Shown: positions 1 to 5,933 of the stretch, piece by piece
Position numbering within the stretch: position 1 is the first letter of the stretch
Layout: each line of letters starts with the position of its first letter
Virus record (IMG/VR): IMGVR_UViG_2713896780_000020
Origin: a virus
Lineage: Duplodnaviria > Heunggongvirae > Uroviricota > Caudoviricetes
Strand: one strand, 5' to 3'
Length of the DNA stretch: 5,933 bases
Made by a program: the position numbers and the translations under genes
The notes under the pieces: model-generated
The model's database searches: none
Told to the model about the DNA's origin: nothing
What the model saw: the letters and a program-made list of their open reading frames with translations, nothing else

Positions 1-743
1 ATCAGGCTGTCGTAATGCGCGTCATTGTGGATGTGCTGGCGCAGCCAGGCTTCATCGTGGCGATGTTCGATAATGGTATTGGCGATATGGTGACTGGTAC
101 GCATACCGTTAGTGGCCATCACCGACAGTACGGCATCGGCCATCAGGGAAACGCCTACGTGTGGATCGCAAAACACCTGGCTGATACCTGCCAGTTGTCC
201 CTGGACCTTTGCCACATCCAGCGTGGTTCCGCCTAAATCCACAATCAGCAGGGATTCAAACGGACTCATGTCAGCCAGTGCTTTAAAACCAGCCGGAATG
301 GATTCAGGCATAACCCGTACGTTACGGATAGTGAATGCTTTTCCGTTCTGGTACGCCACCGGGCGCATGACGTTTGCTTTTTTGCGGTTGATGTTGGCCA
401 TGTCCGGCTGTGCGTTTGTGTCGAAATATTCGCTCAGTGGCAGGGTGACAACCACATCCACTTCCTGTGGTGTGATGCCTGATTTGACCAGCGCGTGATG
501 AATGGCAATGACATTCACATCGCTGTACTGGTATTGCGTGTCGGTCGTCTGGACAAAGCGATCGCTGACCGGATCAAAACCATAGCGCACGCCATCAAGC
601 ATGTAGTTTGCGGGCTGCGTGCCACCGAACGGCGCAGACCATTCCGACTTGAAGCTGTTCGGGCTGATGGCGTTGCGGCGTTCGCCGTTCTCAGTCCATG
701 CCAGCTTGATGTTGGTGGAGCCGTCGTCGATACAAATTTTCAT
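1..743 (-). CDS. ParM/StbA-family actin-like ATPase (plasmid-segregation type), N-terminal 247 codons; 3' end lies beyond the window
   Basis: ATG at 743-741 (minus) with an AAGGAAAAG Shine-Dalgarno about 8 nt upstream. I checked every in-frame codon down to position 3 and found no stop. Translation begins MKICIDDGSTNIKLAWTENGERRNAISPNSFKSEW... and continues ...YQYSDVNVIAIHHALVKSGITPQEVDVVVTLPLSEYFD..., matching from memory the hallmark N-terminus of R1 ParM (IDDGSTNIKL, ISPNSFK, YSDVNV.A.HHAL). Not in the ORF track, presumably because it is truncated at the window edge. Confidence 0.8.
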   Translation of the reverse strand, partial: MKICIDDGSTNIKLAWTENGERRNAISPNSFKSEWSAPFGGTQPANYMLDGVRYGFDPVSDRFVQTTDTQYQYSDVNVIAIHHALVKSGITPQEVDVVVTLPLSEYFDTNAQPDMANINRKKANVMRPVAYQNGKAFTIRNVRVMPESIPAGFKALADMSPFESLLIVDLGGTTLDVAKVQGQLAGISQVFCDPHVGVSLMADAVLSVMATNGMRTSHHIANTIIEHRHDEAWLRQHIHNDAHYDSL

Positions 744-777
744 GTCGCTTTTCCTTATGTTGATTAATTAATCGTTT

Positions 778-797
778 ACGGGATTCTGAAATCCCGT
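778..797. repeat. 20-bp perfect palindrome ACGGGATT-ctga-AATCCCGT (copy 1), within a ~36-bp repeat unit 775-810 with a T-rich tail on the plus strand
   Basis: Read directly: 8-bp arms are exact reverse complements with a 4-nt spacer; followed by tttttgcctgttttgtg. Lies in the 76-bp spacer between the gpA stop and the ParM-like start. Confidence 0.6.
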
Positions 798-819
798 TTT
801 TGCCTGTTTTGTGTGCGCT

Positions 820-3660
820 TCATATATCGCGGCGCGTTTTTTGCTCATTTACGGGATTTGTGAATCCCGTTTCTGTCTGTTTTTTGTTTCCACTGGTCAG
901 GCCACCCCGCAGCAGGTCTGCTTTGCGGCGGGCACGTTCAGTGGTTTCACTGATTCTCTGTGCGTGCTCTGCGTCGCGGATGGCGCGCAGCATGTCAGAA
1001 AGCACGGTAACGGGTGTTTTCATGGTGTTCTGGTCCTGCTGAAGTGTGGATGCCAGACGTGCGGCGGCTTCGGGGTCTGATGCCCCCAGTTGTTCCAGAT
1101 AGCTGGCGACCGGGTTATGGCGGATCTCTGTGCTGCTTACGCCGTGATTACGGCTCAGGCGCTGCCAGAGCTGCGTGATTCGGCTGTCCGGGCGGGTATC
1201 CGGTTTGCGTACAATTTCAAATCCCTGCGGTGCAATGATGCTGCCGTCAACGTACAGGCTGCCGCCCCGTAACAGGTGCTGCATCTGCTGTTCACCGATA
1301 TGCAGGCCGAGAGATTCGGCAGATTCCCGCCATTCTTTAGCGAGTAATTCGTGGTTATCAGGCAAAGGCCGCTGCTGTTTGCGGCTCTGTGTCCAGCTCT
1401 GCATTTCATCACTGCTGTTTTTTGCCTGTTTGTCACGAAGCGAACGCATCAGCGCCCGGCGTTCGTGCCGTTTCAGTGAGTGCATCCATTCGTTCACTTC
1501 AACGCCATCAGGGAGCTGCGGCCACGGTGCTGGCCGTTCTTCCGGCTGTTCTGTCCCGTTGTTGTTCGTTTCCTGTACACGGGGACAGTTATTGCCACGA
1601 GTCCAAGGGGCGGCAGGGCCGCCCTGAAGGTCAAAACCATTTTCGCGGGCGCTGTCTTCCGCTTCCGGTTTACGTCTTACCAGCTTCCAGTTATCCGGGT
1701 GCGTGCACACGCGGGAAGACTCCCCGATGAGCGGCGACCAGATCCCGTAAATCTGTACACTCTGCTCGCCGTAATCGTTCAGCTCATCTGCGAGGTCGTA
1801 GGCGGTGCGAATCAGGTAGTCTTTGCGTGGAACAAGTACGCCACCCTGTTTCTCAATGTAGGTGGCAAAACATCCGGCATCAGCGGCAGCGAGTACCGCG
1901 TCCATTGCGTCATCCTTCAGCCGTTGCGGGCCTTCCGGGTTGCGTGCCATCTGGCTGGCAAGGCGGCGCAGTTCACGCCACACCTGACGGGAGGGGATAC
2001 CAAAGAACTGGAACTGGCGGACCCGGTGAAGGCGCGCCCAGCCGATGGCGCGTTCCACGCTCTCGGCCATTGATTTTCCGGTTTCGTGGTCAACGCGTGG
2101 CTTGCCCGTTTTCGGGTCGATGCCATCCACGGCGCGGCTGTCCAGGTTCTTTCCGATGTAGGTGGCGATGTAGCTGGTTGGTGTGCCTTTTGAGCCGTCG
2201 ACATACTCCACCTTAAAGCGCGGAGTAATATCATTGCCCAGCTCGTGGCGGTCTTCCTGAATGGCAATATCGCGGGTGATGGTCACGATGCTGTCGATTT
2301 CTTCTGGATGAGCAAAGACCATCATGTGCCAGTGCACGGTGCCGTCATGGTGAGGCTCCACCGTGCGGATGCCATACCAGCGCAGGCCGTCGCGGTTCAG
2401 TTTTTTGCGGACCGCCGCAAAAAACGTGTTAACCAGGTAATCGCTGGAGTCGCGCATGGTGGCCCCGTTCCATTTGGGGTTCGGATGACCGTTCTCCGTT
2501 GTTGCGTGGTATTTTGACGGGCAGGTGACAGTCAGAAACACCGCTCTGTCGCCACGGGCTTCGGCCAGAAGTTCCAGTCCCTTCATGGTGGCCATCATTT
2601 CTGCCTTACGGTGAACCGGGTTACTTACTCCCGCGTAATACACCGTCTCGAGATCAATCGTGAACCCGTCTTCATTTTCCAGCATGAAACTTTTCAGGAA
2701 ATCGCGTGTTTTCTCGCGCTGTGCGCGAAACTCGCTTAACGCGTCCTGGCTCAGATAGGGTGATGTTTTTCTGGAAACCAGACAGGCGGCGCGGAGTTGT
2801 TCTTCTCTCCACTCGCAACGTAACAGCCACAGTTTGCGTTTCCACCATTCCGCACAGGTCAGGCGAAGGATTGCGCCCGGCAGCAGCTCCGTGTCCGGTT
2901 CGTTCCTCCGGTCTTTGTCTGTTGTCAGTGCGTCATAATGTGGAGGCATGGCGTGCAGGTGTAACGCCATGCGGGCCAGCATCTGATACGCCTTCAGCGT
3001 TACATCCATGGTCAGTTCGCCATCAGTCGCGCCAAAGCCATCGCAGAGTTTTTCGAAGGTGCTGCTGAACATCGCCGCCGTCATGGTGGCCAGCGTCTGT
3101 ATCTGGTGTTTGTTGAGCTGCGGCAGGTAAAGCAAATCGTCCAGGCGTTCGCGTCCGGCAAGAGAGCGATAACCCGGTGTCAGCCAGCGGCTGTCGGTGC
3201 GGTCCAGACGTTCGAATATTTTGCGCAGGGTTCCGCGTGCATAGCGTTCCGCCTGCCAGCTCTTTTTGCCTTTCTGACGATCGGCTTCCTGCTTCTTGCG
3301 CAGGAAAGAGAGGTGGCGGCTCAGAGGTTCTCGCAGATAAACGGGAAGCGCCTTCAGTGTGGCAAAGGCACGGGCTACCGGGTCTTGTTCTGTTGCCCGG
3401 CGCTTACTGATGATGCTCTGTGCCAGCTTTTCACGCTGTCCGGCTTCCTCAAGGGATGCCATGAGTTTTTTACCCATGGCGGATTGTGCGAAAAAGGCTT
3501 CTTCCTTTGCTTCCTGTTCTTTCTGTGCCCTTTTGTCCGCCTCAAGGTAGTAACGGATGGCGCGTTGCAGGTCGGTTTCAGTTTCCTGCCTGTGCTCCGT
3601 AAATCTGGCTGGATCAATGGCTGGCCGTGGTTCATTCCAGCTCCATGCAAACTCACTCAT
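820..3660 (-). CDS. A: Replication initiation endonuclease, phage P2 gpA family (HUH rolling-circle initiator), 946 aa
   Basis: Long minus ORF with TGA stop at 822-820. I place the start at ATG 3660-3658, which forms an ATGA overlap with the stop of the upstream ORF, rather than the GTG at 3687 used by the ORF track. Translation contains LTVTCPSKYH, GIRTVEPHHDGTVHWHMMVF (HUH metal-binding motif), YIATYIGKN (paired catalytic tyrosines), FATYIEKQGG and RVRQFQFFGIP, all recalled as conserved blocks of P2 gpA. Longer than P2 A (761 aa as I recall). Confidence 0.9.
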   Translation of the reverse strand: MSEFAWSWNEPRPAIDPARFTEHRQETETDLQRAIRYYLEADKRAQKEQEAKEEAFFAQSAMGKKLMASLEEAGQREKLAQSIISKRRATEQDPVARAFATLKALPVYLREPLSRHLSFLRKKQEADRQKGKKSWQAERYARGTLRKIFERLDRTDSRWLTPGYRSLAGRERLDDLLYLPQLNKHQIQTLATMTAAMFSSTFEKLCDGFGATDGELTMDVTLKAYQMLARMALHLHAMPPHYDALTTDKDRRNEPDTELLPGAILRLTCAEWWKRKLWLLRCEWREEQLRAACLVSRKTSPYLSQDALSEFRAQREKTRDFLKSFMLENEDGFTIDLETVYYAGVSNPVHRKAEMMATMKGLELLAEARGDRAVFLTVTCPSKYHATTENGHPNPKWNGATMRDSSDYLVNTFFAAVRKKLNRDGLRWYGIRTVEPHHDGTVHWHMMVFAHPEEIDSIVTITRDIAIQEDRHELGNDITPRFKVEYVDGSKGTPTSYIATYIGKNLDSRAVDGIDPKTGKPRVDHETGKSMAESVERAIGWARLHRVRQFQFFGIPSRQVWRELRRLASQMARNPEGPQRLKDDAMDAVLAAADAGCFATYIEKQGGVLVPRKDYLIRTAYDLADELNDYGEQSVQIYGIWSPLIGESSRVCTHPDNWKLVRRKPEAEDSARENGFDLQGGPAAPWTRGNNCPRVQETNNNGTEQPEERPAPWPQLPDGVEVNEWMHSLKRHERRALMRSLRDKQAKNSSDEMQSWTQSRKQQRPLPDNHELLAKEWRESAESLGLHIGEQQMQHLLRGGSLYVDGSIIAPQGFEIVRKPDTRPDSRITQLWQRLSRNHGVSSTEIRHNPVASYLEQLGASDPEAAARLASTLQQDQNTMKTPVTVLSDMLRAIRDAEHAQRISETTERARRKADLLRGGLTSGNKKQTETGFTNPVNEQKTRRDI
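851..870. repeat. 20-bp perfect palindrome ACGGGATT-tgtg-AATCCCGT (copy 2), within a ~39-bp repeat unit 848-886 with a T-rich tail on the plus strand
   Basis: Same 8-bp arms as copy 1 with a different 4-nt spacer and similar flanks (ttt before, tttctgtctgttttttg after). Overlaps the last codons of the gpA-like CDS. Confidence 0.6.
2158..2172 (-). other. Paired catalytic tyrosine codons (Y-I-A-T-Y) of the gpA-like initiator
   Basis: Plus 2158-2160 gta and 2170-2172 gta both give TAC (Tyr) on the minus strand, spaced Y-x3-Y as in rolling-circle initiators of the phiX174 A / P2 A type. Confidence 0.75.
2326..2334 (-). other. HUH motif codons (His-Trp-His) of the gpA-like initiator
   Basis: Plus-strand gtgccagtg reverse-complements to CAC TGG CAC (H-W-H), residues 452-454 of the ORF-track protein, in the context VEPHHDGTVHWHMMVF. 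Confidence 0.8.
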
Positions 3661-4046
3661 GGCTGGTATCCCGTCACGCGCTGCCACTCCTGCGAGAAGA
3701 GGGTGGAAAGGCGGTTAAATTCAGCGGTGTATTCACTCAGCGAGGCACACCCGCCAGCAGTGCGATGCGCCAGCATTGCCGCAAATACGGAGGCCGGGGA
3801 GTCGTAATAAGCCAGTAGTGATTCGCCGTGTGGTGTCAGGCAGTGCAACGCCAGCCCGTGTGGTGTGAAGTCCACGCGGTAGCAGTCGTCTACTGTGAAA
3901 TAAAGGGTGTCTGCATTCTCTGGTTTTGTGGTGCGTGCTCTGTTGTCACGACCACGGATGTAGAGATCAAATAATCCCTGAAGAACGGGAGCCAGACGGG
4001 TGTCCTGTGTGCGCACCCATCTTGTGAAGTCATGAGCGTCAATCAT
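3657..4046 (-). CDS. Hypothetical early protein, 129 aa, translationally coupled to gpA
   Basis: ATG at 4046-4044 (MIDAHDFTRWVRTQ...), stop TGA at 3659-3657 overlapping the gpA ATG. The ORF track extends this frame upstream through the 50-N block to 4235 (192 aa); the stretch between the gap and 4046 uses rarer codons (cgg, ggg, agg, tcg), so I favour the shorter gene but cannot exclude the longer one. Confidence 0.5.
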   Translation of the reverse strand: MIDAHDFTRWVRTQDTRLAPVLQGLFDLYIRGRDNRARTTKPENADTLYFTVDDCYRVDFTPHGLALHCLTPHGESLLAYYDSPASVFAAMLAHRTAGGCASLSEYTAEFNRLSTLFSQEWQRVTGYQP

Positions 4047-4115
4047 GCTGCAATTCTCTTTACTACAGATGTGCGAAGGCCTCCCGCCGCAAGGTGCAGG
4101 AAAGGCCCGGAACAG

Positions 4116-4165
4116 NNNNNNNNNNNNNNNNNNNNNNNNNNNNNNNNNNNNNNNNNNNNNNNNNN
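4116..4165. other. Block of 50 N (masked or unknown bases)
   Basis: Read directly from the sequence. Confidence 0.95.
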
Positions 4166-4235
4166 GTCTGCGGTTGATTTCAGTCTGGATGTGACGACGC
4201 TCCGCGATAGCGCGGTGTGGTTTGCGGTTTGCCAT
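4166..4235 (-). CDS. 5' end of a small early ORF (MANRKPHRAIAERRHIQTEINRR...) running into the masked block; 3' end unknown
   Basis: ATG at 4235-4233 with AAGGGG about 9 nt upstream; the first 23 codons use common enterobacterial codons (CGC, CGT, AAC, ATC, CAG, GAA). Continuation is hidden by N 4116-4165. Confidence 0.35.
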
Positions 4236-4390
4236 GGTGTGGCCCCTTGTGTAGTAAGTTGTGAAAACTCACCATCCAGAGCTGCGAAACTGTGGGTGGC
4301 GAGACGTACGAGGTTCGCAGTACCGGCTACACAAGAACCCGGCCCGACCGAAGTCGGCCCCGTACGCCCCGCCATAATTCTGACGCGAAA

Positions 4391-4440
4391 NNNNNNNNNN
4401 NNNNNNNNNNNNNNNNNNNNNNNNNNNNNNNNNNNNNNNN
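4391..4440. other. Block of 50 N (masked or unknown bases)
   Basis: Read directly from the sequence. Confidence 0.95.
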
Positions 4441-4465
4441 TTTTGTGTGTGCATGTTCTGGTTTC

Positions 4466-4765
4466 TTACTGGTTCAGAAAAAAATCAAAAACCTTGTCAA
4501 TGCGTTGCAGCAGCTCTTGCTGTATTGCTTCCGGCGTTTCCGGTTCGCCTGGTGCCTCCAACGTCGCGCAGAAATCGGCGATTTCATGATGGAGTGTCAG
4601 GCGAATGGCAGGAGCCGTGGTTCTGGCGTGCTCCAGCTCATCCAGCAGTGCCAGCACAGCAGACGGCGAGAGCGTTGCGCGAAACGCCAGTAATTTTTGA
4701 TGCGTTGCCATTCGTTGAAGGTCAGTTGCCAGTTCGCGTAATTCCTGGTGGTTGATGGCGCTCAT
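4466..4765 (-). CDS. Hypothetical early protein, 99 aa
   Basis: ATG at 4765-4763 overlaps the TGA stop of the upstream ORF (ATGA). Charged, helix-like composition (MSAINHQELRELATDLQRMATHQKLLAF...). The overlapping plus-strand ORF 4447-4755 is Pro/Arg-rich and looks like a shadow. Confidence 0.65.
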   Translation of the reverse strand: MSAINHQELRELATDLQRMATHQKLLAFRATLSPSAVLALLDELEHARTTAPAIRLTLHHEIADFCATLEAPGEPETPEAIQQELLQRIDKVFDFFLNQ

Positions 4766-5007
4766 GCTCTGGCTTCCTTCAGTAGCTGGTTAAACATGTT
4801 GGTAAGTGGATTGCCGCACCCGAACGGCATCGGGTTTATCTGGTAAGAAAAGCGACCGCCTGTTTTGCGCTCTTTTCTTATGACTGAACCGCTGCGCCAG
4901 AGTCGGCGTAACTCCGCATTAATGGCTGTGGTTGGGGTATTCAGTGCTGCGGCGATTTCTCCACCGCTACACCCCGGATTGGCAGCGATATAATCCAGAA
5001 TGGTCAT
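4762..5007 (-). CDS. Putative winged-helix DNA-binding protein, 81 aa
   Basis: ATG at 5007-5005 overlaps the upstream TGA (ATGA). The sequence ILDYIAANPGCSGGEIAAALNTPTTAINAELRRLWRSGSVIRKERKTGGRFSYQI has a helix-helix-helix then beta-hairpin layout typical of small winged-helix regulators. Fold assignment is inference. Confidence 0.6.
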   Translation of the reverse strand: MTILDYIAANPGCSGGEIAAALNTPTTAINAELRRLWRSGSVIRKERKTGGRFSYQINPMPFGCGNPLTNMFNQLLKEARA

Positions 5008-5207
5008 CTGCGTGACTCCTGTACCTGTCGGATAAGGTTCACCTGCACCACATTCGTGGCGCAGAAGTAAGTGCCGTCAGTGAGATAGATGTGATGTGCA
5101 TCCTTTTCTGAACGGTGTTTGTCGATTGTGGTAATCAGGCGTTCGTCGACTTCGTATTCACGTCCTCTGGAGGTAAAACGAACGACAGGAAAATGCTTAA
5201 TTGCCAT
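5004..5207 (-). CDS. Hypothetical early protein, 67 aa
   Basis: ATG at 5207-5205 with a strong AAGGAGG Shine-Dalgarno 5 nt upstream; stop overlaps the next start. First gene after the 86-bp spacer 5208-5293. Confidence 0.65.
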   Translation of the reverse strand: MAIKHFPVVRFTSRGREYEVDERLITTIDKHRSEKDAHHIYLTDGTYFCATNVVQVNLIRQVQESRR

Positions 5208-5293
5208 TACGCCTCCTTGGCGTATGCGAATACCTCCGCGAATGCGGATTGTTTTTACATTTTCTTATTTAACCTGTGGTTTTATTTGCTCTG

Positions 5294-5407
5294 TTATTCG
5301 CCAGTGAAAAAGCGTTCAATCTTTTTTACTGAATGAATAATTCGCATAATCCCAATGGCGCAGGCCACAGAAATAATCAGAACAAGCCATGAGATAAATA
5401 TACTCAT
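5294..5407 (-). CDS. Small single-pass membrane peptide, 37 aa (MSIFISWLVLIISVACAIGIMRIIHSVKKIERFFTGE); not in the ORF track
   Basis: ATG at 5407-5405 overlaps the TGA stop of the 80-aa ORF (ATGA); GGGGAA about 6 nt upstream; TAA stop at 5296-5294. One hydrophobic span of about 17 residues followed by a basic tail. Confidence 0.45.
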   Translation of the reverse strand: MSIFISWLVLIISVACAIGIMRIIHSVKKIERFFTGE

Positions 5408-5646
5408 GCGATATTCCCCAGCTTATACGGTTCAATATGTTCCCCGCATTCTGCGGCACAGATTAGCTCGGAAAGTTCGTTAAGTGCATCCAGATCATCA
5501 GCGTAAAAAGCCACGTCATACAGACTCCGGATTGCCCTGGTCAATGAGTCACGGGCTGCACGTTCAGCATGAGCGCCTGATGCACTTAAGCGAAAATAAA
5601 AACGCTCAAGTGCTTTGTTGATGAGTGTTTTATATTCTTTGTCCAT
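5404..5646 (-). CDS. Hypothetical early protein, 80 aa
   Basis: ATG at 5646-5644 with AAGGGTG about 7 nt upstream, 11 nt after the TAA of the upstream ORF; stop overlaps the start of the 37-aa peptide ORF. Confidence 0.6.
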   Translation of the reverse strand: MDKEYKTLINKALERFYFRLSASGAHAERAARDSLTRAIRSLYDVAFYADDLDALNELSELICAAECGEHIEPYKLGNIA

Positions 5647-5657
5647 TGCAACACCCT

Positions 5658-5933
5658 TTAATCTGCTTTCTGAATTTTAGCTTCTGAATCCATGCAAATA
5701 ATTTCGATATAGGGTTCATTGCCATTAGCCTGGCGCGCTTTTTCAGCTTTGCTAATGATTTCTCGTACGGTCTGGTACGGAAGTTCCACAAGCAGTCGCG
5801 TGCCGTTCAGATAAACGTAAGTGGCTTCGTCGGCTCCGTTTTTACCCGCCGGAGCCACTCCATCAATAGCGGATGCGCGTAATAACAGTTCACCGCGAAA
5901 ATCAATAAAACGGATAAATACACCTTGTGCATG
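5658..5933 (-). CDS. Hypothetical early protein, partial (5' end probably beyond the window)
   Basis: The minus frame is open from the window edge (5933) to TAA at 5660-5658. The ORF track starts it at a GTG (5858) that has no convincing ribosome-binding site, so the true start is probably upstream of the window. Confidence 0.45.
   Translation of the reverse strand, partial: HAQGVFIRFIDFRGELLLRASAIDGVAPAGKNGADEATYVYLNGTRLLVELPYQTVREIISKAEKARQANGNEPYIEIICMDSEAKIQKAD

What the first reader, a model, noticed from the sequence alone, without database searches (positions are those of the whole stretch)
1..743. ParM/StbA actin-like ATPase gene at the variable-cargo position downstream of phage replication gene A
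In P2-type phages the locus just downstream of gene A (tin/old in P2 itself) is a recognised insertion point for accessory and anti-phage cargo. Here that position holds a gene whose N-terminal 247 residues look like ParM, the actin-like filament-forming ATPase of plasmid partition systems. I do not recall a ParM-type ATPase as a described component of P2-like phages or of a characterised hotspot defence system. It could be a partition module giving the element plasmid-like maintenance, or an ATPase repurposed in a new cargo system. The rest of the gene and any partner (a ParR-like adaptor or an effector) lie left of the window.
Basis: partly seen in the sequence, partly recalled or inferred. 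Interest (0 to 1): 0.7.

Follow-up and report, generated by a model that had tools for sequence, protein, structure and literature searches.

The report
Known ParM partition module in P88-like phages
The gene is a genuine ParM actin-like partition ATPase with its ParR partner, but it is a fixed, already annotated and already published feature of the P88-like branch of P2-family prophages (about a quarter of E. coli genomes), not new variable cargo; only its role in a phage that integrates remains untested.

Summary
Observation confirmed. Window 743->1 (minus strand) encodes the first 247 residues of a 319-aa ParM (Pfam StbA_N E=3.6e-82; end-to-end match to R1 ParM, 46.7% identity, ATP-binding motifs intact). 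The window is 100% identical to an E. coli O145 prophage of the P88 type (Xuanwuvirus, P2 family). Left of the window lies a 103-aa ParR/StbB adaptor (PF10784, E=1.6e-24). Two 43-nt repeats, each with an 8-bp-arm palindrome found nowhere else in the phage, sit just upstream of parM and are a candidate centromere.

parM-parR is not variable cargo. parM is complete in 80/80 sampled viral contigs (one has an internal stop), and parR follows it in 76/76 that extend far enough. The module is tied to this gene A lineage and occurs in 1371 of 5426 complete E. coli genomes. parM is under strong purifying selection (dN/dS about 0.05). The variable hotspot starts after parR (32 sequence types in 68 loci).

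It is not undescribed: GenBank annotates it, Rousset et al. 2022 report a putative partition system in about a fourth of P2-like phages at this locus, and Pfeifer et al. 2021 discuss P88's partition genes. There is no defence-family hit. Copies are almost always integrated (0/5426 intact attP). The function is therefore probably transient segregation or positioning of extrachromosomal phage circles, and this is untested.

The parts
1..743 (-). 5' part of parM (codons 1-247 of 319). The gene continues left of the window; the full gene is L001 11784-12743 (-).
   Evidence: Translation. Pfam StbA_N 3.6e-82 and ParM_C 1.1e-37. Full protein 6.9e-82 / 9.9e-69. R1 ParM 1mwk E=2.3e-92 with ATP-binding motifs conserved. 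dN/dS 0.04-0.06 against relatives.
752..756 (-). Shine-Dalgarno-like AAGGA about 8 nt before the parM ATG.
   Evidence: Read directly from the sequence. The block is nearly invariant in 8 relatives.
772..814 (.). Proximal 43-nt repeat in the A-parM intergenic region, containing the palindrome ACGGGATT-N4-AATCCCGT (778-797). Candidate ParR-binding site (parC-like).
   Evidence: the repeat finder D1/I1. The motif occurs only twice in the 34-kb phage genome and in the 25-kb locus, and 0/100 shuffles reach 2. The half-site is found nowhere else. It is present in all relatives, but single mismatches are tolerated and there are no compensatory changes.
845..887 (.). Distal copy of the 43-nt repeat (81% identical, 73 nt away), lying inside the last 22 codons of gene A. 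Palindrome at 851-870.
   Evidence: The stem is imperfect (T7->C) in 31 of 78 viral contigs, so its conservation as a palindrome is loose.
820..3660 (-). Replication gene A (946 aa; the ORF extends to a GTG at 3687), upstream of parM. No terminator is predicted between them on this strand.
   Evidence: Phage_GPA 1.5e-130. RefSeq annotation 'replication endonuclease'. 31% identical to P2 gpA. No minus-strand terminator or sigma-70 consensus promoter in 600-1100.

Best explanation
SHOWN:
- The window's left end is the start of parM, the first gene of a two-gene R1-type (type II, ParMRC-like) partition module, parM-parR.
- This module is a fixed, lineage-specific part of P88-like (Xuanwuvirus) P2-family temperate phages.
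- It sits between replication gene A and the variable gpA-gpQ hotspot.
- ParM has an intact actin-fold ATPase.
- ParR keeps the N-terminal beta-strand segment and the C-terminal tail that it shares with plasmid ParRs.
- parM is under strong purifying selection.
- The element lives integrated in the chromosome.

INFERRED:
- parM-parR is read through from gene A as part of the early (replication) operon. It would then be made after infection or induction, not in the quiescent lysogen.
- ParR dimers bind the two palindrome-bearing 43-nt repeats just upstream of parM.
- ParM filaments capped by ParR-DNA complexes push sister circular phage genomes apart.
- This would act while the genome is extrachromosomal: rolling-circle monomer circles during lytic growth, before integration, or after excision. 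The effect would be to improve distribution, replication or inheritance of those circles. Precedents are SrpMRC for excised SXT/R391 ICEs and AlpAC for the induced CGP3 prophage.
- Which of these phases matters is not resolved.
For: Identity of the proteins: ParM; ParR PF10784 1.6e-24, conserved N-terminal strand and NIRALFPE tail shared with the D6 and IncK ParR. Functional constraint: dN/dS 0.04-0.06, 17-26 synonymous against 3-4 nonsynonymous changes; intact ORF in 79/80 viral contigs. Fixed module. Candidate cis site. It is not the replication origin, whose P2 nick-site homologue lies at about 1575-1612. Operon placement: same strand, 76-nt gap, no promoter or terminator consensus. Integrated lifestyle. 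Precedents: SrpMRC stabilises excised ICE circles (PMC4489591); AlpAC is early-induced and needed for efficient prophage replication (PMC4446434).
Against: No experiment exists for this module. There are only two repeat units, unlike the ten iterons of R1 parC (recalled from my own knowledge of R1, not checked here) or the iteron run upstream of D6 stbA. The distal palindrome is imperfect in about 40% of copies and no compensatory changes are seen, so the centromere assignment is weak. Co-transcription with gene A rests only on consensus scans. About three quarters of P2-like phages do without such a module (PMC9122126), so any benefit is not essential to the P2 life cycle. A cell committed to lysis gains nothing from segregation as such.
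Confidence: 0.6

Rival explanations
1. Plasmid-prophage lifestyle: P88-like phages are (also) maintained in lysogens as low-copy plasmids, and ParMRC is their partition system. This is the suggestion made by Rousset 2022 and Pfeifer 2021.
For: Published suggestions. One 34,461-bp circular PLSDB record (pZ1323PEC0009-2, L003) is a complete P88-like genome closed at attP. The phage also carries a hok/gef family gene, another R1-type stability function.
Against: 1532 of 1534 places in complete E. coli genomes are chromosomal. 0 of 5426 genomes have an intact attP junction for this integrase type, while 440 have the two halves apart. An integrase is present and the prophage is bounded by pdxB and flk. 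The only replication function seen is the rolling-circle gene A. The start of the single circular record coincides exactly with the att breakpoint, as expected for excised circles or an assembly-graph artefact. P88 was obtained by mitomycin C induction from the chromosome (PMC5285337).
Confidence: 0.12
2. Hotspot cargo with an anti-phage or anti-plasmid role. Either the ParM ATPase has been repurposed as part of a defence system, or ParR/parC causes incompatibility or exclusion of competing elements.
For: The location is inside the gpA-gpQ interval, which is a documented defence hotspot (PMC9122126). The genes just downstream are variable.
Against: There is no PADLOC family hit for ParM, ParR or any window gene. 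The ParM/ParR pair is canonical with all partition features. It is constant while its neighbours vary, the opposite of hotspot cargo. No effector is constantly associated with it. The nearest plasmid ParMs are only about 52% identical, so cross-reaction with plasmid centromeres is unlikely.
Confidence: 0.06
3. The two palindromes are not a centromere. They would be RNA-level or transcriptional elements: hairpins in the A-parM mRNA, or terminators for antisense transcription entering from the convergent portal/terminase side. ParR's real binding site would then lie elsewhere.
For: Each hairpin is followed by a T-rich tail on the + strand and scores as terminator-like there. Both fold at about -11 kcal/mol on the sense strand, z = -3.2 and -3.6. 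The two commonest proximal variants (A1->G, C3'->T) remain wobble-paired in sense RNA.
Against: The common distal variant T7->C breaks pairing on the sense strand, so there is no consistent strand signal and no compensatory double changes. The + strand there is antisense to three consecutive genes, about 3 kb from the portal gene. There is no Rfam match. The position directly upstream of parM is where type II centromeres normally lie.
Confidence: 0.2
4. Decaying relic of a past plasmid-phage recombination, with no present function.
For: Most P2-like phages lack it. No phenotype has been reported.
Against: dN/dS is 0.04-0.06. The ORF is intact in 79/80 viral contigs. All ATPase motifs are retained. 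The module is >=95% conserved across Escherichia, Citrobacter and Salmonella hosts yet only about 47-53% identical to any plasmid ParM, so it is a long-standing separate lineage.
Confidence: 0.03

Closest known systems
ParMRC (parA/stb) type II partition system of plasmid R1 and related IncF/IncK/IncI plasmids
   Same: The gene order parM then parR is the same. ParM aligns end to end with R1 ParM (E=2.3e-92, 46.7% identity) with identical phosphate-1, catalytic E148, phosphate-2 and adenosine motifs. ParR belongs to the same Pfam family (PF10784) and shares the C-terminal N-I-x-x-L-F-P tail. The repeated DNA lies directly upstream of parM.
   Different: It is carried by an integrating P2-family phage, not a plasmid. 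It lies directly behind rolling-circle replication gene A with no recognisable promoter of its own. The candidate centromere has only two long (43-nt) palindrome-bearing repeats 73 nt apart, one of them inside coding sequence, instead of about ten short iterons flanking a promoter. ParM identity to any plasmid copy is no more than about 53%.
StbA/StbB of plasmid-prophage D6 (P1-like)
   Same: It is the nearest phage-borne relative outside the P88 group: ParM 47.8% identical and a StbB-type partner downstream. The D6 annotators already noted similarity to 'phage P88 StbA'.
   Different: D6 is a 91-kb true plasmid prophage. Its upstream region carries several TCTCA iterons at about 11-bp spacing.
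SrpMRC of SXT/R391 integrative conjugative elements (PMC4489591)
   Same: It is a ParM-type partition system on an element whose resting state is integrated, and it has been shown to stabilise the transient excised circle. It is expressed together with mobility functions rather than constitutively.
   Different: SrpM is only distantly related to R1 ParM and SrpR has no ParR homology. The element is an ICE, not a phage. Activity was shown experimentally for SrpMRC and not for the P88 module.
AlpAC/alpS of Corynebacterium glutamicum prophage CGP3 (PMC4446434)
   Same: It is a prophage-encoded actin-like protein plus a DNA-binding adaptor, with binding repeats upstream of the operon. It is induced early and needed for efficient replication of the excised phage DNA.
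   Different: It belongs to a different actin-like family and host phylum. It has 24 alpS repeats. CGP3 is a cryptic prophage.

Membership tests
Type II (ParMRC) partition system | Actin-fold ATPase of the ParM/StbA family, full length | tested here: met
   PF06406 6.9e-82 plus PF21523 9.9e-69 on the 319-aa protein. R1 ParM 1mwk residues 2-318 aligned, E=2.3e-92.
Type II (ParMRC) partition system | Nucleotide-binding and hydrolysis motifs intact (phosphate 1 DDGSTNIK, E148, phosphate 2 DLGGTT, adenosine GGGAE) | tested here: met
   All are identical to R1 ParM in the alignment.
Type II (ParMRC) partition system | Small ParR adaptor gene immediately downstream of parM | tested here: met
   A 103-aa ORF lies 4 nt after parM. 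PF10784 Plasmid_stab_B scores 1.6e-24. It is present in 76/76 viral contigs with enough flank.
Type II (ParMRC) partition system | ParR C-terminal tail that docks onto ParM | not testable with these tools
   The tail motif NIRALFPE is conserved in all copies and resembles the IncK ParR NIKNLFPDDD and the D6 StbB tail. Binding itself was not tested.
Type II (ParMRC) partition system | cis-acting centromere (parC) of iterated ParR-binding repeats next to parM | tested here: inconclusive
   There are two 43-nt repeats with 8-N4-8 palindromes, unique in the phage genome. There are only two units, no short iterons, an imperfect distal copy in about 40% of loci, and no covariation.
Type II (ParMRC) partition system | Stabilises an unstable replicon; ParM forms dynamic filaments | not testable with these tools
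   This needs a plasmid-stability assay and microscopy or biochemistry.
Variable cargo / defence system of the P2 gpA-gpQ hotspot | Presence varies among otherwise closely related phages | tested here: not met
   parM is present in 80/80 loci, parR in 76/76, and gene A is upstream in 77/78. The parR-to-portal interval, by contrast, falls into 32 clusters among 68 loci. The junction count of 1279-1371 genomes is close to the gene A allele count of 1320.
Variable cargo / defence system of the P2 gpA-gpQ hotspot | Similarity to a known or candidate defence protein family | tested here: not met
   There are no PADLOC-DB hits at E<=0.01 for ParM or any other window ORF. ParR, which lies outside the window, was not scanned against PADLOC.
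Phage-plasmid (plasmid prophage) | Lysogens carry the element as an extrachromosomal replicon | tested here: not met
   1532/1534 places are chromosomal. 0/5426 genomes have an intact attP. There is one circular 34-kb PLSDB record of uncertain meaning.
Phage-plasmid (plasmid prophage) | Plasmid-type vegetative replicon | not tested
   Only the P2-type rolling-circle initiator gene A was identified. Pfeifer et al. flagged 'plasmid-like replication genes' in P88, but I did not examine which genes they meant.

The most novel reading that the evidence does not exclude
The module may be a phage 'mini-cytoskeleton' rather than a plasmid-maintenance device. On this reading it is co-expressed with gene A and uses an R1-type actin spindle to separate or position rolling-circle monomer genomes. 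That would act during lytic growth or in the window between infection and integration, and would measurably raise burst size or lysogenisation frequency. It would be the first cytoskeletal function shown for a small temperate coliphage, and it is present in about a quarter of E. coli strains.
Probability: 0.3. Interest if true: 0.5.

Novelty: already known. Interest (0 to 1): 0.2.

Why it matters
As a discovery it matters little. The gene is annotated as ParM in more than a thousand RefSeq genomes and in reference phage records, and two papers have already pointed to this partition module in P2-like phages and in P88.

What remains open, and is modestly interesting, is why an integrating rolling-circle phage lineage found in about 25% of E. 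coli genomes keeps an R1-type actin segregation machine under strong purifying selection. Answering that could extend two known ideas to a very common coliphage. One is active partition of transiently excised elements, shown for SXT/R391 ICEs. The other is actin-assisted phage replication, shown for CGP3. The practical value of this check is to delimit the hotspot correctly: in this lineage the variable or defence cargo begins after parR, not directly after gene A.

Tried and rejected
- **Defence-system reading.** The PADLOC scan of ParM and the other window ORFs gave nothing.
- **Repeats as the replication origin.** Rejected. The P2 nick-site homologue lies at about window 1575-1612, some 750 nt from the end of gene A.
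- **Known RNA family for the hairpins.** Rfam gave no match there. The only Rfam hit in the window is an unrelated C4 RNA.
- **Covariation test on the palindromes.** The relatives are 92-100% identical. Only single, non-compensated changes were found, with conflicting strand preference, so the test is uninformative.
- **Short iterons like R1 or D6.** None were found.
- **Own sigma-70 promoter for parM.** The consensus scan was negative. That is not proof of absence.
- **Solved-structure homologue for ParR.** None by sequence.
- **NCBIfam.** No model passes its cut-off for ParM or ParR.
- **Species-level scan for distant chromosomal relatives.** It returned only 3 near-identical loci, because the method finds close relatives only.
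- **Literature.** The first ParM search returned mostly false hits on names such as 'Parma', and 'P88' plus 'StbA' found nothing.
- **Strain check.** Looking up the strain of the 34-kb circular record in the E. coli genome collection failed because the record is not held there. I could not check whether its chromosome also carries an integrated copy.

Full report
**1. The observation.** All sizeable genes in the window are on the minus strand. From the ATG at 743-741 an open frame runs to the left edge, 247 codons. It matches Pfam StbA_N (ParM N-terminal domain) over its whole length at E=3.6e-82. It also matches the first 88 positions of the ParM C-terminal domain at E=1.1e-37, cut by the window edge, and PHROG 691 'partition protein' at E=1.4e-68. 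Immediately upstream on the same strand, 76 nt away, is replication gene A (820-3660; Phage_GPA E=1.5e-130).

**2. Where the window comes from.** Window 1-1100 is 100% identical to the chromosome of E. coli O145 RM8988 and three sister strains. It is 95-99% identical to more than 1300 other complete E. coli genomes. In total 1371 of 5426 genomes match, 1279 of them over at least 80% of the query, and 1532 of the 1534 places are chromosomal. Fourteen phage records match at 95.5-97.7%. They include Escherichia phage P88 and other members of genus Xuanwuvirus (Peduoviridae, the P2 family) and Citrobacter phage phiSM. The prophage in the identical genome lies between pdxB and flk and has an integrase, a C-type repressor, cox, and the full P2-type head, tail and lysis set.

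**3. The rest of the module.** In that genome (L001) parM is 319 aa. It carries both Pfam ParM domains at full length (6.9e-82, 9.9e-69). It aligns residue 2-316 to residue 2-318 of R1 ParM (PDB 1mwk, E=2.3e-92) at 46.7% identity. D6, D7, G8, S9, T10, N11, K13, E148, D170-T175 and the GGGAE adenosine motif are all conserved, so the ATPase looks intact.

Four nucleotides after parM starts a 103-aa gene that matches Pfam Plasmid_stab_B (StbB/ParR) at E=1.6e-24. Its N-terminal segment TRRISFYLKP and its C-terminal tail NIRALFPE are conserved in all P88-like copies. That includes a copy from E. albertii that has diverged through the middle. The tail resembles those of the ParR proteins of an IncK plasmid (NIKNLFPDDD) and of phage D6.

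**4. A candidate centromere.** Directly upstream of parM are two 43-nt direct repeats, 81% identical and 73 nt apart (window 772-814 and 845-887). Each contains the palindrome ACGGGATT-N4-AATCCCGT. With up to 3 mismatches allowed, the palindrome occurs exactly twice in a complete 34-kb phage genome and twice in the 25-kb locus, both times here, and 0 of 100 shuffles reach two hits. The 8-nt half-site occurs nowhere else. The proximal copy fills the A-parM intergenic region. The distal copy lies in the last 22 codons of gene A.

These repeats are not the replication origin. The P2 nick site lies 427 nt before the P2 gene A stop. It maps by protein and DNA alignment to window about 1575-1612, where GCCGCcCCTtGGAcTCgTGgCAATAACTGT matches the P2 ori sequence.

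The support for a ParR site is position and uniqueness only. There are just two units and no short iterons, whereas phage D6 has a run of TCTCA iterons upstream of its stbA. Among 78 viral contigs the stems tolerate single changes. In the proximal copy the common variants are A1->G and C3'->T. In the distal copy T7->C is present in 31 of 78. There are no compensatory double changes and no consistent strand preference. Both hairpins also score as terminator-like on the opposite (+) strand and fold at about -11 kcal/mol on the sense strand. I treat 'parC' as a candidate, with an RNA or terminator role as a live rival.

**5. Fixed module or variable cargo?** A scan of IMG/VR found 233 viral contigs encoding a relative. 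The best 80 are all at least 98% identical in ParM. In them:
- parM is full length in 80/80, with an intact ORF in 79/80 (L071 has an internal stop);
- parR follows directly in 76/76 with enough flank;
- gene A precedes it in 77/78;
- the interval from parR to the portal gene ranges from 1.0 to 4.2 kb and falls into 32 sequence clusters among 68 loci.

Consistently, the ClpX-type zinc-finger gene and the 112-aa gene that follow parR in the window's genome are found in P88 but not in six other relatives. In complete E. coli genomes this gene A allele is present at at least 80% coverage in 1320 genomes and the A-parM junction in 1279. parM shows 17-26 synonymous against 3-4 nonsynonymous differences from relatives, giving dN/dS of 0.04-0.06. 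parR is looser at 0.24-0.58, on few sites.

So parM-parR is a conserved, selected, lineage-defining block that forms one border of the hotspot. It is not cargo within the hotspot. It is also an old separate lineage. Within the P88 group ParM is at least 95% identical. The nearest phage outside the group (the plasmid-prophage D6) is 47.8% identical, and the nearest of more than 5000 plasmid ParMs about 53%.

**6. Is it maintained as a plasmid?** The data say integration is the rule.
- There are 1532 chromosomal places against 2 on plasmids.
- A 700-nt probe spanning the attP junction, built from a circular record that has the same integrase protein as the window's prophage, found no genome among 5426 with the junction intact. 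In 440 genomes the two halves lie apart.
- PLSDB holds one 34,461-bp circular 'plasmid' (pZ1323PEC0009-2) that is a whole P88-like genome. Its record start coincides exactly with the att breakpoint. That is what excised circles or an assembly-graph artefact would give, and I could not examine that strain's chromosome.
- The other 'plasmid' hits are prophages inside very large records. One is a sopE-carrying SopE-phi-like prophage embedded among chromosomal genes in an IncHI2 record.
- P88 itself was obtained by mitomycin C induction of a lysogen (PMC5285337).

**7. What is already known.** RefSeq/PGAP names the gene 'plasmid segregation protein ParM' and its neighbour 'plasmid partitioning/stability family protein' throughout. 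The P88, 520873, P884B11 and phiSM records say the same. The phage D6 record notes similarity to 'phage P88 StbA protein'.

Rousset et al. 2022 (PMC9122126) analysed exactly this gpA-gpQ locus in 18,150 E. coli loci. [quoted passage not shown] Pfeifer et al. 2021 (PMC7969092) list P88 among candidate phage-plasmids. [quoted passage not shown] Magaziner et al. 2019 (PMC6456863) list the phiSM gene as a 'fitness' factor. I found no experimental study of the module.

**8. Most likely mechanism.**
- *Shown:* a canonical ParM-ParR pair, intact and under selection, on an integrating phage, directly behind gene A.
- *Inferred:* the pair is read through from gene A in the early operon. This rests on the same strand, the 76-nt gap, and the absence of a consensus promoter or minus-strand terminator. 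The pair would then be made after infection or induction rather than in the repressed lysogen.
- *Inferred:* ParR binds the two palindromic repeats, and ParM filaments push apart circular phage genomes while they are extrachromosomal.

Two experimentally studied precedents fit. SrpMRC stabilises the transient excised form of SXT/R391 ICEs (PMC4489591). AlpAC of prophage CGP3 is early-induced, and cells lacking it reach about half the circular phage DNA copy number (PMC4446434). I cannot tell whether the benefit falls in lytic replication, in the pre-integration window, or after spontaneous excision. I put about 0.6 on this overall picture, about 0.12 on a true plasmid-prophage state, and about 0.06 on a defence or exclusion role. 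There is no PADLOC hit and no constant effector. I put about 0.03 on a functionless relic. Separately, I put about 0.2 on the palindromes being RNA or terminator elements rather than the centromere.

**9. Verdict.** This is a real ParM with a ParR partner and a plausible cis site. It is also an ordinary, annotated and published feature of a very common prophage lineage, and it is not variable or defence cargo. Novelty: already known. Interest is low at 0.2. The residual value lies in the untested question of what an actin-type partition machine does for an integrating P2-family phage.

Noticed in passing
window 4292-4379 (-): Rfam C4 antisense RNA (RF01695), 83.2 bits, E=6.8e-16, full model length. 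It lies at the 5' end of, and just upstream of, the 231-nt gene whose P88 homologue is annotated 'derepression protein'. This resembles a P1/P7 immI-like c4-ant arrangement inside a P2-type early region.
   Followed up: no
window 4116-4165 and 4391-4441: Two runs of about 50 N (masked sequence). They produce X-runs in several ORF translations, including the 192-aa ORF at 3657-4235. The unmasked sequence is available in L001.
   Followed up: partly
window ~1575-1612 (-), inside gene A: Clear homologue of the P2 ori nick-site sequence (GCCGC.CCT.GGA.TC.TG.CAATAACTGT), placing the probable origin about 750 nt before the gene A stop. Gene A here is 946 aa against 761 in P2, with an extra C-terminal region after the ori.
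   Followed up: partly
L001 10737-11404 (-) and 9646-10170 (-), left of the window: The genes after parR are a 110-aa protein with a ClpX-type C4 zinc finger (PF06689, 2.9e-16), a 112-aa protein with no family hit, and a 174-aa protein with no family hit next to the portal gene. These are the truly variable hotspot cargo: absent from most relatives, with 32 interval types in 68 loci. Their function is unknown and they have no Pfam hit to a defence family.
   Followed up: partly
L013 13682-16598 (other end of the same prophage): The prophage also carries a Hok/Gef family toxin gene (a second R1-style stability function), a Com regulator plus a DNA methyltransferase, a 356-aa PIN-domain protein before ogr, and an invertible tail-fibre segment with a recombinase.
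   Followed up: no
L003 (NZ_CP148288.1, whole record): A 34,461-bp circular 'plasmid' from a cat E. coli isolate is a complete P88-like phage genome closed at attP. The record start coincides exactly with the att breakpoint. It could be excised circles, an assembly artefact, or a rare episomal state.
   Followed up: partly
L004 (NZ_CP110658.1 99744-140700): A sopE-carrying SopE-phi-like prophage with the same A-parM-parR block sits among chromosomal housekeeping genes (ffh, rpsP, pheA, tyrA) inside a 272-kb Salmonella IncHI2 'plasmid' record, next to IS26. This is either IS26-mediated capture of a chromosome segment or a misassembly.
   Followed up: no
L009 (NZ_JBQPOM010000071.1): A contig labelled Vagococcus sp. 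(a Gram-positive genus) carries this enterobacterial prophage block at 97% ParM identity. It is most likely contamination or mislabelling of the assembly.
   Followed up: no
L001 11439-11462, between parR and the zinc-finger gene: A perfect 10-bp-stem, GC-rich hairpin (CATCAGGGCG-N4-CGCCCTGATG) with a T-rich tail on the + strand. It may be a terminator for transcription converging from the portal/terminase side, and it marks the end of the conserved parMR block.
   Followed up: no
L007 6965-7280 (E. albertii): The ParR of the E. albertii copy has diverged strongly through its middle and C-terminal half, with only the first 153 nt alignable at 78%. ParM is still 98.7% identical and the proximal palindrome stems are unchanged. 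This suggests recombination or fast evolution confined to the ParR linker.
   Followed up: partly
L071 5001-5960; L080 3765-5000: One of the 80 viral contigs has an internal stop in parM (L071). Another (L080) has a divergent gene A C-terminus (63% identity) ending about 600 nt before parM, so it has a different junction.
   Followed up: no

Follow-up and report, generated by a model that had tools for sequence, protein, structure and literature searches.

Described partition loci and their likeness to the phage locus

In type II partition loci, parC consists of repeats located directly upstream of parM, arranged either continuously or as two blocks around the promoter (PMC5016525). The parC of plasmid R1 comprises 5+5 direct 11-bp iterons, in blocks that lie about 105 bp apart around a strong promoter. 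The ParR of pB171 uses two repeats only, upstream of parM, and the characterised ParR sites are direct repeats, not palindromes (PMC9426499). In pB171 par1, the parC1 site consists of direct repeats of 10 bp, and the divergent parAB locus shares this region. The RHH centromere-binding proteins omega (pSM19035) and ParG/parH accept direct as well as inverted repeats via pseudo-symmetric contacts (PMC5016525). These two belong to type Ib (ParA) systems, whose boxes are heptads or tetramers, and their cassettes are not homologous to type II, but since both are RHH proteins that accept both repeat orientations, a palindromic ParR site is plausible. Finally, the AlpAC/alpS system of the Corynebacterium glutamicum prophage CGP3 serves phage DNA transport and replication, not plasmid inheritance (PMC4446434, PMC5539076).

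The window (the whole stretch of 5,933 nt that was analysed, from IMG/VR record IMGVR_UViG_2713896780_000020) belongs to a P88-like (Xuanwuvirus) prophage of the P2 family, which we found in 1304 of 5426 complete E. coli genomes. Its minus strand carries, in this order, gpA, a pair of repeats, parM and parR. Judging from the sequence, the two 43-nt repeats are likely the parC-type centromere/operator of a type II (ParMRC) cassette parC-parM-parR, to which ParR is predicted to bind. Because the ParM matches R1 ParM and the ParR matches pB171 ParR, the repeats occupy the position of parC in a type II locus. About one complete E. coli genome in four carries the cassette, with its cis-acting site unannotated, and no paper describing this site was found in the literature searched.

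The phage locus and R1 share the gene order, a homologous ParM and a ParR of the same Pfam family. In both, parM is preceded by two helically phased blocks, and the sense strand, rich in A and C, has a core that contains CCC (AATCCC in the phage, AACCC in iterons of the R1 type). Unlike R1, the phage has two sites only, 73 bp apart and each made of two half-sites in inverted orientation; the region between them lacks a convincing promoter, and the distal one falls within the upstream gene. The pB171 ParR (2jd3) is the closest solved homologue and is likewise reported to bind just two repeats, but the phage sites are 20-bp palindromes located downstream of gpA. As for CGP3, both prophages combine an actin-like protein and a DNA-binding adaptor with sites near their own operon; host phylum and phage type are unrelated, and ParR and AlpA are likened by role, not by sequence.

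The plasmid relatives from Pantoea (L142) and Salmonella (L143) and the integrase-linked locus L298 have a ParM about 51–52% identical to that of the phage and a ParR of family PF10784, and in all three the best direct repeat upstream of parM is spaced 72–73 bp, as in the phage. In the two plasmids this region is formed by two blocks of about 34 nt with three T-rich direct iterons each (TTCTCT-like) and no palindromes. L143 has TTGATA-N17-TATAAT between the blocks; the promoter in L143 and L142 is clear or plausible, unlike in the phage.

Gene context and the repeat pair

The parM gene is preceded by a ribosome-binding site (AAGGA at 756-752), and its product matched the Pfam domains StbA_N (E 3.6e-82) and ParM_N (E 1.1e-37); the full-length ParM matched R1 ParM (1mwk) with E 8e-93. 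An actin-like ATPase is thus encoded immediately downstream of the repeats, as in type II loci. The window stops within parM, and parR was read from the nearly identical phages L001 (100% identical over 700–960) and PhiR44_2 (99.3% identical). In both, the gene directly after parM encodes the RHH adaptor expected in a type II locus: a ParR with the Plasmid_stab_B domain (PF10784, E 3.8e-25), whose family profile matched pB171 ParR with E 2.6e-13. ParR variants with an overall identity of just 50–68% all share the same N-terminal beta-strand, MTTPTRRISFYLKP. The gpA assignment is based on the Pfam domain Phage_GPA (E 1.5e-130), the RefSeq annotation in L001 and 30% identity to P2 gpA. The phage also encodes several small winged-helix or MarR-like proteins.

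Table 1. Features of the window around the repeat pair, with coordinates counted from its first nucleotide.
Feature	Position	Strand	Description
parM, actin-like segregation ATPase	1..743	-	ATG 743-741; first 247 of 319 codons; runs off the left end of the window
Proximal repeat block (copy 1)	772..814	-	Palindrome 778-797; sense strand ACGGGATTtcagAATCCCGT; flank ACAAAACAGGCAAAA
Spacer between blocks	815..844	-	Contains the gpA stop codon (822-820)
Gene A (gpA), replication endonuclease	820..3642	-	940 aa by the RefSeq start; stop TGA 822-820
Distal repeat block (copy 2)	845..887	-	Palindrome 851-870; sense strand ACGGGATTcacaAATCCCGT; core GGG-N10-CCC
Candidate P2-type origin nick region inside gpA	1585..1625	-	Homologous codons; separate from the palindrome element

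The palindrome ACGGGATT-N4-AATCCCGT occurs exactly twice, reading ACGGGATTCTGAAATCCCGT at 778-797 and ACGGGATTTGTGAATCCCGT at 851-870 on the plus strand, with identical 8-nt arms and 4-nt loops, as the first-pass annotation had described. That annotation had put the repeat unit at 36–39 bp; the repeat itself stands, but its measured length is 43 nt, the two units being 81% identical and 73 bp apart from start to start. The coordinates also bear out that copy 2 lies inside the last codons of gene A and copy 1 in the spacer before parM. In particular, the distal block, with the A/C-rich 5' flank AACAAAAAACAGACAGAA, falls within the final ~22 codons of gpA, its palindrome being 29–48 nt before the stop codon, while the intergenic proximal block is in the 76-nt gpA-parM spacer, where its GGG core and the end of its palindrome precede the parM ATG by 52 and 35 nt, respectively. 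Both T-rich tails are on the plus strand, as had been noted.

A search with the 20-mer pattern (up to 3 mismatches) over an 18.3-kb prophage stretch recovered these two sites only, with 0.10 expected and none of 200 shuffles reaching two; chance occurrence of the pair is ruled out. Additional copies in the wider element, where the first-pass annotation had proposed to look for half-sites, were absent from a complete 36-kb phage genome (99.3% identity to the window), and isolated half-sites elsewhere in the window were not enriched (8 found versus 3.9 expected, all extras mismatched). The repeats are therefore unique in the replicon and located upstream of parM, as expected of a type II parC. 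The direct iterons of characterised ParR sites were not recovered: the two 43-nt units repeat each other in direct orientation, but each conserved core is the inverted repeat GGG-N10-CCC. No promoter passed the sigma-70 scan anywhere in the window, the between-block region included, where the sense strand has only a weak promoter-like ATGAGC (848-843), 16 nt and TATATG (826-821), below the scan criteria. The lack of a passing promoter between the blocks, unlike in R1 and L143, counts against parC.

Inheritance of the repeats in relatives

The repeats follow parMR and not the neighbouring genes, which answers the question of whether they track the ParM-like gene or gene A. In L056, both copies and parMR are found beside a gpA that is only 31% identical to that of the window, and homology begins about 15 nt upstream of copy 2. 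In L076, the ORF upstream is a different one and runs through copy 2 in another frame, and in L140 two genes separate parM from gpA while the repeats are still directly upstream of parM. Moreover, ParR and the repeat region were found in the same 14 phage records. L303, with a ParM 93% identical to that of the window, has a nearly identical repeat region. The case that would have spoken against a partition function, repeats without a ParM-like gene, was not found among the relatives carrying the repeats. One apparent example, L124, was rejected because it keeps both repeats and 25 parM codons and corresponds to an internal parM-parR deletion.

Among 63 unique relatives, conservation stops near position 887: positions 865–887 are almost invariant, versus 169 variable columns out of 213 in gpA 888–1100. 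In copy 1 of the same relatives, the core CGGGA/TCCCG shows no or almost no variation, and variation is greatest in the loop. The Hafnia and Plesiomonas prophages (ParM 62% identical) also contain GGG-N10-CCC twice, 72–73 bp apart, at similar offsets from the parM ATG (-128/-55 in Hafnia and -131/-59 in Plesiomonas, versus -125/-52 in the window). The inner bases of the core differ among the three, and in Hafnia and Plesiomonas the hairpin is gone, with a stem of 3–4 bp. The direct-repeat score of the Hafnia repeat alone was not significant. The Serratia and Enterobacter relatives have a different layout, with a long-range inverted repeat and 93-bp spacing; this layout and the Hafnia score count against parC. 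Co-inheritance with parMR and the conserved core and spacing are established by these comparisons.

The ParM search of genome contigs gave at least three loci, near-identical to each other, and scanning IMG/VR with single ParM proteins or ParM alignments recovered mostly the E. coli type, L226–L228 being the only new ones. An exact-pattern scan of IMG/VR gave five further matches (L050, L061, L121, L125 and L128) in unrelated single-copy contexts, which we treated as chance matches; the palindrome match in L128 resembles an ordinary terminator.

A candidate centromere and the alternative readings

The partition operator/centromere reading, one of those offered by the first-pass annotation, is supported by the ParR gene after parM, the co-inheritance with parMR and the conserved GGG-N10-CCC pair. 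According to the mechanism that we propose, RHH dimers of ParR would bind both half-sites of each palindrome, so that each GGG-N10-CCC core would hold a dimer of dimers. The 73-bp spacing corresponds to about 7 helical turns and therefore places the two sites on the same DNA face; ParR-ParR contacts and the A-rich flanks could then allow the region of about 116 bp to be bent or wrapped within a single nucleoprotein complex, as in R1 with its split parC. With their conserved C-terminal tails, the ParR molecules would capture the ends of ParM filaments, and the filaments would push phage DNA copies apart, whether the DNA moved is replicating or episomal. Bound ParR would probably also damp transcription from gpA into parMR.

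The need for partition is not obvious in an integrating phage, and this too counts against parC. Tentatively, we raise the possibility that a minimal two-site palindromic centromere, partly contained in the 3' end of the replication initiator gene, lets an integrating P2-like phage use a ParM spindle on its own DNA, either for spreading or positioning lytic replicating genomes (as proposed for CGP3 AlpAC) or for an episomal plasmid-like carrier state; its ParR would be the first shown to recognise inverted repeats. One complete P88-like genome has been deposited as a 34.5-kb circular 'plasmid', an entry compatible with an episomal state but no demonstration of one. With the likely parC located, ParMR function in an integrating P2-like phage becomes testable via two 20-bp sites, and at about 116 bp the candidate centromere is very compact. 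Its overlap with gpA would also explain why the C-terminal tail of gpA is conserved as DNA and not as a reading frame.

The palindromes could instead be tandem intrinsic (Rho-independent) terminators acting on the plus strand, antisense to parM and gpA, which would shield gene A from convergent transcripts. The plus-strand shape that suggested this in the first-pass annotation is real, and it counts against parC: both copies were called terminator-like, with an 8-bp stem of which 4 pairs are G-C, followed immediately by TTTTTGCC or TTTCTGTC, and the plus-strand hairpin has a free energy of about -10.2 kcal/mol (z about -2.9). A hairpin followed at once by a U-tract was found in both copies on the plus strand only, not on the sense strand. 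The T-rich tail is, however, the complement of a sense strand that is rich in A and C, a feature shared with R1-type parC. The hairpin is not maintained in relatives either, by conserved or by compensated pairing: Plesiomonas and Hafnia drop it yet keep GGG-N10-CCC and the spacing, the iteron blocks of the plasmid relatives occupy the same place without hairpins, and the 63 unique sequences contain no compensatory changes. Variants of copy 2 keep G-U pairing in the antisense RNA only, as a terminator would predict, but variants of copy 1 keep pairing in the sense RNA only; wobble-compatible variants thus favour opposite strands in the two copies and are uninformative for a hairpin. Furthermore, transcripts of the convergent late operon would meet stronger terminator-like sites earlier, after the portal gene and in the accessory region, and PhiR44_2 has a stronger one also just after parR. 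Termination as the primary function is therefore unlikely.

An operator for another dimeric regulator of phage or host, not ParR, controlling parMR or the end of the early operon, has in our view only a slim chance of being the correct explanation. An 8+8 palindrome suits helix-turn-helix dimers, and the small winged-helix or MarR-like phage proteins would be candidates. Against such an operator, the sites accompany parMR in phages whose replication module differs (L056, L076), they stay at the same place relative to parM across genera, and the phage lacks the extra copies that a general regulator would need.

It is quite improbable that the palindromes function in the sense-strand mRNA, between gpA and parM, for instance in processing, in attenuation or in stabilising the 3' end of the gpA message. 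The sense-strand hairpins are stable (-10.7 and -11.0 kcal/mol, z -3.5 and -4.9) and bracket the gpA stop codon, but no sense-strand U-tract follows them, no covariation was detected, the stem is lost in relatives retaining the GGG/CCC cores, and there was no Rfam match beyond a chance microRNA match in the scan of window positions 600–1100.

Finally, a part in the gpA-dependent replication origin was suggested because gene A contains the origin in P2 and 186 and copy 2 falls within gpA. This reading was rejected as highly improbable: together with parMR, the palindromes also occur next to a gpA of another type, and in P2 the annotated nick site precedes the gene A stop codon by 427 bp, its homologue in the window, by sequence and by codon, lying about 750 bp from the palindromes and not at 775–887. 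Both the terminator and the origin are tempting misreadings of the element that are corrected here. The P2 nick is annotated at 29892 within GCGCCTCGGAGTCCTGTCAATAACTGT, the minus strand of the window reads GCCGCCCCTTGGACTCGTGGCAATAACTGT at the homologous codons, and nucleotide similarity of the window to distant P2-like phages is confined to positions 1555–1626.

Palindrome pair and gene neighbourhood

The phage from which the window derives is P88-like (Xuanwuvirus, family Peduoviridae); the best match of the window was Escherichia phage PhiR44_2 (99.3% identity). The ORF upstream of the repeats was assigned to gpA (Pfam Phage_GPA, E 1.5e-130) and the downstream ORF to ParM (Pfam StbA_N, E 3.6e-82); the window ends within parM, and the full-length protein matched R1 ParM (1mwk, E 8e-93). 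In identical or near-identical loci, parM was followed by a gene of 103–104 aa (Pfam PF10784 Plasmid_stab_B, E 3.8e-25), and a profile of its protein family matched the ribbon-helix-helix ParR of pB171 (2jd3, E 2.6e-13). The order is thus repeats-parM-parR, as in type II partition loci, whose parC repeats sit immediately 5' of parM, either continuous or as two blocks flanking the promoter (PMC5016525), and two repeats reportedly suffice for pB171 ParR (PMC9426499). Positions 700–960 were found in 1304 of 5426 complete E. coli genomes, where the annotated context was invariably a replication endonuclease followed by ParM. Interest in the locus comes from this prevalence and from the puzzle that P2-like phages should have an actin-like spindle at all.

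As proposed in the first-pass annotation, two palindrome copies lie near the gpA stop codon upstream of parM, and their coordinates were confirmed (see table). The repeat finder reported both as a single inverted-repeat pair and also detected a twofold direct repeat (772–814 and 845–887; 81% identity, 73 bp apart), so that the proposed repeat stood while its unit measured 43 nt instead of 36–39 bp. With up to 3 mismatches, the 20-mer pattern occurred only at these two sites in an 18.3-kb prophage stretch (0.10 expected by chance; two hits reached in 0 of 200 shuffles), and again at two sites only when a complete phage genome (36 kb; 99.3% identity to the window) was scanned.

Repeat elements and neighbouring features (window coordinates unless a locus is named; negative positions are counted from the parM ATG)
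Feature	Position	Strand	Spacing (bp)	Sequence or remark
Palindrome copy 1	778-797	plus		ACGGGATTCTGAAATCCCGT
Palindrome copy 2	851-870	plus		ACGGGATTTGTGAATCCCGT
gpA stop	822-820	minus		TGA
parM start	743-741	minus		ATG
GGG-N10-CCC, window (E. coli)	distal -125, proximal -52		73	inner bases ATTcacaAAT and ATTtcagAAT
GGG-N10-CCC, Hafnia L135	distal -128, proximal -55		73	inner bases ATTGAGGAAA and TTCATTAAAT
GGG-N10-CCC, Plesiomonas L137	distal -131, proximal -59		72	inner bases ACAACAAAAA and ACAACACTAA
Repeats, Pantoea plasmid-like L142			72	two ~34-nt blocks, T-rich iterons
Repeats, Salmonella plasmid L143			73	two ~34-nt blocks; TTGATA-N17-TATAAT in between
Repeats, integrase-linked element L298			72-73	best repeat at that spacing
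Repeats, Serratia and Enterobacter prophages			93	long-range inverted repeat
Repeats, R1-type plasmids			~105	5+5 iterons, 11 bp each
Strong terminator-like hairpin	L001 6992-7012
Strong terminator-like hairpin	L001 5910-5930
Strong terminator-like hairpin	L145 9511-9534

One contig assigned to the Firmicute Vagococcus sp. (L010, NZ_JBQPOM010000071.1) contains the same enterobacterial prophage with a 97% identical ParM, and is probably a contamination or a mislabelled assembly. For an E. coli isolate, a circular 'plasmid' of 34,461 bp is on record (L302, NZ_CP148288.1) that is a complete P88-like phage genome, with integrase, cox, gpA, parMR and structural genes; it may represent the phage in an episomal or induced state, or a side product of assembly.

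Inheritance of the repeats with parMR

Elements carrying the repeats without a ParM-like gene had been named at the outset as counter-evidence, and no such case was found. An exact-pattern scan of IMG/VR recovered ~120 loci, nearly all of them gpA+parM prophages of the window type; no relative among them had the repeats without parM, and the parM-less contigs just stop at the repeats. In the phage collection, the 14 records with a ParR gene were also the 14 with the repeat region.

In the mosaic phage L056, both copies and parMR (ParM 98% identical) adjoin a gpA just 31% identical to that of the window. Nucleotide homology with the window starts there ~15 nt upstream of copy 2, and a 159-aa ORF stops 57 nt ahead of copy 2, leaving both copies outside the long upstream ORFs. 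In a second mosaic phage (L076, 394–831), a different Cys-rich ORF of 145 aa enters copy 2 and reads the palindrome in a frame unlike that of the window's gpA, so protein sequence is not what constrains copy 2. An Enterobacter prophage (L140, ParM 54% identical) has a methyltransferase gene and a small ORF between gpA and parM, and its repeat structure is still immediately upstream of parM. Finally, an unbiased sample of 78 P88-like loci picked by ParM similarity gave 63 unique sequences, in which positions 865–887 were near-invariant, whereas 169 of 213 columns varied in gpA 888–1100; thus, copy 2 has a module boundary at its left edge.

The last ~22 codons of gpA (KKQTETGFTNPVNEQKTRRDI and stop, window 820–887) are encoded by the repeat module, and in L056 (6951–7046) the DNA of this tail forms a separate 31-codon mini-ORF with GAGG upstream, as read by eye. 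A locus in which parM codon ~20 is fused to the 3' end of parR (L124; sense strand, ~150 nt after copy 1), with both palindromes intact, was considered as a case of repeats without parM and rejected, being an internal parM-parR deletion.

Conserved core, ParR and repeat geometry

The CGGGA/TCCCG cores were invariant or nearly so in the P88-like group, with variation at the outer position, position 7 and the loops. P2-like prophages of Hafnia and Plesiomonas carry ParM homologues (62% identity) with gpA upstream of parM-parR, and an extra 167-aa ORF in between in Hafnia. Both have paired GGG-N10-CCC sites, a pattern with a background frequency of ~5 per 36 kb. The ten inner bases differ among E. 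coli, Hafnia and Plesiomonas, and the stem is reduced to 3–4 bp in the latter two; cores, spacing and position are retained, and the distal Plesiomonas copy also lies within the last gpA codons. The 26-nt Plesiomonas repeat was significant (19/24 matches at spacing 72; 0/300 shuffles), while the Hafnia repeat was not significant by direct-repeat score alone.

The N-terminal beta-strand of ParR, MTTPTRRISFYLKP, is invariant in P88-like variants otherwise just 50–68% identical, and the corresponding strand in Hafnia and Plesiomonas is RR[IV]SFYL[KN]P. Judged from sequence, the conserved strand fits the common GGG/CCC core, where ParR arginines would contact guanines. The C-terminal tail is conserved in the prophage clade as N-x3-[FL]FP[EDRG]. 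At least three ParR variants (L001 7766–8080, L003 2501–2812, L004 2501–2815; 50–68% identical) stand beside ParM proteins 95–99% identical; their N-terminal 14 residues and C-terminal FPE are invariant, and the middle and C-terminal half are swapped, which suggests modular exchange inside parR.

The best direct-repeat spacings upstream of parM, as tabulated for L142, L143, L298, the Serratia and Enterobacter prophages and the R1-type plasmids, were all near integer multiples of ~10.4 bp, and the repeat spacings of the wider family (21, 32, 62, 72–73, 93–94 and ~105 bp) also fell near such multiples. R1-type iterons have an AACCC core and an A/C-rich sense strand (A+C 0.80–0.82); the prophage blocks have AATCCC and a sense-strand A+C of 0.69, against 0.54 across the whole window. 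Since an A/C-rich sense strand is typical of the parC family, the plus-strand 'T-rich tails' are the complement of a family feature. Upstream layouts quite unlike that of the window also occur in other parMR relatives: Xenorhabdus (L301) has at least seven tandem 10-bp repeats (TTCTACATGG) at ~-104 to -30 before parM, and Serratia (L138, 3887–3940) and Enterobacter (L140, 3883–3950) have a 14–20-nt inverted repeat with arms 26–28 nt apart.

These sequence comparisons place the cassette within the R1/pB171 ParMRC family by homology. Every sequence-testable feature of the family was found but two: the repeats in the window cores are inverted instead of direct, and no embedded promoter could be demonstrated in the window. 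The partition site suggested in the first-pass annotation is supported by the repeats-parM-parR order, the co-inheritance with parMR and the GGG-N10-CCC kept in relatives. We found no description of a P88-like parC in the literature searched, where a 'partitioning protein' is the most that articles on P88, phiSM and the diversity of P2-like viruses refer to.

Putative mechanism and alternative readings

In the mechanism that we infer, ParR dimers would sit on both half-sites of each palindrome, and the palindromes, seven helical turns apart, would be bridged via ParR-ParR contacts into one complex, on the model of R1 and its split parC. ParM filament ends would find binding sites in the conserved C-terminal tails of ParR. 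No promoter was evident between the blocks in the window scan, and in the window, L076, Hafnia and Plesiomonas the distal block is entered or crossed by upstream ORFs. Transcription of parMR is thus probably shared with the early replication operon, and bound ParR may damp read-through from it by feedback. As to what the system would segregate in an integrating phage, the precedent is AlpAC/alpS of the CGP3 prophage, which serves phage DNA transport and replication (PMC4446434, PMC5539076).

The palindromes had also been read as intrinsic terminators of antisense transcription. Their shape agrees, as a terminator scan matched both copies on the plus strand and the fold energy was ~-10 kcal/mol for both on either strand, but several points weigh against that function: the hairpin is lost in relatives, there were 0 compensatory changes in the 63 unique sequences, pairing is kept solely in sense RNA for copy 1 variants and solely in antisense RNA for copy 2 variants, and there was no Rfam match. 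Moreover, late-operon transcripts towards parMR would meet stronger terminator-like sites first, one bidirectional in the accessory region, one overlapping the portal gene end and one just after parR in PhiR44_2, which would jointly insulate parMR from the convergent late operon. A secondary role as terminators is conceivable.

An operator for another regulator is possible but unparsimonious, because the repeats are co-inherited with parMR. A sense-strand RNA element is disfavoured by hairpins that have no U-tract after them on that strand and by a stem that is not conserved.

The proposed link to a replication origin within gene A was rejected: in the P2 record the annotated nick (position 29892) precedes the stop codon of gene A by 427 bp, and protein and DNA alignment placed its homologue at window ~1585–1625 (P2 GCGCCTCGGAGTCCTGTCAATAACTGT, window GCCGCCCCTTGGACTCGTGGCAATAACTGT). 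Minus-strand positions 1555–1626 were the sole stretch with nucleotide similarity to distant P2-like phages (Klebsiella, Salmonella and Yersinia; 83–93% identity), and are a candidate gpA nick site.

Follow-up and report, generated by a model that had tools for sequence, protein, structure and literature searches.

The window analysed here, a whole stretch of 5,933 nucleotides, carries a GC-rich, hairpin-rich segment between two runs of 50 N each (positions 4116-4165 and 4391-4440). What does this segment encode? The initial annotation, which had placed both N blocks correctly, found no convincing protein frame between them. It suggested a structured RNA element or regulatory site, read on the minus strand, within an early operon. 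Our analysis indicates that the segment is very probably a C4-type antisense RNA gene. It would form the middle of a three-part RNA switch, and the prophage that carries this switch in its early operon is P2-like (P88/Xuanwuvirus-type). The features of the locus are collected in Table 1.

Table 1. Features of the switch and of the neighbouring genes, in window positions.
Feature	Position	Strand	Basis or remark
N block 2 (stands for 142 bp)	4391-4440	minus	Promoter-like site, IsrK/seqA-type leader RNA and terminator, according to genomes with identical flanks
Promoter-like site 2 (TTGCCA-17-AATTAT), visible half	4374-4390	minus	Promoter scan; overlaps the C4 5' leader; status uncertain
C4-type antisense RNA gene	4292-4379	minus	Rfam RF01695 match, MFE fold, covariation
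C4 hairpin 1 (CCGAC-UUCG-GUCGG)	4344-4357	minus	Rfam C4 model and MFE fold
Seed b' (CUUGUGUAG)	4327-4335	minus	12-nt loop of C4 hairpin 2; complementary to b2 and b1
Seed a' (CUGCGAA)	4314-4320	minus	Unpaired C4 joint; complementary to a2 and a1
Target a2 (UUCGCAG)	4282-4288	minus	5'UTR of the 76-aa gene; pairing with a' co-varies
Target b2 (CUACACAAG)	4246-4254	minus	Directly 5' of the Shine-Dalgarno GGGG (4243-4246), ~7 nt before the ATG
76-aa gene, P4 epsilon/derepression-protein family	4116-4235	minus	ATG at 4235-4233; codons ~24 to stop under N block 1 (164 bp)
Variable 129-aa ORF (phrog_3237)	3657-4046	minus	Between the epsilon-like gene and gene A
P2-type replication endonuclease gene A	820-3660	minus	Downstream, same operon as the module

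A covariance-model search against Rfam, one of the checks proposed initially, matched the segment to RF01695, the C4 antisense RNA, over the full length of the model (positions 1-87 of 87). The match scored 83.2 bits against a gathering score of 45 (E 6.8e-16). The RNA consists of a 17-bp closing stem, hairpin 1 with its UUCG loop, hairpin 2 with seed b', a single-stranded joint with seed a' and a 3' ACCCA tail. For the minus strand of 4288-4384, the folding energy is -47.7 kcal/mol (z = -3.41), a value equalled by 0 of 200 shuffles, and the shape of the MFE fold agrees with the C4 model. A tRNA/tmRNA scan of the unmasked region found nothing. Weak Rfam matches to snoZ30, MIR164, STnc410 and TMV_UPD-PK3 lay far under their gathering scores and were taken as chance.

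The structural elements first seen in the letters find their place in this fold. C4 hairpin 1 corresponds to the UUCG tetraloop hairpin reported at plus 4341-4360 (GGCCCGACCGAAGTCGGCCC; on the minus strand, GGGCCGAC-UUCG-GUCGGGCC). CTGCGAA at 4282-4288 and TTCGCAG at 4314-4320, reported as a 7-bp inverted repeat, are likewise present at these positions but form no hairpin. They are target a2 and seed a', and N block 2 covers a third copy, a1. The CGTACG palindrome within the repeat is present at 4305-4310 and has a second copy at 4361-4366; the two copies pair together within the closing stem. Promoter-like site 2 has TCGCCA as its first hexamer in many relatives, while GAATTATGG is invariant.

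The masking had been thought to hide the boundaries of the element and the ends of the flanking genes. The C4 RNA itself is fully visible, whereas most of the epsilon-like gene and the IsrK/seqA-like leader are hidden. The sequence under the N blocks was inferred from genomes with identical flanks rather than read in the window. Six E. coli genomes have 100% identical flanks, and in these a 1401-base query spans 1607 bases. Block 1 would therefore be 164 bp and block 2 142 bp. Judged by these genomes, the N blocks are placeholders and not 50-bp gaps.

We scanned one unmasked identical genome (L001), in which the counterparts of blocks 1 and 2 lie at 4517-4680 and 4906-5047, with Rfam. The C4 match was found again, together with a match to isrK (RF01394, L001 positions 5004 to 4930) of 64.1 bits against a gathering score of 50 (E 5.5e-13). 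The c4-a1b1 model (RF03163) reached 20.9 bits against a gathering score of 46.7. The IsrK/seqA-type leader RNA is ~76 nt long; its a1 site (UUCGCAG) occupies a hairpin loop, and its b1 site (CUACACAAG) is unpaired. A promoter-like site (TTGCCA-18-TACATT) lies 7 nt before isrK model position 1, and an intrinsic terminator (AACCGC-GCCA-GCGGUU, then U7) follows a1 and b1 and is invariant in 37 sequences; both are consensus matches only. The order of the module on the minus strand is promoter-like site, IsrK/seqA-like leader (a1, b1, terminator), C4 (a', b'), 5'UTR (a2, b2) and 76-aa gene.

Comparative alignment, the other check proposed at the outset, found compensatory changes in the closing stem, in hairpin 1 and in the seed-target helices. 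In a set of 37 distinct relatives, base pairing is kept at 99.8% in the closing stem, where 3 pairs show compensatory change, and at 100% in hairpin 1, where 2 do; hairpin 2 is invariant. The L069 group, for instance, has CCAGC-AUCA-GCUGG as hairpin 1, compensatory at 2 pairs. Both seeds co-vary with both of their targets in 37 distinct leader sequences: a'-a2 (7 pairs, 100% paired, 4 compensatory), a'-a1 (7 pairs, 100% paired, 4 compensatory), b'-b2 (9 pairs, 96% paired, 5 compensatory) and b'-b1 (9 pairs, 100% paired, 6 compensatory). Slid controls for stem and seed-target pairing gave 37-47% paired. The initial call of a structured regulatory RNA on the minus strand of an early operon is thus borne out by the C4 match and by the compensatory changes in related prophages.

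Cognate seed-target sets are paired at 15.75 of 16 positions, compared with 11.2 of 16 for non-cognate sets. In 85 related loci, at least 12 specificity types can be told apart, with the seeds and the four targets changing together, and the a' and b' types reassort (L046 and L003 are examples). The diversity sample was drawn from IMG/VR; a profile search of genome contigs with the epsilon-like alignment gave 3 loci only. In the leaders compared, b2 lies immediately 5' of GGGG or GAGG and the ATG. Two distinct prophages of one genome carry the same seed type, so strict exclusion by seed type is not evident.

Could the hairpins be incidental GC-rich structure, or a plain terminator between two genes? 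The region is GC-rich, and a scan did flag a terminator-like pattern within C4. That scan artefact aside, the hairpins within C4 are without a U-tract. Incidental structure is also at odds with the E value of the C4 match, with the compensatory changes in stems and seed-target pairs and with the occurrence of the module in 1087 of 5426 complete E. coli genomes (~20%). We give this explanation next to no chance.

A different challenge comes from a protein frame. Once unmasked, a 205-aa ORF runs continuously over window positions 4043-4454. It is labelled hypothetical protein in GenBank PV340564, and some RefSeq genomes carry the label 'ash family protein', so the segment might encode a real member of the Phage_ASH family. 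The ORF matches Pfam PF10554 (Phage_ASH), marginally, at 26.5 bits with a cut-off of 26, and 32 of 44 leader variants keep its frame open. In the same 44 variants, however, the ATG is absent in 8 and the frame is broken in 4, and RefSeq does not call the ORF in an identical genome. It also overlaps the conserved 76-aa gene out of frame. That overlapping epsilon-like gene served as the positive control for the coding tests. It shows a third-position excess of variation (variable columns 19/16/33 over codon positions 1/2/3), with 49% of alternative codons synonymous, whereas the 205-aa ORF is flat (35/42/42), with 25% synonymous. Substitutions in the ORF cluster in six patches that are mutually complementary as RNA. 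By the codon-position and synonymous-fraction tests, a protein-coding Ash frame was rejected. The initial annotation had held that one continuous, conserved coding frame across 4046-4465 would speak against an RNA element. Such a frame is formally there as the 205-aa ORF, and its view that no convincing frame exists holds in the sense that this ORF, continuous as it is, has no coding signature and fails the coding-constraint test. In P4, the ORF matching PF10554 sits over the CI RNA, and immunity is conferred by an RNA (PMC4825925, PMC3632133). We therefore consider a genuine Phage_ASH protein very improbable here; the Pfam family Phage_ASH itself appears to be a translation of the IsrK-C4 RNA module.

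The C4 RNA is followed by the 76-aa gene. Its protein matches Pfam PF25738 (Derepression) at 32.5 bits with a cut-off of 27 (E 7.4e-8) and P4 epsilon by BLASTP (29% identity over 66 aa, E 4e-9), and its relatives are labelled 'derepression protein' in RefSeq. We regard it as a putative anti-repressor, homologous to P4 epsilon by sequence. A PDB sequence search with the 76-aa protein found nothing, and NCBIfam gave no match for the 76-aa, 129-aa or 99-aa proteins. Inspection of the unmasked ORFs found none between C4 and the 76-aa gene, and no coupling ORF of the icd, kil or orf45 type. The host element carries P2-type Cox, C repressor, integrase and gpA. As its repressor the prophage encodes a P2 C-type protein (PDB 2XCJ/2L49, E 4e-16), and P2 C is bound by P4 E (PMC2995052). 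Downstream of the module, the N-terminus of gpA is found in 78 of 85 related loci, and gene A is presumably subject to polarity from the module. The intervening 129-aa ORF is present in only 20 of the 85 loci, with other small ORFs in its place elsewhere.

By analogy with P1/P7 c4, P4 CI RNA and Gifsy-1 IsrK, the switch could work as follows. C4 would be cut from a longer transcript, with RNase P making its 5' end. Cleavage there by RNase P is suggested because the closing stem, taken with the ACC(C)A tail, resembles the acceptor end of a tRNA. In the lysogen, C4 would accumulate, and a' and b' would pair with a2 and b2, occluding the ribosome-binding site of the epsilon-like gene. The same pairing may lower transcription into the downstream small ORF and gene A, through lost translation or premature termination. 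Pairing of C4 with a1 and b1, beside the terminator, would increase termination and so provide C4 autoregulation in the manner of P4 t1. The short a1/b1 RNA may instead titrate C4 and so activate the switch, like IsrK. Once made, the epsilon-like protein would then inactivate the P2 C-type repressor of the prophage.

In a related model, the module is mainly a leader switch that acts in cis, in the way of Gifsy-1 IsrK. The C4 element would pair with a1/b1 or with a2/b2 on its own molecule, the short terminated a1/b1 RNA would act in trans as an activator (an anti-antisense), and free C4 would not be the main effector. The covariation is equally compatible with pairing in trans, in cis or both. 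The MFE fold of the whole read-through leader (-106.6 kcal/mol, z = -2.9) has a1/b1 pairing in cis with a'/b', and the isrK match comes with its own promoter-like site and terminator. Experiments in Gifsy-1 identified short IsrK as a translational activator of the anti-repressor gene downstream (PMC4825925). The homologous RNA is, however, a trans-acting immunity factor in P1/P7 and P4 (PMC3632133), and the C4 fold is strongly kept as an independent domain with a tRNA-like end, which is what an RNA would require if it is to be processed, stable and active in trans. The modes are also not mutually exclusive. A mainly cis-acting switch is possible, if on balance unlikely, and we favour a C4 antisense RNA as the central element.

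How does this locus compare with known systems? The closest is the immunity region of the satellite phage P4. An Rfam scan of P4 gives isrK and then C4 matches upstream of epsilon: the isrK match is the seqA leader with its terminator, and the C4 match is the CI RNA (seqB), in the same order and on the same strand as here. Both systems have two seeds and two target pairs, and in P4, too, the b-type target adjoins the Shine-Dalgarno sequence (UUCACAGG, then AGG). An epsilon-family gene and then replication genes follow in both (P4: seqA, CI RNA, seqC, kil, epsilon, orf151, alpha). P4-like elements likewise have ~12 reassorting seed types.

The differences from P4 are as clear. The element here is a P2-type helper phage with Cox, C-type repressor and gpA, whereas P4 is a satellite. 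P4 has an Icd-like kil ORF between C4 and epsilon, which is absent here. Spacing is far closer here, with IsrK and C4 36 nt apart and the ATG 57 nt beyond C4; the P4 distances are 108 nt and, to epsilon, 245 nt. For replication, P4 has the alpha primase gene downstream, and the locus here the gpA endonuclease gene. The 129-aa protein has no similarity to P4 orf151, and therefore synteny with P4 ends after epsilon. The polarity of the a-type pairing is inverted. No seed specificity is common to helper-type and P4-type modules: P88-like C4 sets paired with P4-like leaders, either way, at no more than 14 of 16 positions (cognate, 15-16). The helper C4 a' seeds GUGGAAA and UUGAGAA are complementary to the satellite CI RNA a' seeds UUUCCAC and UUCUCAC, an inverted complementarity limited to the a-site.

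The C4 RNA family has been known since 1990, and the P1/P7 c4 antisense RNA was reportedly described in that year by Citron and Schuster (cited in PMC3632133). The immI region of P1/P7 (c4, icd, ant1/2) is the founding member of Rfam C4, and the seed specificities of P1 and P7 differ. Seeds a' and b' there act on a1/b1 and a2/b2, the downstream target covers the ribosome-binding site and the output is an anti-repressor, as proposed here. P1/P7 differ in having icd, in an anti-repressor of the Ant type rather than the epsilon type, and in a separate immunity operon, whereas the present module lies within an early/replication operon. A DNA similarity search with the module did not recover P1.

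The Salmonella Gifsy-1 locus (isrK, STnc1160/orf45, anrP) has a short terminated IsrK with read-through into a C4-like element and an anti-repressor gene, and controls prophage induction (PMC4825925). It shares with our locus the order IsrK, C4, anti-repressor. Gifsy-1 is lambdoid, however, and its output is AnrP, coupled through orf45. Its IsrK is an experimentally shown activator. IsrK-C4 modules of other lambdoid and Stx phages (Stx2 phages, mEp460, ST64B and others) have ~70% DNA identity over module positions 72-266 and adjoin genes annotated anti-repressor or Rha; their downstream gene family and phage backbone differ from those here.

The segment is thus an ordinary, previously unannotated member of the known C4-type regulatory RNA system. 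None of the sampled records has an RNA feature annotated under the module, which is sometimes covered by a spurious ORF called 'hypothetical protein' or 'ash family protein'. There are papers on the IsrK-C4 system (PMC4825925, PMC3632133), and our literature search found no description of such a module in P2-like phages.

A broader scenario, which we judge improbable as a whole, would be the following. P2 C-type helpers of the P88 lineage would carry their own epsilon-type anti-repressor behind an IsrK-C4 switch. The switch would add to immunity and anti-immunity a second tier encoded in RNA, and would gate the replication arm as well. The orthogonal, reassorting seed pairs, at least 12 in number, would be a sign of conflict among P2-like prophages and P4-like satellites that share a cell. 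There might even be direct RNA-RNA cross-talk, with helper a' seeds mimicking satellite target sites. The P4 and helper cassettes would be of recent common origin.

With at least 12 natural seed-target sets and reassorting a and b modules on one scaffold, the system offers candidate orthogonal riboregulators. For the biology of these phages, the locus places a homologue of P4 epsilon and a P4-type RNA switch within P2-type helpers whose repressor is of the P2 C type. This points to a route by which these helpers may be derepressed, and to where the cassette of the satellite has kin.

The segment between the two masked runs of the window carries the gene for a C4 antisense RNA. Each run is exactly 50 N (4116-4165 and 4391-4440), with 225 bases between them. 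The initial annotation had proposed a structured RNA read from the minus strand, which we take as transcribed because the long ORFs of the window all lie on it, including the 2.8-kb replication endonuclease gene. The finding is real and this interpretation was right. In an Rfam covariance search, C4 antisense RNA is the sole significant match in the whole window. As RNA, minus 4384-4288 folds at -47.7 kcal/mol (z = -3.41), equalled by 0 of 200 shuffles. The UUCG hairpin described at plus 4341-4360 (reverse complement of GGGCCGAC-UUCG-GUCGGGCC) is hairpin 1 of the C4 fold, and ACCCAC directly follows the closing stem on its 3' side. A 7-bp inverted repeat around a CGTACG palindrome had also been listed as RNA-like structure. 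Its arms are present (CTGCGAA 4282-4288, TTCGCAG 4314-4320), but they are the C4 seed a' and its target a2, and do not form a stem. The palindrome is at plus 4305-4310, but in the model structure its partner is a second copy at 4361-4366, in the closing stem. The segment is a bona fide Rfam C4 member, an unannotated new example of a well-known RNA type.

Features of the module (window coordinates unless marked L001, the locus in E. coli strain 2014C-3075)
Feature	Position	Strand	Description
IsrK RNA	L001 5004..4930, under block 2	minus	RF01394, 64.1 bits (threshold 50), E 5.5e-13
Target a1	under block 2	minus	UUCGCAG, in hairpin loop of IsrK-like RNA, upstream of C4
Target b1	under block 2	minus	CUACACAAG, unpaired in IsrK-like RNA, upstream of C4
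C4 antisense RNA	4379..4292	minus	RF01695, 83.2 bits (gathering 45), E 6.8e-16, model positions 1-87 of 87
C4 closing stem		minus	17 bp, GGCGGGGCGUACGGGG paired with CCUCGUACGUCUCGCC, including both CGUACG copies (model structure)
C4 hairpin 1		minus	CCGAC-UUCG-GUCGG
C4 hairpin 2		minus	GCCGG, 12-nt loop, CCGGU
C4 unpaired joint		minus	ACUGCGAA, inside closing stem
Seed b'	4335-4327	minus	CUUGUGUAG, in hairpin 2 loop
Seed a'	4320-4314	minus	CUGCGAA, in unpaired joint
Target a2	4288-4282	minus	UUCGCAG, downstream of C4
Target b2	4254-4246	minus	CUACACAAG, downstream of C4
76-aa ORF	ATG at 4235; most under block 1	minus	epsilon-like gene
205-aa ORF	4043-4454 (L001 4444-5061, unmasked)	minus	Ash-frame ORF

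The unmasked sequence was supplied by E. coli genomes with identical flanks. The 1401 bases around the finding are 100% identical in six E. coli chromosomes, and in 6/6 the matched stretch is 1607 bases long, exceeding the query by 206. One of the six, strain 2014C-3075, was read as the reference locus L001. Window position x corresponds to x+401 up to 4115, x+515 for 4166-4390 and x+607 from 4441. Block 1 thus stands in for 164 bp (L001 4517-4680) and block 2 for 142 bp (L001 4906-5047), content that we infer for the window from these genomes.

Most of a 76-aa gene lies under block 1. Its product matches the Pfam "Derepression protein family" (PF25738, 32.5 bits; cut-off 27) and shares 29% identity with P4 epsilon across 66 residues (E 4e-9); "derepression protein" is also the RefSeq name of many relatives. 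Target b2 continues directly into GGGG, and the ATG of this gene follows 7 nt on. The RNA upstream of C4, under block 2, is an isrK family member; a c4-a1b1 match overlying it is sub-threshold (20.9 vs 46.7). The end of a sigma-70-like site, TTGCCA-18-TACATT, is 7 nt upstream of isrK model position 1, and a predicted intrinsic terminator (AACCGC-GCCA-GCGGUU plus U7) lies at the RNA's 3' end. An 11-nt inverted repeat (AAAAAAACCGC / GCGGTTTTTTT, L001 5041-5051 and 4930-4940) flanks the promoter and IsrK unit, its left copy falling at the module's mosaic left border. That copy would be present only in early-operon read-through transcripts, and could rival the terminator stem there.

A comparative alignment across relatives supports the pairing. 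We compared 85 loci encoding the 76-aa protein (3 from a genome collection, 80 from IMG/VR and 2 annotated records). The module is found in 85/85, and its 340-nt leader occurs in 44 distinct versions. Variation among these is clustered in six short patches, a1, b1, b', a', a2 and b2, which change together as complements. In one type, b' CUGUAGUUG is matched by b1 and b2 CAACUACAG, and a' GUGGAAA by a1 and a2 UUUCCAC. In a second, CUAACAGAG matches b' CUCUGUUAG and UUGGAAC matches a' GUUCCAA. Compensatory changes were found in the closing stem, in hairpin 1 and in all four seed-target helices, whereas shifting the partners by 1-3 columns left 37-47% paired.

Pairing in the alignment of 37 distinct sequences
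Helix	Pairs	Paired	Pairs changed on both sides
a'-a2	7	100%	4
b'-b2	9	96%	5
a'-a1	7	100%	4
b'-b1	9	100%	6
C4 closing stem	17	99.8%	3
C4 hairpin 1	5	100%	2

Seeds and targets co-evolve at both site pairs, which is direct evolutionary evidence that both seeds contact both. There are 12 seed types (13 counting an insertion variant), which are reassorted combinations of about 9 types of b' and 5 of a'. On average, 15.75/16 positions pair between a C4 and its own downstream sites, compared with 11.2/16 for the sites of other types. Non-cognate contiguous runs are mostly short, except between sets with one seed in common. In one locus (L076, IMGVR_UViG_2582580934_000004), a 17-nt insertion at ~240-290 leaves the C4 with two b' loops in tandem, CUUUGCUCU (the type of locus L073) and then the reference-type CUUGUGUAG, with palindromic CCGG stem arms between them. 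It resembles an intermediate stage in an exchange of loops through recombination at these arms.

A protein-coding reading of the same DNA was also considered. The initial annotation took a single continuous, conserved frame through 4046-4465 as evidence that would speak against an RNA. Such a frame, of 205 aa, does exist once the sequence is unmasked, but it lacks coding constraint. The ORF is a hypothetical protein in the annotation of phage PhiR44_2, matches Pfam PF10554 (Phage_ASH) at threshold (26.5 vs 26 bits) and is open in 32/44 leader variants. Its variable columns are spread over codon positions 1/2/3 as 35/42/42, with 25% of alternative codons synonymous, compared with 19/16/33 and 49% for the 76-aa gene on the same measure. 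The two are out of frame where they overlap, and RefSeq annotation of the identical genome omits the ORF. In P4, PF10554 matches the historical "cI ORF" (L086 8168-8584) exactly over the CI RNA, and the P4 immunity factor is an RNA (PMC4825925; PMC3632133). On this evidence the 205-aa ORF was rejected as spurious. Phage_ASH is probably a model of the translated IsrK-C4 RNA module. RefSeq 'ash family protein' names for ORFs here apparently have the same basis.

The host element in L001 is a P2-like prophage adjoining pdxB, with integrase, repressor, Cox, small early ORFs, the module, a variable small ORF, gene A (the gpA replication endonuclease) and ParM. Its repressor belongs to the P2 C type (PDB 2XCJ/2L49, E 4.4e-16). 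Phage records with the module and epsilon-like gene are P88, Xuanwuvirus P884B11, PhiR44_2 and a few relatives; P2, 186 and other classical members are absent among the phage records retrieved. P88 was obtained following mitomycin C treatment (PMC5285337), which as yet tells nothing about the module. The module occurs in 1087/5426 complete E. coli genomes, in up to 4 copies, and sampled records carry only CDS features under it, with no RNA feature. Its left border is sharp: three different upstream junctions converge on one sequence ~22-25 nt past the upstream ORF's stop codon (window 4466-4765). The slot between the epsilon-like gene and gene A (window 3657-4046) is variable, holding a 129-aa ORF, orf129 (phrog_3237), in 20/85 loci and an unrelated 121-aa ORF in L007. 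A GC-rich hairpin without a U-tract (GGCCUUUCC...GGGAGGCC, window 4078-4110, minus) sits in the 72-nt spacer from the epsilon-like gene to orf129. One genome (IMG 2526164662) holds two distinct P88-like prophage fragments, L024 and L025, 93-97% identical and of the same seed type. Same-type modules can therefore co-reside, and the module does not obviously enforce strict exclusion. Locus L005 (NZ_JBQPOM010000071.1, 'Vagococcus sp. WN89Y') carries an enterobacterial P2-like module at 88% identity under a Gram-positive genus label; the probable explanation is contamination, or else an assembly that was mislabelled.

The IsrK-C4 immunity system is known from P4, P1, P7, N15 and lambdoid prophages (PMC3632133). 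The IsrK and C4 core is ~70% identical to modules of Stx2, mEp460 and ST64B-type lambdoid phages, which adjoin genes annotated as anti-repressor or Rha. Upstream of P4 epsilon are the same two Rfam matches, isrK (8692..8615) and then C4 (8507..8420), in the order seen here, and the b-type target of P4 also runs into a Shine-Dalgarno sequence. The annotated P4 cI ORF matches the NCBIfam 'Icd-like cell division inhibitor' over its C-terminal part (L086 8189-8332) with 73.9 bits. This makes P4 kil a homologue of icd, in precisely the place that icd occupies in P1. No such ORF is present in the P2-like module. A literature search found no description of IsrK-C4 in P2-type helper phages, of a direct link with an epsilon homologue in which the icd/kil/orf45-type coupling ORF is missing, or of a location immediately upstream of gene A.

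Seeds have diversified in the same manner in P4-like satellites (12 types among 80 loci). Helper-type sets have no specificity in common with these 80 loci. The polarity of the a site is inverted between helper-type modules (C4 a' 4314-4320; L054, L073, L084) and P4-like ones (L142, L086). The helper seed GUGGAAA is identical to a P4-like target site, and UUGAGAA differs from the P4 site GUGAGAA at a single base. These seeds are therefore complementary to the P4-like CI RNA seeds UUUCCAC and UUCUCAC. Middle triplets are complementary in 2 of 15 possible combinations, where ~0.2 would be expected by chance. Helper C4 and satellite CI RNA could therefore base-pair and so engage in cross-talk, but the resemblance is no more than suggestive and could be coincidence.

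A regulatory model can be drawn from the homologues in P4, P1/P7 and Gifsy-1. P4 CI RNA pairs with seqA and seqC, causing premature termination upstream of the replication genes; details of terminator t1 are said to come from Briani et al. in 2000. In P1/P7, C4 reportedly blocks the icd ribosome-binding site and thereby ant expression, as Citron and Schuster are said to have described in 1990. Here, C4 would be processed either from a transcript that starts at the promoter beneath block 2 or from read-through of the early operon. By binding a2 and b2 it would turn off translation of the epsilon-like anti-repressor, and the resulting polarity may leave the downstream ORF and gene A less expressed. 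Contact with a1 and b1, beside the terminator, may serve C4 autoregulation or allow the short leader RNA to titrate C4. The fold of the whole leader places a1 and b1 on a' and b' in cis, and the pairing of seeds and targets may act in trans, in cis or both. In Gifsy-1, short IsrK raises translation of the AnrP anti-repressor and promotes induction (PMC4825925; PMC3632133). P4 E inactivates P2 C (PMC2995052), and the epsilon-like protein would by analogy act in this way on the resident P2 C-type repressor.

Follow-up and report, generated by a model that had tools for sequence, protein, structure and literature searches.

The 37-codon open reading frame (ORF) described here is best explained as a genuine early gene of P88-like Peduoviridae that is translationally coupled to the gene before it and whose product would be a small membrane protein (N-terminus outside, C-terminus inside) serving the phage as a non-essential accessory factor; this explanation, taken as a whole, is given a probability of about 0.5. 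The element is of an ordinary kind: an uncharacterised small phage membrane protein that is already publicly annotated. Added here are evidence of selection on the frame, a wider family, an exchangeable DUF4754 partner and a covarying hairpin that always accompanies the gene. The window is the whole stretch of DNA analysed (5,933 nucleotides). The ORF, read from 5407 to 5294, translates as MSIFISWLVLIISVACAIGIMRIIHSVKKIERFFTGE.

Features of the window around the small gene. Positions are those of the whole window; residues are those of the predicted product. TM, transmembrane.
Feature	Location	Strand	Basis or remark
37-codon gene (P88 gp07 / WP_000021656.1 family)	5294..5407	minus	ORF and translation, public annotation, selection
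ATGA junction: DUF4754 TGA (5406-5404) overlapping small-gene ATG (5407-5405)	5404..5407	minus	read directly
Shine-Dalgarno-like GGGGAA within the 3′ end of DUF4754, 6-7 nt 5′ of the ATG	5414..5419	minus	
Upstream DUF4754 gene, 80 aa	5404..5646	minus	predicted three-helix bundle and flexible C-terminal tail
Spacer, 86 bp, from the small gene to the next gene	5208..5293	minus	first half A-rich, second half with hairpin
Hairpin UCCGC-AUUC-GCGGA, then GG (sense strand)	5233..5248	minus	
Downstream gene, 67 aa, phrog_3459	5004..5207	minus	function unknown
Gene before DUF4754, 3′ part, phrog_3800	5658..5933	minus	function unknown; continues beyond the window
Predicted TM helix	~residues 2-21		followed by an amphipathic, net-positive cytoplasmic tail (residues 22-37)

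The small ORF is almost certainly a real coding gene. A frame of 37 codons is not in itself beyond chance, since the window contains 80 ORFs of at least 25 aa; the conservation of this one is. The sample comprises 221 loci, reduced to 79 distinct sequences, which were found through the neighbouring gene, relatives of the peptide or a DNA motif of the spacer. The contig scan with DUF4754 as query gave 2 loci; relatives of the peptide were found by tblastn and by an exhaustive HMMER scan. The frame is intact, with 37 or 41 codons, in 71 of the 79 distinct sequences, and the ATGA overlap is present in all 79, including the classes in which DUF4754 identity falls to 31-40%. In the E. coli clade, this frame has a pN/pS of 0.25 and the other two sense frames have values of 1.45 and 0.94; those of the flanking genes are 0.06 and 0.16. 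Conservation of the frame and a synonymous substitution pattern in related prophages had been proposed in the earlier note as a check on the ORF, and both are borne out by these values. The antisense frame that uses the same third codon positions also has a low value (0.29), because of this shared third-codon geometry, but it is interrupted by stops in the window. A 47-aa alternative ORF lying over the small gene in another frame (5316-5459, minus strand) was considered and rejected as non-coding, its pN/pS being 1.45.

Selection is also visible between the most distant members. When deep classes are compared, pN of the peptide is 0.20-0.28 and synonymous sites approach saturation (pS 0.5-0.8); for most of these pairs, DUF4754 has a pN of 0.36-0.53, above that of the peptide. 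Judged from sequence comparison, the small gene is among the better conserved genes of the region, and this conservation relative to its neighbours implies a function under selection. The exhaustive HMMER scan of 1.84 billion representatives retrieved only the peptide's own family, including relatives of 41 aa. Identity within the family is 47-86% (47-68% for the 41-aa relatives); among the 41-aa relatives, peptides with 54-68% identity stand beside DUF4754 proteins with 35-40%. On the contigs of the relatives the layout recurs: the small gene overlaps an 80-aa DUF4754 gene by 4 bp and is followed by ~80 bp of spacer. The family pattern is M-S-x-F-x-S-W…A-I-G…R-I-I…K-x-I-E-x-[FL]-F-T-G-[DE]; residues M1, S6, W7, L10, G19, I23, I24, K28, I30 and F34 are invariant.

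The C-terminal tail is less uniformly kept. It is damaged by frameshift or truncation in 8 of the 79 distinct sequences (~10%), either by gain or loss of 1 nt in a run of A6 or T5, giving 45-aa forms, or by a stop at codon 31; one further copy, in a frameshift-rich record, is broken early. Indels that disrupt the tail were found in 5 of 85 loci, versus 0 of 85 for the neighbouring genes, so the constraint on the tail is weaker than its conserved motif suggests. Some of these indels may be homopolymer sequencing errors. In the isolated phage Chuche, codon 31 is a stop and the peptide, truncated in its tail, has 30 aa; as this phage is viable, the full-length peptide is not essential for propagation.

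The window was assigned by megablast to P88-like prophages (genus Xuanwuvirus, Peduoviridae, related to P2) and is found with 100% identity in E. coli O145 chromosomes. Of 5426 complete E. coli genomes, 1368 contain a 1.2-kb region that includes the small gene. The genes are arranged on one strand in the order cox, DUF4761, phrog_3800, DUF4754, small gene, several other small genes and the gpA replication endonuclease; this order, from cox to gpA, identifies the region as the early lytic operon. The gene family found downstream of the spacer differs among related phages (e.g. at the loci designated L092 and L093). The overlap of start and stop codons, the plausible Shine-Dalgarno sequence and the 86-bp spacer described in the earlier note were all recovered as listed in the table. 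The three-gene coupled unit proposed there was retained in part: the genes are tightly packed (11 nt between the end of the phrog_3800 gene and the start of DUF4754, then the overlap), but an overlap exists at the last junction only.

Other features of the window were recorded. Two further minus-strand genes, one at 4466-4765 for an Ead/Ea22-like protein (phrog_4144; the Pfam match is weak and below cutoff) and one at 4762-5007 for a MarR-type winged-helix protein, also start in 4-bp overlaps; coupled junctions are thus common in this operon. At 4292-4379 (minus strand) there is a strong, full-length match to the C4 antisense RNA family of Rfam (RF01695, 83.2 bits, E = 6.8e-16). The match precedes the gene annotated 'derepression protein' in related loci, a layout like that of the immI region of phage P1. 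It is flanked by two masked runs of exactly 50 N each (4116-4165 and 4391-4440), which give X in the ORF translations there.

The small gene has been annotated independently by PGAP and by the authors of the P88 sequence. The RefSeq entry from E. coli is WP_000021656.1 ("hypothetical protein"); in phage P88 the same gene, with 100% identity over 37 aa and the same position and overlap, is gp07 ("membrane protein", YP_009113050.1), and other sources use the label "prophage membrane protein". The protein is also recorded in public sources for Salmonella and Shigella, and phage phiSM of Citrobacter rodentium (strain DBS100) encodes an identical peptide. The ORF had been called unannotated, which holds for some records but not for those just named. 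In RefSeq phage 520873 (NC_049344), for example, the gene is intact and is not annotated. RefSeq phage 503458 (NC_049341) has multiple frameshifts in DUF4754 and in the small gene and is therefore a low-quality sequence or a decayed prophage. This E. coli-type prophage region is also carried, with 97-99% identity, by NZ_JBQPOM010000071.1, a contig of 226 kb whose title, Vagococcus sp. WN89Y, would make it a Firmicute; contamination or a mislabelled assembly is the likely cause. Literature searches on DUF4754, WP_000021656, the peptide sequence and fil/dhr of phage 186 retrieved no papers, and the search on Xuanwuvirus retrieved passing mentions only.

Translation of the small gene is probably coupled to that of DUF4754. 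At all loci examined, the small gene directly follows DUF4754 with a 4-bp overlap, and this universal adjacency and overlap argue for coupled expression. A G- or purine-rich Shine-Dalgarno element is found in every lineage (GGGGAA, GGGAAA, GAGGAG, GAGGTGG or AAGGGG), and the DUF4754 C-termini that these elements encode differ. The upstream 80-aa protein matches Pfam PF15946 (DUF4754) with an E-value of 2e-54, and homology to DUF4754 holds for the gene in this position down to 31% identity. Its AlphaFold model consists of three helices (pLDDT 88). Structural and sequence searches for neighbours of DUF4754 gave nothing significant: the best Foldseek E-value is 1.8, and the best PDB sequence match is a designed repeat protein.

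The two genes can nevertheless be separated by recombination. Locus L093 combines a DUF4754 of the window type (84% identity) with the peptide, spacer and next gene of L092, a locus with only 40% identity in DUF4754. Between L092 and L093, identity steps from ~50% to 100% exactly at the junction of DUF4754 and the small gene (locus position ~5000), and past this joint it remains high across the spacer and the gene that follows. The joint shows that alleles are exchangeable, and the case for an obligate co-adapted complex is weakened. Proteins of 103-116 aa that look like natural fusions of DUF4754 and the peptide (P0052-P0107) were rejected as such: they are frameshift read-throughs into the non-coding 47-codon frame, and most come from single Logan or ENA contigs. 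Production of a fusion by programmed -1 frameshifting was rejected as well, no conserved slippery heptamer being found ahead of the junction.

The product is very probably a membrane protein with the N-terminus out and the C-terminus in, as predicted from its composition. The single hydrophobic helix and basic tail noticed in the earlier note are apparent from the Kyte-Doolittle maximum (2.68 in a 19-residue window, residues 3-21) and from the charges of the tail (4 K/R versus 2 D/E). The N-terminus is uncharged and every K/R follows the helix; as all net positive charge is C-terminal, the positive-inside rule would place the tail in the cytoplasm. The 41-aa forms have further basic residues (R, K or H) at the C-terminus. 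AlphaFold predicts one continuous helix over residues 2-34 (pLDDT 91.8). Residues 22-35 of the tail are strongly amphipathic (muH 0.72, a value matched by 2% of shuffles). Two elements of the product are conserved: a common helix face formed by the small residues S2, S6, S13 and A17, and tail positions R/K22, I23, I24, K28, I30, E31, F34 and T35, which include the cytoplasmic motif K-x-I-E-x-F-F-T-G-E. Searches of Pfam, PHROG, NCBIfam and PADLOC with the peptide gave nothing significant (best Pfam E = 0.19). A lipoprotein or signal peptide was considered and rejected: a charged n-region is absent, and in relatives C16 is replaced by F or M and position -1 by V, I or L, neither being conserved as a lipobox cysteine or an AXA site would be.

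The hairpin of the spacer accompanies the gene. The block TCCGC-N4-GCGGA, followed by GG and preceded by an A-rich run, is present in all 96 loci first examined; outside it, 50% of spacer sites are variable and indels occur. Compensatory changes (C-G to U-A) were found at two different pairs of the stem, in 17 and 4 loci, and two G.U wobble variants pair in the sense-strand RNA only. Stem positions are paired in 99.3% of cells, versus 36-63% in controls with the partner slid. A scan of viral contigs for the DNA pattern, made independently of any protein, gave 120 loci; of these, 118 extend far enough upstream to be assessed, and in every one the small gene precedes the motif by 13-60 nt (mostly 38). 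The hairpin is retained where the downstream gene belongs to a different family.

The stem is of 5 bp, with -6 to -8 kcal/mol for the centroid structure. No U-tract follows it, the sense strand continuing with GGUAUUCGC, GGGAUUCCC or GGGCUUCAC, and the hairpin was not called in a terminator scan of the minus strand. On the plus strand it scores as terminator-like (TCCGCGAATGCGGA then TTGTTTTTAC). The equivalent slot of the early operon is occupied by annotated terminators, also with a GC-rich stem of 5 bp, in phages P2 (after gene B) and 186 (tR1, after dhr). The bases after the stem are GGGCTTC in P2, GGGCATTC in 186 and GGGCTTC, GGGATTC or GGTATTC in P88-like phages. A T-run comes next in P2 (TTTTT) and 186 (TTTT) but not in the P88-like spacers, and the loop is of 6 nt in P2 and 186 but of 4 nt in the P88-like hairpin. 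Since the T-run is lacking, efficient intrinsic termination is unlikely. By analogy of position, the hairpin would be the counterpart of the operon punctuation of P2 and 186; its present role may be that of a weak terminator or a pause site, or it may be an element for RNA processing or stability.

Several known systems resemble the small gene or its product in part. Like the peptide, type I toxins (Hok, Ldr, TisB, DinQ, Ibs, TimP) have fewer than 50 residues, one hydrophobic helix and a terminus that is polar or charged, and the earlier note drew attention to this resemblance. The product is indeed a small hydrophobic membrane peptide, but the features that define a type I module were not found. 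No promoter-like site was detected between 4400 and 5933 on either strand (shuffles predict 2.0), and no Rfam match or antisense RNA at the small-gene locus; the terminator-like hairpin of the plus strand would stop a transcript ~40 nt short of the ORF. The gene is embedded in a same-strand operon, its start overlapping the upstream stop, and thus does not form its own transcription unit; unlike type I toxin genes, it is coupled and has no long structured 5′ leader. No homology to Hok, Ldr, TisB or other toxin families was found with Pfam or among the 1.84 billion representatives scanned with HMMER. A type I toxin-antitoxin layout is therefore rejected. The gene also lies outside the lysis cassette, its place being in the early operon, after cox and ahead of replication gene A, so the product is not a holin.

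The division inhibitors lambda Kil, Rac KilR, DicB and 186 Fil show no family relation to the peptide in Pfam or PHROG, and the Kil-like function suggested in the earlier note would be a positional analogy only. The nearest counterparts in position are fil and dhr of phage 186, two small, overlapping, non-essential genes that close the promoter-proximal early block and behind which comes a spacer bearing a hairpin of 5 bp. The 186 record annotates fil as a cell-division inhibitor (it blocks division on overexpression) and dhr as a host-replication inhibitor. Fil and Dhr have no sequence similarity to the peptide, Fil being unrelated, and no TM helix (maximum hydropathy 1.26 and 0.49); no equivalent TM peptide was found in scans of the P2 and 186 early regions. 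In architecture, the peptide resembles regulatory small inner-membrane proteins of bacteria such as AcrZ, MgtS, MgrB and division inhibitors of the SidA type, which bind a larger membrane protein (review PMC12648545). The likeness (one TM helix and a short conserved cytoplasmic segment) is one of architecture only: these proteins have no homology to the peptide, which differs in being phage-borne. The small-residue face and the tail motif would fit a partner-binding mode of the AcrZ/MgtS type, by analogy.

In the favoured explanation, the gene would be transcribed within the early lytic operon that starts at cox. Ribosomes would terminate at the UGA of DUF4754 and reinitiate at the overlapping AUG, helped by the Shine-Dalgarno sequence located in the DUF4754 gene. 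The resulting peptide would form one helix, with residues ~2-21 across the inner membrane, the N-terminus outside and residues 22-35 lying as an amphipathic segment on the cytoplasmic face. The gene and the hairpin ~45 nt downstream would travel as a unit and would mark the end of the accessory block next to the promoter, where P2 and 186 have their terminator. As a non-essential accessory factor, the peptide would be produced soon after infection or induction. Rather than forming a generic pore, it would probably contact a partner at the membrane (DUF4754 or a protein of the host) in a sequence-specific manner, helix to helix or through its tail. Specific contact is favoured over generic membrane damage because of the conserved face and tail motif. 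That the contact serves a host-directed accessory role, as suggested by position and analogy, is held tentatively, at somewhat less than an even chance.

Given the strict adjacency, the real partner could be DUF4754 rather than a host protein. In the form of a stoichiometric complex, in which the tail of the peptide tethers the acidic three-helix bundle of DUF4754 to the inner membrane as an anchor or subunit, this reading is rather unlikely: the invariable adjacency and the 4-bp overlap, conserved while DUF4754 diverges to 31% identity, speak for it, as does a reading of the sequences in which the basic amphipathic tail could complement the acidic C-terminal half of DUF4754, but the alleles are interchangeable at the L092/L093 joint, which falls at the gene boundary, the peptide is better conserved than its supposed partner and the apparent fusions in databases are frameshift artefacts. 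A bolder version of the host-directed reading, to be regarded as unlikely, takes the peptide and hairpin as a self-contained early-gene cassette, mobile by recombination and representing a new class of effectors that bind a specific host inner-membrane machine, with the hairpin setting the dose of peptide. The small-residue face of the TM helix and the tail would then be the binding surfaces, candidate targets being transporters, proteases or, as for SidA, proteins of the divisome, and the hairpin would be a processing, stability or regulator-binding signal kept by compensatory evolution without a U-tract.

Action on the membrane itself, by a peptide like a type I toxin or a holin that depolarises or permeabilises the inner membrane and shuts down the host, is quite improbable. 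Size, single hydrophobic helix and charged tail are typical, in outline, of such peptides; specific contact is indicated instead by the conserved small-residue face and the conserved motif on the cytoplasmic side, the gene is coupled inside an operon and outside the lysis cassette, with no promoter on either strand and no antisense RNA, and no match to Hok, Ldr, TisB or other Pfam toxins, nor any relative beyond its own family, was found in the searches described above. Small inner-membrane phage proteins often serve as exclusion factors, and a peptide that blocks DNA entry or development of competing phages during lytic growth would agree with the dispensability of the full-length gene for plaque formation in Chuche. 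This role is nonetheless very unlikely, as the gene lies in a repressed early operon in which no promoter was found, nothing suggests expression in the lysogen and PADLOC gave no match. Hardly credible is a protein without function, the frame being kept by an RNA or DNA constraint or the act of translation being what matters for downstream expression. The damaged tails in ~10% of distinct sequences and the low pN/pS of the antisense frame (0.29) would be in line with this; however, stops within the window break up that antisense frame, 54-68% amino-acid identity persists with synonymous sites near saturation, conservation is focused on specific residues and the stop codon lies 38-45 nt before the hairpin, beyond the reach of a terminating ribosome.

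For annotation, gene calling is inconsistent among records, some of which lack the gene, and the entries of 'long DUF4754' are artefacts.

Given its presence in the 1.2-kb region of 1368 of the 5426 complete E. coli genomes, its mention in public sources for Salmonella and Shigella and its occurrence in C. rodentium phage phiSM, the peptide is one of the commoner uncharacterised small membrane proteins of enteric pathogens. Its function, once found, would show how a P2-type phage acts at the host membrane early in lytic growth.
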